A DNA stretch of 49,854 nt. Source: Candidatus Omnitrophota bacterium (GTDB taxonomy: Bacteria; Omnitrophota; Gorgyraeia; Zapsychrales; JBDRMG01). Below, piece by piece: positions 1 through 49,854 of this stretch; within the stretch, counting starts at the first letter, position 1, and the number at the start of each line of letters is the position of its first letter. Both the position numbers and the translations under genes were made by a program. The notes beneath the pieces were generated by a model. That model saw nothing but the letters and a program-made list of their open reading frames with translations. It did no database searches and had not been told where the DNA came from. The DNA lies in contig JBDRMG010000057.1 of NCBI GenBank assembly GCA_043812495.1, forward strand, positions 1 through 49,854. The letters run 5' to 3'.

Positions 1-38
1 TGTTTCTTCTTTTTAGTGTTAGAATGCTTTAGCTCCAT
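1..38 (-). CDS. 5' end of a CDS running off the window (MELKHSNTKKKK...)
   Basis: ATG at 38-36 on the minus strand, AGGAGG RBS at 48-43, frame open to the window edge. Confidence 0.55.
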   Translation of the reverse strand, partial: MELKHSNTKKKK

Positions 39-165
39 ATGACCTCCTGTTTTTTGTTTGTTTCCACTTACAAATTAACAGTTTTTTTGGTCTTTGGAGC
101 TTTTTTCTTATTTTGTCTCACTTAATGTTACAATCTTTCAAAACAGCATAATTTCTTTTAAAGCC

Positions 166-193
166 TTGCCTAATCGTCTTTCGATGATATAAT
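166..193 (+). promoter_or_regulatory. sigma70-type promoter upstream of tRNA-Lys
   Basis: TTGCCT-16 nt-TATAAT with extended -10 TG. Confidence 0.55.
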
Positions 194-207
194 AGGGCGG
201 AAATTTC

Positions 208-293
208 GGGCATCGCGACTTTTTCTTTTCAATAAATTATGGAAAGTCGCGATGTGCCCTCAAACTTTTCTTGGAATGAAATTGTGGAAGTTT
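208..293. repeat. two adjacent hairpins in the tRNA-Lys leader (acttttc...tgtggaagt hairpin family)
   Basis: gggcatcgcgactttt/gaaagtcgcgatgtgccc (208-259) and aaacttttc/gtggaagttt (262-293); similar hairpins recur at 44674-44711 and 45356-45844. Confidence 0.7.
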
Positions 294-296
294 TTC

Positions 297-369
297 GGGC
301 CATTAGCTCAGCTGGTAGAGCAGGACACTCTTAATGTCAAGGTCGGAGGTTCGACTCCTCCATGGCCCA
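297..369 (+). tRNA. tRNA-Lys(CTT)
   Basis: GGGCCAT/ATGGCCC acceptor stem, anticodon loop CTCTTAA, T-loop TTCGACT; no encoded CCA. Confidence 0.95.
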
Positions 370-370
370 G

Positions 371-818
371 GCTTCGCTCGAACGTTTTCACGTTCGAGCT
401 TCGCCTGGCTGCGTTCAATGCTTGCGCATTGAACTTGCCAAGTGAATAAATACTGTGCGAAGCCTGGAGTCAGGCGAAGCTGAACGCGAAAGCATTTCAG
501 CGAAGACTGACCCAGGTAACCGATATAAGAAGCTTCGCTCGAACGTTTTCACGTTCGAGCTTCGCCTGGCTGCGTTCAATGCTTGCGCATTGAACTTGCC
601 AAGTGAATAAATACTGTGCGAAGCCTGGAGTCAGGCGCTAGGCTTCGTTAAAGCGCTTTCGCCTTTAACTTCGCCTGGTTGATAGTCCGGCGAAGCTCAG
701 TACAAAAGTAACTGAGCGAAGACGGAAAGCCAAACACGAAAGTGCTTCGGCATAGCTCAGCATCCTTCGAAGCATCCTGAGCAAGGTCGAAGGACATTTC
801 AGCGAAGACTGACCCAGG
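371..818. repeat. tandem array of REP-like hairpin units between tRNA-Lys and the GIY-YIG gene
   Basis: 371-476 identical to 532-637 (106 bp); catttcagcgaagactgacccagg at 493-516 and 795-818; second unit carries extra inserts 638-726 and 743-794. Confidence 0.9.
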
Positions 819-833
819 CAGAACAATAAATGG

Positions 834-1082
834 ATGGAATATACGGTTTATATTCTAAGAAGCAAATTAAATCCTGAGAAGTTTTATATTGGCTATACAA
901 CAGATTTAAAGAAACGATTAAAGAATCATCAACAACCGAACGAAAGTGCTTATACAAGACGATTTGCTCCTTGGGAGCTTGAAACATACGTTGTTTGCAA
1001 GAATGAACAAACAGCAAAGAACTTTGAAGAGTATCTAAAAAGTCATTCAGGAAGATCGTTCTTAAGGAAAAGATTGATTTAG
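834..1082 (+). CDS. small stand-alone GIY-YIG endonuclease (UPF0213/SLX1-like)
   Basis: YTVYILRS...FYIGYTTDLKKRLKNH...YT...PWEL...FEEYLKS motifs, 82 aa. Confidence 0.9.
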   Translation: MEYTVYILRSKLNPEKFYIGYTTDLKKRLKNHQQPNESAYTRRFAPWELETYVVCKNEQTAKNFEEYLKSHSGRSFLRKRLI

Positions 1083-1117
1083 CTTTCAGGTTTCTCTTGA
1101 CCAATAAGAAATAATCA

Positions 1118-1945
1118 ATGCCCAACAAATCACCCAACATCACCGACCTCAAAGAAAAAGCCATTCAATTTCGCAAAGAAATTCTGACGGTCACCCATCA
1201 GGCAGGGTCGGGCCATCCCGGCGGTTCCTTATCGGCTGTCGAGATTTTCATATCTCTCTATTTCTATAAGATGCGCCACAAGCCACAAGAACCCAAATGG
1301 TCCGAGCGGGACCGACTGATTATATCCAAAGGTCACTGCACGCCTGTGGCGTATGTGACTCTCGCCAACTGCGGATATTTTCCAAAAGAAGAGCTCAAGA
1401 CATTTCGAAAAATAAATTCCCGTCTTCAGGGACATGTTTCTGTGCTCACGCCGGGCATTGAATTCAATACAGGCTCTTTGGGTCATGGGCTTTCTGTGGC
1501 CAATGGTTTGGCCTTGGGTGCTAAATTATTGAACAAAAAATTCAAAACATACTGCGTTTTGGGTGACGGAGAGATTCAGGAAGGATCCATTTGGGAAGCC
1601 GCCATGGCTGCCGCGCATTATAAGCTGGATAATGTTTGCGCGATTATTGATTATAATAAAATTCAGGAAAACGGACCCGTTAAAGATATCAAAAACCTCG
1701 AGCCCTTAAAAGACAAATGGACAAGTTTTGGATGGAATGTCCTCGAAGCCGACGGCCACGACTTTCAAGCCCTAATGAACGCTTTAGACAAGGCTGATAC
1801 CGTCAAAGAAAAGCCGACCGTTATTATTGCGCATACCATCAAAGGCAAGGGTGTTTCTTTTATGGAAGGACAATCCGCCTGGCACGGCAAGGCCCCCAAT
1901 GAGGAGCAATTAAAAAAGGCACTTGAGGAGTTAGATAAAAAGTAG
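1118..1945 (+). CDS. transketolase N-terminal (TPP-binding) subunit
   Basis: SGHPGGSLS, DRLIISKGH, TGSLGHG, GDGEIQEG, HTIKGKG motifs. Confidence 0.95.
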   Translation: MPNKSPNITDLKEKAIQFRKEILTVTHQAGSGHPGGSLSAVEIFISLYFYKMRHKPQEPKWSERDRLIISKGHCTPVAYVTLANCGYFPKEELKTFRKINSRLQGHVSVLTPGIEFNTGSLGHGLSVANGLALGAKLLNKKFKTYCVLGDGEIQEGSIWEAAMAAAHYKLDNVCAIIDYNKIQENGPVKDIKNLEPLKDKWTSFGWNVLEADGHDFQALMNALDKADTVKEKPTVIIAHTIKGKGVSFMEGQSAWHGKAPNEEQLKKALEELDKK

Positions 1946-1958
1946 CTTTCTGAGAAAA

Positions 1959-2918
1959 ATGACTATGGATGCAAAACCAACACGAGACGGATTCGGGCAA
2001 GAACTGGTTGCCTTAGGCAAGGAAAACAAAGGCATTGTCGTTGTTTCGGCCGACTTGGAAGACGCTACGCGCGCGGAATATTTCAAAAAGGAATTCCCGG
2101 AGCGTTTTTTTAGCCTCGGCATAGCCGAACAGGATATGATCGGAACCGCGGCAGGCTTGAGTCTTCATGAGGAATTAATTCCCGTCGCCAATTCGTTTGC
2201 CGTATTTCTAACCAACCGCGCCTACGACATGATCCGTATCGATATTTGTTACAACAATAGAAATGTCAAGCTGGCTTGTTCGCATGCCGGCGTGACAGTC
2301 GGAGAGGACGGGGCCACGGCCCAATGTTTGGAAGATTTTGCCTTGATGAGCGTCTTGCCGAATATGAAAGTCTTGTGTCCCGTGGATTTTATCGAAGCGA
2401 AGAAAGCAACGCGCGCGATGATGAATATCAAAGGACCGGTGTATATACGCTTGAGCCGGGCCGCGCTTCCCATCATCACCAAAGAAAATGATCCCTTCGT
2501 AATCGGCAAGGCCGTTATGATGCGCGAAGGAAAAGATGTGACGCTCATCGGTTGTGGGCTCATGGTTTCTGAATCTCTTCAAGCCGCCGACATGCTTAGA
2601 AAAGAAGGTATTGAGGCGCGCGTGATCAATATGCATACGCTCAAACCCCTGGATGAGGACATGATTATTCGATGCGCCAAAGAAACCGGTGCCATCGTTA
2701 CCGCCGAAGAACATCACATTCATGGCGGATTAGGTTCTTCTGTGGCGAGCGCAATCGCGCAGCTCAAACCGGTACCTGTTGAGATGGTCGCCATGAAGGA
2801 CGCCTTTGGTGAATCCGGAGATCCGCAAGGGTTACTTAAGAAATATCATTTGAAGGATGTCGATATCGCCGGAGCCGCTAAGAAAGCAATGAAGAGAAAA
2901 GGAAATATTATCATTTAA
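1959..2918 (+). CDS. transketolase C-terminal subunit
   Basis: GIAEQDM, GEDGATAQ, TAEEH...GGLGS motifs; last codons and stop overlap the repeat at 2899-3005. Confidence 0.95.
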   Translation: MTMDAKPTRDGFGQELVALGKENKGIVVVSADLEDATRAEYFKKEFPERFFSLGIAEQDMIGTAAGLSLHEELIPVANSFAVFLTNRAYDMIRIDICYNNRNVKLACSHAGVTVGEDGATAQCLEDFALMSVLPNMKVLCPVDFIEAKKATRAMMNIKGPVYIRLSRAALPIITKENDPFVIGKAVMMREGKDVTLIGCGLMVSESLQAADMLRKEGIEARVINMHTLKPLDEDMIIRCAKETGAIVTAEEHHIHGGLGSSVASAIAQLKPVPVEMVAMKDAFGESGDPQGLLKKYHLKDVDIAGAAKKAMKRKGNIII

Positions 2919-3005
2919 TTTGCTTGGCCCCTCGCTCGCCACTGAATCAATGGCGGGCTCGGGGTCAATTCGCCCGCCACTGATTCAATGGCGGGCTCAT
3001 TGAAA
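2899..3005 (+). repeat. intergenic composite hairpin element, copy 1 (AAGGAAAT...GGGTCAATTC...GCTCATNGAAA)
   Basis: aligns with 43068-43198 (-) and 48695-48800 (-); contains two gcccgccactga(a/t)tcaatggcgggc-type hairpins. Confidence 0.88.
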
Positions 3006-3017
3006 AGGCAAGAATTA

Positions 3018-4154
3018 ATGGAAAAGACAAAGATTCAGTTACTAACGGATCTCGGTCAAAGCCTTTGGCTGGACAATATTAATCGCTCAATGATCGCAAG
3101 CGGCAAGCTGAAGAAATTGATCGATCAGGGCATCTTGGGCTTAACGTCTAATCCGACCATTTTTAATCAATCCATCAGCTCAAGCGATGATTATGATGAG
3201 AGCATCTTTAAGCTCAAAGAAGCCGGCCAGACCACGTTTGAGATTTATGACGAGCTCACGGTTCGTGATATTCAAGACGCGGCTGATTTATTCAAGCGCG
3301 TCTACGACGCAACGGACAAAAATGACGGATATGTCAGCTTGGAAATCAATCCGCTTTTGGCGCATAATAAAGAGGAGTCCATCCAGGAAGGATTAAGGCT
3401 CTTCGGCAAGGTGAGACGTCCGAATCTGATGGTCAAGGTTCCCGTGACGGATGTCGGACCGGATATCATCGAAGAGCTGACCGCTCACGGCGTCAATGTC
3501 AACGCGACCCTGATTTTCTCTCCCAAAAAATATTGGGAAACCGTATCGGCTTACTTCCAAGGCCTGGAAAGATATCAAGCGTTGAATTCCGATTTACGGC
3601 ATGTTCGCTCTGTCGCCAGCATTTTCGTGAGCCGCATCGATACGGCCGTGGATCGTTTAATCGAGCAAGAAATTAATGTCAGCGAAGAAGGAGAAATGAA
3701 GAATCGACTCCAATCCCTTAAAGGCAAGGCCGCCGTCGCTAATTCCGTGGTTATTTTCGAGAAATCTCGACAGATGTTTTCCAGTAATTATTTCCAATCC
3801 CTTCAGGAGCACGGCGCATGCATCCAGAGAGTTCTCTGGGCTTCGACAGGTACAAAAAATCCGGCCTATCGTGATATCAAATATGTGACAGAACTCATCG
3901 CGGATCCGACCGTCAACACGTTACCGGAAAAGACACTCGGCGCTTTCGTGGATCATGGCGAAATCAAAAAGGCCAACTTCGAGGACGTCAATCAGGCTCA
4001 GGATATTTTTGGCAAGTTAGAACAGTTTGGTATCAAAATCGATGATGTCTATTCCAAATTGCTGGAAGACGGCGTCCATGCTTTTTCCAAATCGTTTCAG
4101 GAATTATTGAACTCGATTGAAGCAAAGGCAAAAATCCTCTGTGCAAAGATCTAA
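3018..4154 (+). CDS. tal: transaldolase (long type)
   Basis: GQSLWLDN, GLTSNPTIF, DGYVSLEI, MVKVP, NVNATLIFS, VASIFVSRID, LWASTG; start placed at MEKTK because the ATG at 2988 lies in the repeat. Confidence 0.93.
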   Translation: MEKTKIQLLTDLGQSLWLDNINRSMIASGKLKKLIDQGILGLTSNPTIFNQSISSSDDYDESIFKLKEAGQTTFEIYDELTVRDIQDAADLFKRVYDATDKNDGYVSLEINPLLAHNKEESIQEGLRLFGKVRRPNLMVKVPVTDVGPDIIEELTAHGVNVNATLIFSPKKYWETVSAYFQGLERYQALNSDLRHVRSVASIFVSRIDTAVDRLIEQEINVSEEGEMKNRLQSLKGKAAVANSVVIFEKSRQMFSSNYFQSLQEHGACIQRVLWASTGTKNPAYRDIKYVTELIADPTVNTLPEKTLGAFVDHGEIKKANFEDVNQAQDIFGKLEQFGIKIDDVYSKLLEDGVHAFSKSFQELLNSIEAKAKILCAKI

Positions 4155-4929
4155 TCGCAAGAAAACTTCGCTTTCCTTCCTTTTGCGTATCTTCCCGATA
4201 TTCATTTTTATTTTCGCTTGTTGTTCGTTCCTCTTGGCGCAGGAAGAATCAACTCAAAACGCAATCTACCAGAATGTCGGGCATTTCTGCAAAAATAAAT
4301 CAACCCTTCTTGAAGAAAAATGTTATGAGGCCTTTATGGCCAAGGCGATGATTGATGCCCTGATCAATCAGGAAAGAAGCCCAAGCGAGATTTATAGCAA
4401 AATTGCCGACCATTACGGCGCTAGCCATGTCTTGAACGAAGAACTCCGCAGGGAAGCAGAGTTGGATTTGGCTAAACCAAAACCTCGCCTTGAGGTTGAA
4501 GGAACCTATTTTCGTTTTGACAAATTTTCAAGATCAAAAGGTGACATCCGGGATTATTATATTCCCGGCAATAAAGGAAATCCCCCGTATTTGATCCCGC
4601 CCAAACTACAGCAAAGAATTCAGCATCGTATTTCTATCAGCAATAAAGGCGAAGGGCCGCTTGTCATCAAGCGTATGGCCACCTCATGCGCATGCATGAC
4701 CGTTTCTCTCGTGACCCAAAAAACTCAGAGTGAGTTTATCGGTCCCGAAGGAACATCCTCGGCTTGGAGCCAGGAGCTACTAGCCCAAGAAACGGGCCAT
4801 ATCGATATGACCCTGGACCTTCTTCATCCGGATGTCCGGCCGGGACCTTTCCGGGAAGACATTTTTATTTTGAGCAACGATCCACTCAGGCCGCAACTCA
4901 AGATCACCATCGAGACGGAAATTGAATAA
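4117..4929 (+). CDS. exported protein with C-terminal DUF1573-like Ig domain
   Basis: N-terminal hydrophobic segment; NKGEGPLVI...TSCACM...ILSNDP pattern; true start uncertain. Confidence 0.65.
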   Translation: MKQRQKSSVQRSNRKKTSLSFLLRIFPIFIFIFACCSFLLAQEESTQNAIYQNVGHFCKNKSTLLEEKCYEAFMAKAMIDALINQERSPSEIYSKIADHYGASHVLNEELRREAELDLAKPKPRLEVEGTYFRFDKFSRSKGDIRDYYIPGNKGNPPYLIPPKLQQRIQHRISISNKGEGPLVIKRMATSCACMTVSLVTQKTQSEFIGPEGTSSAWSQELLAQETGHIDMTLDLLHPDVRPGPFREDIFILSNDPLRPQLKITIETEIE

Positions 4930-5050
4930 GGGTCAACTGGGTTGCTTATCCAACATAGGCAAACTATGAAGAATCGGAAGGCAAGTTTTTGTTTTTGATT
5001 GTGCTGTCTATGGGAAATTGTTATAATTAAAATCAAGAAAGAGATTTGTT

Positions 5051-7270
5051 TTGAATATGCCTATGAATAGAAACGAAATATTGAATTCCATAAGAAAAAA
5101 TTATCCACCGTATGTGGGATTTTGCCTATTTCTGATTATTTGCTTTATTAGCGCTATGTTCTTTGTCAATCTGGTTGTCCAACGTCAAAGGACTCTTGAG
5201 CGTATTAATTTCCTTACGCGCGTGCGTATTCTTGCCGCTGCCGTTGATATTGACAAGGTCAAGGCTTTAACAGGTTCCGTAGACGATGAGATCAAGCCGC
5301 AATACATCCGTCTACGCCAACAATTGTCGAAAGTCATTGAGTCAAATCCTAAAATGCGCTATGCCTATATGATGGGCATGAGAGACGGCCAAGTGATTTT
5401 TCTTGTCGAGAATATTGAGACCGAAGAAGAAGAGGAGGGATCAAATCCCGGAGATATCTATTATGAGGCCTCTGATGAATTAAAAGACTTATTCAACAAA
5501 GGGGATGGTCTTATCGAAGGTCCTTTGGCGGATCGATGGGGGACCTGGGTTTCAGCTCTTGTTCCTATCAGAGACGACCAAACCCACGAGACCCTTGCTG
5601 TCTTGGGGCTTGATATTGATGCGGATGTTTGGGAGGAGGGCATTTCTTTTCATCGATCTTATGCGATTGCGTTATCCGCTTTCTTCTTCAGTATTATCAT
5701 CGTTATTTTCTTTTTTAGTCAAAGACACAACATGATTGCGTTACGGATGAAAATTAGCGAAGAACGCTTTAGACATGTTGCTGATAGCAGCGGTGATTGG
5801 ATTTGGGAGACCGATCCTAACGGACTCTATACTTATTGTAGCCGTGCCGTCAAAGACATTCTGGGATATGAAGCCCGGGAGGTGATCGGAAAAAAATATT
5901 TTTATGATTTTTGTCTTGCCGAGGAGAAAAAAATTATTCAAGAAAGGGCTGAACGGCAAAGCCGAGAGAGAGTGAATTTTTTTCATGAGATCGGCAATCG
6001 ACAGCACAGAGACGGCCGTATGGTTATTCTAGAGATTAAAGGGTATGCCTTAAGGCATAAGGATGGCCGCCTCCTCGGTTATCGCGGAATCGACCGGGAT
6101 ATCACAGAGCAAAGGCGCATCGAAGAAGAAATCATGAATTTGGCCAAGTTCCCCTTGGAAAATCCCAATCAAGTGTTGCGCATTGACCAAAACGGCCTGA
6201 TTCTTTATGCGAACAAGGCTAGCGAGAGATTCTTGAAGCATTGGAAGAGAGGGATTGGAGAAACAATGCCTTCGGATTGGATTGAGCTTACCAAGGACTG
6301 CCTCAGGCTCAATCAGGTCAAAGAATTCGAAATAACGTTAAGTGAACGAGTTTATGCATTTGCGGCAACGCCTGTGAAGCAATCCAATTATGTGAATATC
6401 TACGGGTCGGATATAACTGAAAAGAAGAAAATGCAGGAGAGCCTGGAAGAAAATCGATTGGCCTTGGAGGCGGCCAACCGAGACCTTGAGATTAATGAAA
6501 AGGCCTTGCGTTCTCTTCTTAAGGATATGGAGCAGGCCAATCGAGAATTAAAGGAAACCCAGGATAAACTGATCCAAAGCGAGAAGATGGCGACGGTCGG
6601 AACACTGTCAACGGGAATTGCCCATGAAGTCAAAAATCCCCTAGCCATTATTTTGCAAGGGATCGAACGGATCGAGAAAGATTTCAATAAATCCAAGACT
6701 ATTAACCAGCAGTATGTGACGATGGTGCGTGATGCGGCGGTGCGGGCGAACAAGGTTGTTCAGGCCCTCTTAAAATTTTCCCGCTCGTCAAAACTGGAAA
6801 TGGAAACGATCGATATCCATAAGGTCATCGACGCGACGGTCGATTTGATCGCTAGCGAAGCCTCCGCGCGAAATGTCGAGATCATTTGTGATTATCCTGA
6901 GGATGATATCTATATACCCGGCGATCAAATTCTTTTACAGCAAGTCTTCCTGGATCTTTTTAAGAATGCGGTTGATGCCATGCCCGAGGGCGGCACACTC
7001 TCCGTTATGACACATTTGATGACTGAAGAGCAGGAAAAACGAATGAAACGAATGCTGATTGTTAAGGTCGCGGATACCGGCATAGGAATTGCTCCCGAAG
7101 CTATGGCGCGTGTTTTTGACCCCTTTTTTACGACCAAAGAAGTGGGAGAGGGCACAGGGCTGGGTTTGAGCACAGTGTATTTGATTCTTGAGCGGCATGA
7201 AGCGACAATCAGCGTACAGAGCAAACAAAATGAAGGAACGGTTTTTACTTTAACATTTCCACTTTCATGA
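5051..7270 (+). CDS. membrane-bound PAS-domain sensor histidine kinase
   Basis: two TM segments, PAS/PAC, GIAHEVKNPL H-box, N/G1/F/G2 boxes (DTGIG, FFTTK, GTGLGL); start may be ATG 5057 or 5063. Confidence 0.95.
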   Translation: MNMPMNRNEILNSIRKNYPPYVGFCLFLIICFISAMFFVNLVVQRQRTLERINFLTRVRILAAAVDIDKVKALTGSVDDEIKPQYIRLRQQLSKVIESNPKMRYAYMMGMRDGQVIFLVENIETEEEEEGSNPGDIYYEASDELKDLFNKGDGLIEGPLADRWGTWVSALVPIRDDQTHETLAVLGLDIDADVWEEGISFHRSYAIALSAFFFSIIIVIFFFSQRHNMIALRMKISEERFRHVADSSGDWIWETDPNGLYTYCSRAVKDILGYEAREVIGKKYFYDFCLAEEKKIIQERAERQSRERVNFFHEIGNRQHRDGRMVILEIKGYALRHKDGRLLGYRGIDRDITEQRRIEEEIMNLAKFPLENPNQVLRIDQNGLILYANKASERFLKHWKRGIGETMPSDWIELTKDCLRLNQVKEFEITLSERVYAFAATPVKQSNYVNIYGSDITEKKKMQESLEENRLALEAANRDLEINEKALRSLLKDMEQANRELKETQDKLIQSEKMATVGTLSTGIAHEVKNPLAIILQGIERIEKDFNKSKTINQQYVTMVRDAAVRANKVVQALLKFSRSSKLEMETIDIHKVIDATVDLIASEASARNVEIICDYPEDDIYIPGDQILLQQVFLDLFKNAVDAMPEGGTLSVMTHLMTEEQEKRMKRMLIVKVADTGIGIAPEAMARVFDPFFTTKEVGEGTGLGLSTVYLILERHEATISVQSKQNEGTVFTLTFPLS

Positions 7271-7302
7271 TTTGAGTGGTTATCGACAAAGGAGGGTGTC
7301 AG

Positions 7303-7818
7303 ATGTCAGAAAAGAAGAAAATTGTGATGATCGATGATGAGCCGGATCTTTGCCTCTTGGTCAAGGGCAACCTGGAAGAAACCGGGGAATTTAACGTTGT
7401 GACGCATTCAGACCCTTTAACGGCCGAGGCGTTGATCCAGCAAGAAAAGCCGGATTTGGTTCTTTTGGATAATGTGATGAAAGGAAAAAAAGGATCCGAG
7501 ATCGCCCAGGCCTTAAAGAAGAAGGATGAAACAAAAGAGATCGCAATCATTATGGTTAGCGGAAAAGGGGAGATGGTCTATTCTCGCAAGAGAGACCAGT
7601 TTCAATGGCTTCCCAATAATCCTATGGCTCAGTCCAGAGGCGAAATCGTCGAGGGCAAAGATCCTCAAGTCTTGTCCACGGCTTACGGAGTCGATGATTA
7701 TGTGTCAAAACCGTTTACGACCGATCTTCTTATAGAAGTGATCAATGATGTTCTCAAGAAAAAGCAAAAACAGAAAGAGAAAGAGACCGAAGAAGAGAAT
7801 AAACCGGGCATCGGGTAA
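7303..7818 (+). CDS. single-domain response regulator with internal insertion
   Basis: IDDE, PDLVLLD, IIMVSG, YVSKPF receiver motifs; GGAGGG RBS before ATG 7303. Confidence 0.9.
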   Translation: MSEKKKIVMIDDEPDLCLLVKGNLEETGEFNVVTHSDPLTAEALIQQEKPDLVLLDNVMKGKKGSEIAQALKKKDETKEIAIIMVSGKGEMVYSRKRDQFQWLPNNPMAQSRGEIVEGKDPQVLSTAYGVDDYVSKPFTTDLLIEVINDVLKKKQKQKEKETEEENKPGIG

Positions 7819-7862
7819 ACATTTGAAACGCATCTCAAAACGAGTCAAGTCATCTGAAAACT

Positions 7863-8120
7863 ATGATCAGAGGTATAGGGCAAACTATCTTTATTGTCAT
7901 TTTGTCTGTCGTAAGTCTTTCGCTGGGATTATTTATCATTTTTCGGCCGTTACGCGTATTTGAGATTCAAAAAAGGTTTTATGCGCTCATCAACTGGAGA
8001 ATTGAACCTATTTCTTTGCCCAAAGAGATAAGAAACACAAAATTCATGGGGCTATTTTTGGTCGTGTTCGTGGTGGTTCTATGGATTGCTCTGTTCTTTC
8101 TTGAGTCTTTATCCCGTTAA
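7863..8120 (+). CDS. small membrane protein
   Basis: 85 aa, two hydrophobic segments, co-oriented with neighbours. Confidence 0.7.
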   Translation: MIRGIGQTIFIVILSVVSLSLGLFIIFRPLRVFEIQKRFYALINWRIEPISLPKEIRNTKFMGLFLVVFVVVLWIALFFLESLSR

Positions 8121-8137
8121 ATTATAATAAGTTAACA

Positions 8138-8166
8138 TTGATTAGTTGACTTAAAATCATTATAAT
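8138..8166 (+). promoter_or_regulatory. sigma70-type promoter
   Basis: TTGATT-17 nt-TATAAT. Confidence 0.5.
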
Positions 8167-8215
8167 AAAATCATTCTTCATTTTAAAAAGATAATTGATA
8201 AGAAGGAGACGATAT

Positions 8216-8617
8216 ATGGATAGACAAGGGCGAAGGCTGTTTTCGCGTAATGAATATGAGAATAAAATACTAGCAATCGTTTTTATCGCCGCTAGTTTCC
8301 CGGTCATTCTCGTTATTGCGTTTTTCTATTGCATCTTCAATGATTTAGTCTACAACCATCTTCAGACGAGCATTGCTAGTCAATTTCTTCACCAGCTGAT
8401 GGTGCTGACCGTCATCCTTCTATTTTTCTATTTTCTTTTTGTAGGAATGCTGGCTTACTATTTTGCGCATAAACTGGTCGGGGCTTTTCCGCGAGTTATC
8501 AAAGAAATGGACGAACGGATTCAAGGAAAGACCAAGACGCATATCCTGGTGCGTCGCGGTGATTACATTAAAGATTTCGTGAATCGCGTCAACGCGCTCA
8601 TAGATAAAATTCCTTAG
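8216..8617 (+). CDS. two-TM membrane protein with HAMP-like C-terminus
   Basis: AAGGAG RBS; two TM segments followed by HKLVGAFPR...VRRGDYIKDFV..VN. Confidence 0.75.
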   Translation: MDRQGRRLFSRNEYENKILAIVFIAASFPVILVIAFFYCIFNDLVYNHLQTSIASQFLHQLMVLTVILLFFYFLFVGMLAYYFAHKLVGAFPRVIKEMDERIQGKTKTHILVRRGDYIKDFVNRVNALIDKIP

Positions 8618-8800
8618 AGTTCTTCTTTTTGCACTCCTTGCCGCAAACCGTTGAAATTAAAATGAGGACCTTATCGTTTCCGAACAAGCTGCGCGAGGAT
8701 CCTTCCTTTGCGTGCTCTTACCGTACGACATTTCAATTTCATTCCTCAGGTGTTGTTTTTCTTAAAGAAACCTTCTTTAGGGGTTGAGGAGGCTTAAAAA

Positions 8801-10885
8801 ATGAACAGCCTATTTCAAATGATTGACAAAATATCCCTCATCAAACAAATCCCTATTTTCCATAAGCTGAACTGGCTTGAGCTGCATATGATTGCCGGCA
8901 AAAGCCAATTTGTCGGATATCAAAAAGGGGAACTCATTTATCGCGAAGGCGATCCTCCGGATGCTCTCTATTGCGTAATTTCCGGCCGCCTGCGGGCCTA
9001 TACCGTGAGTGAGGACGCCAAGGAAGTCGTCGTAGAATATATCTATCGGGGTATGCATTTTGGCATCATTTCTCTTTTGACCAAAGAAAAGCATTCCCTC
9101 ACCATGCAGGCGGTCAATGATTCGATTATTGTCAAAATCCCGCAAGGCGATTTTGAAACTATTTTGAAACAAATACCGAGCTTAGGGATCGCCTTTAGCT
9201 ATAGCCTCTCGAGACGTCTCAAGCGCCGCGAACTGCACGCTAAATCAATTTTTGAAAGTACCATTATCTCCATCTACAGTTCTTATAAGAATGCAGGGTC
9301 TTCAACTTATGCCCTTTATCTCGCCTTGGGATTAAAACGAGAGACGAATAAGAAGGTTATTCTGGTCAATATCAATTCGCATCAGAAAAAGACAATCTCA
9401 ACGGCTGAGAAGATGCATACGGTTTCGCCTTTCTGGAAGAAAGAGGCGAAACCGCTTAAGGACATTGTCAATGATCACCAAAAGATTCTGGACAATATTA
9501 CGACGATGTCTTCAAACGCTGATCTTCTGAGCGTCATTTTTGACCCCAACGATTCCTCTCTGGTTGATAAAATCAGCGAATTTGTTTGTTTGCTTGCGAA
9601 TGATTATCATTTTGTCGTGGTGGACTTACCCAATGATATGGATGAAATTGTTCTCAAAACTTTGACGCAGTCTGATATTGTCCATCTTCTGACAACCGAA
9701 GAAGAAAAAAGTCTTTCTTCCGTGCGCGAAGTGATTGAGCGATTGAAGATGGTCTTTAAGACCCAATTTGTCAAAGAGAAGATTCAGGTTTTGGCCAGCC
9801 AGACAAGACCCGCTATTCATTTGACTTTTGAAAAAATCAATCAAAAGATTGGCTATGATGTCTTTGCTGTACTTCCTTTTGTCTCTTCAGAAGAATTAAA
9901 CGAAGAAGTAGATAGTCAGGATCTGTGTTTTTACGAGTTGCCGTCCGAGAGCCTGTATCGCAAACAAGTGACAAAAATCGCTCGACAAATTGGCGGGGTC
10001 TTAGTCGGCCTTGTTTTAGGAAGCGGCGGGGCCCTGGGGATTGCCCATATCGGCGCTTTGAGGATATTAGAAAGGGAGAAAATACCCATTGATATAATTG
10101 TAGGAAGCAGCATAGGAGCTTTGATCGGGGGTTTGTGGGTTTCCGGGCAAAGCGTCGATCAAATAGAAAAGGCAGCTCGGGAATTCTCGACAAAATTAGG
10201 GTGTTTTAAACTTCTGGATTTTGTTCTCTCTAAGGCCGGCCTGATCGGCGGACACGGAATCAAAAGGTGGTTGCGCGGAAAAATCGGTGACCGTACTTTT
10301 TACGACGTCAAGATTCCTTTTAAAGTCACGGCCTATGATTTAAACCGGCGTGAAGAATTAGTCATCGAAGAGGGGCGCTTGATTGATGCAATTCAAAAGA
10401 GCGTGGCTATTCCAGGCATCGTGAAACCCGTGACGAAGCAAGATCAACTGATTATTGACGGAGGCATACTCAATCCTTTGCCGGTGAATGTTCTTATTGC
10501 CTTAGGTATTAAAAAAATTATCGCCATTAACGTTTTTCAGTCTCCGGCCGAAGTTGTGGAAGGAAACCAAATGGTTCGCAATTGGCATCAAAAAGAGGAA
10601 AGCATTCTTTTAAAGAATAATCCCGGTTTTTATTTACGCATAAGACTTCATCGATTTTTTTCTCAGTTGTTTTCTCCGAACATTTCCAATATAATAATAC
10701 GAAGTTTTCAAGCCAGTGAATATATCCTGGCCGAACAAAGTTCCAAACAAGTGGATGTTCTCATCCATCCTCATTTGGCGGGCATTGATTGGTTTGAACT
10801 TTATAAAGTGGATCAGTTGATTCAACGCGGAGAAGAAGCAGTTATCAACAAGCTGGAGGATATCAAAAAGCTTGTTTATGAATGA
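8801..10885 (+). CDS. cyclic-nucleotide-binding patatin-like phospholipase
   Basis: N-terminal cNMP domain, central degenerate MinD/ParA-like region, patatin GSGGALG, GSSIG, DGG motifs. Confidence 0.9.
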   Translation: MNSLFQMIDKISLIKQIPIFHKLNWLELHMIAGKSQFVGYQKGELIYREGDPPDALYCVISGRLRAYTVSEDAKEVVVEYIYRGMHFGIISLLTKEKHSLTMQAVNDSIIVKIPQGDFETILKQIPSLGIAFSYSLSRRLKRRELHAKSIFESTIISIYSSYKNAGSSTYALYLALGLKRETNKKVILVNINSHQKKTISTAEKMHTVSPFWKKEAKPLKDIVNDHQKILDNITTMSSNADLLSVIFDPNDSSLVDKISEFVCLLANDYHFVVVDLPNDMDEIVLKTLTQSDIVHLLTTEEEKSLSSVREVIERLKMVFKTQFVKEKIQVLASQTRPAIHLTFEKINQKIGYDVFAVLPFVSSEELNEEVDSQDLCFYELPSESLYRKQVTKIARQIGGVLVGLVLGSGGALGIAHIGALRILEREKIPIDIIVGSSIGALIGGLWVSGQSVDQIEKAAREFSTKLGCFKLLDFVLSKAGLIGGHGIKRWLRGKIGDRTFYDVKIPFKVTAYDLNRREELVIEEGRLIDAIQKSVAIPGIVKPVTKQDQLIIDGGILNPLPVNVLIALGIKKIIAINVFQSPAEVVEGNQMVRNWHQKEESILLKNNPGFYLRIRLHRFFSQLFSPNISNIIIRSFQASEYILAEQSSKQVDVLIHPHLAGIDWFELYKVDQLIQRGEEAVINKLEDIKKLVYE

Positions 10886-10927
10886 TCAATGATAGGAGAA
10901 TTTACTAAACGAAGAGAGGAGCTTGAT

Positions 10928-11311
10928 ATGTTGAAAGGGATAATGAAGGGCGTTATTGTTCTTATCTTAGGGATTCAACTCAGCGGATGCGCTTTATTGC
11001 TGGGAGCTGCGGCCGGTGCCGGAGGTGTAGTCTGGGCCAAGGGACGACTGCAGGAAGAAATCAATAAGCCCCTGGATAATCTTTACAAGGCCACACTCGC
11101 GGGTCTTAAGGACATGGATTTACCTATCACGTTTGACCGGAAGGACGACATGTCGGCCAAGGTGGAATCCAAGTTCGCGGACGGAACAAATGTGTGGGTT
11201 GATGTCGAATATGTTACCGACCATTCGACCCGTATTGTGATTCGCGTTGGTGTTTTAGGAGATCAAACAAGATCGAATAAAATACTTGAGGCCATCAAAC
11301 AAAAACTTTAA
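10928..11311 (+). CDS. lipoprotein, DUF3568-like
   Basis: LSGC lipobox, GAAAGAGG, IRVGVLGD...S..IL..I C-terminus. Confidence 0.8.
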   Translation: MLKGIMKGVIVLILGIQLSGCALLLGAAAGAGGVVWAKGRLQEEINKPLDNLYKATLAGLKDMDLPITFDRKDDMSAKVESKFADGTNVWVDVEYVTDHSTRIVIRVGVLGDQTRSNKILEAIKQKL

Positions 11312-11346
11312 AAGAAAGAAAGCATAATATCATTTAGGATGAACTC

Positions 11347-11544
11347 ATGGAATATCAATGCGATGTCTGCGGAAAGAAGGTTACAGGGGATTCTCTGATG
11401 TTTATCAGACATTCCGAGGAGCATATTGCCGATGTCATCAAAAAGAAGCACCCGGAGTGGGATGAGAAAAATGGCATTTGCTTAAAATGTTTGGATTACT
11501 ATAGGAAAGAAATCAAGGGGATTCCTAGGGAATCGCTTAGCTGA
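11347..11544 (+). CDS. small putative zinc-binding protein
   Basis: CxxC...HxxxH...CxxC in 65 aa. Confidence 0.7.
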   Translation: MEYQCDVCGKKVTGDSLMFIRHSEEHIADVIKKKHPEWDEKNGICLKCLDYYRKEIKGIPRESLS

Positions 11545-11583
11545 CCCACGGCAGGGCTGTAGGAGTCTCCGGCAGATTAACCG

Positions 11584-11946
11584 ATGAAATCACAAAAAAA
11601 AGATCACGTTCAAAGACCCTGGGGTAACTATTATAAACTTTTCCAGGATGCGGGTGTCTGGGTTAAAAGGGTTGAAGTGAAACCCAAATCCCGTATTAGC
11701 CTCCAAAAACATCATAAGCGTTCGGAGAAGTGGATTGTTGTTTCCGGTCAGGGATTAGCCATTGTGAATGATCAGGAAATACCCGTTCATCCCGGTTCTG
11801 TGGTTGATATTCCCCTGGAGTCTATCCATCGCATCGGTAATTCCGGTGAATCACCCCTTGTTTTTATCGAAGTGGCTTGCGGCGAGTATTTAGCCGAGGA
11901 TGACATCACACGTCTGCATGACGATTATTCCCGCGATTGCGCATAG
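11584..11946 (+). CDS. cupin, mannose-6-phosphate isomerase type II C-terminal-like
   Basis: RPWG, SLQKHHKRSEKWIVV, HRIGN, GEYLAEDDI motifs. Confidence 0.9.
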   Translation: MKSQKKDHVQRPWGNYYKLFQDAGVWVKRVEVKPKSRISLQKHHKRSEKWIVVSGQGLAIVNDQEIPVHPGSVVDIPLESIHRIGNSGESPLVFIEVACGEYLAEDDITRLHDDYSRDCA

Positions 11947-12026
11947 AATTCCCTGAAAAAGATATTTACTATTCTTCTTTCCTGTGTATAATGGTATAAA
12001 TTATCCATAAGAAAGATTTGTGAAAA

Positions 12027-13829
12027 ATGAAAACACCGACAGAACATAGAGAACTTCTTGAATGGGTCCGCGACATGGACGACATGTGCCAGCCGGACCG
12101 CATCGTCTGGATTACGGGCACCGAAACGGAGAAGAGGCGCTTAGAAAAAGAAGCTTTTTCAACGGGCGAGCTCATCCAGCTCAATCAGAAGAAACTTCCC
12201 GGTTGCGTCTATCATCGCACGCACCCCAGCGATGTCGCGCGAACAGAGAATTTAACGTTTATCTGCACACCTACCAAAGAACAGGCCGGTCCAACTAACA
12301 ACTGGATGCCTCCCCAGGAAGCCTACCAAAAAGCCGCCGAAACATTTCGGGGTTCTATGAAGGGCCGAACCATGTATGTGATTCCTTTCTGCATGGGAGA
12401 TATCCAGTCGCCTTTTCGGAAAATCGGCGTTGAATTAACCGACAGCATTTACGTTGTTTTGAATATGCGTATCATGACGCAAATGGGAACAAAGGTTCTT
12501 GAGGCCTTAGGAGACAGTGGTGAATTTACGAAGTGTTTGCATGGAAAAGCCGATTTAGATATTAAGAAAAGATTAATCCTTCATTTTCCGCAAGACAACA
12601 CGGTATGGAGCGTTAGTTCTGGATATGGCGGAAATGTTCTTTTGGGAAAGAAATGCATGGCTTTAAGGATTGCCAGTTATTTGGCTAAGAATGAGGGTTG
12701 GATGGCTGAGCATATGCTCATTTTAGGCATCAAAAGGCCTGGCCGAGAAACCCGCTATATTGCCGCTGCTTTTCCGAGCGCCTGCGGGAAGACTAATTTG
12801 GCGATGCTTGTCCCTCCGAAAATCTTACCCAAGAAGGGATATGAAATTTTTACGGTTGGGGATGATATTGCCTGGATTCGCAAAGGTCCTGATGGCAGAC
12901 TCTGGGCTGTAAATCCGGAAGCTGGTTTCTTTGGGGTTTTACCGGGAACAAACTCAAAGACCAATCCCAATGCCATGAAAACCATGCGCAAGAACACTAT
13001 TTACACAAATGTTTTATTGAAGCCTGATAAGACTGTTTGGTGGGAAGATGGCGATGGGAAGGCTCCAAAGAGAGGTATCAATTGGCAAGGTAAGCCGTGG
13101 ACCCCCGGCATGAAGGATGAGAACGGAAATCCCATCAAGGGGGCCAACCCCAATAGTCGCTTCACATCACCCATAAAGCAGTGTCCATCTTTTCCTAAGG
13201 GGAAATCCCATCTGATCAAGGGAGTACCTATTTCTGCATTCATTTTTGGAGGCCGCAGGGCCGGGTTAAAGCCTCTGGTCTTTGAGTCCTTTAGCTGGCA
13301 GCATGGAGTATATGTAGGTGCTATGCTGGCCTCTGAGAGAACCGCAGCTCAATACGGAAAGCAAGGGGAAGTCCGATATGACCCTATGGCAATGCTCCCA
13401 TTTTGCGGGTATAACATGACAGAGTATTTTAAGCATTGGCTCAAAATGGGTAAAAAGGTCGGAGAACAAAAAGTCCCGAAAATCTTTTGCGTCAATTGGT
13501 TTAGGAAGGATGAAAAAGGGGACTTTTTATGGCCTGGATTTCGTGAAAATCTAAGAGTTTTAGATTGGATTTTAGAGCGTTGCGAAGGAAATGTCCAGGC
13601 CCAGAAGACACCCATTGGCCATGTCCCCTATTCAGAGGATATAGATAGAAGAGGGATCGAGCTTTCTAATGAAGCCATGGAAAAACTATTTCATGTTGAT
13701 CCCAGAGAATGGATTGCAGAGCTGGAGAACGTCAAAGAAGTTCATTTAAAAAGATTCAAAGGAATGCTTCCGAAGGAAATTGAAGACGAATATCATGCCT
13801 TGAAAGAAAGGCTTGAAGCAGTCTTATAA
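12027..13829 (+). CDS. pckG: phosphoenolpyruvate carboxykinase (GTP)
   Basis: SGYGGNVLLGKK, AFPSACGKTNLAM, VGDDIAW, NSRF, DPMAMLPFCGYN, NWFRK. Confidence 0.97.
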   Translation: MKTPTEHRELLEWVRDMDDMCQPDRIVWITGTETEKRRLEKEAFSTGELIQLNQKKLPGCVYHRTHPSDVARTENLTFICTPTKEQAGPTNNWMPPQEAYQKAAETFRGSMKGRTMYVIPFCMGDIQSPFRKIGVELTDSIYVVLNMRIMTQMGTKVLEALGDSGEFTKCLHGKADLDIKKRLILHFPQDNTVWSVSSGYGGNVLLGKKCMALRIASYLAKNEGWMAEHMLILGIKRPGRETRYIAAAFPSACGKTNLAMLVPPKILPKKGYEIFTVGDDIAWIRKGPDGRLWAVNPEAGFFGVLPGTNSKTNPNAMKTMRKNTIYTNVLLKPDKTVWWEDGDGKAPKRGINWQGKPWTPGMKDENGNPIKGANPNSRFTSPIKQCPSFPKGKSHLIKGVPISAFIFGGRRAGLKPLVFESFSWQHGVYVGAMLASERTAAQYGKQGEVRYDPMAMLPFCGYNMTEYFKHWLKMGKKVGEQKVPKIFCVNWFRKDEKGDFLWPGFRENLRVLDWILERCEGNVQAQKTPIGHVPYSEDIDRRGIELSNEAMEKLFHVDPREWIAELENVKEVHLKRFKGMLPKEIEDEYHALKERLEAVL

Positions 13830-13850
13830 ATAAGAATAATTTCTTAATCA

Positions 13851-13880
13851 GCAGGTAGCCTTACGGGTTACCTGATTTTT
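13851..13880 (+). terminator. intrinsic terminator after pckG
   Basis: caggtagcc-ttac-gggttacctg stem followed by T run. Confidence 0.7.
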
Positions 13881-13882
13881 AT

Positions 13883-13925
13883 TTGACACAAAGAAAGTCC
13901 TATGATATTATGAGCCTATGCTCAT
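13883..13925 (+). promoter_or_regulatory. promoter with overlapping palindromic operator for the DUF134 gene
   Basis: TTGACA-17 nt-TATTAT overlapped and followed by ATGAGC-CTAT-GCTCAT (13910-13925). Confidence 0.65.
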
Positions 13926-14031
13926 TATTAATAGCTATTTATTCTAAGCCATTGGTCATTATAAAATGATATAATTTGAGAACCTAATAATCCATAATTT
14001 TGATAAAAGACTGTGCACGCAGGAGGTCAAA

Positions 14032-14349
14032 ATGAAGCCCAAAGGAAGACCAAAAAAACAGAGGAAAATTGAATATCAGCCGAGTATTTTACAGTTTAGC
14101 CCGCGGGGTAAGCCTGGCAGGCCTGATGAAATTGAGCTTTCCCTGGATCAATTTGAAGCCCTACGATTGGCCGATTTTAAGGGTCTGGATCAACGATCCG
14201 GGGCAGAGGCGATGCAGACATCCAGGCCGACATTTGGAAGGATTTTGAGAGAGGCCAGAAAGAAGGTTTCTGACGCCTTGGTCAACGGGAAGATTATAAG
14301 AATACAATTGTCTGAAAATAATTTTAAAAGATCCAATCTGCAGAAATAA
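14032..14349 (+). CDS. DUF134 (UPF0251) HTH protein
   Basis: RPKKQR, FEALRLADFKGLDQ, MQTSRPTFGRIL..ARKKVSDALVNGK; AGGAGG RBS. Confidence 0.92.
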   Translation: MKPKGRPKKQRKIEYQPSILQFSPRGKPGRPDEIELSLDQFEALRLADFKGLDQRSGAEAMQTSRPTFGRILREARKKVSDALVNGKIIRIQLSENNFKRSNLQK

Positions 14350-14459
14350 TCTGAATTCCATCAAGTTTTCTTAAGAATTTTCTTGCGCAAAATAATCAAA
14401 AAACCGCTAAATGATGACCGTATAAACAAAAAGAATGACATTAAATTGATAAATATGCA

Positions 14460-14487
14460 ACTACCTATAATATATGTTATGTTAACT
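14460..14487 (+). other. dif: dif site (XerC/XerD chromosome dimer resolution)
   Basis: ACTACCTATAA-TATATG-TTATGTTAACT, 11-6-11 layout; in an AT-rich gap where gene orientation switches from + to -. Confidence 0.88.
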
Positions 14488-14873
14488 AGGTATATTGAGT
14501 TAATGTGCGCAAACGCCATTTAGGCAAGTATTTCCAATAATCCAATATAATCTGTGGAAAACTGATTTCAAACTTACTTCTGTTATAATGGGACTACCTA
14601 ATCAGACCGATTGCTGGCATAATAATGCAGATATTTTTATTAATATTGATGAGGAATATTTTTGTATAAAAGATTAAAAATGGCTATAAAATACATCATA
14701 AATTGACCTAAAGATACATGAAAATGCCCCTCTTCTATTATGGAATATAAACGAAGAAGGGCCTTAAAAAGGCCCAGAAAGGGTCAAAATTGACCCTCTG
14801 AGCCTTTAATTTCAATTGATTGATAAAGTTTACTAACCCAAAAATGATAGTTAAAAACGAATGTTTTGGGCCT

Positions 14874-15281
14874 TCAAAATTCGACTTTTTGCGGGGTTTT
14901 ATCGCTTGGAGACATTGATTCCGCAGCCGAAATATTAACTTCAACTAAGGTGAAAATCTTGTCCTGAGGACCGCTGGCATACTGCTTTAATTGCGGCACA
15001 TGATTCCAAACCGTTTCTCTTTTGCCGGCATCTTGGCTGATTTTTGCTTGGCCCGTAATCCGGCAAAACGCCATTTTACGGTCAACAAAACAGAGTTCAA
15101 CCATGGGGTTTTTCTGGATCTGCTGGATGCTCCTTGAGTGAGATAAAATAGCGATTAATAGCTCGCCATCTTCGGATAAATAAGGACCAACCGGCCTGAC
15201 CCTTGGCTGGTTTCCTTCGTCTGTTGCCAGGAAGCCATACCCTGCATCTTTGACTAAATCAATGACATTTTGCTTGGTCAT
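14874..15281 (-). CDS. pyridoxamine 5'-phosphate oxidase-family FMN-binding protein
   Basis: FLAT..NQPRVRP, QIQKNPMVELCF, RITG.A motifs. Confidence 0.85.
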   Translation of the reverse strand: MTKQNVIDLVKDAGYGFLATDEGNQPRVRPVGPYLSEDGELLIAILSHSRSIQQIQKNPMVELCFVDRKMAFCRITGQAKISQDAGKRETVWNHVPQLKQYASGPQDKIFTLVEVNISAAESMSPSDKTPQKVEF

Positions 15282-15298
15282 AACAGCTCCTTTGGTTA

Positions 15299-16096
15299 TT
15301 ATTTGGTTTCAAATTTGGCTGACCCTAGAAAATCCCGGTTGGAATGAGTCACTATTTCCGCCATAATCGAGATGGCAATTTCCTGCGGAGTTTGGGCCCC
15401 AATATCTAATCCTGTAGGCATATAAACCTTTTTTAGCCGGCTGGTAGAGACCCCCAGTTTCTTAAGTTGCTTGAGAAAACCCTGGCGTTTTTTAAGGCTC
15501 CCAATAACACCTATATAGGCCGCATCAGATCTTATAACCTTTCGGAGGCATTCAAAATCATGCAAATGGCCATGGGTCGCGATCACTAAATAGGTGTTTA
15601 AATTTGGTGTAATTTGATCCAAGGTTTTATTGTAGGGGCCGGCCATAATCTCATCAACATGGGGAAATCTTTTCTTATTGGCAAATTCTTTGCGGTTGTC
15701 CAGGACCGTTACTTTGAATTCAAGGATTTTGCCAAGAGCCGATAAAGCAAGGCCGATATGGCCGGCCCCGCAAATCACAAGATGCCTTGGAGCTCCAAAC
15801 GGCTCAATGAAAACCTTCATCTGACCACCGCAAACGGGCTGTCCTTCTTTTCCAAAACAATCATAAGTTACTAAGGTCGACTTGCGCCTTTTGATCGCCT
15901 TTAGGCACTCTTTCTGGGCTTCTTTTTCGTACTTGCCGCCACCGATAGTTCCGAAAATAGTGCCGTCTTCCAGGACAACCATTTTGGCTCCTGCTTTTTG
16001 CGGAGTGCCTTTTATAGTGGATTCGACCACTGTGGCAAAAGCATATTTCCGGCCTTTTTGAGCAGCTTGAAGGGTTTTTTCTAACAGATCTTGCAT
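15299..16096 (-). CDS. xdhC: XdhC/CoxF-family molybdoenzyme maturation factor
   Basis: GAKMVV, GTIGGG, CGG.MKVFIEP, GAGHIG, YIGVIGS, GLDIGAQTPQEIAISI. Confidence 0.93.
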   Translation of the reverse strand: MQDLLEKTLQAAQKGRKYAFATVVESTIKGTPQKAGAKMVVLEDGTIFGTIGGGKYEKEAQKECLKAIKRRKSTLVTYDCFGKEGQPVCGGQMKVFIEPFGAPRHLVICGAGHIGLALSALGKILEFKVTVLDNRKEFANKKRFPHVDEIMAGPYNKTLDQITPNLNTYLVIATHGHLHDFECLRKVIRSDAAYIGVIGSLKKRQGFLKQLKKLGVSTSRLKKVYMPTGLDIGAQTPQEIAISIMAEIVTHSNRDFLGSAKFETK

Positions 16097-16112
16097 ATCT
16101 TTAAATTAAAAA

Positions 16113-16246
16113 GTTGTCGTTCTTGGTATAGGCATTGTTGGAGTCTTGCTGTGGTTTTGGTTGTAGATTTCGTGAAATTAAGTCCGACAACAAAAACTAT
16201 AACGATAACCAGACACCAACTATGCCGATACCCACAACTAAAACAA
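16113..16246. repeat. long imperfect inverted repeat with 6-nt periodic mismatches
   Basis: ggtataggcattgttggagtct pairs with agacaccaactatgccgatacc, mismatched every sixth base. Confidence 0.75.
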
Positions 16247-16264
16247 TAGTTTCAAAATAGCGGC

Positions 16265-16813
16265 TTATTTCTTCACATAAGCCTTGATAATTTTCTGCTC
16301 CTCAACAGGGCGGTCCCCAGGGCCTTTTTCAACATTTTCAATCTTTTGAACGACATCATAACCGGCAATAACCTCGCCAAAAATGGTATGGTGCATATTC
16401 AGCCAGGGTGTAGGTACGGTTGTAATGAAAAATTGACTGCCGTTTGTGTTAGGACCGGCATTGGCCATGGCCAAAAGGCCTGGTTTATCAAATTTCACAT
16501 TAGGCGTGACTTCATCCTCAAATTTTCCGCCCCAAAGACTTTCGCCGCCGCGGCCGGTTCCTGTGGGGTCGCCACCTTGAAGCATGAAATTTTTGATGAC
16601 TCGATGGAAAATAATGCCGTCATAATAGTCTTTGTTAATCAGTCCAACCATGTTTTCACATGTTTTTGGAGCGATGTCGGTAAAGAGCTTGATCTCGATG
16701 TTTCCCTGGTTGGTCTCAAAAACAATCACGGTATCCTCCTGCGCGTTGGCCGAATAATTAATAGGTAATATTAATCCGAGACAGAATGCCGCAAGTAATA
16801 ATCTTTTGAACAT
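16265..16813 (-). CDS. exported cyclophilin-type peptidyl-prolyl isomerase
   Basis: signal peptide; [41 protein letters not shown]. Confidence 0.96.
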
Positions 16814-16825
16814 GGCGTTCTCCTT

Positions 16826-16859
16826 GCCTGCCCTGACTGCCGTCAGGCAGGCGGCAGGC
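16826..16859. repeat. nested gcctgcc...ggcaggc palindrome directly upstream of the cyclophilin RBS
   Basis: gcctgcc-ctgactgccgtcag-gcaggc-ggcaggc. Confidence 0.7.
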
Positions 16860-16871
16860 TTTTTGACAGAA

Positions 16872-17975
16872 CTATCTCTCCCTTGGCGGTTGGCGGATGA
16901 TTCTTGGGATTTTTAGCTCTTCTAAGGTCTTGAATTTCGAGCCCGAGGGCTTTTCTTCTGATTTCTCTTCCTTGGTTTGCGATTCCGACTGCTGAGGCTC
17001 TTTGGCTTCTTCTTGGGGTTTTGGTTCGGGTTTTTCTTCTTTTGGCGTCTCTTCTTTTGGTTTTTCTTCTTGTTTTTCTTCAAGCTTTTGTTCTTCGGGT
17101 TTGAGTTCCTGAACCCTCTCTTGAGGTTTTTCTTCGGGTTTTTGTTCCGGTTTTTGTTCTTCAGCCTTTGCTTGAGGTTCTTCTTTCGGTTTCGGTTCGG
17201 GTTTTTGTTCTTGCTCTGCTTCCGTAGGCTTTTCTTCAGGCTTTGACTCTTGGGGTTTGGCTTCTTGAGGTTTTGCTTCTTGAGGTACTGGTTCCTTCAG
17301 GGCCGGTTCAACTTGTTTATCAGCAACCGCGGCTTTCGCTGATATAATTTCTTGAATTTTTTTATTCAGCTCATCGATTTCTTTTTCTTTTTCCTTTATT
17401 TCTTTTTCTTTAGAAATGATTTTATCTTCTAGCTGCGCAATACGTCTTTGATGATTTTCTGATTCGGCCTGCGCGGCTCCGACTTCCAGATGCAATTTAT
17501 GAGCCCGGTCTTTGACTTCCTTGAGTTCCTTTTCAAGGATATCTTTGACGATATTAAAATCTTTCTTGGCTTTCAGTTCAATGGACAGGGCTTTTTGTGC
17601 CTTTTCCAGTTCTTGTGATTTTTCATTAAAAAGGGTTTCCAGCCGTTCGTACTTTTCCTGAAGATCTCGTAAAGCCACTTCCCGCGATTGCTCTTGGGAA
17701 TCTTCTAAAAGGGCTTCGGGTTTTATATTATCTTCAGCAATTTGGGTGATTTCGGCTGCGGCTTCGGGGGGCGGTTCTTTGATATCTTTGATGGTGAGGT
17801 GGCCCTCTTTTTTCGGGTCTTCCCGCAAGCCTAAGCGATCGAGTATTTTTAGGGATTCGGGATCCTTGGAGGGCTCTTTCTTGTCCTTTGGGGGTGCCTT
17901 TTCCTCCTGGAAAAAAAGCCATCCGGCCAGGCCAAGACCTATCGTCAAAATTATTAAATATAAATTCAAATTCAA
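16872..17975 (-). CDS. membrane-anchored coiled-coil protein with E/K/P/Q low-complexity tail
   Basis: N-terminal TM, long heptad region, repeated KPEE/KPQE units. Confidence 0.8.
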
Positions 17976-18018
17976 CCTAAGTAATTGAATTAATACTTAT
18001 CTTAATATTAAAGGTCAA

Positions 18019-18047
18019 TTGACAATGCGATTCGCGCTTCTTATAAT
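18019..18047 (+). promoter_or_regulatory. consensus sigma70 promoter, probably giving a leaderless mRNA
   Basis: TTGACA-17 nt-TATAAT ending 7 nt before ATG 18055; no RBS. Confidence 0.75.
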
Positions 18048-18054
18048 ACACTCA

Positions 18055-18642
18055 ATGATTTCTTGTATCTTGTTATCAGCCGGTTCAAGCGAACGTTTTG
18101 GGTCACCAAAAGCCTTAGCGGCATTGAATGGTAAAACTGTTGTTGAGCACCTTCAGGAGGTTATTCTTGCCTCGCGTGTTAGTGAACTCATCGTTGTTCT
18201 GGGCGCCCATCAAGATCTTATCAAACCGTATCTATTTAACCACAGAAAAGTTACCTTTGTCTACAACAAAGATCATAAACTTGGGCAAACGTCTTCCTTT
18301 AAGGCCGGTTTGAGGGTTGCTTCGGACAAATCCCAGGGAATTATGCTTTTGCCCGTGGACTTTCTTTTTGTTCAAACGGAAACCATTGACCGATTGATCG
18401 AAGAATTTACCTCTGATAGGCCGCTGATCTTAATTCCTGTCTATCGTCAAAAAAAGGGGCATCCCCCTCTTTTTAATAGCGTCTTAAGAGATCCACTTTT
18501 AAAGCGGGACGACGGGCAGGGATTAAATCTTTTTGAAAGGGACTACGAAACAGGCATCCGCTATCTTGATGTTCAAGATAAAGGCGTCATCCAGACGTTC
18601 AATACTCCTGAAGAATTTGAAAAATTAAAAGCCAACCTTTAA
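18055..18642 (+). CDS. MocA-like molybdenum cofactor cytidylyltransferase (NTP transferase)
   Basis: ILLSAGSSERFGSPKAL, GQTSS..AG, PVD, GHPPLF; next to xdh genes. Confidence 0.88.
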   Translation: MISCILLSAGSSERFGSPKALAALNGKTVVEHLQEVILASRVSELIVVLGAHQDLIKPYLFNHRKVTFVYNKDHKLGQTSSFKAGLRVASDKSQGIMLLPVDFLFVQTETIDRLIEEFTSDRPLILIPVYRQKKGHPPLFNSVLRDPLLKRDDGQGLNLFERDYETGIRYLDVQDKGVIQTFNTPEEFEKLKANL

Positions 18643-18654
18643 GCGATCTTCTTC

Positions 18655-19026
18655 CTATTTAAAAACAATAACATCCGCAAGAAAATTAGCCCGGACATTC
18701 GAGTTACCGAAGAATTCTTTAGGTTTGATGCGGGCCCATCGGCCGTCACCGCCATTTGTTTGAATATTGGTGATGGCATCCCCACCGATCATCGCAGCCT
18801 CATATTTTAATTTTCCCAGGATCTCATCCATGGATTGTCGGCGTTCCGCGTTCACAATAGCCTGGCCGATCACGATATTGGATTGCCGTACATTTTCAAT
18901 ATATTGGACTTGGTCGGCAGACTCTTTGGGCGCGTAGAACTCAGACGATGTCTCTTCGGATTTGATCGTATAAAGCGTGCAGGAAGACAGTAATACGATC
19001 AGACATAATAGTAAAACATATTTCAT
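18655..19026 (-). CDS. lipoprotein of unknown function
   Basis: LSSC lipobox; AAMIGGDAI motif; AGGAGG RBS. Confidence 0.75.
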   Translation of the reverse strand: MKYVLLLCLIVLLSSCTLYTIKSEETSSEFYAPKESADQVQYIENVRQSNIVIGQAIVNAERRQSMDEILGKLKYEAAMIGGDAITNIQTNGGDGRWARIKPKEFFGNSNVRANFLADVIVFK

Positions 19027-19054
19027 TTCACCCCTCCTATTTTTGTAATCATTT

Positions 19055-19196
19055 AGGGCTTCACAAAATTCGTTCAGCCTTTGATTACACAGATGAAAAA
19101 ATAGATTACACAGATGTTCCTCGTCGAGTAAATCTGTGAAATTTTTTAGAAATCTGTGTAATCAACAGCCCTGAATGAATTTTATGAAGGGCTGTT
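19055..19196. repeat. gattacacagat inverted-repeat element flanked by two inverted hairpins
   Basis: ttgattacacagat (19081-19094) / atctgtgtaatcaa (19152-19165) perfect 14-bp IR with internal repeats; flanking hairpins 19055-19081 and 19164-19196. Confidence 0.8.
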
Positions 19197-19200
19197 GTGA

Positions 19201-21519
19201 TCATTGCTTGTTTTTTAAAGCTTTTAAAATTTTATCCGGCGTAATCGGAAGATCCTTGATGCGTACGCCGACGGCATCCTCAATCGCGTTGGCGATGGCC
19301 GCGGATGTCGGAAGAAGCGATGCTTCGCCCATGCCTTTGGCACCAAAGGGTCCCTCCTGATCATTGGTCTCAACCAAAATGGTTTCAATCGGAACAACTC
19401 CCCGTGAACGTACAAGTTTATAATTTGCGAAATTGGGATTCACAACGCGGCCATTTTTAAATTTCAGATCTTCATGAAAAGTATACCCAATACCCATCAT
19501 GATTGAGCCTTCCACCTGGCCCTCCACGCTTTGAGGATTAATGGCTTTACCGATATCATGCGCATCCCACATTTTTAAAATTTTGATCTCCCCTGTTTCT
19601 TTGTTGACTTCAACATGCGCGATTTGGCATTCAAAGCCATAACTTCCGGACACGTTGCCTTCGCCTGTGCGAAAATCCACAGGTGTTGTTTTAGGGTTGT
19701 AGCTGCCGCGGCCGATAATCTGTTTTCCATAATTAAAAGAATAACAGAGTTTGAGGGCTTCGTCAAAATCCATGAGGACGGCGTTGTCTTTTTTATTAAT
19801 GACCTCTTCGGCTTTGATATCCAAATCATCGACGTTTAATTTGCGCTCATTGGCCACAATATCAAGAATTTGATTTTTAGCGTCGTGCGCGGCCCGTAAA
19901 GTAGCATTTCCTGAAATAAACGTGACACGGCTCGCAAAACTTCCTGTATCAAAAGGTGTAATTTCTGTATCCGCGGCTTTACAGCGGATGCGGCTGTAAC
20001 TGACGCCTAGCGCTTGGGCTGCGATTTGGGATAAAGCCGTATTGGAGCCTTGTCCGGTATCGGCCGCTCCCGTGAATAAATAAACGGATCCGTCTTCCTC
20101 AATTTTGATAATGGAGCCTGCGGATTCATGCGATTTATACATCTTTGAGCCCATGACATCCGCGGCGATCGCCAGGCCGATTCCTTGGACAATTTTCTCA
20201 TCAGAGCGATTTTCTTTTTTCTGAATTTTATCTTTCCAGCCGGCGGCTTGGGTGGCTTTGAGGATGCAATCTTTCAATCCGTTGGATGTGAGGATCATTT
20301 TGTTCGTTGTGACCATATTCGGCTCGGTAATATTTTTTAGACGGAATTCAGCCGGATCCATGCCGATGCCGCGGGCCAAAAGATCTAAATGCGATTCAAA
20401 AGCAAAACCGGACTGGACGCCTCCAAAACCGCGGATGGCTCCGCTGATTGGATTATTGGTATAAACGCGGTAACCGGTGATGCGCAAATTCCTGATTTTA
20501 TAAGACATAAAAATGCGCATGATCGCGGCGGCCATCACCGTCGGACCATAACTGCAATACGCGCCGCCGTCGGCAATCACTTCACCTGTGATCGCCATGA
20601 GCGTGCCGTCTTTTTTGACGCCGGATTTGAGCTTATAGATCATGTTATGTTTACGGCGCGAGAAACAAAACTCCTCTTCTCTTGTGTAGGCAATTTTTAC
20701 GGGACAACCGCCGGCTTTCTTGGATAAAAGACAGGCCGCAAAATCCATGGGAAGCATTTCCAGTTTTCCGCCAAAACCACCGCCAACCGCAAGCTTGATC
20801 ACGCGCACATCGTTCAATTCCATCTTGAGGCACTTAGAGAGGGCCTCGCGCACCTTAAAAGGCGCTTGCGTGGATGTCCACAAAGTGATTTTATTTGAAA
20901 ATGTTTCGAATTGGCCGACGCAAACATGAGGTTCCAGGCAGCAATGGGCGGCTGATTGCAAAGTGAAGACATCTTCACGGATGTAATCTGATTCTTTTAG
21001 AGCGCGTTCGGCGTTTCCGAAGTTTACGGGAAGCATGACGCCGATATTGTTGCGCGCTTCATGGATTTGCGGGGCTTCCGGTTGCATGGCTTCTTGCGCG
21101 TCAAAAACAGCCGGAAGAATTTCATATTTGACATCAATCAACTTAAGCGCTTGAGCGGCTGTTTCTTCGTCAATCGCGGCCACGGCACCGATCTCATCAC
21201 CGATATAACGGACTTTTTCTGCCTCGAGTGCCATTTGATCAACGGTGTGAGGAAAGAAATATTCGTTAGAGCCGAATTTGATATTGTGCGTGTCTTTGCA
21301 GGTCACAATCGCTTTAACACCCGGAAGTTTTTCTGCCTTCGAGGTATTGATATGAAGAATGCGTGCGTGCGCATGAGGACTGCGCAGCATTTTTCCGATG
21401 AGCATGTTGGGGAGATTAAGGTCAAAGGCATATTTGGTTTGACCGGTGACGAGGCCTTTTCCGTCAATGCGCGCAACGGATTTTCCGACCGGATTGCAGT
21501 ATTCTTTTTTCATGCTCAT
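19201..21519 (-). CDS. xanthine dehydrogenase-family molybdopterin-binding subunit
   Basis: RSPHAHARI, GGGFGGK, GAIRGFG, GQGSNT, SFASR, GQVEG, GAKGMGE. Confidence 0.95.
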   Translation of the reverse strand: MSMKKEYCNPVGKSVARIDGKGLVTGQTKYAFDLNLPNMLIGKMLRSPHAHARILHINTSKAEKLPGVKAIVTCKDTHNIKFGSNEYFFPHTVDQMALEAEKVRYIGDEIGAVAAIDEETAAQALKLIDVKYEILPAVFDAQEAMQPEAPQIHEARNNIGVMLPVNFGNAERALKESDYIREDVFTLQSAAHCCLEPHVCVGQFETFSNKITLWTSTQAPFKVREALSKCLKMELNDVRVIKLAVGGGFGGKLEMLPMDFAACLLSKKAGGCPVKIAYTREEEFCFSRRKHNMIYKLKSGVKKDGTLMAITGEVIADGGAYCSYGPTVMAAAIMRIFMSYKIRNLRITGYRVYTNNPISGAIRGFGGVQSGFAFESHLDLLARGIGMDPAEFRLKNITEPNMVTTNKMILTSNGLKDCILKATQAAGWKDKIQKKENRSDEKIVQGIGLAIAADVMGSKMYKSHESAGSIIKIEEDGSVYLFTGAADTGQGSNTALSQIAAQALGVSYSRIRCKAADTEITPFDTGSFASRVTFISGNATLRAAHDAKNQILDIVANERKLNVDDLDIKAEEVINKKDNAVLMDFDEALKLCYSFNYGKQIIGRGSYNPKTTPVDFRTGEGNVSGSYGFECQIAHVEVNKETGEIKILKMWDAHDIGKAINPQSVEGQVEGSIMMGIGYTFHEDLKFKNGRVVNPNFANYKLVRSRGVVPIETILVETNDQEGPFGAKGMGEASLLPTSAAIANAIEDAVGVRIKDLPITPDKILKALKNKQ

Positions 21520-21992
21520 TTTCTCTTTTTGATGACTTTGCCCGTTTTAGATGCCGCTTTTACAGCCTCAATAATTTTGATGTAACCCGTGCAACGGCAG
21601 AGATTGCCATCCAGCGCAAATTTGATTTCTTCTTCTGATGATTGCGGGTTATGGTCGAGCAAAGCCTTTGCAGCCATGACCATACCGGGTGTGCAGAAAC
21701 CGCACTGAACAGCCCCATGGTCTAAAAAGGCTTGCTGAACGGGGTGAAGATTTTCATCTGCGGCCAGGCCTTCGATGGTCGTGATCTCTTCTTCTTCCAC
21801 GTCTTTGGCCAGGGTAATGCAGGACAGCACAGCTTTTCCGTTGACATGCACGGTGCAAGCGCCGCATTCCGCTTCCTGGCAGCCTGCCTTGGTGCCGGTC
21901 AATCCTAGCTGGTCACGCAAAACCTCAAGAAGGGTTTCGTGCCCTTGGAGGTCAGCGTCATATTTCTTTTGATTGATGGTGAGTGTGCTCAT
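21516..21992 (-). CDS. xanthine dehydrogenase-family [2Fe-2S] subunit
   Basis: GTKAGCQEAECGACTV, QCGFCTPG, GNLCRCTGY. Confidence 0.96.
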   Translation of the reverse strand: MSTLTINQKKYDADLQGHETLLEVLRDQLGLTGTKAGCQEAECGACTVHVNGKAVLSCITLAKDVEEEEITTIEGLAADENLHPVQQAFLDHGAVQCGFCTPGMVMAAKALLDHNPQSSEEEIKFALDGNLCRCTGYIKIIEAVKAASKTGKVIKKRK

Positions 21993-22847
21993 TTATCCTT
22001 TAGAAAATATTAAATCTTTAAGAGCGTTTTTGATAGTGATACGAAAGAGATTCTTTTTATAATCATCACTTCGGACGTCATAAAGTTCGCTATCTAAATG
22101 ATGGACGGATTCTTCAATAAGGCTATCTTTGCCTTCAGAAGTATTCAGGAATTCTTCTAAAACGGAATCTCGCCGGGCAAATGAAATACCGTTATTCACG
22201 ACGACTCGCGCATTAGCCAGCTTCTTCTCCTCAAAAGAAGCCTTGATGCAAATACCGAATAGCGGAATGTCTACGCAAGACAGCTTTGGCGTTCTTTTAT
22301 AAACAAGCCGATCGTTCTTATTCTTGCTAATGGCAATCGATTTCAGTATTTTCTCTGTTTTTGCGCCACTTTCAAAGAAGGATTCAACGCTTTGGGTCTT
22401 CCCTTCTTCCTTGGTGGGGCCGGAAAAATGCATCTTCGCATCCAAGGCTATCAAAACAGTTCCCAATTCAGCCCAGGTGTACCGACTCATCAGGTTTCCT
22501 CCCACGGTGGCCATATTTCTGATGGGATTCGTTGCGATATTTTGACAAACGCCTTTGAGAATAAGCGCGTTGTCTTTCAGGTGAGATGAAGTCAGCAATT
22601 CGCTTAAAGTAGTCATGGATCCGATGGTTAAGCTCTTCGCATCGGCCCGGATTTCTTTGAGTTCGTCGATTCTCTTTAGACTCACAATGTGTCCGGGAGT
22701 TTTGAGATCTTTTTTCTTAAAGTTCTTTAGTTGATTAATTAAGAAAGTTCCCCCCGCTAAGAGCCGAAAATCATCCAGGGAAGACATAAGATGATTGGCT
22801 TCTTTAAGGTTTTTTGGAGCGTGATAAGTAAACGGGTTCAGGAGCAT
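21993..22847 (-). CDS. xanthine dehydrogenase-family FAD-binding subunit
   Basis: LAGGT, IRNMATVGGN. Confidence 0.92.
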   Translation of the reverse strand: MLLNPFTYHAPKNLKEANHLMSSLDDFRLLAGGTFLINQLKNFKKKDLKTPGHIVSLKRIDELKEIRADAKSLTIGSMTTLSELLTSSHLKDNALILKGVCQNIATNPIRNMATVGGNLMSRYTWAELGTVLIALDAKMHFSGPTKEEGKTQSVESFFESGAKTEKILKSIAISKNKNDRLVYKRTPKLSCVDIPLFGICIKASFEEKKLANARVVVNNGISFARRDSVLEEFLNTSEGKDSLIEESVHHLDSELYDVRSDDYKKNLFRITIKNALKDLIFSKG

Positions 22848-22947
22848 CGTTTGGTTTAGTTCTTTGTCTTTAAGTATTTCGAGGAATTATATCAAGCAGG
22901 TCAAATTATTCAAGAAGAATATCTGCGGCAATTTATGCTGAAAGAAG

Positions 22948-24789
22948 TTACGGAGACTCATCCCTCTTGTTGTCTCTAAGGGCTTCTTCAACGACAGCAA
23001 CGTCCCAGTTATGTGTTATGAGCTCTTCGCGTATTTCCTGAGGCGTTTGATTGGTCTCCATCTTGCTTTGGTTTAGATATGCTTTTAACACGCCGAGATT
23101 ATAGATCTGATGCTTGTTGAACTTCCATCGCATGGGATTCTCTTTTTCGGGTTTGTTGATTAACGCAGAGAGAATGCCGTATATAAGAGGCAGCGATAAT
23201 ACAAACAGGACACTGTAGAAATTTAAAGGGCTAACTTTCCCAAAGAGCATATTGGATCCACACCAAAAAACATCAAAACTGTAATGAGCGACCAGCACGG
23301 GGATGATTCCGTAGGTCAGGTAGACATAGGACAATAATAATCCCAGAAGCGTGACTTCGATGCCGCGAAACCACATAGGAAAAACAGGGTAATGGCTATG
23401 GCCAAATCCCCAGATAATCGAAGACACTGCAACCGCCACGAGTAGACTTTTTGAGATTTTTCTAATCCAGCTGATGGCAAAGATACGAAACGTAATCTCT
23501 TCAATAAAGCTCGCCTTGACGCCGATGATGAACGCAGCCAAGAACGGCAGGGCTGATGATGAGAGTTGAGTCATCCAGGCTCTTTCTGTCCAAACGCCTA
23601 AATATTGTCGTCCAAAATGAAAAGCGATGGATTGGATTCCGAGCATAATAATAAACGTGAGATAACCAAGTGTCACGAGTGAGAAAATGCGGTTTGAGAA
23701 AAAGGTTGAATTGATATAAAACAGGAAGGATCCTCTTTTCTTTTCCGGAAGCATTTCATGGTGGAGAGATTCCCCCGATAATCCGGGCATCAGAATGGCA
23801 ATCGTGACATAAAAGGTTACGAGAATAATGGTTGAAATCATGCGGTACAGATAAGACGTCATGGAGGACGTTGTCGGATAATGAAAGAGAATATTCTGCG
23901 GTTCGTTGGCATAATCCAGTAAACTTAAGGCAAATAAGACAACGGCTAATCCAATCATGAAATTTTTTGCCTTATGCATAGCGAGATGGTTTCGTCGGGC
24001 AATGACAAAAAAAGTTCCAGCGGTTAAAATCACGACATAAAGAACATGAAACACAATGGAGATGTTGTCGCCGACGGTTCTTTGCTTTGCGAGTGTTCGA
24101 TTGTACTTCTCGGGGATCTGTAATTGATTTTTGTAAAAGGAAAGGACTTCATCTCCGGAAACGGTTGCGCCGCGAAGAAGCTTGGCGTTTCCCGATTCTG
24201 GCTCTTGGCTCCAAGGGATCCGGACATCCTTTTTCTCCCAATTGAAACTGTAGTTTGTCCGATTCTCGAGCTTGCTTGCCTGTTGGGCCTGTTGGGTATA
24301 GTCTTCAGGATTAAAAGGAAAAGTGGTCTTAAGGAAGTTCGATGCGATCAGCCTTGCTTGATCCTGGCTGATGTCTTCCCTTTTGTCCGTATCGGCGATG
24401 ATATGCTTGAACGAAGTAATCTCCCCTGTCGAGGCGCTAACTGAAAGGCGGTACTCTTCTTTTTCGTTTTCGCGAAAGAAGCGAACAACCCAAAGGAAAA
24501 GATCAAAATCATGCTGTGCAAGAAATTCCCGCTCTTTTTTGATACCGAGTGTTTTCTGAAGATATTGATCGGCAGCGTGGTCGCCTGTAAAGACAGCAAC
24601 ATCCTGAAAGGCAGAAGGATCAATACCCCGTTTGTCGGTAAGAAATGCCTTGGCGATGTTCGTGGCTTCCTTCCGGTCAATAGCGAGCTCAACAAAAGAA
24701 AACTCCGGGTAACTCAAGGCATACCAGACGGCAGCGCTTAAGATAGCGCAGACGAGAAAAGTAATCCAGATTTTGAGTTTGATCGGCAT
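22948..24789 (-). CDS. CPBP (CAAX/Abi) family intramembrane protease with large extracytoplasmic N-domain
   Basis: EEITFR, WGFGH, AHYSFD motifs; multiple TM segments. Confidence 0.88.
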   Translation of the reverse strand: MPIKLKIWITFLVCAILSAAVWYALSYPEFSFVELAIDRKEATNIAKAFLTDKRGIDPSAFQDVAVFTGDHAADQYLQKTLGIKKEREFLAQHDFDLFLWVVRFFRENEKEEYRLSVSASTGEITSFKHIIADTDKREDISQDQARLIASNFLKTTFPFNPEDYTQQAQQASKLENRTNYSFNWEKKDVRIPWSQEPESGNAKLLRGATVSGDEVLSFYKNQLQIPEKYNRTLAKQRTVGDNISIVFHVLYVVILTAGTFFVIARRNHLAMHKAKNFMIGLAVVLFALSLLDYANEPQNILFHYPTTSSMTSYLYRMISTIILVTFYVTIAILMPGLSGESLHHEMLPEKKRGSFLFYINSTFFSNRIFSLVTLGYLTFIIMLGIQSIAFHFGRQYLGVWTERAWMTQLSSSALPFLAAFIIGVKASFIEEITFRIFAISWIRKISKSLLVAVAVSSIIWGFGHSHYPVFPMWFRGIEVTLLGLLLSYVYLTYGIIPVLVAHYSFDVFWCGSNMLFGKVSPLNFYSVLFVLSLPLIYGILSALINKPEKENPMRWKFNKHQIYNLGVLKAYLNQSKMETNQTPQEIREELITHNWDVAVVEEALRDNKRDESP

Positions 24790-24838
24790 GTTGTTTAACC
24801 GTCGCTAAAGAGAAGAAGGTGGCCAGGACGCAATCGAG

Positions 24839-25216
24839 CTAAGATAGACTAAAAACGTATTTTTTAATCTTTCCTCTTTCTTCATCGCTGATGTCAATGA
24901 ATTCAACGCCAACATCATAGCGATTCTTTCCTTCGCCAGCGATGCTGAAAGTTTTTGTCCAAACCACTTGCCCGATAGTCTGGATCATGGAGGGGTCGTC
25001 CGGCAAGGAGATGTCTAACTTTAAGCGGTCGCCGGGGAGCAATTCTTCATGAGTGATGATGCAGATACCGCCCGCACTGATATTTCTGGAGGAACCGCTG
25101 TGGTTATCACTCGAGGGAAGGACGGCGTATTTGATATCCACATTGATGTTTAGGCGTAAGAATTTTCTTCGTTCTTCAAAGACTGACTCCTTGTTATTTT
25201 GATCTTTATCAGCCAT
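24839..25216 (-). CDS. PilZ-domain protein
   Basis: ERRKFLR and NISAGG motifs. Confidence 0.92.
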   Translation of the reverse strand: MADKDQNNKESVFEERRKFLRLNINVDIKYAVLPSSDNHSGSSRNISAGGICIITHEELLPGDRLKLDISLPDDPSMIQTIGQVVWTKTFSIAGEGKNRYDVGVEFIDISDEERGKIKKYVFSLS

Positions 25217-25247
25217 TTTTCACCTGCCCTTATTATTCTATTTTGAT

Positions 25248-25901
25248 TTAAAAAAGATTAATCACTTCCGGCGGAAGTCTTTTGAGTTCCTGAGTCCCAA
25301 GAATCTTAACGGCCCAGCGCAAGATATCCAATTTATGCTGCAATTTCTCATTGGGCTCTTTGATATTCTGCAGTCGCTTCCTGGACAAAAAAAGAATTTT
25401 GCGTAACGTGTTGAAAACAAGACGTGCTTCACGCGGTCGATTATGTCCAGATTTAATAATATCATCAATGGCCGTATAAGACAAATCATTCACGGTTTTA
25501 TTGTAATGATCCAGTTCCTGGATCAAATCCGGAATCATGGATTTAAAATATTTATAACGGTCCATTTTCAAAAGCGTATGCATGATTTCAATCTGAACAA
25601 ACGGCGATTCCGTTCTATTAAGCCGCCTTAAAAGGATCTTCTCAATTAGGTGCCTTTCTTTGGCAAAGACATTCGAGGAAAAATTTTCTTTAAAAACCCT
25701 GACTGCGGCTGCTGTTTTGTAAGACGTGAGCGTGTCATCCTGGATGATAGCTAAAAGGATTTCTTTGGGTTCTTCCTGGTACTTCGTTGCATAACCATCG
25801 AGAAGCATTTTGTCGTCGAATATGGTGTAGGAAGATTCCGCCGAGGCGAACGTGCAGTAAAGACATGAAATGAATAACAAAAAGAAGATCGATCTTTTCA
25901 T
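25248..25901 (-). CDS. exported hypothetical protein
   Basis: signal peptide ending ASA; 217-aa ORF tightly packed between neighbours. Confidence 0.75.
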   Translation of the reverse strand: MKRSIFFLLFISCLYCTFASAESSYTIFDDKMLLDGYATKYQEEPKEILLAIIQDDTLTSYKTAAAVRVFKENFSSNVFAKERHLIEKILLRRLNRTESPFVQIEIMHTLLKMDRYKYFKSMIPDLIQELDHYNKTVNDLSYTAIDDIIKSGHNRPREARLVFNTLRKILFLSRKRLQNIKEPNEKLQHKLDILRWAVKILGTQELKRLPPEVINLF

Positions 25902-25906
25902 ATAAG

Positions 25907-26749
25907 TCAGGAGATCAGCTCCAGGGAAATATCAATAGCTTTCTTTGTATGGGTGAGGGCCCCGCTTGAAATGCGGTCAACGCCTGTTCGGGCAATAGCC
26001 CTGACATTCTTGAGATTCACATTTCCGGAGACCTCGAGCTTGATTCTTTTGTTCTTGACGTATTTTTTCTTAAGAGCGACAGCTTTCTTGATTTGCGCAA
26101 TGGACATATTGTCGAGCAAGATAATGTCAGGTTGACTTGCCAGCACTTCTTGAAAATGCATAAGGTTGTCCAGTTCGATTTCGATCGGTTTTCTTGAAAC
26201 TTTCTTAGCGTATCGCACCATGTCCTGCAAAGAGCTTGATGTGGAACATTGAACTTTGGCCCGGTGATTGTCTTTGATCAGGATCATTTCGTTGAGATTC
26301 AGGCGATGATTGATGCCGCCGCCAGCGCGCACGGCTTTTTTCTCAAGAACGCGCAGGCCGGGCGTTGTTTTCCGGGTGTCATAAATTTTGGCTTGGTAAG
26401 GTTTTACCTGTTGAACAAAAAGGCGCGTTTTGGTGGCAACGGCCATTAGATGGCTAAGAAAATTCAGCGCCACGCGTTCTCCCGTAAGAACAGCTCGCGT
26501 TTTTGCTTTAATGTAAATCAATTTGCTGTTCTTAGGAGCAATCTCACCTTCCTTAAAGAAGCACCTGAAGGTAGCTTTTCGGTCGAGTTTTCTGAAGAGT
26601 TTTTGCACAACATCGAGTCCGCAGACAACGGCTTTTTCGTTTGTGATGACGTACGCTTGGGACACGGCCTTTCTGGGAATAAGGGTATTCGTCGTGATGT
26701 CTCCTCGGCCGATATCTTCTTTTAAAGCAAAGTTGATCGTTCTGTTCAT
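25907..26749 (-). CDS. nadC: quinolinate phosphoribosyltransferase
   Basis: EDIGRGDITT, ERVALN, DTRKTTPG, IKDNH, LLDNM, EVSG. Confidence 0.96.
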   Translation of the reverse strand: MNRTINFALKEDIGRGDITTNTLIPRKAVSQAYVITNEKAVVCGLDVVQKLFRKLDRKATFRCFFKEGEIAPKNSKLIYIKAKTRAVLTGERVALNFLSHLMAVATKTRLFVQQVKPYQAKIYDTRKTTPGLRVLEKKAVRAGGGINHRLNLNEMILIKDNHRAKVQCSTSSSLQDMVRYAKKVSRKPIEIELDNLMHFQEVLASQPDIILLDNMSIAQIKKAVALKKKYVKNKRIKLEVSGNVNLKNVRAIARTGVDRISSGALTHTKKAIDISLELIS

Positions 26750-26873
26750 ACGTTTCAGTCCTTTATTGATGTTTGATTATAGTAGCAGGAGTATTGAGTT
26801 TCAAGAGAAATTCTTGCGTCAGCAATGTGTTATTTTGCACGGTCAATACCCGGTGGGGGATTAGTTAGCTGGG

Positions 26874-27401
26874 TTAGGGAAAGGAAATGATTTTTTCCTT
26901 CATAGAAGATAGCAGTGCTTTTAAGAGGTAATATGTTTGGAGACGTCTTTCTGTTTCTTCGTCGCTTGGGTTATTATTGATTGTTTGCTCAAATTCCTTA
27001 ATTTTATTCTCTATTTCTGAAGCTCTCTTTTCATAGGCATCGGGAGTCATGCGAACGTATTCCAAAGCTTTTTCAGCGCTTTTCTTGTCAAGTACGCCGG
27101 GTTTGACGATGACCTTCTTTACATATTGATCCCATTGAGCCGAGGTTCGGGGCAATTCATTTTCCGGAGTAACAATAATGCCATATTTGGCAGGATCTTC
27201 GGCGGTAAGCTTTCTTTTTGGTTTTATTATGGTCTCGCCTTGAATGGTGTTATCTTCTCCTTGGACAGAAGGTTTAATTTTCTCTGATCGTTCAGCCATC
27301 AAGCGAGCATCATGCGCCATGAGAAAATTAATCAAAGAATTTGTCAGAATGACGCAGGCAAGGACAAAGATGCAGGAAAAAACAATCAGCCTCTTATTCA
27401 T
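26874..27401 (-). CDS. membrane-anchored hypothetical protein
   Basis: N-terminal TM; follows the pilin genes. Confidence 0.7.
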   Translation of the reverse strand: MNKRLIVFSCIFVLACVILTNSLINFLMAHDARLMAERSEKIKPSVQGEDNTIQGETIIKPKRKLTAEDPAKYGIIVTPENELPRTSAQWDQYVKKVIVKPGVLDKKSAEKALEYVRMTPDAYEKRASEIENKIKEFEQTINNNPSDEETERRLQTYYLLKALLSSMKEKIISFP

Positions 27402-27406
27402 AAAGC

Positions 27407-28597
27407 TTAAATTTCTCTCCAAGCCGTGGGTGTTGTTTGGTATTCAACGGTTTGTTGTCCTTCGCCGCTTCCCATGATGAGCCCCTCAAAGCCCGGAGGA
27501 AGTTCTTCCAGAATCGATTCATCATAGTTGAATTCTTTCCAAGCCAAGGTCTCTTTGACATAAATTCTATCATTTCCGATGAGGCTGCCGTGGGTAGATG
27601 AAATGTCAAGAACATCGCGCAAATACGCATAACTATGGGAAAACGTTAAGCCGTCATGAGCGCTTACAAGAGCAGCCGGCTCATAATAATCACTCCAGGC
27701 AATGACATTCAACTTTGAGTCTTCTACGCCGATTTGTAAAGGTTGAATGTAATTAACCGACCCTGTCGAGATAATGGTTATATTCTGATTATCCTGCCAT
27801 GTCGCATCAAAGACAATGTTCACGTCACCGCCCCCCGGTGAATCACCCTCAACGAAAATAATCTTTTTTCCGCTAAAGTCAGCGTTAGGGGTGATTGTTA
27901 GAGTTCCGTTTCCAAGAAAATAGGCAACCTCCCCTTCAGGATACTGACTGATCAAATTGCGATTGAATTGTACAAAATCGACGAATTCATTAGGTGCGCT
28001 TGTTCCAACGCCGCGATCCACAAGATCTTGATCCAAGCTGTCATTGAGATCGGGATAGGTTAATATCGTTTCTTCAGAGCTAACATCCTCCACTAAATCA
28101 TCAAAATTGCCTGTAAGGTTCTTTCCTAAGTCGTCATAAACTCCTGAGCAGCGAGCCTTCCCGTGAACATTCATAACACCTAAATTTCCATCAAGATCGA
28201 TATTGCCCGCCGTTGACATAGTGTTATCAAAGATGGATAGCGGAACAACAGGAAAATCAATTTGGACTTGTTTTCGGATGCCATTGACGATACTCGAGGA
28301 TGTAACCGTTCGGACAGTCATATCATCCGCTTTGGCTAAGCTTACAGAATAGTTCCCCACGCTAAAATAGCCTATATTGCTGCCATCCAGCAAAGTCGTA
28401 TCTTCAATGAATCGCTGGACTCCCGCTTCGGCCAGCCAAAAGGCTTTAGCGGAATCACGGTAGCGTCTCGCATGGTTCAGCTCATTAACGGAAGATAGGG
28501 CAAATCCCGCTGTCATTGAAATCAAGACAGTCAAGAAAATGTAAGTTGTGATAAGGATAAATCCTTCCTTATTTCTTAGTTTCCCTTGTTTTTTCAT
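27407..28597 (-). CDS. PilX-like minor pilin/assembly protein
   Basis: GFILIT class III signal, AFWLAEAG motif, C-terminal WREI. Confidence 0.85.
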   Translation of the reverse strand: MKKQGKLRNKEGFILITTYIFLTVLISMTAGFALSSVNELNHARRYRDSAKAFWLAEAGVQRFIEDTTLLDGSNIGYFSVGNYSVSLAKADDMTVRTVTSSSIVNGIRKQVQIDFPVVPLSIFDNTMSTAGNIDLDGNLGVMNVHGKARCSGVYDDLGKNLTGNFDDLVEDVSSEETILTYPDLNDSLDQDLVDRGVGTSAPNEFVDFVQFNRNLISQYPEGEVAYFLGNGTLTITPNADFSGKKIIFVEGDSPGGGDVNIVFDATWQDNQNITIISTGSVNYIQPLQIGVEDSKLNVIAWSDYYEPAALVSAHDGLTFSHSYAYLRDVLDISSTHGSLIGNDRIYVKETLAWKEFNYDESILEELPPGFEGLIMGSGEGQQTVEYQTTPTAWREI

Positions 28598-28624
28598 TTT
28601 AGGTCCCCTTTGTTCAGTGCCTTG

Positions 28625-29107
28625 TTATGTTCTTAAGGTAACCTTCTTCTTTAAATTCAGACTGATCGGATTGCCGTTGGGCGGAGTCGCGCTTGCCGTA
28701 ACATTGATCGTTACAGACGTTGTATTATCAATAAATGAAAGAGCGGAAATATCATGGGCGATCACATTGTCATTTCTCAGTATTTGATTTGCTTGAGCGC
28801 CTGACGTTGCCCAGGCGAACGTAATAGCTCCATAACCATCGCGACTAAAATTCACCTCAACGTTATTCGCATCTTGCGTAACGATCGAGAAATTTTCTGC
28901 CTCTCGAAGTTCGCGAGCCAGTGTCACTAGTGCCTGCCTTGCTTGCCGCTGAACTTCGGTGGAACACTGATATTGTTGCCAAGACAAATTACCCGTAGAA
29001 AAGCTCGAGTAAAGCAAGCTAACAACAAAGATAATAATAGCAACAGTAAAAAGCACTTCCACGAGTGAAAAACCGAAATTATTATTAAAGAACGACCTTT
29101 TTCTCAT
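28625..29107 (-). CDS. PilW-like prepilin
   Basis: GFSLVEV cleavage motif, RELREA. Confidence 0.88.
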   Translation of the reverse strand: MRKRSFFNNNFGFSLVEVLFTVAIIIFVVSLLYSSFSTGNLSWQQYQCSTEVQRQARQALVTLARELREAENFSIVTQDANNVEVNFSRDGYGAITFAWATSGAQANQILRNDNVIAHDISALSFIDNTTSVTINVTASATPPNGNPISLNLKKKVTLRT

Positions 29108-29133
29108 TAGGATAACCTTTTTATGCTCACAAT

Positions 29134-29529
29134 TTATGGCAATGTGCTGTTGGCGATTTGCGTTGTCAATCCAACATTGCCTGTTCGCCCATCTCTAGTC
29201 CAACTGACCGTTGTTTCAATAGCAAGAGGATCATCCTCGGCATTAACCAAAATAACAACGGACTCACTTGGTAACGTATTCAAACCTTCTGACTGCACCC
29301 ATCCGCTCCAATAATCTCCATTGACCAGATCACTATACGACGTTGTCCTCATCTCTTCTAAGATGTATTCTGCATGGGTCGTTGCCAGGGTTATGTCTCT
29401 TGCGTATTCACCGGCCTTAATAGAATTTGTAAAGAACAAAAGAGCACTGAGCATTCCAAGGACGATGACAAACATAGCAACCAAAAGTTCCGCTAAAGTC
29501 ATACCGCTTGAAACTCTATTTTGTCTCAT
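29134..29529 (-). CDS. PilV-like prepilin
   Basis: GMTLAEL cleavage motif, LEEMR, VSW. Confidence 0.88.
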   Translation of the reverse strand: MRQNRVSSGMTLAELLVAMFVIVLGMLSALLFFTNSIKAGEYARDITLATTHAEYILEEMRTTSYSDLVNGDYWSGWVQSEGLNTLPSESVVILVNAEDDPLAIETTVSWTRDGRTGNVGLTTQIANSTLP

Positions 29530-29546
29530 AAAAAACCTCTAATAAC

Positions 29547-29575
29547 AAAAAAATCCTGTCAACAGGTTGACAGGA
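29547..29575 (-). terminator. intrinsic terminator in the pilin operon leader (likely riboswitch expression platform)
   Basis: TCCTGTCAAC stem followed by T7 on the minus strand, between aptamer and start codon. Confidence 0.75.
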
Positions 29576-29626
29576 AGTTACATTATCGCAAAATCCGATT
29601 CTCAACAAATCAATCGGCATTTGTTT

Positions 29627-29950
29627 GAATAATGCAACCCAGCTGTCTTAATGAGCGCATCACTTGCTGAGTCCGCATTGTTTCAGTGGCGGACGAAGTA
29701 AGTGATAAGCGCGAATTAACCCTTGACATTTTGCAAAAACAAAATGTCAAGGGTCAAATTCCGGCATGCAAATTACGTCACTTCGTTCCGTAAGTTGCGC
29801 CGTCATATGAAGACCTGTGGCTTTGCCTCAACTATCGGTCCTGCAGAGAGTTGAGATCCCTTTAAGGGACGTCCTACCCTTTCGAGTTCCGCCAAAATTA
29901 TTGGCGGATCCGCTGATGTTTAGTAGCGGAAGTTTGCCTTTATATTATCC
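29627..29950 (-). ncRNA. c-di-GMP-I (GEMM) riboswitch interrupted by three hairpin insertions
   Basis: removing 29651-29806, 29826-29869 and 29888-29930 gives GGATAATATAAAGGCAAACTACTCGAAAGGGTAGGACGCAAAGCCACAGGTCTTCATTAAGACAGCTGGGTTGCATTATTC. Confidence 0.88.
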
Positions 29951-30001
29951 ACTATATAAGTATAACATGTCTATCGAAAAAAGAAGTATTTTTGAGAAAT
30001 T

Positions 30002-32632
30002 TTAAAGTAATTCAGAAAGCGTTTTCTTGAGCTCTTTGAATTTGATTTGGATGGATTCCAAGCGGAGCCTTTCCTTTTGGATGACTTCTTGGGGAGCTTT
30101 CTTGAGGAATTCCTTATTTTTGAGGCGCTTAAGAAGACCCTTTCGCATATTCGTTTGTGCTTCTATTTGGGCCTCAAGGTTCTTCTTTTCTTTGGCCAAA
30201 TCAACGATATCTGTTAAGGGAATATAAAATTTAATCTTGCCGGCGAGTCCGGTGACCGAACCCTTTGGCTTTGTCATTTTTGACTTAATGGTCACCGTTT
30301 CGATTCTTCCGAGATTTTGGATGATGGAAGAATTCTCTTTGAGCAAAGAAGCCTGCTTTTTAATCGGGCATTGAGCGAGACACGCTATCTTGGCGGTTGG
30401 CTCTACATGCCATTGGGCGCGGATATTGCGGATAGTCGAAATCAGTTCAATCATCGTTTCCATGTCCCCTTGCGCCGACTTATCCAAGAGGGATTTCTGA
30501 ATCTTAGGCCAAGGGTAAAGCGCAAGGGAATCTTTGTTGTCCGTGAGATGATGCCAAATCTCTTCTGTGACAAAAGGCATGAAGGGATGCAGAATCCTCA
30601 ACGACTGCTCCAAGACGTGATACGCAACCGATTGAATGTCGCTTTGGTTAAAACGGTCTTTAATGATTTCCAAATACCAGTCGCAATAATTTTTCCAGAA
30701 GAACTCATAAATCAGATTCTCGGCTTCGGAGAATCGGTAGTGCTCGATCGCCTTGTTGATCTTTTCAAGGGCGCAAGTCAATTGCGATAAAATCCACCGG
30801 CTGGGTAAATCAAGAGTTTTTAAGGATAATCCCTCGATGGGCTTAATCTTTTCTTTTTGAATATTCATGAGCGCCAATCGCGAGGCGTTCCAGATTTTAT
30901 TGGCAAAATTACGGCCGATTTCGAATTTCTCTTTGGAAATAAAAAGGTCTTGCCCTGAGTTAATGATGAGGCTAAAGCGCAGTGCATCGGCCCCGTAATC
31001 TTTGATAATTTCCAAAGGGTCGATGGCGTTGCCCAGAGATTTAGACATTTTTAATCCCTTGGCGTCCCGAACGGTCCCGTGAATATAGACGTCCGAGAAC
31101 GGAATGTCGCCCTTAAATTCCAAGCCTGCCATAATCATGCGAGCAACCCAGAAGAAAATGATTTCGGACGCCGTAAACAAGGACGATGTCGGATAAAAGA
31201 AATCAAGATCTTCGTTTTTTTGCGGCCAGCCAAACGTGGCCAGCGGCCAGAGCCATGAAGAAAACCACGTGTCCAATACATCCTCATCTTGATGAAGGTT
31301 TCTGGATTGACATTGGGGACAGCATTCCGGGGTATCCGCCGAGACGATTATATTTTTATCATCCGGGCAATCTTGGCAGTACCAGACGGGGATGCGGTGG
31401 CCCCACCAGATTTGCCGCGAAATGCACCAATCACGGATATTATCCATCCAATTCAAATAGACTTTGCTCCAGCGTGCGGGAAAGAATTTGATTTTGTTTT
31501 TTCTGACCACTTCAGTAGCCGGTTTGGCCAAAGGTTTCATTTTGACAAACCATTGCTTGGAAAGATAAGGCTCAATCACCGAATGACATCGATAGCAGTG
31601 TCCGACGGCATGCGTGTGAGGCTCGATCTTTTCAATGAGCTTCTGTTCTTTGAGTTCTTCGACAATAGCTTCTCTGGCTTCAAAGCGATCCATGTTGCAA
31701 AAATCACCGGCATTTTCATTGAGACGCGCGTCCGGATGCATGATGTTAACGAACTTCAGCTGATGACGCTGGCCCATGAGAAAATCGTTGGGATCATGCG
31801 CCGGGGTCACCTTAACGGCGCCAGTTCCGAATTTCGGGTCAACAAATTCATCCGCAAGAATTTTTATTTCTCTTTTCATCAAAGGCAAGATCAACGCTTT
31901 GCCGATGAGATTTTTGTAGCGTTTATCTTTGGGATGGACCGCAACCGCTGTATCACCAAGCATGGTTTCCGGCCGGGTGGTCGCGACCACAACATAATCT
32001 TGGGGATGATCTTTCAGTGGATAGCGAATGTAATACAGAGCCCCTTGCGTTTCTCTGTGTTCGGATTCTTCGTCCGACAAAGCTGTTTCGCAGCGCGGAC
32101 ACCAGTTGATGATATATTGACCGCGGTAAATCAAGCCTTTTTCATAGAGCTTCACAAAAACAGTTTTGACGGCCCTTGAGTAGCCTTCGTCCATTGTGAA
32201 GCGCGTACGCGGCCAATCACAGGAGCATCCCAGTCTTTCCAATTGGCGGATAATGGTATCGCCATATTCTTGCTTCCATTGCCAAAGGCGTTTCAAAAAT
32301 TCTTCACGCCCAACATCGTGACGGGTTTTTCCTTCTTTGGCGAGCTGTTTCTCGACAACATTCTGAGTGGCAATTCCGGCATGATCCGTGCCCGGCATCC
32401 AGCAGGTTTCAAATCCCTGCATGCGTTTAAAGCGAATGGTGATATCCTGGAGGGTGTTGTTGAGGGCATGGCCCATATGCAGGATGCCCGTGACATTGGG
32501 CGGTGGAATCACGATGCAATACGGTTTTTTGGATGGATTGGCTTTGGCGTGAAAAGTGTTGTGCTCTTTCCAAAACTTCAGCCACTTCTCTTCCGTTTCC
32601 TGTGGATTATAGCGAGTGGATAGTTCGACCAT
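30002..32632 (-). CDS. valS: valine--tRNA ligase
   Basis: PPPNVTGILHMGH, WCISRQIWWGH, DVLDTWFSS, KMSKS, C-terminal coiled coil. Confidence 0.98.
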   Translation of the reverse strand: MVELSTRYNPQETEEKWLKFWKEHNTFHAKANPSKKPYCIVIPPPNVTGILHMGHALNNTLQDITIRFKRMQGFETCWMPGTDHAGIATQNVVEKQLAKEGKTRHDVGREEFLKRLWQWKQEYGDTIIRQLERLGCSCDWPRTRFTMDEGYSRAVKTVFVKLYEKGLIYRGQYIINWCPRCETALSDEESEHRETQGALYYIRYPLKDHPQDYVVVATTRPETMLGDTAVAVHPKDKRYKNLIGKALILPLMKREIKILADEFVDPKFGTGAVKVTPAHDPNDFLMGQRHQLKFVNIMHPDARLNENAGDFCNMDRFEAREAIVEELKEQKLIEKIEPHTHAVGHCYRCHSVIEPYLSKQWFVKMKPLAKPATEVVRKNKIKFFPARWSKVYLNWMDNIRDWCISRQIWWGHRIPVWYCQDCPDDKNIIVSADTPECCPQCQSRNLHQDEDVLDTWFSSWLWPLATFGWPQKNEDLDFFYPTSSLFTASEIIFFWVARMIMAGLEFKGDIPFSDVYIHGTVRDAKGLKMSKSLGNAIDPLEIIKDYGADALRFSLIINSGQDLFISKEKFEIGRNFANKIWNASRLALMNIQKEKIKPIEGLSLKTLDLPSRWILSQLTCALEKINKAIEHYRFSEAENLIYEFFWKNYCDWYLEIIKDRFNQSDIQSVAYHVLEQSLRILHPFMPFVTEEIWHHLTDNKDSLALYPWPKIQKSLLDKSAQGDMETMIELISTIRNIRAQWHVEPTAKIACLAQCPIKKQASLLKENSSIIQNLGRIETVTIKSKMTKPKGSVTGLAGKIKFYIPLTDIVDLAKEKKNLEAQIEAQTNMRKGLLKRLKNKEFLKKAPQEVIQKERLRLESIQIKFKELKKTLSELL

Positions 32633-32661
32633 CGTAGGTTATGAATTACCGCCAGAGTGCC

Positions 32662-34236
32662 TTAGGTATCTTTTTTCTTATCTTTCATCAATTTATATTC
32701 GATGCTGTCGACCAAGGCTTGCCAGCTGGCCTCGATGATATTTTCGTGGACCCCGACGGTAGTCCAGGAATCTGTTTCGTCTTGCGATTCGATCAAGACA
32801 CGCACCTTGGCCGCTGTTCCCGACGTTGTATCCAAGACGCGCACCTTAAAGTCAGACAGATGCATTTTGTCGATACCCGGATAAAACTTATGCAGGGCTT
32901 TGCGCAACGCCTTGTCCAGGGCGTCCACCGGACCGTCTCCTTCAGAGGCCGTAAACTCTTCATGGTTCTTAATTTTCAAGCGCATGGACGCCTCGGCAAA
33001 AACACGGCCGTCGTAACGTTTTTCGACAGTGACTTTGAATCCTTCCAGCTTAAAGAAACGATCGATTTTCTTGAAAGCCCGCTTCATAAAAAGCTCGAAA
33101 GACGCATCCGCCGCCTCAAATTGATATCCATCATGCTCTTTGGCTTGGAGATCTTTCAAAATTTTCTTGGCTTGAGGCGATTTCTTATCTAGCTGCATAT
33201 CCATTTGTTGGGCCTTGAGAACAATCGGCATTTTTCCGGCCAGTTCGCTTGTGAGAAATCGTCGATGATTTCCGACGACTTGCGGATCGACATGTTCGTA
33301 CGCCGAGAGATTCTTGATCATGGCGTCGATATGCACGCCTCCTTTATGGGCAAAGGCCGAATGACCCACAAACGGGTGATTGTCCGGAAGTTTAGCGTTG
33401 CTGATTTCACTTAAGAAATAGGACGTTTCCGTAAGATGTTTTACGCGATCCGACGGAATGGATTTGAGGCCCATTTTTGTATGCAGGATGCCGATGATGG
33501 TGCACAGATCCGCGTTGCCGCAGCGCTCACCCAGCCCGTTAAAAGTCCCTTGTACCTGGGTGCATCCTGATGTAATCGCTGTGATACTGTTGGCCACGGC
33601 TAAACCCAAATCATTATGGGCATGAATCCCTAAAGGAACTTTCATGTGGGGTTTAACGGCATGGATCATATCTTGAATTTCCTGAGAAAGCGAACCCCCG
33701 TTGGTATCGCATAAAATAATGGCATCAGCCCCTGCCTCTTGGGCCGCCAAAATCGTCTTTAAAGAATACTCGGGATTTTTCTTATAACCGTCAAAGAAAT
33801 GCTCGGCATCGTAATAGACGGTGCGCTTCTTTTTCTTCAGATAGTCGACGGATTCGGCGATCATGGCAAGATTTTCTTCCAAGGTTGTTTTGATTACTTC
33901 CCGAACATGAAAATCCCATGTTTTCCCAAAAATGGTAATGATTTTTGTTTGCGATCGTACCAATTCTCGCAAATTGTTGTCCTCATCCGCCTTGATTTTC
34001 GCCCTTCGGGTTGATCCAAAAGAAGCCAGAATGCTATTTTTTAGGCTCTTTTTCTGCATGAGCTTAAAAAACTCCTTGTCCTTGGGGTTAGAGCCCGGCC
34101 ACCCGCCTTCGATGACATGAATACCCAGAGTATCTAGCTTCTTTGCGATTTTGATTTTATCATTCACAGAGAACGAAATGCCTTCTGTTTGAGAACCGTC
34201 TCTGAGAGTCGTATCATAAATTTCAATACGCGACAT
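32662..34236 (-). CDS. cimA: citramalate synthase
   Basis: [52 protein letters not shown]. Confidence 0.92.
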
Positions 34237-34237
34237 G

Positions 34238-35464
34238 TCAGGGCTTCCTTTCCAAATTAAATTTTTTATGCAAAGCGCGCACAGCCTTAACGGAGAGTTT
34301 GCGCTCAATAATGCAGGAAATACTGATTTCTGAGGTCGAAATCATTTCAATATTGATTTTGTTGTCGGCCAAGGCCTGAAACATCTTGGCGGCAATCCCC
34401 TGATGCGACCGCATCCCGGAACCCACGATCGAAATGCGCGCAATGCTGTCATCGTAAAGAACTTCACCAGCCTTGATTTTCCGGGCCGTTTCTCGGGTGG
34501 CGCGCAGGGCTTTATTCAATTCTGCTTTGGGGACGGTGAAAGAAATATCCGTCTGACGCGTATGGCTGACGTTTTGAACGATGGTGTCCACATTGATGCC
34601 TGCTTTGGATATGGCCGTAAAAATGCGCGCAGCGACTCCCGGCTTGTCCGGCACAGAACAAATGGTTATTTTGGCTTCTGATTTATTGATGGTTACGCCG
34701 CGCACTTCAACCCCTTCTAATTTTTTATTCGCCCGAACGATCATGGTCCCTTCCTCCTTAGAAAAACTTGATCTCACATGAATGGGTATATTGAATCGCT
34801 TGGCGACTTCGATGGAGCGCGGTTGCATCACCTGGGCGCCCAAAGCCGCCATTTCCAACATTTCATCATAAGTAATTAAGTCGATTTTCTTTGCTCGCGC
34901 CTCGATACGCGGATCGGTTGTGTAAATACCTTTAACGTCAGTAAAAATTTCACAAACTAAAGCATTGAGCGTTATGGCCAGGGCCACCGCCGTCAAGTCA
35001 GAACCGCCGCGTCCGAGTGTTGTGATTTCGTCATTTTGGGTGACGCCTTGAAATCCCGCGACAATAACAATTTTATTCTCTGCCAGGGCATTTTTGATTC
35101 TCTTGGCGTCGATTTTGACAATTCTCGCTTTGGTGTGCGTTTTATCCGTCTTGATGCCCACTTGCGCTCCGGTAAGCGAAATGGCATCATACCCCAGTTT
35201 CTTGATGGCCATGGCTAAAAGCGCACAAGAAATCTGCTCGCCGGTTGATATCAACATGTCTGTTTCTCTTTCCGGCGGATTGTTTGTGATCTGGGAGGCC
35301 AGGTCAAGAAGCTCATCGGTCGTGTCCCCCAGCGCCGAGACAACGACGACAAGATCACTTCTGTTGCTTTTATAAGAAACAACGCGCTTGGCGACCTCTT
35401 TGATACGATCGGTATTAGCAACGGATGACCCGCCGAATTTCTGAACGATGATGGTTTTATTCAT
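34238..35464 (-). CDS. lysC: aspartate kinase
   Basis: QKFGGSS, TTLGRGGSD, two ACT domains, ISTSEISIS. Confidence 0.96.
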   Translation of the reverse strand: MNKTIIVQKFGGSSVANTDRIKEVAKRVVSYKSNRSDLVVVVSALGDTTDELLDLASQITNNPPERETDMLISTGEQISCALLAMAIKKLGYDAISLTGAQVGIKTDKTHTKARIVKIDAKRIKNALAENKIVIVAGFQGVTQNDEITTLGRGGSDLTAVALAITLNALVCEIFTDVKGIYTTDPRIEARAKKIDLITYDEMLEMAALGAQVMQPRSIEVAKRFNIPIHVRSSFSKEEGTMIVRANKKLEGVEVRGVTINKSEAKITICSVPDKPGVAARIFTAISKAGINVDTIVQNVSHTRQTDISFTVPKAELNKALRATRETARKIKAGEVLYDDSIARISIVGSGMRSHQGIAAKMFQALADNKINIEMISTSEISISCIIERKLSVKAVRALHKKFNLERKP

Positions 35465-35530
35465 AACCTGTTCCTGTTGTAAGTTGAATCTTTAAATTGT
35501 AACACAAACTCAAATGGTTTCTAAAAATAT

Positions 35531-37147
35531 TTATGAATGCTGACGTTTAATTCTTCTGTAGGTCTCAAATATCTCTTTGATCAAGAAAAGCGCTGAACCC
35601 ATCAGGACAATGGAAATCAAGGCCAGCAGATAATCCTTGTGCTTGATATAATTTGTTAATTGAATTCCAAGAGCGCTGCAGGATGTCAAAAGCATAAAAA
35701 CGGCCGGAATTAGCGAATAAAGCGTTGGACGCTTCTTTATAAGAAGCCAACTGGTAATAACCAGAAGGGCCAAGGCCGCCACCAATTGATTCGAGGCGCC
35801 GAAGGCCGGCCAGATCCTCTGCCAAATCGGATTATTGGCTGTATCTTTTCCCATCGCCAATGCCCCGGCCAGCACGATGATCAAAATCGTCGATAAATAG
35901 CGATTCTTGATGGTAAATAATTCTTCGGTGACATAGCGTGTGATGCGCGTTGCCGAATCCAGCGTCGTTAAAATAAACACATTGAGAATGGTCAAGGCAA
36001 TAAATCCTCCGTACGGGCCCAAAAAGGATTGCGTCATATGACCAAAACTCAAACCGTAGATACGCACGGGAGTGGTTTTCTGAATAATATGCTGATGAAA
36101 TTCAGCCGCACTCAACCCTCCGACCACGATGACGACGACTAAAGCCGCCAGGAAGCCTTCTAAGAGCATAGCGCCGAATCCTATTCTTTTGGCATGGCAT
36201 TCATTCGCGATTTGCTTGGATGTCGTTCCCGAGGAAATCAACGAATGAAAACCCGAATTAGCGCCGCAGGCCACCGTAATAAACATCATGGGCCACAAAA
36301 AACCGATCGAACTTTGAGCGCTAATAAAAACTGGTGCGTTCATGGCCGGATGGCTCACCAAGATACCCGCGAGGCCAACCAAAATCCCTGCGATCAGAAG
36401 GAAGCTCGAGAGATAATCTCTGGGCTGAAGCAAAATATTGACGGGAACAATGGATGCAAAAAAGCAATAAATGAGAAGAATGATAAGCCAGAAATTTTGT
36501 GCATTGCCGGTGACTGTGACGGGCACCTTATTTCCGAGAGCGATCAAACCAACGAGCGCGCACAATCCGGCGATCGTAACCGCAACGGAATTCAATTTAA
36601 AACGATATAGGCCAAGTCCTACCAAAACAGCCACAGGGATAATTCCTAAAGAAGGAATCACAATTTTCGGTTGAGTCACCAGGGTGTCTGCGCCCAAATA
36701 AGCAAACACAGCGATGACCAAAATCAGTGCGAGCCAAATAAAAACAGATAAAATGATTTTGGCCTTATGGGAAATAGATTTTGAAGCGATGTCCCCGATG
36801 GTCACGCCCTCTTCTCTGATCGAGATGATCAGTGAGCCAAAATCATGAATGCCGCCAAAGAAAATGGCGCCCAGAATGACCCAAACAAGCACCGGCCCCC
36901 AACCCCACAGCATGACTCCGATGATCGGGCCGATGATGGGCCCGGCACCGGCAATTGATGAAAAGTGATGGCCGAAAAGGACAAGCCAATTCCTCGCCGG
37001 AACATAATCCACGCCGTCAAATTTTGTAATGGCCGGCGTTGGCCGCTTTGGGTCAATCTGCCAAATACTTTCGATTTTCTTGGCATAAAATAGATAGGCC
37101 AGACAAAAAATAAAGGCCGTTAGAAGAATAATAAAAACCGTGTTCAT
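35531..37147 (-). CDS. cstA: carbon starvation protein A family transporter
   Basis: DGVDYVP, GHHFSSIAGAGPI, ACGANSGFH, TTLDSATR, FGASNQL. Confidence 0.93.
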   Translation of the reverse strand: MNTVFIILLTAFIFCLAYLFYAKKIESIWQIDPKRPTPAITKFDGVDYVPARNWLVLFGHHFSSIAGAGPIIGPIIGVMLWGWGPVLVWVILGAIFFGGIHDFGSLIISIREEGVTIGDIASKSISHKAKIILSVFIWLALILVIAVFAYLGADTLVTQPKIVIPSLGIIPVAVLVGLGLYRFKLNSVAVTIAGLCALVGLIALGNKVPVTVTGNAQNFWLIILLIYCFFASIVPVNILLQPRDYLSSFLLIAGILVGLAGILVSHPAMNAPVFISAQSSIGFLWPMMFITVACGANSGFHSLISSGTTSKQIANECHAKRIGFGAMLLEGFLAALVVVIVVGGLSAAEFHQHIIQKTTPVRIYGLSFGHMTQSFLGPYGGFIALTILNVFILTTLDSATRITRYVTEELFTIKNRYLSTILIIVLAGALAMGKDTANNPIWQRIWPAFGASNQLVAALALLVITSWLLIKKRPTLYSLIPAVFMLLTSCSALGIQLTNYIKHKDYLLALISIVLMGSALFLIKEIFETYRRIKRQHS

Positions 37148-37150
37148 GAC

Positions 37151-38353
37151 TTAGAGATACCTACGCATAAAATGTTCCATCATGGCTTCGCCGCTTTTGA
37201 ATTTCAATCCCTGTTTTTTGCCCGTGGCTTCGCTATAGTTCTCTGCCTCATCTTTCTGGATCCCTTTACCGAACATCACAAAAGGAACGGCTTCAGCGGT
37301 ATGCGTACGTTTTTCAACGGGTGTGACATGATCAGGGCAGACCAAAATTCTGACATCGTCATATCGGTTGAAGTAATCGAGAACCGTTCCGACTACGTCT
37401 CGGTCAAATCGTTCGATGCATTGTATTTTCATTTTATAATCGCCGTTGTGTCCGGCCTCATCCGTTGCTTCGACATGCACAAAAACAAAATCTTTGTCGG
37501 CAAGCGAATTAAGGGCGTACTCGGCTTTGCCTTTGAAATTCGTGTCGTAATAGCCGGTTGCGCCGGGCACACTGATTACCTGAAGACCGATGAGCTTTCC
37601 GATCCCATTGACTAAATCCACCGCTGAGATTACCGAACCTTGGACACCGAATTTCTCCATAAAAGACGGTAATTGAGGCCTTGCACCCTGGCCCCACAAC
37701 CAAATCATATTGGCCGGATTCTCTTTGAGGTCAATGCGCACCTGATTCTCCGGATGGTTATTTAAAATATTTTTCGATTGCTCCATGAGACTTAGTAAAA
37801 CTTCGGATTCCTTTCCTCGCGGAAGAAATTCTTTGATTTCTTTATCTAAAATATCATGCGGGGCCGTGCACTGGATTTTTAGAAAATCATTTTTGCGCAT
37901 CGTTTTCAACACAAGAAGATGGCGGTAACTTTTTCCGACATAAAATTTTGAATTGGACTGCCTGATCTCTTTGCTTAGAGCTGAAATGAGCTCTGAAGCC
38001 TCTTTCGTGGGGATGTGACCGGCGCTGTAGTCGATCATGCGTCCCGCTTCGACGGTTACGAGATTGCAGCGAAAGGCCACCTCATCATCCGCGAGCCGGA
38101 TATCGAGATTGGCCGCTTCCAACGGCGCGCGGCCGAAATAATATTTCTTCGGATCATAACCGAGCAGAGCGAGATTTCCGATATCCGAACCCGGTTTCAT
38201 TTTTGGCGGAATTGTTTGTACAAGACCCGTAAATCCGTTCTGGGCCAGAAAGTCCATGTTGGTCGTGCGCGCCACTTCAAGCGGAGTTTTTCCGCCCAAC
38301 TCAGAGATCGGATAATCGGCCACACCGTCAGGAACTAAGACAATGTATTTCAT
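37151..38353 (-). CDS. cofactor-independent phosphoglycerate mutase family (ApgM-like; proposed homoserine kinase subgroup)
   Basis: DGVAD, PGSD, GRAPLEAA, HVEATDEAGH, DHVTP. Confidence 0.9.
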   Translation of the reverse strand: MKYIVLVPDGVADYPISELGGKTPLEVARTTNMDFLAQNGFTGLVQTIPPKMKPGSDIGNLALLGYDPKKYYFGRAPLEAANLDIRLADDEVAFRCNLVTVEAGRMIDYSAGHIPTKEASELISALSKEIRQSNSKFYVGKSYRHLLVLKTMRKNDFLKIQCTAPHDILDKEIKEFLPRGKESEVLLSLMEQSKNILNNHPENQVRIDLKENPANMIWLWGQGARPQLPSFMEKFGVQGSVISAVDLVNGIGKLIGLQVISVPGATGYYDTNFKGKAEYALNSLADKDFVFVHVEATDEAGHNGDYKMKIQCIERFDRDVVGTVLDYFNRYDDVRILVCPDHVTPVEKRTHTAEAVPFVMFGKGIQKDEAENYSEATGKKQGLKFKSGEAMMEHFMRRYL

Positions 38354-39006
38354 AATTGTGATTTAATGCACTTAACGAGCTTGGACGCTAAGATTTTTTT
38401 ATTTTCGCATTTAGCTAAGATGCATTTCTTGCGATCCACCACAAGACCTTGATATCGATGACGGTCGATGGCATTAACCACGACTAAATCGCATTGGGCC
38501 ATCTTAAAAAGCTGATCGATTTTGCGTAACGTTGCCCGTCCCTTCAAGTTCGCCTCTAGCTTAAAACCGACCAGCATAGTTTTTGGATTCTGCTTCTTAA
38601 TCTGCGTGATGATTTTTTTTGTTGGAACAAGATCCAAGTGCAGGCGGCGGCCGGAATCCAATTTTGACGAATAAGTTTTTTTTAGCTGATAATCCGATAC
38701 GGCCGCCGCATGAATCACCACATCATATTTTTTTTTAAGTTCTCGCTTGATGGATTTTGCAAGCTCTTCATAAAAGTTGTATTTAATTAAGCGGTTGGGC
38801 CGGCACGTGGGGACATACGTGACGGGTCCTTGAATCATCGTGACTTTAGCTCCCTCGCGTATGAGTTTGGCGGCTACCTTGTCGCCCAGCTCACCGCTTG
38901 ATTGATTGCTGATCACGCGGATTTTGTCTATTGGAATCCATGTGGGGCCGCATGTGATAAGAATTTTCTTATTTTTCAGGGAATGTTTAGTAGCCAATGT
39001 ATTCAA
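38350..39006 (-). CDS. stand-alone phosphopantothenate--cysteine ligase domain (CoaB-like)
   Basis: [33 protein letters not shown]. Confidence 0.85.
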
Positions 39007-40039
39007 GGACTGTTTTTAAATTTGCTTTGATGCTGACCGGCTCTTTGATGTTTTTGATTGCGATATTGGGGTCTTTGAGGCCATGGCCGGTCAAAGTGCA
39101 GACAATATTCCCCTTTTGTCCTTTGAAATAATTCGCTTTGTGAAGCTTGAGGATTCCCGCGACGGATGCAGCCGAGGCCGGTTCGACAAAAACGCCTTCT
39201 TTGGATGCCAGCAGTTTGTAGGCCTCGAGAATCTCTTCGTCTGTGACGGCTTGAATCAGACCGCCGGATTCATCGCGAGCCGCTTCAGCGCTTTTCCAGC
39301 TGGCCGGATTTCCTATCCGAATGGCCGTGGCGATGGTTTCAGGATTTTTGATAATTCGTCCATCGACGATTGGAGCAGATTTGGCCGCTTGAAAACCGAG
39401 CATTCTGGGCAATTTCGTTGATTTTTGCTTGTCTTTGTATTCCTTGTATCCCTTCCAATAAGCGGTGATGTTTCCGGCATTGCCGACGGGAATAGCATGA
39501 AAATCAGGGGCATCTCCAAGAAAATCACAGATTTCAAACGAGGCGGTCTTCTGCCCTTCGATGCGATAAGGATTGAGCGAATTGACCAAAGCAATAGGAT
39601 AATGGCTGGTGATTTCTTTGACCAATTCCAGGGCCTCGTCAAAGTTTCCCTTGACCGCAATAACCTGGGCATTATGAATCATGGCTTGAGCCAATTTTCC
39701 TAGCGCGATATTTCCTTCGGGAATCAGGACGATGCATTTGAGACCGCTTCTGGCGGCGTAGGCCGCGGCCGAAGCCGATGTATTTCCGGTTGAGGCGCAC
39801 ATGACAGCAGTCGACCCTTCTTCAATGGCTTTCGAGATTGCGACCGTCATGCCGCGATCTTTGAACGAACCGGTTGGATTCAGACCCTCATATTTCAAAT
39901 AGACATCAAGGCCGATCTCTTCGGTTAAAGAACGAGCGAGAATAAGCGGTGTATGCCCTTCATTCAAACTCACAATGGGCGTGCGTTGAGTGATCGGTAA
40001 AAAATCCTTATATTGATGAATCACGCCTTTCCAGATCAT
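38987..40039 (-). CDS. thrC: threonine synthase
   Basis: [31 protein letters not shown]. Confidence 0.96.
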
Positions 40040-41334
40040 TATAATTTCTCCATGCGGATGGCGACCGGTTTGCTGCGAATAACAGACAAACGGCTGATTT
40101 TTTCAAGAGCCAAACGAAGCCGGCGTTCTTTCACATGATGGGTGAGCATGACAATGGGAACAGCCGAAGATTTTTTACGTATTTTTTGGCTTAAAGAGGC
40201 GATGCTGATGCCGTATTTACCTAAGATGCCGGAAATCGTCGCTAATACGCCCGGTTTATCAATCGCCATAAAACGGATATAGAATTCTGTTTCAATATCG
40301 GCAATTCTGCGCAAACGTATTTTGGATGTTTCTTTGGCTAGAGTGGCGATGTAGGGCAGAGCCTTCCCGTCCAAGCGAGCGGATAGTTTTAAAAGATCGC
40401 TGATCACGCCCATGGCTGCAGATTTCTGACCGGCCCCTTGACCGGATATCATCACCTCACCCAAAGGATAGGTATCCAAATAAACGGCGTTGTTGACACC
40501 GTGAATCGATGCCAGAGGGTGGCTGTTGGCAATCAGCGTTGGGTGCACCCTGACTTCAAGCTCTCCGTGAACTTTCTTTGCGATCGCTAAAAGCTTAATC
40601 GTTAGGTTGAGGCTTTTGGCATATTCGATATCCACAGAAGAAATATGACTGATTCCCTCGAGGTGAATGTTCTTAATCTTGATAAATTTGCCTAAGGTCA
40701 AAAATACCAAGATGGCTAATTTGTGCGCTGAATCCATTCCGTTGATGTCGAGCGTAGGATTGCTTTCAGCAAAGCCCCTCTTTTGGGCATCCTTGAGGGC
40801 TTCGGAAAAAGTCAAGTTGCTGTTGGTCATTTGACTCAGGATGAAATTGCAAGTCCCGTTGATAATTCCGTACAGACCCCTGAATTTATTGCCGGCTAAT
40901 CCTTCGGCTATGGAATTGATCAAAGGGATTCCGGCTCCGACGGATGTTTCGAAATAAATGTGTCGATTTCGGCGGATGGCTTCGCGAAAGATCTCTTTGC
41001 CCCGCAAGGCCAGGAGTTCTTTGTTTGCAGTGATAATGTGCTTGCCGCTTCTTAAAGAACCCAGGATGATATCCGCCGCCGGTTTTGTCCCGCCGATGAG
41101 CTCGATCACAACATCGATGGAAGGATCCTCTACGACGTCCTGATAACGGGTTGTGCGCTTGGCGCGCACGCGCAAAGGGAATCTCTTGTTGGCGATATCC
41201 AGATCGCAGAGAGTTTTGACGGTAAACTCCGTTGCAAATCTCTTTTTGAAGAATTGTTTGTGTTCGCTTAAGAACCGGACAACACCAATTCCGACGACAC
41301 CGCATCCAATGAGGCCAATGTTTAATTTTTTCAT
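40039..41334 (-). CDS. hom: homoserine dehydrogenase with ACT domain
   Basis: [33 protein letters not shown]. Confidence 0.95.
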
Positions 41335-41338
41335 AACG

Positions 41339-41719
41339 TTACTCTTTCTTGATTTGATCTTTAAGTTTTGAGAAGGTTTCAATGATTTTATTGAGCACGT
41401 GCTCTGATTCCGGGCTCAATGGATCAAACGTTAGGCGTGTTTCAAAAAGCATTCCTGTGATTTTCTCATGAGATTCCAGGACAGTGCCTTCAATATGAGC
41501 CGTTCCGGCAAGATAAGGGGTTTTGAGCTCGATACATAATTTTGTAGAAGGGGGATAGCGATGGCCGGCCACGAAGCACATTCCTCCCAGGCTGATATTC
41601 TTTAGTTGGGAGACATCGTGTTTTTGGGAGCGGTCATTTTTATCGCAATAGGAAATAATAAAGTTCTTCTCGATGCGAATATAATGCCTTCGTTCTTCCT
41701 GATCCCACTTTTCTTCCAT
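41339..41719 (-). CDS. PilZ-domain protein
   Basis: ERRHYIR and NISLGG; AGGAG RBS before ATG 41719. Confidence 0.9.
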   Translation of the reverse strand: MEEKWDQEERRHYIRIEKNFIISYCDKNDRSQKHDVSQLKNISLGGMCFVAGHRYPPSTKLCIELKTPYLAGTAHIEGTVLESHEKITGMLFETRLTFDPLSPESEHVLNKIIETFSKLKDQIKKE

Positions 41720-41748
41720 GATTCTTATGCTCCTTTTTGGAAAATTAA

Positions 41749-41870
41749 TCGGGAAGGCGGGACTCGCCCGCCTCGCCATTCGCCGTCGTAGGCGAATGGC
41801 GAGCGAGGTCTCGCCCCGCTTTATTCTTGCATTATGTCAGTATGCAAGAAGCGGGGCGGAAACCCGCGAC
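41749..41870 (-). pseudogene. duplicated 3' fragment of tRNA-Pro with a 94-bp insertion in the T-loop
   Basis: tcgggaaggcgggactcg + [41767-41860] + aacccgcgac matches 41899-41926. Confidence 0.88.
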
Positions 41871-41898
41871 TTTCAGTCCTTCTTCATCTTTCATATAA

Positions 41899-41974
41899 TC
41901 GGGAAGGCGGGACTCGAACCCGCGACCCCTTGAACCCCATTCAAGTGCGCTAAGCCAAACTGCGCTACTTCCCG
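41899..41974 (-). tRNA. tRNA-Pro(GGG)
   Basis: CGGGAAG/CTTCCCG acceptor, CTTGA-ATGGGGT-TCAAG anticodon arm, TTCGAGT T-loop. Confidence 0.93.
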
Positions 41975-41977
41975 TAA

Positions 41978-42078
41978 ATGAAGCCATAACTTACGCGTGC
42001 CGACTTTGTCGGCAAAGCGTAAGTTATTTGGCTGAATTTACCCCGCCCTTTTGACTTTGTCAAAAGGGCGGGGTAAAA
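41978..42078 (-). repeat. two-hairpin element filling the gpsA to tRNA-Pro gap
   Basis: atga-agcc...ggct-gaat hairpin abutting ttaccccgccc...gggcggggtaa; same frame as 43073-43170 and 29651-29757. Confidence 0.85.
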
Positions 42079-43074
42079 CTATTCTGCTTTTTGCTTCCGT
42101 GACATTAAATCCACAACAGCGGCAATGGGTTTTTTCCCTTGATAGATCAGATGATAGACTTCCGTTGTGATCGGTGCCGAAATCTTATGCTTTTGACTCA
42201 ATAAATAGATAGCTTTAACAGTCGGTATTCCCTCAGCGACCATCTCCATGTTTCGCATAATAGTTTTTATGCTCTTACCTTTTCCTATCTCCTCACCGAC
42301 ATACCGATTGCGGCTTTGCGTGCTCATGCATGTCGTGACGAGGTCTCCTAAACCTGATAAGCCCGAAAAAGTTTTGGCTTTGGCCCCTAGGGCTTTGCCT
42401 AGGCGTGTCATTTCGGCTAGTCCGCGTGTCACGATAGCTGCTTTGGTGTTTGTTCCTAAGCCCAGCCCGTCGCAGACACCGCAAGCAATAGCGATGATAT
42501 TTTTTATACTTCCGCCAAGTTCAACACCGACCATATCCGAGTTGGTATAGATCCGAAAGGTTTTCGAATGAAAAACTTCTTGAAGCTTTTTTGCGATACG
42601 ATGGTCTTTTGAACTGATCACGGCCGTTGACGGAATACCAAGCGCAACTTCCCTGGCGATTGTTGGGCCGGAAAGAACAGCCAGCTTGACCTGTCTCAGG
42701 TGCTCAGAGATTAACTCGGACATGCGTTTAAGGGATTTTGTATCCACACCCTTAATCACACTAAGAATAATCTTTTGAGAAAGGTCACATTTTCTTAACT
42801 TTTGCAAAACCGAAATCACGTATTGTGACGGGACAGCCAGGACGATTAACTCAGCCTCACAAATCGCCGTTTGCAAATTGTCAAAGAATTCAACTGAACT
42901 TGGGATCTTGATGCCTTTTAAGAATTTTGAGTTTTCATGCGTTTTTCTTAGAGTCGCAATGTAGTCAGGAAACGCGCCCCAAATTTTGACCTGAAAACCT
43001 TTTCGCGCGAGATAGATGGCGAGCGTTGTTCCCCAGCCGCCGTCACCGATAATGGTAATATTTTTCATTTCCAT
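42079..43074 (-). CDS. gpsA: NAD(P)H-dependent glycerol-3-phosphate dehydrogenase
   Basis: GDGGWGT, LSGP, KNIIAIACG, GLGDLVTTC, SRNR, AEG; start 43074 or 43068. Confidence 0.96.
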   Translation of the reverse strand: MEMKNITIIGDGGWGTTLAIYLARKGFQVKIWGAFPDYIATLRKTHENSKFLKGIKIPSSVEFFDNLQTAICEAELIVLAVPSQYVISVLQKLRKCDLSQKIILSVIKGVDTKSLKRMSELISEHLRQVKLAVLSGPTIAREVALGIPSTAVISSKDHRIAKKLQEVFHSKTFRIYTNSDMVGVELGGSIKNIIAIACGVCDGLGLGTNTKAAIVTRGLAEMTRLGKALGAKAKTFSGLSGLGDLVTTCMSTQSRNRYVGEEIGKGKSIKTIMRNMEMVAEGIPTVKAIYLLSQKHKISAPITTEVYHLIYQGKKPIAAVVDLMSRKQKAE

Positions 43075-43198
43075 GAGCGCATGATTTATACGTGCCGATC
43101 GTTGTCGGCTAAGTATAAATCATTTGCGCGAATTGACCCAGCCCGCCATTGATTCAGTGGCGGGCTGGGTACAGCAAATTAAATTTTACTATTTCCTT
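43068..43198 (-). repeat. intergenic composite hairpin element, copy 2
   Basis: same ends and central GGGTCAATTC as 2899-3005; overlaps the gpsA start. Confidence 0.88.
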
Positions 43199-43201
43199 TG
43201 A

Positions 43202-43561
43202 TCAGGCGTTGGTTGCCTTTGATTCTCTGGTTAGAAACTGCACCCCGACATCAAACTCACCTTGGTCAATTTGGTCGACCCAAATCACTTTCCCAAGAAT
43301 TCCCTGCTGAATAATGACAGCCCTTTTCTCGATTTCCTCACATTGCGCCAGGGCATCTCGGTCTAACCTCAGCCATAACGTGCATCCAACGGGAACATCC
43401 TCTGGTAAATTGCATCGCAATCCGTCTTCGCTGATATTATTGGTATATCCTTCCAATATTTTCTCGACCGTGCTTTCCTTGCAAACTTTATAAGTCAAAA
43501 GCGTTTTGCAAGGTAAGCGTATGGCCGTACGCCGTTCCAAAGGTTTAATGACTTTATTCAT
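43202..43561 (-). CDS. PilZ-domain protein
   Basis: ERRTAIR and NISEDG motifs, GKVIW, VGVQF. Confidence 0.88.
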   Translation of the reverse strand: MNKVIKPLERRTAIRLPCKTLLTYKVCKESTVEKILEGYTNNISEDGLRCNLPEDVPVGCTLWLRLDRDALAQCEEIEKRAVIIQQGILGKVIWVDQIDQGEFDVGVQFLTRESKATNA

Positions 43562-43704
43562 ATTTTTTCTAATTAATATTAATACTAAATATGTTTGTAT
43601 TATATCTAATTGTGACCTCTATTCAAGAGAAAAATATGGTTCGATTGAACAGCTTCTAACCGATGATTCTGTAGGAAGTTGCGAAGAATAAGGATCCCAG
43701 AAGA

Positions 43705-44412
43705 CTATCGCCAGATAAATTTTTCGCGAATAACTTCAAAGAGATAGGCGGCGCCCCAACGCAAGACTTGGAGTTTTCGCTCTCCCCCTTCTCTTCTGGG
43801 CTCATCACCGGGGATTTCGGCGATTTTGAGTTTGCGCTTGGCGGCGCGGATGGATAAAAGCGGCTCCCAGCTCACATCCGTATGGAATAACCGCTCTTCG
43901 GTTTGATAACTTTTGTCCTTATCAAGATCAAGATCGTAGATCAACTGCGTTTTGTAGGCCCGGTAAATGACCATGGCATCCGTATAGTGACCGCCGTGGA
44001 AAAGATTAATCAGCGATGTAAACATAAAATTACCAAAACCGGTGATGACATCATCATCATAGCTTTTGGCGCCTTTGGCGTAGCGGGAAACAATAACCAT
44101 GTCGTAATCGCCTTCTTTCATTTTATTGATGCAATCAGGAATCAATTCGGGAATAGAGTTTCCGTCAGGACTAAAGGTCAAGACCACGTCTCCCTTGATG
44201 TAAGGCAAGGCCTCATTGTAGGCCTGGCGAAGCCCCATTTTCTTCTGAATAATGACGTCATAACCTTGCTCTTTGGCGTATTCGGCTGTACCGTCGGTCG
44301 ATTGACCGTCGACAACAAGAATTTGGTCGCACCATTCGGGATTGATTTTGGGCATGATGGTCTTCATGCCTTCTATTTCATTGAGCGTGGGAATAAAAAG
44401 AGTGACTTTCAT
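43705..44412 (-). CDS. glycosyltransferase family 2
   Basis: IPTLNE, VVDGQSTDGT, SPDGN, VIVSRY. Confidence 0.92.
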   Translation of the reverse strand: MKVTLFIPTLNEIEGMKTIMPKINPEWCDQILVVDGQSTDGTAEYAKEQGYDVIIQKKMGLRQAYNEALPYIKGDVVLTFSPDGNSIPELIPDCINKMKEGDYDMVIVSRYAKGAKSYDDDVITGFGNFMFTSLINLFHGGHYTDAMVIYRAYKTQLIYDLDLDKDKSYQTEERLFHTDVSWEPLLSIRAAKRKLKIAEIPGDEPRREGGERKLQVLRWGAAYLFEVIREKFIWR

Positions 44413-44456
44413 AGATTTTTTCCTTTTAAGTTGGCTAGATGAACAACAAAAAAATG

Positions 44457-44522
44457 TCCGTCAACTTTGTAAAACAAAGTTGACGAGATCTCGCTATCCC
44501 GATGCCTCATCGGGATAGCGGA
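44457..44522. mobile_element. 66-bp tccg...cgagatctcg...cgga double-hairpin inserted in the CCA of tRNA-Gly
   Basis: removal restores GCCCGC-TCCA on the minus strand; same frame at 41767-41860 and 45174-45246. Confidence 0.8.
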
Positions 44523-44523
44523 G

Positions 44524-44594
44524 AGCGGGCGATGAGAATCGAACCCACGTATCAAGCTTGGAAGGCTTGTGTTCTACCACTGAACTACGCCCGC
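44524..44594 (-). tRNA. tRNA-Gly(TCC)
   Basis: GCGGGCG/CGCCCGC acceptor, CAAGC-CTTCCAA-GCTTG anticodon arm. Confidence 0.95.
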
Positions 44595-44616
44595 ATTTCA
44601 TTAAATCAGAGTTATA

Positions 44617-44734
44617 TGTTCTGCCATCCCGACATTCCTTCGACTTATCGTCGAAGTCAGTCGGGACCCCGACCTCCGACTTTTCTGTTTATTGGATTGT
44701 GGAAGTCGGAGTGTCGGGGCTGAACTACGCCCGC
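44617..44734 (-). pseudogene. duplicated 5' fragment of tRNA-Gly with a 93-bp double-hairpin in the D-loop
   Basis: tgttctgcca + [44627-44719] + ctgaactacgcccgc versus tgttctaccactgaactacgcccgc of the intact gene. Confidence 0.85.
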
Positions 44735-44775
44735 GCGTAAATCTACCTTAATTTTTTATTCAGAAAAGATTAAGC

Positions 44776-45051
44776 GCCCCGAGTTTCTCGATTATTACGG
44801 TTTGAAACGAGGGGCAAGTCTATTTAAGAGCTAATCCCTCGCGCTTGTCATTAAACAATGTGCGCTCGGGACAACAGTTTTTGTTTTCTAAATAAAGGAA
44901 TTAAGGAACAAAAACCGGTGTTCTGCTTCGCTCTAAGACTTACGTCTGAGAGCTTCGCAGCAACATTCTTCTTCGCCCTAGTAGGTTGATTGCTTCGAAG
45001 CCAAAGGCGGAGTCAGGCAAAGCCTGACGGAAGCACTTTGGCGAAGAAGAA
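44776..45051. repeat. cluster of hairpins between tRNA-Tyr and tRNA-Gly
   Basis: gccccgag...cgaggggc, tccctcg...ctcggga, tgttctgcttcgc...gcttcgcagcaaca (44919-44965), ttcttcttcgcc...ggcgaagaagaa (44966-45051). Confidence 0.8.
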
Positions 45052-45135
<84 letters not shown>

Positions 45136-45155
45136 GAGTTTTCATAAATATCTTA

Positions 45156-45521
45156 AGCCGATGAGAGGCTTCGTCCGTCATCCCGACTTTTCGTCTGGAT
45201 GACGAGATCTCGCCCGTCATTTGCCTTTGGCAAATGACGAGGCGGAAACCCCCGACCCGCTGATTACCCTCGCTATCGCTCGGGATTAATTCGCGCAGTA
45301 ACTTACGTCACTTATGTTCCGTAAGTTACGCGCTCATGAACAAATCAGCTGTCCGTCCCGCCTTTCCTCTGAATTAATTGTTGAGGTCGGGACTTGCAGG
45401 CTTTTCTGTAAATACATTATTGAAGCCGACACTTCGGCTTCCACAATAAAATATGAGAAGAGCCGAAGCGACTTCCAAAATGCAAAAAACAAGAAGAGTC
45501 GGAGCAGCTGAGCTACAAAGC
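45156..45521 (-). pseudogene. copy of tRNA-Thr(TGT) broken by insertions in T-loop, anticodon and D-loop
   Basis: segments agccgatgagaggcttcg / aacccccgacccgctgatta / caaatcagctg / cagctgagctaca match 45655-45727 in order. Confidence 0.85.
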
Positions 45522-45536
45522 ATCAAAAACTATAAC

Positions 45537-45862
45537 TGGAGCTGGCGAGAGGAATTGAACCCCCAACCCGCTGATTATCCCTCGCTATCGCTCGGGATCC
45601 CTCATGGAGTTAAGAAATCAATAAGGAATCCCGAGTCGATAGTTTTTCTAAAAAAGCCGATGAGAGGCTTCGAACCCCCGACCCGCTGATTACAAATCAG
45701 CTGCTCTACCAGCTGAGCTACATCGGCATTAAATTTTCTTTAATCGCCGAGGGACAAATCAGCTGCTTTATCCCGACTTTCCTAATCAAAAATTGTGGAG
45801 GTCGGGACTCCGACTTCCACAATTTAAAATGAGAAAAGTCGGAGCAATTGAACTACGCCAGC
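45537..45862 (-). pseudogene. outer tRNA-Thr(TGT) gene (GCTGGCG...CGCCAGC-TCCA) split in anticodon and D-loop
   Basis: 3' half 45537-45577, middle 45755-45770, 5' end 45845-45862. Confidence 0.85.
45655..45727 (-). tRNA. tRNA-Thr(TGT), intact, nested within the split outer tRNA-Thr
   Basis: GCCGATG/CATCGGC acceptor, GCTGA-TTTGTAA-TCAGC anticodon arm, TTCGAAG T-loop. Confidence 0.93.
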
Positions 45863-45959
45863 AATATTATTACACAAAATCATTTAATCAGCGGTTTAAT
45901 ATATCAGAATTATTCTCGACTGTAAAGCGGATCTTTTTGACAAATAAAATAAATTACCA

Positions 45960-46163
45960 TTACTTCTTGAAATAAATCTTATAAATCAAATAAACATACG
46001 TTACAAGAAAGATGGCACCGTACCAGTACCATTCCAGCTTTAGAATCGGAGTCCAGAGTTTGGCGACCATGAGGGTAAAGGCCATGACGCAGGTTTTTAA
46101 TATGCTGATATCCCAAACCGTCAATTTTTTGATCTTTTCATTCAGCCAGGCGATAAAATTCAT
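45960..46163 (-). CDS. small two-TM membrane protein
   Basis: 67 aa, AAAGGAG RBS, two hydrophobic segments. Confidence 0.75.
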   Translation of the reverse strand: MNFIAWLNEKIKKLTVWDISILKTCVMAFTLMVAKLWTPILKLEWYWYGAIFLVTYVYLIYKIYFKK

Positions 46164-46199
46164 TGCTACTCCTTTCTTCTTTCAGTCATTAGCTTTCAG

Positions 46200-47783
46200 C
46201 TATCCTGATAGACTTCTCTTCCACCACACAAAACATCCCAAAAGCGCAGTGGCAATAGGGACACCAAAAAGGATCACAATCACAATGCGTTTTTGCTGGC
46301 TGGTCAGATCCAGGCGTGGGACGTCGATCTTGCGATTGCCAATCTTAACGAGATTGATCAACTTGGACAGCCAGCCAACGGAGTTCAAAAAGATTTGGGC
46401 GTTGCTGTATTGATCAATGAAGGCGTTGGATACAAAATCCGCGTCTGTAAAGACAATGATGCGCGTATCTGATTCCTTTTTCTCATTTTTGGGTTCCAAG
46501 ACAACGGCGCTCAAAACAACAGGGCCGGGCAGGTCTTTTCCTTCGTCAAATTTGATTTCTAGAGACTCGCTGGTTTCGGCCCAGCTATTTTTTGTTGAAG
46601 CTGTCAAAACAAGCGGAGCAATCTTAATGGTTTTAGAAAGTTCTTTAGCAAGAGAAATAGATCGCGGCCGGACATAAAACGTATAATCCAAGCCTTGTAT
46701 AATATCTTTATGCGGAGGATAGTTGCGGGTCGCAGGAGAACCGGCATCTTCGCCAGCGTGATTTTCTAAATCCACGACGATATCATTGCCGATTTCAAGA
46801 CCCCAGGGATTAAGAAGACTATTGAGGGCCGGATTCTTCAATCGTTCCATGGCGTTTAAAGGGTTTTCAGGAGTCCCGATGGGCTTTGATTCAATCAGAA
46901 TGAGGGCCTTGCCGCCCTTTTTCAAATAATCCTGGATGGACTTTTCTTCTTTTTGTCCGAAAGGATTCTGCGGTCCCGCAATAATAAGGATGTCGCAATC
47001 TTTCGGCGCCGCCTTACCGTCTCCCAAAAAGAGCGTTTGAATCTGACAGTTATTTGTTTCAAGGAGTTTCTTTAAAGTGCTCAAGCCCTTAGCGTCTTTG
47101 TTATCGACATCGTACTCGCCGTGACCGATCAAGAAGTAAATAGATCTCTTGTCACGCGCAACTTCCAGAATCGCGTTTGTCAAAAGTTCTTCGGACAACG
47201 GCTCTTCTTTAAAATCGATGGTTGCTTTTTCTCGTTCGCATTGCACAATAACTTTTTTCTCATCTCCTGTGATCACATTTCCGAATTGGGCGGCATAACC
47301 GAGCTGCTCCAGTGGATCGACAATTTCCGTATCGACCCGGCCTGCGGACATCTTCTCGTATTCAGCGAATAAATCTTCAATGTACTTTGGCGCAAGACCG
47401 ACATGAAACGCGGTGATTTTGACGTCGTGCTTCAAGCCCTTAAGCACGCTTGCGGTGGCATCGCTGAGGGTGTGGTATTTTTGCGCGGTCAAGTCAAAGC
47501 GCCGGTTGTAAGCCTTTGCCAGAAAGTTCGCGCCAACAAGAATAACCAAAAGTCCTGAGATAAAAATGACGACGGGTATGTTTTTGGAGAGCCGTAAGGA
47601 CCTGATCAATTTGCGTAAGTTAAAGAAAAATAGGGACAGAACAAAGATGCTGGCGCCGGCCATGACAAAACCTTTGGCCATATCGTTCAAATCGACTTTC
47701 ACATAGGCTATGGATAAGCCCGCAAGAATCAAAAGAATCCCCAAAAGAGAAAATAAAGGCGCGATTTTTCTTAGAAATTTCAT
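46200..47783 (-). CDS. GldG-like ABC-system auxiliary component
   Basis: RFDLTAQKYHTLSDAT, YFLIGHGE, IIAGPQ, GGKALIL, DADFVSN...N..WL, C-terminal TM. Confidence 0.88.
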   Translation of the reverse strand: MKFLRKIAPLFSLLGILLILAGLSIAYVKVDLNDMAKGFVMAGASIFVLSLFFFNLRKLIRSLRLSKNIPVVIFISGLLVILVGANFLAKAYNRRFDLTAQKYHTLSDATASVLKGLKHDVKITAFHVGLAPKYIEDLFAEYEKMSAGRVDTEIVDPLEQLGYAAQFGNVITGDEKKVIVQCEREKATIDFKEEPLSEELLTNAILEVARDKRSIYFLIGHGEYDVDNKDAKGLSTLKKLLETNNCQIQTLFLGDGKAAPKDCDILIIAGPQNPFGQKEEKSIQDYLKKGGKALILIESKPIGTPENPLNAMERLKNPALNSLLNPWGLEIGNDIVVDLENHAGEDAGSPATRNYPPHKDIIQGLDYTFYVRPRSISLAKELSKTIKIAPLVLTASTKNSWAETSESLEIKFDEGKDLPGPVVLSAVVLEPKNEKKESDTRIIVFTDADFVSNAFIDQYSNAQIFLNSVGWLSKLINLVKIGNRKIDVPRLDLTSQQKRIVIVILFGVPIATALLGCFVWWKRSLSG

Positions 47784-47844
47784 TGGTCTAATAAAAGCTA
47801 GGATTTATAGTTTTCGTTATTATAAAAAATCATTTTTAGAAAAT

Positions 47845-47958
47845 TTAAACGCGGATGTACGCAAATCAAACGCAAATGGTCGCAGATATTATCGGCTGGA
47901 AATAATACCTTATTATCTGCGTTAATTTGTGTGTAATCCGCGTTAATCTGCGTTCAAA
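47845..47958. repeat. inverted array of 10-11-nt aacgcagat / atctgcgtt units
   Basis: aacgcggat, tacgcaaat, aacgcaaat, gtcgcagat versus atctgcgtt, atttgtgtg, atccgcgtt, atctgcgtt. Confidence 0.75.
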
Positions 47959-47977
47959 ATATAAAATTACTTTTATC

Positions 47978-48688
47978 TCATTTCCATATCCTCGTGTCAA
48001 TACTGAGGCGCGTTAAGATAAGGCAAAAAGTAATTCCGCTTATAAAATATACTAAATCCTGCGTAAGGATAAGACCGCTAAAAAGATTTTGCGTGTGACT
48101 CCAAACGCTGATATATCGGATAATTTCCTCTGCGAGGCCGTGAAAATACATAATAAAAGTAATGGAAAAATAAAGGCCGAGCAAGATTACGTACGATGTG
48201 ATCGCGGCAATCAATTGGTTTTTTGTCCAGGAGGATGTCAAAAGCCCGATCGCGACAAACAACGCGCCTTCAAGCCAGATCCCAAGATACCCGGCAAGCA
48301 TCGTCCATTGATCCGGTTTCGCAAAATAATTCATAATGAAATAATAGGCGCCGGTGAGCCCGACGATCACGGTAAAGAAGATGAGACTTCCCAGATATTT
48401 CCCGAGTACGATGGTGCCGTTCGTGACGGGCGCGGTCATCAGGAATTCGATAGTGCCGGAACGTTTTTCTTCGGCAAAGATTCTCATTGTCAAAAGCGGC
48501 ACGATAAAGACAAAGAGGAATTCCATCAACTTGAACATATCCCGCAAAGAAGCCTCGCGGTTTTGATCAATGATCAGATAAAAAAAGACATTGAAGATGC
48601 TGATGGCGATGATCAGGGTGATGTAGGCGATTGGCGACTTAAAATAACATCCGAGCTCTTTGGCAGCGATGGTAAACGTTTTTCTCAT
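47978..48688 (-). CDS. ABC-2 type permease (GldF-like)
   Basis: KEL..YFKSPIAY, PLLTMRIFAEEKRSGTIEFLMTAP, GKYLG, TKNQLIAA. Confidence 0.92.
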   Translation of the reverse strand: MRKTFTIAAKELGCYFKSPIAYITLIIAISIFNVFFYLIIDQNREASLRDMFKLMEFLFVFIVPLLTMRIFAEEKRSGTIEFLMTAPVTNGTIVLGKYLGSLIFFTVIVGLTGAYYFIMNYFAKPDQWTMLAGYLGIWLEGALFVAIGLLTSSWTKNQLIAAITSYVILLGLYFSITFIMYFHGLAEEIIRYISVWSHTQNLFSGLILTQDLVYFISGITFCLILTRLSIDTRIWK

Positions 48689-48694
48689 GATTCT

Positions 48695-48800
48695 TTTCAA
48701 TGAGCCCGCCACTGAATCAATGGCGGGCGAATTGACCCCGAGTCCGCCAATGCTTGTGGCGGACTCGGGGTACAACAAATTAAAATTTTACTATTTCCTT
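48695..48800 (-). repeat. intergenic composite hairpin element, copy 3
   Basis: aligns with copies 1 and 2; overlaps the last codons and stop of the ABC ATPase. Confidence 0.88.
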
Positions 48801-49556
48801 ATCTCCTGCTTTCTTTTCCGCTTTCTTTTGGCGCGGGTCCGATGTCAGCTCCAAGAATGTATCTTCCAGACTTTGCTTCTCTCCGACTTCCGGAGTATAC
48901 AAAAGATGAATCAATTTATCGTCTTTGACAATGGAGCCCTGATGAATGATGATGACGCGTTTAGCGATTTGTTCGATTTCCGAAAGGATGTGGGTACTTA
49001 AGATCACCGTTCTTCTCTCTTCCAAATCCTTGATGAGGTTGCGAACCTGAATAATCTGCAAAGGATCCAGGCCGCTTGTGGGTTCGTCAAGAATCAGAAC
49101 CTCGGGATCATGGACGATAGCTTGGGCAATGCCGACGCGTTGCTGATAGCCTTTGGATAAAGTTCCGATGGTTTTTGAAGACACATCACGGATATGGCAA
49201 TCGTCGAGGGCTTTGTCGATTTTTTTGCGAAATTGCTTAAACGGAACACCTTTTAATTTTGCGGAAAATTTTAAATAATCGCGCACAACCATGTCCTTAT
49301 AAAGGGGCGGTATTTCGGGAAGATAACCAATCCGTTGTTTAGCACTCAAGGGATTGCGGGCCATGTCGAATCCGGCAACAGAGACGCGGCCTTTCGAAGG
49401 CGGCAAGTAACCGGTGAGGATGCGCATGAGCGTTGTTTTGCCGGCACCGTTAGGGCCTAAAAATCCAACGATCTCTCCTTTGGTGATTTCAAAGGAGATG
49501 TCTTTGAGGGCTTCCACTGAACCGAAATATTTTGATATTTTTGTGACTGTAATCAT
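48780..49556 (-). CDS. ABC transporter ATP-binding protein (GldA-like)
   Basis: GPNGAGKTT, LSKGYQQR, ILDEPTSGLDP, STHIL. Confidence 0.95.
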   Translation of the reverse strand: MITVTKISKYFGSVEALKDISFEITKGEIVGFLGPNGAGKTTLMRILTGYLPPSKGRVSVAGFDMARNPLSAKQRIGYLPEIPPLYKDMVVRDYLKFSAKLKGVPFKQFRKKIDKALDDCHIRDVSSKTIGTLSKGYQQRVGIAQAIVHDPEVLILDEPTSGLDPLQIIQVRNLIKDLEERRTVILSTHILSEIEQIAKRVIIIHQGSIVKDDKLIHLLYTPEVGEKQSLEDTFLELTSDPRQKKAEKKAGDKEIVKF

Positions 49557-49715
49557 ATGGTTTCTAGCTCTGGGGTAGTTTAGCACTTCACAAAATAAAT
49601 GTCTATATGCTAAAAAATTATTATTGAATTTTGCGAAATCTCTTCAAAAATGATGCATTATTTGCTAATATAAATCCATTCAATTCGCATCCAACAAAGA
49701 GGTATTTATTGAGAT

Positions 49716-49854
49716 TAGGACTTTCGCGTTTCAAGATAAAAAGGCCATAATGGCCGAACGAGCGATAGACCATTTTTGTTGATACCAAGAAAGACCCGTT
49801 TTAATGCGTTGCCATTCTAATTTTATGAAGGCCAAAAACGCACACAAAATATGA
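49716..49854 (-). mobile_element. right end of an IS701-family insertion sequence (transposase C-terminus 49853-49731)
   Basis: HILCAFLAFIKLEWQRIKTGLSWYQQKWSIARSAIMAFLS* resembles IS701-family C-termini; followed by GCGAAAGTCCTAA terminus-like sequence; family recognised from memory only. Confidence 0.7.

Follow-up and report, generated by a model that had tools for sequence, protein, structure and literature searches.

A c-di-GMP-I riboswitch split by three inserts, two of them abutting twin hairpins, upstream of pilin genes in an Omnitrophota bacterium

How could a riboswitch aptamer cut into four pieces by three inserts still sense its ligand, and where would such inserts come from? The locus that raises this question lies in a 49,854-nt stretch of DNA (the window), which is contig C57 of the 1.94-Mb, 90%-complete source genome (G000) of a Candidatus Omnitrophota bacterium. 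On the minus strand, to which the coordinates of the locus refer, valS (30002–32632; Pfam tRNA-synt_1 and Val_tRNA-synt_C) is followed by a 470-nt leader, two genes with a pilin N terminus and a PilX-like gene; a PilZ gene lies farther downstream. The first gene under the leader (29134–29529, 131 aa) matches PF07963 at 21.5 bits (cut-off 21.2), in line with the pilin context reported by an earlier note made from the sequence alone; the second (28625–29107, 160 aa) scores 20.8 bits, slightly below the cut-off. The 396-aa gene that comes next (27407–28597) is syntenic and has no Pfam match, and we take it to be PilX-like from its N terminus and position. The PilZ domain stands alone in its gene (24839–25216), which belongs to the same gene run and is a second possible c-di-GMP input. 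Elsewhere the genome has 12 GGDEF matches and six Rfam c-di-GMP-I matches. An extended -10 promoter element, TGnTATACT, is predicted by sequence at 29959–29967, and one is found upstream of the aptamer in 8/8 orthologues; an automated promoter scan chose a different site, overlapping P1.

To reconstruct the host RNA, we removed inserts of 43, 44 and 156 nt by script from 29950–29627, obtaining an 81-nt aptamer whose minimum free energy structure is the canonical three-helix P1/P2/P3 fold with a GNRA loop. On a sequence-only HMM built from 30 relatives that pass Rfam, the orthologue being excluded, and used here in place of the RF01051 covariance model, the excised host scored 47.3 bits and the native locus 5.4 bits; 33 reference aptamers scored 37.1–63.6 bits on the same HMM. 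None of 3,000 random triple deletions of the same lengths reached 47.3 bits (best, 42.9), and the best of 2,000 shuffles scored 4.1. A search of the native window with Rfam, at the gathering cut-off and at E ≤ 10, gave no c-di-GMP match at the locus. The orthologous valS–pilin locus of a sister genus (G001) carries the same switch uninterrupted, at 69.1 bits on RF01051, and by sequence comparison this is the decisive outside evidence for the identity of the switch.

The four aptamer pieces retain the equivalents of the ligand pocket. Piece 1 (29931–29950) holds the 5′ strand of P1, G20 (29938), G21–C22, A23–A25 and the first two bases of P2, and it ends at insert 1 (29888–29930), a 43-nt twin hairpin at the 27|28 bond of the P2 5′ strand. 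Piece 2 (29871–29887) contains the upper stem of P2, the GAAA tetraloop and C44 (29871); it is followed by insert 2 (29827–29870), a 44-nt twin of 15 + 29 nt at the C44|G45 bond. In both twins, the hairpins abut with a linker of zero length. Piece 3 (29807–29826) consists of G45–C46, A47 (29824), to which we ascribe a pocket role, and the 5′ strand of P3, whose loop is occupied by the 156-nt insert 3 (29651–29806). Piece 4 (29627–29650) supplies the 3′ strand of P3, G83 (29643), C92 (29634) and the 3′ strand of P1, and includes 15 consecutive columns that are invariant across eight orthologues. The pairs C44–G83 (29871/29643), G21–C46 and C22–G45 thus have their equivalents, and the core is unchanged at every column conserved across the cores of the other orthologues. 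Residues were mapped in Vc2 numbering, as it appears in parts of PMC11705072. Its sequence, its fold and the residues of its pocket place the RNA in the c-di-GMP-I class, and ligand binding is predicted.

Most of what the earlier note had read from the letters holds at this level: the c-di-GMP-I identity, the three inserts of 156, 44 and 43 bp, the retained G20 and C92 equivalents, and the expectation that a covariance search would miss the native locus. Its motifs and insert junctions are also where it placed them, except that insert 2 fits best one base earlier, at GGAC|GCAAAGC, a shift that keeps the host sequence the same and lets both hairpins close without an unpaired base. An assembly artefact can be set aside, as the same bonds are filled in many genomes and a public contig spanning 29573–29791, including the insert-3 junction, shows no difference (depth 2; the junctions of inserts 1 and 2 lie outside it).

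We then asked how the three inserts are distributed among eight orthologous loci, seven of which share valS synteny; the eighth (G008) was identified by its pilins and 3′ motif, with valS outside its locus. An insert of 31–54 nt sits at exactly the C44|G45 bond in seven of the eight. The sequences of these inserts differ, and all split into two abutting hairpins, that of G008 with one early mismatch; the first hairpin is related in six orthologues and different in G007. Where present, the ValS C termini of these loci are 36–51% identical to that of G000, so insert 2 must be deep, and the earlier suggestion that the inserts are very recent fails for it. None of the seven other orthologues has insert 1 or insert 3. 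G001 has likely lost insert 2 precisely, a reading of the sequences that follows from the sister relationship of G000 and G001 in the taxonomy and in a midpoint-rooted pilin tree (98/95); a tree of ValS C termini gave no resolution. A class-wide hunt for further orthologues via the 3′ motif hit 3/301 genomes, none of them new. In G005, G028 and G053 (L270, L271 and L272), valS runs straight into a nadC-like gene, with no switch or pilin block there.

Interruption of the C44|G45 bond extends well beyond these orthologues. An order-wide search with a pattern of the flanks only gave 67 matches in 47/168 genomes, compared with 2 for the reversed pattern; seven of the 67 were canonical switches on inspection. 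A scan across all species genomes gave about 180 stretches; the 120 of them that were examined are mostly labelled Omnitrophota or uncultured Planctomycetia, with a few from other groups. From 145 distinct candidates we kept 132, dropping 13 with fewer than four of five P2 pairs or an HMM score below 26. Perfect zero-linker twins make up 102/132 of these inserts, as against 5/3,960 dinucleotide shuffles, and 117/132 are twins with at most two unpaired bases (126/3,960 shuffles), counts that come from kin genomes and are not independent events. Five of the remaining 15 look mis-cut at the inner motif. Clustering by sequence divides the 117 inserts into 94 groups, their hosts have five types of P3, and across the site lengths range from 25 to 82 nt with freely varying sequence: to judge from these comparisons, it is the shape that is conserved and not the sequence. 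Because G20, C44 and A47 were fixed in the search patterns, finding them conserved among the loci collected adds no independent evidence. Downstream terminators were found for 93/117 interrupted aptamers, 32/38 canonical ones and 26/150 random stretches. When 20 singly interrupted loci were run against Rfam, 15 scored 35.3–45.9 bits (cut-off 35) and five were missed.

Such persistence could mean that the twins have been co-opted, tuning affinity, folding speed or RNA stability, or binding a protein, and are kept for that role and not merely tolerated. The retention of insert 2 in seven of eight deep orthologues would fit, as would the C–G pair that closes the second hairpin in 81/102 perfect twins. 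Against this stand the orthologue of the sister genus, a full-scoring switch that lacks exactly insert 2, and the free variation of insert sequence and length, and we consider co-option improbable.

The bond that holds insert 1 is filled elsewhere too. An order-wide pattern for this site gave 31 matches (14 for the reversed-pattern control), and after exclusion of four loci that are canonical switches with a chance upstream motif, 12/30 loci in the order-wide search have perfect twins at this bond, three more loci have them at three other P2 bonds, and three metagenome contigs add further site-1 twins. Twins at other P2 bonds were seen in L224, L228, L234 and, by eye only, L208. Within G000, the closest copy of insert 1, 82% identical, is of the same family and at the same P2 bond in a paralogue on contig C39. 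Twins at both bonds occur together in nine other aptamers, which keep four or five of five P2 pairs, score 36.6–59.7 bits when excised and have a terminator in 8/9 cases (5/15 rows of this set were dropped as false or single-insert parses); both inserts are common to two congeneric species, with changed loops. G000 has two more interrupted c-di-GMP-I switches, one with twins at both bonds (C39:2965-3170, minus strand) and one in a tandem arrangement with an 82-nt twin at C44|G45 (C16:89720-90028, plus strand).

Insert 3 is of another kind. By genome blast and folding, it is a composite element built from the most abundant repeats in G000 (116 blast rows, self included), with a closing stem, three abutting hairpins and two inverted units; its best long matches in the genome are 73–81% identical, at most about 81% over ≥70 nt. 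Its place, the P3 loop, varies freely among orthologues and has long extensions in Rfam-passing copies. More copies of its modules lie in the window (45288–45337 and 2969–2999; one between tRNA genes).

Does the triply interrupted RNA still fold as an aptamer? In the predicted fold of the native aptamer, the insert stems form at probabilities of 0.70–1.0, and P1, upper P2 and distal P3 all form; the pocket pairs G21–C46 and C22–G45 have probability 0. The predicted fold of the entire leader lies 10.6 SD below those of shuffles. The ViennaRNA penalty is 2.8–3.6 kcal/mol for each twin, 6–7 kcal/mol with both and 0 for insert 3. These folds support the possibility, also raised in the earlier note, that the inserts loop out as self-folding arms, and we propose that each folds on itself in a way that would not disturb the helices or the pocket of the aptamer. 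Two abutting hairpins could stack end to end into a rod whose entry and exit points would be about one backbone step apart, and the stacked twin would then stand in for one phosphodiester step, its hairpins forming the two lateral arms of a four-way junction, something a single hairpin could not do. End-to-end stacking with adjacent free ends would account for the zero-linker rule. We left out a count of twin against single hairpin modules, which is confounded by enclosing stems. Insert 2 would have entered early and been kept by selection on shape; inserts 1 and 3 would be later insertions at the DNA level, insert 1 at another bond that tolerates them and insert 3 in the P3 loop, which is free to vary.

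Taking sequence, recurrence and folding together, we think it fairly probable that the locus is a c-di-GMP-I OFF switch of the pilin operon that still works, with its inserts folded out as arms of four-way junctions, and we rate function of the native triply interrupted copy as likely. The GGDEF matches of the genome are in keeping with this reading. Against it stand the predicted cost of the twins, which makes the two pocket pairs drop out of the native fold, and a terminator that can also form in the predicted ligand-free folds. A competing account is that the switch with insert 2 worked, and that insert 1, insert 3 or both broke it too recently for the core to decay, leaving the pilin operon unregulated by c-di-GMP. 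Inserts 1 and 3 are indeed private to G000 among the eight orthologues, the penalty predicted with both twins is sizeable, and the nearest relative compared belongs to a different genus, with a ValS C terminus 49% identical, and so gives no dating. The identity of inserts 1 and 3 to their nearest copies (about 73–82%) nevertheless suggests some residence time, the nine other doubly interrupted aptamers have intact cores, and insert 3 is predicted to be free of cost at a position where other copies pass Rfam with long extensions. We regard recent breakage as possible, on the doubtful side.

If the switch works, its expected logic can be read from the leader. Pairing between the 3′ strand of the aptamer and a stretch that covers the 5′ arm of the terminator (29569–29587 in G000) is predicted in 8/8 orthologues, so an OFF switch is predicted. 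The intrinsic terminator lies at 29547–29575, as the earlier note had it, with its stem at 29575–29554 followed by a T run, and all eight orthologues have an equivalent. Without ligand, the 3′ strand of the aptamer would pair with 29587–29569 and block the 5′ arm; with c-di-GMP, P1 would be held and the terminator freed, and transcription would stop before the pilin genes. In the full-length fold of G000, the lower antiterminator helix leaves room for the terminator to form alongside it. The terminator forms ligand-free at equilibrium in 6/8 orthologues, so switching would have to be kinetic.

This architecture is that of the c-di-GMP-I class (RF01051; V. cholerae Vc2, C. difficile Cd1), with the same P1, P2 with GNRA loop and P3, equivalents of G20, G21–C46, C22–G45, C44–G83 and C92, and a downstream intrinsic terminator, and its predicted OFF logic resembles that of C. 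difficile class I switches in the parts of PMC11705072 and PMC6366702 that concern them. It differs from known members in two extra predicted four-way junctions in P2, one of them beside the pocket, and a 156-nt P3 arm, which bring it to 324 nt as against about 81–87 nt; the Rfam model does not pick up the native form.

The inserts might instead be removed from the RNA like introns, restoring the 81-nt aptamer, which was the third fate that the earlier note had offered them. A structure-reading excision enzyme would also keep the zero-linker geometry, and twins occur in a conserved junction of RNase P RNA as well. Terminator decisions are made co-transcriptionally, and this leaves little time for three excisions. 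The inserts share no terminal sequence, their ends being variable across 94 clusters among 117, and the Rfam search gave no intron match at the locus, where we found no conserved splice-site sequence or catalytic core. The repeats also avoid coding sequence: only 6/247 copies of four repeat modules lie in ORF interiors, though these make up 68% of the genome, in a count that genes broken by an insert escape. The sole twin seen in a coding gene of a relative is in frame. Fungal double-hairpin elements, moreover, reportedly stay in transcripts, according to passages of PMC2800124. We consider excision very unlikely.

Where else does the insert-1 family occur? A pattern for this dispersed family of 42-nt twin hairpins found 29 copies in 18/168 genomes and none in the control. 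Its hosts include structured RNAs, namely c-di-GMP-I aptamers and RNase P RNA, as well as 5′ tRNA fragments that neighbour intact tRNAs, stretches ahead of start codons, other repeats and a single coding gene, and related twins are also present at the C44|G45 bond of aptamers. The coding gene (L350, G134:C5:497-538), presumably a YifB/ComM relative, holds a 42-nt twin in frame and in reverse orientation. In RNase P RNA, a particular bond is filled by a zero-linker twin in 8/39 anchored sequences (L314, L315, L316, L338, L348, L352, L353 and L365, in eight genomes of several families) and is empty in 31, the filled set being biased, with four of the eight found via the element pattern and one by length (unbiased, 3/29). 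Searches for the RNase P protein with PF00825 gave no match in five of five genomes (G000, G001, G020, G028 and G035), where the protein is divergent or absent, and for this reason we do not claim that the RNase P RNA is essential here. The RNase P RNA of G000 (L278, C29 at about 14560–15230) scores 74.7 bits, below the cut-off, and has large repeat inserts; it is without the conserved P9–P12 stretch seen in 39/41 parsed sequences, which may be a real deletion or an assembly collapse between similar hairpins.

At four places in G000, a 5′ tRNA fragment with a twin is followed by a small GIY-YIG gene (C51:7940-8300, C62:23400-23640, C18:44400-44950 and C66:14480-15040), and in three of them an empty copy of the same tRNA start comes after that gene. 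Comparison of filled with empty fragments (C51, C18 and C66) revealed no target duplication, nor was one found at inserts 1 and 2; insert 3 may have a 2-nt target-site repeat. The presence of twins in non-functional tRNA fragments suggests that the insertion process itself delivers twins, and that selection decides which bonds keep them. An orientation test returned the forward direction in 17 of 26 cases and the reverse in one, with eight ties, a weak signal from markers that were picked after seeing the data.

Rickettsia palindromic elements and MITEs are likewise short palindromes that repeat and that invade genes for RNAs as well as, in frame, genes for proteins; from these the present elements differ in showing no target-site duplication at empty/filled pairs and in their twin geometry at fixed bonds. 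A closer parallel is found in the double-hairpin elements (DHEs) of fungal mitochondria (Paquin et al. 2000), which passages of PMC2800124 and PMC10085805 describe as small, GC-rich, potentially mobile pairs of hairpins that lie in RNA genes without flanking duplication. The Omnitrophota elements likewise have two consecutive hairpins, dispersed copies and filled and empty sites without target duplication, but they are bacterial, and they lie within conserved cores, those of an aptamer and of RNase P RNA, while the same passages have DHEs avoiding parts of structural importance; we see a functional analogue and imply no homology. REPINs with their RAYT transposases, as presented in parts of PMC3337134, pair two dispersed palindromic units inverted around a spacer, an arrangement that fits insert 3, and G000 has Y1 transposase-family matches; inserts 1 and 2 are abutting hairpins and not inverted doublets, and their sites are inside structured RNAs. 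The literature that we searched held no description of the split-aptamer variant or of the element, although riboswitch alignments in supplements might hold such variants.

Taken together with the aptamer, these copies allow a broader and tentative proposal, which may well not hold: that Omnitrophota harbour a class of very small mobile elements, each a twin hairpin, whose insertion has a fixed polarity, duplicates no target sequence and takes place between two bases of a folded RNA gene or of its single-stranded DNA; that the elements are structurally silent, with stacked hairpins acting as a linker of zero length; that this aptamer is a working sensor with two such junctions in P2; and that many RNAs of these lineages are hidden from covariance models. 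Should the native RNA bind its ligand, a well-studied aptamer would tolerate bulky insertions at a bond beside its pocket, provided that they are two abutting hairpins, a simple rule that experiments could test and that would bear on how RNAs evolve and on how tags might be engineered into them. Rfam would then also undercount the c-di-GMP regulons of the phylum, the triply interrupted copy being invisible to it. The shared element family would point to one mobility mechanism behind the insertions in riboswitches, RNase P RNA and tRNA. What is new here is the series of orthologues, the statistics on hairpin geometry, a further bond that takes inserts, aptamers interrupted at both bonds, and the connection with the element of RNase P RNA and tRNA fragments.

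As candidates for the mobility function, G000 offers seven matches to the Y1 transposase family (PF01797) and 15 small GIY-YIG genes, of which four come immediately 3′ of a twin-bearing tRNA fragment. A search for reverse transcriptase gave no match at E ≤ 0.1 in this 90%-complete genome, and a relaxed ARAGORN scan for interrupted tRNAs gave noise and was set aside. The window has a small GIY-YIG gene of its own (840–1055, plus strand), which comes after a nest of hairpin repeats and lies near tRNA-Lys (297–369).

Follow-up and report, generated by a model that had tools for sequence, protein, structure and literature searches.

Organization of the tRNA-Gly(TCC) locus

The window, by which we mean the entire analysed stretch of 49,854 nucleotides from a Candidatus Omnitrophota genome, carries on its minus strand a Thr-Tyr-Gly tRNA cluster that is kept at the corresponding loci of relatives. 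The tRNA-Gly gene is interrupted within its terminal CCA by a double hairpin, here termed family A. The principal features are as follows:

41767 to 41860, minus strand: third copy of family A, inserted in a partial 3' duplicate of tRNA-Pro, within its T-loop (copy catalogue)
43705 to 44412, minus strand: GT2 glycosyltransferase gene downstream of tRNA-Gly, with a similar start behind several orthologous Gly genes
44448 to 44486, minus strand: second stem of the insert plus a pre-existing run of seven T, an intrinsic-terminator-like site where the tRNA operon ends (pattern match only)
44455 to 44456, minus strand: C75-A76, displaced from the once-encoded CCA (from sequence and orthologs)
44457 to 44522, minus strand: family A double-hairpin insertion, 66 bp, without duplication, with a TCCG end and a CGGA end
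44459 to 44485, minus strand: 12-bp stem of the insert, perfectly paired
44484 to 44493, minus strand: core of the insert, CGAGATCTCG (sequence reading)
44492 to 44520, minus strand: 13-bp stem of the insert, perfectly paired
44523, minus strand: C74, stranded on the tRNA side of the insert (sequence reading)
44524 to 44594, minus strand: tRNA-Gly(TCC) body, nucleotides 1-73 with U73 at 44524; sole Gly(TCC) gene in the assembly
45052 to 45135, minus strand: tRNA-Tyr(GTA) (ARAGORN, Rfam)
45174 to 45246, minus strand: second copy of family A, lying at GGTT^CGAA in the T-loop of a tRNA-Thr copy that is disrupted (about 45156-45521), used as a boundary control
45655 to 45727, minus strand: tRNA-Thr(TGT), intact (ARAGORN, Rfam)

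On the minus strand, CATCGCCCGC is followed by T (44524, U73), C (44523, C74), the 66 bp of the insert (44522-44457), CA (44456-44455) and the run of seven T (44454-44448), and excision of 44457-44522 in silico yields GCCCGC-U-CCA. The tRNA-Gly itself is called by both ARAGORN and Rfam (71 bits), and the Rfam scan returned only tRNAs above the gathering score. The insert does not fit a tRNA intron of the group I, group II or BHB type, as position 74/75 lies outside the tRNA body and nothing besides tRNA matches Rfam at the gathering level. As DNA, it folds with a z-score of -11.4, and none of 200 shuffled sequences was equally stable. The perfection of its two stems argues for a young insertion. 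The second stem, together with the run of T, forms a candidate terminator that may now end the operon; the underlying pattern scan found 5 sites in the region against 2.1 expected. No reads covered 44429-44509 in two DNA sequencing runs.

Several disrupted partial copies of tRNA-Thr and tRNA-Gly surround the intact genes on the minus strand (45754-45862, 45156-45521, 45540-45577 and 44617-44734), with differing hairpins in the D-loop, 3' of the anticodon and in the T-loop.

Ancestral state of the tRNA-Gly end and probable maturation without an encoded CCA

The original prediction placed the insertion exactly between the two Cs of an encoded CCA, and the removal of the insert, which gives U-CCA, bears this out. 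Its coordinates and length for the insert were correct, while the letters it gave were a harmless plus-strand reading. It had further recognized that the trailing CA would be a chance match if orthologous genes lacked the CCA; however, CCA is encoded in 20 of 28 Gly(TCC) orthologs, the set comprising the 29 best-scoring loci of 60 relatives less one that proved to be Gly(CCC). The sole relative from the same family has a tRNA-Gly with neither CCA nor an element at this site. The boundaries of the insert are fixed independently of the CCA by other copies: removal of the unit from TCCG to CGGR at T-loop copies restores the T-loop (GGTT^CGAA or GGTT^CAAA) without any duplication. Hence, the empty site reads U73-CCA, unless a base was changed after the insertion.

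The suggestion that such an insertion would be tolerated is also supported. Only 9 of the 42 anchored tRNA genes of this genome encode CCA (possibly 9 of 41, as a 'Leu-GAG' call on C16 is probably a false one by ARAGORN), and two nucleotidyltransferases are present (C18:67636 and C2:52060). One of these matches the A-adding family best and the other the CCA- and CC-adding families, both below curated cut-offs, a combination which fits a split addition of CC and A. Systems with separate CC- and A-adding enzymes are established in other bacteria. RNase E/G and RNase PH-domain genes are present (RNase PH and PNPase being judged by their layout), while neither RNase Z nor RNase II/R could be detected in the genome, which is 90% complete, though most of its tRNA genes lack CCA. 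In the minimum-energy fold of the precursor the cloverleaf is kept, and U73 and C74 pair with a GAGA of the insert, so their predicted release would need an endonucleolytic cut or unwinding. The gene is probably a working one, since the assembly has no other for Gly(TCC) and GGA codons are frequent (8383 of the 29508 Gly codons in long frames). Taken together, enzymes of the cell can probably restore the lost CCA, and tolerance of the split is plausible.

Structure, distribution and insertion sites of the family A element

Family A units share the layout TCCG-stem-CGAGA(T/C)CTCG-stem-CGG(A/G). About 44 copies are present in this genome in the loosest catalogue, which was made without a shuffle control; stricter scans, which miss nested copies, recovered 31, 30 and 25 against none in shuffled sequence. 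The stems differ in sequence between copies, with their complementarity kept. The end bases covary with the core: the right end pair is C-G in 15 and T-A in 9 of 24 unique metagenome copies, and the left end pair is T-A in 21 and C-G in 3 of 24 copies from this genome. These pairs were counted directly, an alignment of the elements by MAFFT being too gapped for the purpose. Their covariation indicates that each half is a bulged hairpin and that the unit is a head-to-head dimer of two such hairpins, as read from sequence. A classical MITE, with terminal inverted repeats of 15-30 bp and a target duplication, is a poor match, as the ends of family A are inverted over 4-7 bp only and no duplication is seen.

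By hand tally in this genome, the base 3' of the element is C in 43 of 44 copies (CA in 28), a count favoured by our choosing, for symmetric cores, the orientation with C on the right; the base 5' of it is T in 36 of 43 and C in 2. In relatives, C follows the element at 17 of 23 sites not scored as home sites (see below). A single larger palindrome accommodates around 22 of the 44 copies in its loop, and another 6 are inserted in family B, an unrelated set of elements described below, so the independent insertion events are nearer 19, with about 10 in tRNA sequence. Dispersed copies are mainly found in hairpin loops, including tRNA T-loops, and most tRNA-associated copies in this genome lie in the T-loops of partial duplicates, namely of Met (two), Arg, Pro, Thr, a second Pro, and Leu, the last with a degenerate end. 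Further copies occupy the D-arms of Ser and Val, where the empty sites are restored exactly. The sequence U-C-C-A offers a single N^CA site, that between its two Cs. Thus, the precision of the C^C insertion follows from a general before-C rule, and no targeting of CCA is needed.

Beyond this genome, family A was detected in 31 of 168 genomes of the order, with no control matches. A T-loop-anchored junction pattern run over 401 genomes of the phylum matched only this genome. In a scan of genomes of all species, the titles of the matches listed came from many unrelated taxa; five of the listed matches were inspected, and one proved a true copy, in a Ca. Omnitrophota MAG (L101). At a further locus (L343, in genome G153), two family A copies lie within one tRNA-Met sequence, one in the T-loop and the other at C^C of the 3' acceptor strand.

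A home site on tRNA-Ser and its link to a GIY-YIG nuclease

In relatives, family A has a distinct home at the 3' end of tRNA-Ser, and it is linked there with a nuclease gene, a connection that went unseen in the original prediction. The home layout is tRNA-Ser...CTC, then the element as TCCGCCA-stem-CGAGA(T/C)CTCG-stem-CGG(A/G), then TCCGCC(A). A GIY-YIG nuclease gene usually stands on one side of this layout, behind or before it. The left arm TCCGCCA equals nucleotides 70-76 of tRNA-Ser and restores the CCA, as seen in the sequence, and a displaced TCCGCC(A)-like copy usually lies 3' of the element. Seven relatives in the order hold 9 such loci, and a GIY-YIG gene stands directly after the element in two of these and before the tRNA in a third. 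Tandem arrays of the home unit also occur. Of 24 unique metagenome home copies, 20 have CTC as their left flank, and every one has TCCG as its right flank.

The nuclease is a single-domain GIY-YIG protein of about 80 aa that matches PF01541. No NCBIfam family was found for these proteins and a cluster look-up returned no names; their relatives in the PDB are UPF0213 proteins. A metagenome search was carried out with the protein from the loci of the order, from which the best 80 of 192 loci were taken and those redundant or with under 200 bp upstream were dropped. Among the resulting non-redundant loci with at least 60% identity, 47 of 52 nuclease genes lie directly behind tRNA-Ser and 49 of 52 have the core upstream; below 60% identity, the figures are 1 of 10 and 0 of 10, respectively. 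All four tRNA-Ser isoacceptors are represented (GGA 18, GCT 17, TGA 10 and CGA 4 genes), and the loci cover 33-64% GC, which suggests that the cassette has spread across lineages.

Within the order, tRNA-Ser lies within 500 bp of 15 of 21 nuclease loci. Family A is present in 14 of 18 genomes with the nuclease clade and in 17 of 150 without it (Fisher p = 6e-9, a value overstated since kin are not independent). Clade membership required an E-value of at most 1e-28, and the three weakest matches, beside Met or Asn, were scored as lacking the clade. The exceptions, namely 17 genomes with the element and no clade member and 4 with the converse, come from incomplete MAGs. The clade has support values of only 81/59 in a tree whose rows were picked by similarity. 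Its member in the present genome lies at C51:2917, before tRNA-Ser(GCT), with variant hairpins on its flanks, and its 135-aa frame extends into the hairpins.

A matching double-hairpin variant lies beside a diverged nuclease at two tRNA-fMet loci (L287, L290). At L287, L288 and L290, a sister double hairpin sits at the fMet 3' end upstream of the diverged GIY-YIG gene, and its arms equal the fMet end; these sister hairpins possibly represent tRNA-specific retargeting. A variant of family A also abuts the 5' end of tRNA-Ser, both in this genome (C4:17451, C4:13804 and C51:3381) and at L308-L325. Read on the opposite strand, the tRNA-Ser 5' end resembles the 3' one (CCTCTCC), so the gene is targeted on either side.

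A second hairpin family at tRNA discriminators

The hairpins at tRNA-Tyr and tRNA-Lys belong to family B, which is marked by the feet TTCTNCTTCGC and CTTCG and is represented in the window by the following features:

370 to 817, plus strand: CTTCG-footed array starting from the tRNA-Lys(CTT) discriminator (tRNA at 297-369), right end approximate
834 to 1082, plus strand: gene for an 82-aa single-domain GIY-YIG protein after the Lys array, of the family B clade and not the family A clade
44921 to 45051, minus strand: composite (TTCTNCTTCGC...GCGAAGNAGAA) after the tRNA-Tyr discriminator, with a CA...CA duplication followed by CCG, unrelated to family A

The 3' flanks of all 42 anchored tRNA genes were checked across the genome. 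In nine of them (four Ser, Tyr, Lys, two Arg and Gln), and also in the tmRNA, family B begins at the discriminator or no more than a few bases from it, and thus favours discriminators. Of 55 end readings, in which many elements were read from both ends, 36 show an identical dinucleotide (TA, CG or CA) to either side of the element; examples are CA|element|CA-CCG at Tyr and CA|element|CA-CCA at a Val copy. Three family B GIY-YIG genes, including that at 834-1082, form a separate clade (100/98).

These observations divide what had been taken for a single hairpin system at Gly, Tyr and Lys, a view which does not hold, since two unrelated families were lumped in it. The position of the Tyr hairpin pair directly after the discriminator was correctly seen, but in sequence the pair belongs to another family than the Gly insert. 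Its span of 44919-45051 took in the duplicated CA at 44919-44920, although the CCG after that CA was rightly read. Likewise, the Lys array does begin at the discriminator, though as an array of family B. The preference for tRNA 3' ends proposed in the original prediction is true of family B and of the tRNA-Ser home of family A in relatives, but not of family A in this genome, where 1 of 44 copies lies at an intact tRNA 3' end.

Comparison with known systems

The closest parallels lie in two kinds of nuclease- or transposase-linked hairpin repeats. In the Ssn nucleases (SsnA, cd10448), as presented in the main text of PMC11893778, a tiny single-domain GIY-YIG gene is tied to oriented NTS/SRM hairpin repeats that are dispersed genome-wide, SsnA makes its nick in ssDNA immediately 5' of the hairpin, and the unit has been put forward as a domesticated mobile element. 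The family A nuclease, which has relatives of 80 aa, is similarly a small single-domain protein of the GIY-YIG class, with its gene flanked by the cognate repeat (the core lying upstream, as above). Unlike the Ssn repeats, family A is a head-to-head double bulged hairpin with an arm that copies the tRNA-Ser 3' end; the word 'tRNA' occurs 0 times in the main text of PMC11893778. The family A nuclease also lies far in the tree from the SRM-flanked GIY-YIG protein of this genome (on C64), which sits on a long branch with its placement unsure. Presumably, it resembles instead the SLX1-like cd10449 group.

With the REP/REPIN/BIME elements and their RAYTs, as they are portrayed in PMC3333891 and PMC3733652, family A shares inverted dimers of imperfect hairpins, lack of duplication, nesting in other palindromes and a site rule at the dinucleotide level. 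It differs from the GTAG- and CGTC-tagged repeats covered there in having no GTAG and CGTC-like starts in some arms only (PMC3333891, PMC3733652). Its home on tRNA-Ser is a further difference, and no Y1 transposase was found beside the element at the seven Y1 loci of this genome.

At integrase-type att sites in tRNA 3' ends, the incoming DNA supplies the last bases of the tRNA. Family A likewise supplies the tRNA end and displaces the original (TCCGCCA being repeated), but the overlap is only 4-7 bp, a GIY-YIG and not an integrase gene is found at the home site, and the dispersed copies have no overlap at all. Among GIY-YIG proteins, SegB of phages T4 and T6 is a free-standing homing endonuclease in a tRNA cluster (PMC13096335). 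The family A nuclease gene is comparable to it in being free-standing and adjoining tRNA genes. SegB, however, is longer, homes on dsDNA and is not known to come with a dispersed family of non-autonomous hairpins. On the whole, the family A system appears from its sequence features to work like Ssn/NTS and REP/RAYT, and may belong to neither. We found no description of a tRNA-Ser-linked GIY-YIG hairpin element in the open-licence PMC and bioRxiv literature, subscription journals being outside the scope of the search.

Possible mode of mobilization

The insertion of family A is precise and free of duplication, it follows a site rule, and its home layout and its co-occurrence with the nuclease clade are directly observed. 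By analogy with Ssn, we infer that the nuclease mobilizes the element. We consider it fairly probable that the tRNA-Gly insert is a gene-less dispersed copy of the tRNA-Ser-homing double hairpin, moved most likely by the linked nuclease. Under this proposal, the tRNA-Gly end would have offered CTC^CA, which combines a home-type left flank with the usual right flank, and the CTC might be the cause of the hit. The element would have landed between C74 and C75, and the arm of this copy (TCCGCTA) does not rebuild the CCA. The gene would have survived in a cell that, judging from its gene content, matures most of its tRNAs from genes lacking CCA, the transcripts being trimmed before CC and then A are added. 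The mover would most likely be the tRNA-Ser-linked nuclease encoded at C51:2917, which would nick ssDNA at the base of the bulged hairpin in the way that SsnA nicks at its own hairpin; the unit would then be copied in through host repair or through template switching. To our knowledge GIY-YIG nucleases have no joining activity, so a second factor would be needed. Furthermore, the home element is followed by T and the dispersed element by C, and a single cut rule does not explain both.

An alternative is that a REPIN/BIME-type unit was moved in trans by an HUH Y1 transposase (RAYT or IS200 TnpA), the GIY-YIG gene being a mere passenger of tRNA-Ser. HUH Y1 enzymes cut and rejoin ssDNA at a dinucleotide without duplication, and family A is, like REP dimers, an inverted pair of bulged hairpins lacking a target duplication. 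TnpA-REP, as reported in PMC3333891, requires only C|T and joins strands. Seven Y1_Tnp matches are present in this genome, and a flank of one RAYT has CGAGACCT in common with the family A core. We nevertheless regard this alternative as unlikely, given that none of the seven Y1 loci has a family A double hairpin in its flanks (up to 400 bp, some ended by the contig), that the TCCG/CGGR ends lack the GTAG tag, and that the tie between the element, tRNA-Ser and a single nuclease clade would go unexplained.

The variation of stems that stay complementary, the resemblance of the core to the reverse complement of the tRNA-Ser end and the terminator-like site made by the Gly copy could also be understood if hairpins arose in place at tRNA genes, through fold-back during replication or through template switching, and were kept as terminators or processing signals with no dedicated enzyme. 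This is quite unlikely in light of the precise boundaries, of identical ends and core at unrelated sites in the 31 order genomes and across 33-64% GC, and of a presence that follows the nuclease clade.

A single system with a preference for the CCA ends of tRNAs as such, which also hit Tyr and Lys, would accord with the split CCA of tRNA-Gly, the family B elements at discriminators and the home of family A, but is very improbable and, as far as CCA-specific targeting goes, already largely refuted by the different family and 2-bp duplications of the Tyr and Lys elements, by the absence of an insertion at that position in the 9 CCA-encoding tRNA genes of this genome, and by the CC^A junction itself, which occurs in only 1 of 401 phylum and 1 of 168 order genomes. 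Five other matches in the order to the 13-nt junction were rejected, none of them being a tRNA locus. No IS110 transposase and no reverse transcriptase were found in the 90%-complete genome, leaving a bridge-RNA and a retro route, respectively, unsupported.

Extending the nuclease-driven reading, we tentatively propose, as a possibility rather than an expectation, that family A represents, in non-autonomous form, a class of mobile DNA that has not been described before and has the GIY-YIG nuclease of about 80 aa as its sole protein. Its ends would mimic a tRNA acceptor end (that of tRNA-Ser, or of tRNA-fMet in the sister clade). It would home by restoring tRNA 3' ends, form arrays since each insertion recreates the target, and give rise to off-site copies through host repair, the split CCA being an off-target event survivable only by virtue of CCA-adding enzymes.

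Implications

By itself, the split CCA is a tolerated one-off accident, and its importance lies in the family behind it, a variant of nuclease-linked hairpin repeats that we did not find described. Most bacterial hairpin repeats are attributed to Y1 transposases, and that the Ssn units are mobile elements is itself only hypothesized. In the present case, a hairpin whose ends are defined varies together with a nuclease clade and a tRNA target over many genomes, and the non-autonomous copies supply exact empty and filled junctions. Together these make the question of whether a tiny GIY-YIG protein spreads hairpins testable with short oligonucleotides, and the clade may yield new sequence-specific ssDNA nucleases. 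The tRNA-Gly gene also illustrates how a single event can remove an encoded CCA, and raises the question of how a tRNA is matured beside a 13-bp stem where RNase Z was not found.

Other GIY-YIG and hairpin loci

PF01541 has 16 matches in the 1.9 Mb of this genome, of which 15 are small genes and about 11 lie near tRNA or tmRNA genes. A complete family B cassette is seen on tRNA-Ser(GGA) at C4:17541-17935, with the order CG|hairpin end, GIY-YIG gene, hairpin end|CG. At C64:52802-53020, a GIY-YIG gene lies between CGTC/SRM-like inverted repeats and probably represents a genuine homolog of Ssn. On C20, C32, C39 and C63, a family B end in which a family A copy is nested recurs in nearly identical form, five times in all and for the most part where contigs end, which points to a multi-copy mobile element that has been collapsed. 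At C51:8274-8867, the tRNA-Asn(GTT) call includes an intron of 518 nt that apparently contains an HNH-like frame, and a GIY-YIG gene stands between a 5' tRNA duplicate and this tRNA-Asn gene. In another genome (G059, locus L326), a group I intron-like sequence apparently interrupts tRNA-fMet right after a GIY-YIG gene.

Follow-up and report, generated by a model that had tools for sequence, protein, structure and literature searches.

A hairpin-bounded insert with a complete tRNA-Thr gene inside the anticodon of a likely older tRNA-Thr gene in an Omnitrophota genome

In a genome of Candidatus Omnitrophota, a tRNA-Thr(TGT) gene is split by a 177-base insert that is bounded by hairpins and contains a complete tRNA-Thr(TGT) gene of another allele. 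On balance we think it probable that the split gene is the older one and that the insert brought its replacement along as one unit, through the steps proposed below. If the cassette did enter in this way, the old gene would have died without leaving the cell short of a working one. The locus lies on the reverse strand of the window, by which we mean the whole stretch of 49,854 nucleotides that was analysed.

The nested locus and its two genes

The first-pass annotation, made from the letters of the window, had described an outer gene with acceptor GCTGGCG and encoded CCA, split in its TGT anticodon by positions 45578–45754, and an intact tRNA-Thr(TGT) gene with acceptor GCCGATG inside the insert at 45655–45727; both descriptions hold, coordinates included. 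Beyond these, we find a third, thrice-interrupted Thr copy as well as Tyr and Gly relics downstream. The features are, in the direction of transcription:

45898–45926, minus strand: sigma-70-like promoter match ahead of the Thr-Tyr-Gly cluster, by consensus only
45845–45862, minus strand: outer (likely older) tRNA-Thr, positions 1–18, acceptor GCTGGCG
45771–45844, minus strand: D-loop insert of the outer Thr gene, 74 nt, a secondary hairpin doublet (units 45808–45844 and 45771–45807)
45755–45770, minus strand: outer Thr gene from the D-stem 3' strand to anticodon base 35
45578–45754, minus strand: 177-nt cassette between anticodon bases 35 and 36, without an ORF and with no target duplication beyond a one-base ambiguity
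45728–45754, minus strand: hairpin A left arm (45748–45754) and AT-rich leader of the inner gene
45655–45727, minus strand: inner, intact tRNA-Thr(TGT), acceptor GCCGATG
45598–45654, minus strand: trailer, hairpin A right arm (45629–45635, stem extending inward) and a spacer able to form an alternative long stem with hairpin B
45578–45597, minus strand: hairpin B, an imperfect palindrome of 20 nt that contains tandem G-A mismatches and is the hairpin A unit in reverse complement
45537–45577, minus strand: outer Thr gene 3' half, from base 36 to the encoded CCA
45156–45516, minus strand: third, dead tRNA-Thr copy of the inner type, thrice interrupted (pieces 45505–45516, 45341–45355, 45247–45266 and 45156–45173)
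45356–45504, 45267–45340 and 45174–45246, minus strand: inserts of the third copy in the D-loop, at anticodon position 35/36 and in the T-loop
45052–45135, minus strand: intact tRNA-Tyr(GTA)
44777–44871, minus strand: gene-less doublet of the cassette's hairpin family in B...A order, tentatively within a short Tyr variable-arm relic
44618–44734, minus strand: tRNA-Gly 5' relic (44720–44734 and 44618–44626), split by a D-loop hairpin doublet at 44627–44719
44523–44594, minus strand: intact tRNA-Gly(TCC)

The promoter match agrees at 10/12 positions and has a TG extension, although with one seen against 2.2 expected in shuffles it is not significant alone. The outer gene is split exactly at TG|T, between positions 35 and 36, and its fragments fold as one cloverleaf: when the three pieces are joined by a script, ARAGORN, with its score threshold lowered to 90%, returns a 75-nt tRNA-Thr(tgt) with full acceptor, anticodon and T stems. 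The D-loop insert and D-stem mismatch described earlier are both present, the mismatch as one broken D-stem pair, and one D-loop G is missing.

The cassette itself is a doublet, in which hairpin A holds the tRNA gene in its loop and is followed by hairpin B. Its termini are complementary over 7 nt (45748–45754 with 45578–45584). The pairing of tccctc with gaggga, initially taken to be the hairpin, is an alternative one, since the stems conserved across relatives join 45748–45754 to 45629–45635 (A) and 45591–45597 to 45578–45584 (B). The 326-nt block folds far better than its shuffles (z = −11.6, 0/100 as good), and the hairpin family has 43 pattern matches in this genome against 1 for a reversed-pattern control. 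The same hairpin B ends the anticodon insert of the third Thr copy, which has no tRNA cargo; that copy also has no 5' acceptor strand. An element like the one at 44777–44871 stands behind Tyr in two relatives (L020 and L031), and the hairpin family of the outer D-loop insert interrupts D-loops in L007, L018 and L020 as well.

The inner gene scores 64.8 bits against Rfam RF00005 and is the sole intact Thr(TGT) gene in the 90%-complete assembly. Among the 412,500 codons in long stop-free frames of this genome, 5453 are ACA, which is thus common, so that by standard decoding rules an intact Thr(TGT) gene should be needed. The two genes differ at 15/72 positions, and the inner one is identical to the single Thr gene of a relative from the same family (G001). 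Thr loci were obtained from 56/60 relatives and, with the locus studied here, 56/57 have Thr(TGT). Acceptor GCTGGCN is the majority type among these loci of the order (35/56), and the outer GCTGGCG gene is thus likely the older resident. Inner genes are of the GCCGAYG type in 6/6 nests against 14/50 other loci (Fisher p = 0.0012, with kin that are not independent); in one one-sided nest (L024), the inner gene is GCTGGCG.

Stem pairs were scored in 28 nests (16 Thr, 10 Gly and the Cys and Phe nests of this genome; L079, L129 and L149 were left out). Inner genes have 3 broken pairs in total and outer genes 85, a number inflated by misalignment of the most decayed outer genes. Outer genes are broken or re-invaded in 24/28 nests, and 5/28 are, insert apart, as well paired as their inner gene. 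Judged by this pairing, the outer gene is a relic whose age varies between genomes, from recent to old. Had the inner gene been copied from the outer one, the copy would have acquired two or three compensatory pairs while its dead source kept its sequence, which could not happen; the inner gene is therefore foreign to the outer one.

Three further ideas were set aside. A general homogenization of inner and outer cores holds in L002 and in the Phe nest of this genome, whereas Thr nests overall show 0–11 core differences against a broad background. Inner and outer acceptors differ in 27/28 nests, but decay contributes to this and random alleles differ in 954/1540 pairs, so that a difference beyond chance was not retained. 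Tandem repeats of the E. coli tyrT type do not explain the locus, whose halves complement each other, are contiguous and belong to another allele.

Nests in other genomes and at other tRNA genes

The arrangement recurs. Two-sided TG|T nests were found at 6/56 Thr(TGT) loci, namely in the window and in 5/55 relatives of the same order (L002, L004, L006, L020 and L051), spanning families f1, f8, f9 and f10, three of them besides that of the genome studied here; a further three loci (L007, L024 and L030) hold one-sided or decayed nests. A strict nest pattern, which misses decayed nests, matched 4/401 genomes across the phylum, all in this order, and gave 0 in the control. On genome contigs, the Thr pattern yielded 19 loci, which comprise 12 two-sided nests (four already known), one one-sided nest, one empty element and five chance matches. 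The eight distinct additional nests are L083 and seven with unrelated hairpin families, in records labelled Doudnabacteria, Saccharibacteria, Giovannonibacteria, 'bacterium' or 'Gammaproteobacteria'; the Patescibacteria-labelled records thus show the same Thr layout with unrelated hairpins. A metagenome scan returned 21 loci, 9 relevant and 12 by chance, with nests at L142, L145 and L148, and L142 is the nearest in layout to the window nest among metagenome contigs. In 13/13 of the Thr nests listed, the junction lies exactly at 35/36, the halves are contiguous and there is no target duplication beyond a one-base ambiguity.

A looser left-junction pattern over 151 genomes stayed near the control rate (15/23 loci without a tRNA, the other 8 already known). 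The Thr nest pattern had 0 matches among viral contigs, which also yielded no protein related to the window's GIY-YIG and so, at that sensitivity, gave no sign of a phage carrier. In family f13, four loci (L010, L028, L029 and L064) have, behind Thr, a cassette with a right side only, which carries a repeat of the 3' end and is doubled in tandem in the last three; a cassette of this type also occurs at Thr(CGT).

The Thr nest is one case of a genome-wide pattern. Gly(TCC) is split at TC|C in two-sided nests at 11/22 loci, five others being chance matches and the rest partial, and one of these nests (L122) lies in the closed chromosome of Ca. Velamenicoccus archaeovorus, where the outer 3' half is followed by one more set of right arms. 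The genome studied here has nests at Cys(GCA), Phe(GAA), Val(GAC) and Arg(TCT), each with a different outer acceptor, and random windows in the same comparison yield such tRNA fragments in 4/410 cases. The Phe nest is split in the T-loop between 15-bp arms, and the Arg nest has 19-bp arms. Serial nesting, two or three deep, occurs in L073, L079, L122, L143 and L153 and reaches three levels in Val(GAC).

Several of these loci have features of their own. The Cys nest (C54:364–617) is split at the anticodon loop between arms of a related hairpin family, and its outer halves are still perfect. In the Phe nest (C10:32677–32950, L066), inner and outer genes share the anticodon-stem/T-arm core and differ only in the acceptor stem; among 29 other Phe loci of relatives, we found no such nest, and this core was seen in 0/29. 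Many relatives have an unusual Phe T-loop, CAGTGCAAG. In the three-level Val nest (C50:15376–16090), acceptor types alternate, and a GIY-YIG gene precedes it, itself standing behind duplicated tRNA 3' ends and copies of hairpin B. Tandem hairpin B copies with repeated flanks also lie at contig ends (C7:7–131 and C66:10–132) and may be collapsed repeats around a tRNA relic. A Pro 5' relic and a GIY-YIG gene stand at the end of contig C62, which suggests that the assembly may break at such cassettes; across the whole genome, no intact gene was called for Ile(GAT), Ala(TGC), Glu(TTC) or Pro(TGG).

Entry as a unit and its alternatives

We consider it likely, with fair confidence, that the cassette and its replacement tRNA inserted as one unit. 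In distant genomes, the GCCGAYG-type Thr gene occupies the same loop in the same orientation, with 22–37 nt between it and the junction; the distance is 23–29 nt for the window, L004, L006, L030, L051 and L142. This conserved position, orientation and acceptor type favours a cassette that inserts as a unit. The outer alleles of the distant nests differ and are often nearly pristine, which argues against one ancient event. The stem just inside the arms pairs better within than across loci (3/720 permutations, in 6 nests chosen by pattern), and strict arm complementarity falls at or below 7/200 shuffles in only 6/13 of the nests listed.

Of the two options offered at first pass, the element as carrier of its cargo is therefore the one that the conserved layout favours, and a later landing of the gene inside the element fares less well, though it could have happened here. 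In that history, an empty element would have killed the outer gene while the third copy (45156–45516) covered for it, and an intact gene would afterwards have recombined into the loop. The third copy, which equals the inner gene letter for letter over pieces of 12, 11, 20 and 18 nt while the outer gene has several point changes, could have bridged the gap, making two steps possible at this locus. Empty elements with an intact copy beside them occur at the same Thr site in L031, L033 and L144, as does the window's own empty insert in the third copy (45267–45340), and the cargo tRNA sits in another loop in L145 and L148; capture thus seems to have happened more than once. However, separate landings in four families would not converge on one loop, orientation, spacing and acceptor type, and L002, L006, L142 and the nests of this genome's single-copy Cys and Phe genes have no spare copy nearby. 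Every level of a multi-level nest would, moreover, need two events and a temporary spare. Taken together, we regard the late landing as unlikely and retain joint entry, reading the variable cargo position as several cassette origins and the conserved layout as the spread of one of them.

It is likewise improbable that the same cargo cassette was moved, with no need of homology, by an HUH transposase (Y1, IS200/IS605- or RAYT-like) acting in trans on single-stranded hairpin ends. HUH enzymes leave no target duplication, and none is present here; the 20-nt palindromes are imperfect and strand-asymmetric and form an inverted doublet, a G immediately precedes the insert both at Thr and at the Tyr relic, and this genome has seven Y1_Tnp matches. 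Against this, none of the seven Y1 genes (two at contig ends of this 90%-complete genome) shows the cassette's hairpin family in its printed flanks of 220/260 nt, inspected by eye, whereas two GIY-YIG genes do. The left flanks of the 43 family copies share no target word, no common GTAG or CGTC tag is visible by eye at the hairpin foot in their flanks, and unrelated hairpin families use the same TG|T site.

The element does resemble small non-autonomous repeats. REPINs are defined as inverted doublets of short imperfect palindromes, and a compact, REPIN-like empty form of the cassette's element is found in L033. Palindromes of about 20 nt, inverted doublets, tens of copies and the lack of target duplication are all shared with REP/REPIN elements that have RAYT transposases (PMC3733652); unlike REPINs, the cassette inserts into tRNA genes and carries a gene as cargo. 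Terminal inverted repeats (7 nt) and dispersed copies (43 against 1 in the control) recall MITEs, which depend on a DDE transposase. Target-site duplication is required of a MITE, however, and is absent from 13/13 of the Thr nests listed.

We hold it very improbable that the insert is removed at the RNA level, like an intron or intervening sequence, with an outer gene that was or is functional and an inner tRNA as passenger. In one possible fold of the precursor, the outer acceptor and anticodon stems close around the insert, the tRNA-Asn of this genome has a true group I intron at position 35/36, and 5/28 outer genes are intact but for the insert. Yet a search of 44400–46000 found no Rfam intron match, including none to RF00028, while the same search finds the Asn intron at 80.6 bits; neither register offers a U at the 5' exon end together with a terminal G of the insert; and most outer genes, that of the window included, are decayed or re-invaded. 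The cassette shares with group I tRNA introns the position and the occupation of an essential tRNA gene without killing the cell, and differs from them in that rescue would come from a second gene copy at the DNA level, without splicing or a ribozyme core. Group I introns reportedly occur at position 35/36 in tRNAs of Patescibacteria. The Asn intron lies in tRNA-Asn(GTT) at C51:8274–8867 (L065) with an HNH-like ORF and is preceded by an old 5' half of Asn and by a GIY-YIG gene with a frame that enters the tRNA. Upstream of Gly in L113 and L129, a tRNA-Tyr apparently has a group I intron end before its 3' half, also at 35/36, by resemblance to the Asn intron.

That the locus is the remains of two decayed integrase islands, which restored the gene from the 5' side and from the 3' side, is highly improbable. 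Islands with anticodon-centred attachment sites are common (2083/3919), and 5'-fragment islands number 159 (PMC4383910). But the inner gene's acceptor stem departs from the outer one in both strands at once, its flanks form the complementary arms of a single element, the pieces are 27 and 77 nt apart, and the two tyrosine recombinase matches of this genome (PF00589) lie on other contigs, C16 and C18. The 177-nt insert has no ORF and hence no tyrosine integrase, no integrase-bearing long form was seen on either side in the relatives' loci examined, and there is no island-type displaced fragment with a shared att core, the old halves flanking the new gene on both sides and being contiguous at 35/36. 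The cassette resembles the tRNA islands of the Islander collection, as far as the available part of that source goes (PMC4383910), in that it enters a tRNA gene, often at the anticodon loop, and leaves a working gene and a relic. It departs from them in its length of 177 nt, in lacking an integrase and a duplicated att core, and in carrying a whole gene, leaving old halves on both sides and nesting inside itself.

Finally, an assembly chimera of tRNA repeats from several organisms is extremely improbable: the assembly is a metagenome-assembled genome and no read run containing the locus was found, but the same layout occurs in independent assemblies and in the closed chromosome of L122, the arms co-vary within loci, and contamination is 0.39%. 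The read check gave one run, with 5% of the words, and no RNA run; the resulting contigs matched only tRNA parts that are conserved in other organisms and, outside the nest, a single 265-nt piece, and recurrence was therefore used as the test of reality. On that basis, the nest is very unlikely to be an artefact.

Candidate nucleases, proposed mechanism and implications

Small GIY-YIG nucleases beside tRNA genes are our best lead for the mobilizer. Of the 16 GIY-YIG hits in this genome, 11 have a tRNA or tmRNA on their own strand no more than 600 nt away, compared with 2.5% of random segments. The proteins are diverse (median identity 34%) and mostly 80–100 aa long, and they match, below the cut-off, just the N-terminal part of the intron-endonuclease model, a match that leaves site specificity unaccounted for. 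Hairpin B directly precedes GIY-YIG genes at C29 and C50; at Val(CAC), a nuclease gene lies between hairpins B and A of the Thr cassette's family. The order of old 5' fragment, GIY-YIG gene and whole tRNA is seen at Arg(TCG), Asn and Asp in this genome and at Tyr in L145. A profile scan of L001–L091 and L111–L153 matched only L065 and L145 and found no nuclease gene in the Thr and Gly cassettes obtained. The endonuclease expected of a homing cassette is thus absent from these and present in the sister cassettes at Arg, Asn, Asp, Val and Tyr (L145), which look like autonomous relatives.

T4 SegB, a free-standing GIY-YIG enzyme encoded within a tRNA cluster, cuts tRNA genes and spreads its own gene along with neighbouring tRNA genes (PMC2330249), and the tRNA-adjacent GIY-YIG genes of this genome look analogous. 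SegB recognizes the T-arm and the recipient region is replaced, whereas the cassette leaves the old gene as split halves; the cassette is, furthermore, chromosomal, bounded by hairpins and in most cases free of a nuclease gene, and each candidate nuclease consists of one small domain.

We propose that a cassette would originate when a dispersed hairpin-doublet repeat with tRNA genes as its targets captures an intact tRNA gene in one of its loops, and would spread between related cells through DNA taken up from outside; this genome encodes ComEC and DprA. A nick or break in the resident anticodon region would be repaired from the donor, with the tRNA halves serving as homology, as in homing. 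The cut would likely come from one of the small GIY-YIG nucleases beside tRNA genes, acting in trans, a step that we regard as a possibility of nearly even weight. The inner gene would recreate the target and so leave the site open to further hits; it keeps the target, which implies no obvious immunity. Where inner and outer acceptor stems differ, a one-sided deletion would produce a mismatched acceptor, which would slow the loss of nests. Homing acts at existing insertion sites, and how each site was first entered falls outside this account.

More tentatively, and with more doubt than belief, we suggest that minimal hairpin cassettes, moved by tiny tRNA-adjacent GIY-YIG nucleases and entering essential tRNA genes with a full replacement on board, constitute a new class of mobile element that drives repeated, genome-wide turnover of tRNA alleles in Omnitrophota and Patescibacteria. 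Under that reading, plain GCCGAYG genes in relatives would be collapsed nests. The cassette falls under the known principle of mobile DNA that restores tRNA genes and would be categorically new if the small GIY-YIG proteins are its mobilizers. In the literature covered, which includes few subscription journals, we found no description of nested replacement tRNA genes, and the available part of a preprint on tRNA introns in Asgard archaea (10.64898/2026.10.13.758758) mentions neither nesting nor bacteria.

Besides splicing and the restoration of partial genes, bringing the whole gene along would be a third route into an essential single-copy gene. If this is true, core tRNA genes of these host-dependent bacteria have been horizontally replaced repeatedly, with their history kept in nested layers, and many uncharacterized GIY-YIG proteins of 80–100 aa beside tRNA genes acquire a testable role. 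Programs that find islands by tRNA fragments will misread nested loci. The L122 nest, being in the closed genome of an enriched organism, Ca. Velamenicoccus archaeovorus, makes RNA and population tests feasible.

Related structures occur beside other tRNA genes. Downstream of tRNA-Tyr in L005 and L027, short heptamer-like tandem repeats are followed by an ORF that, we presume, resembles the four-helix-bundle proteins of intervening sequences (IVS). Elsewhere in the window, a 3' relic behind tRNA-Pro(GGG) is split in its T-loop by a hairpin doublet (41690–41898), and a tandem duplication of a hairpin block of about 150 nt stands behind tRNA-Lys(CTT), together with a small GIY-YIG gene (370–1090, match at 840–1055).
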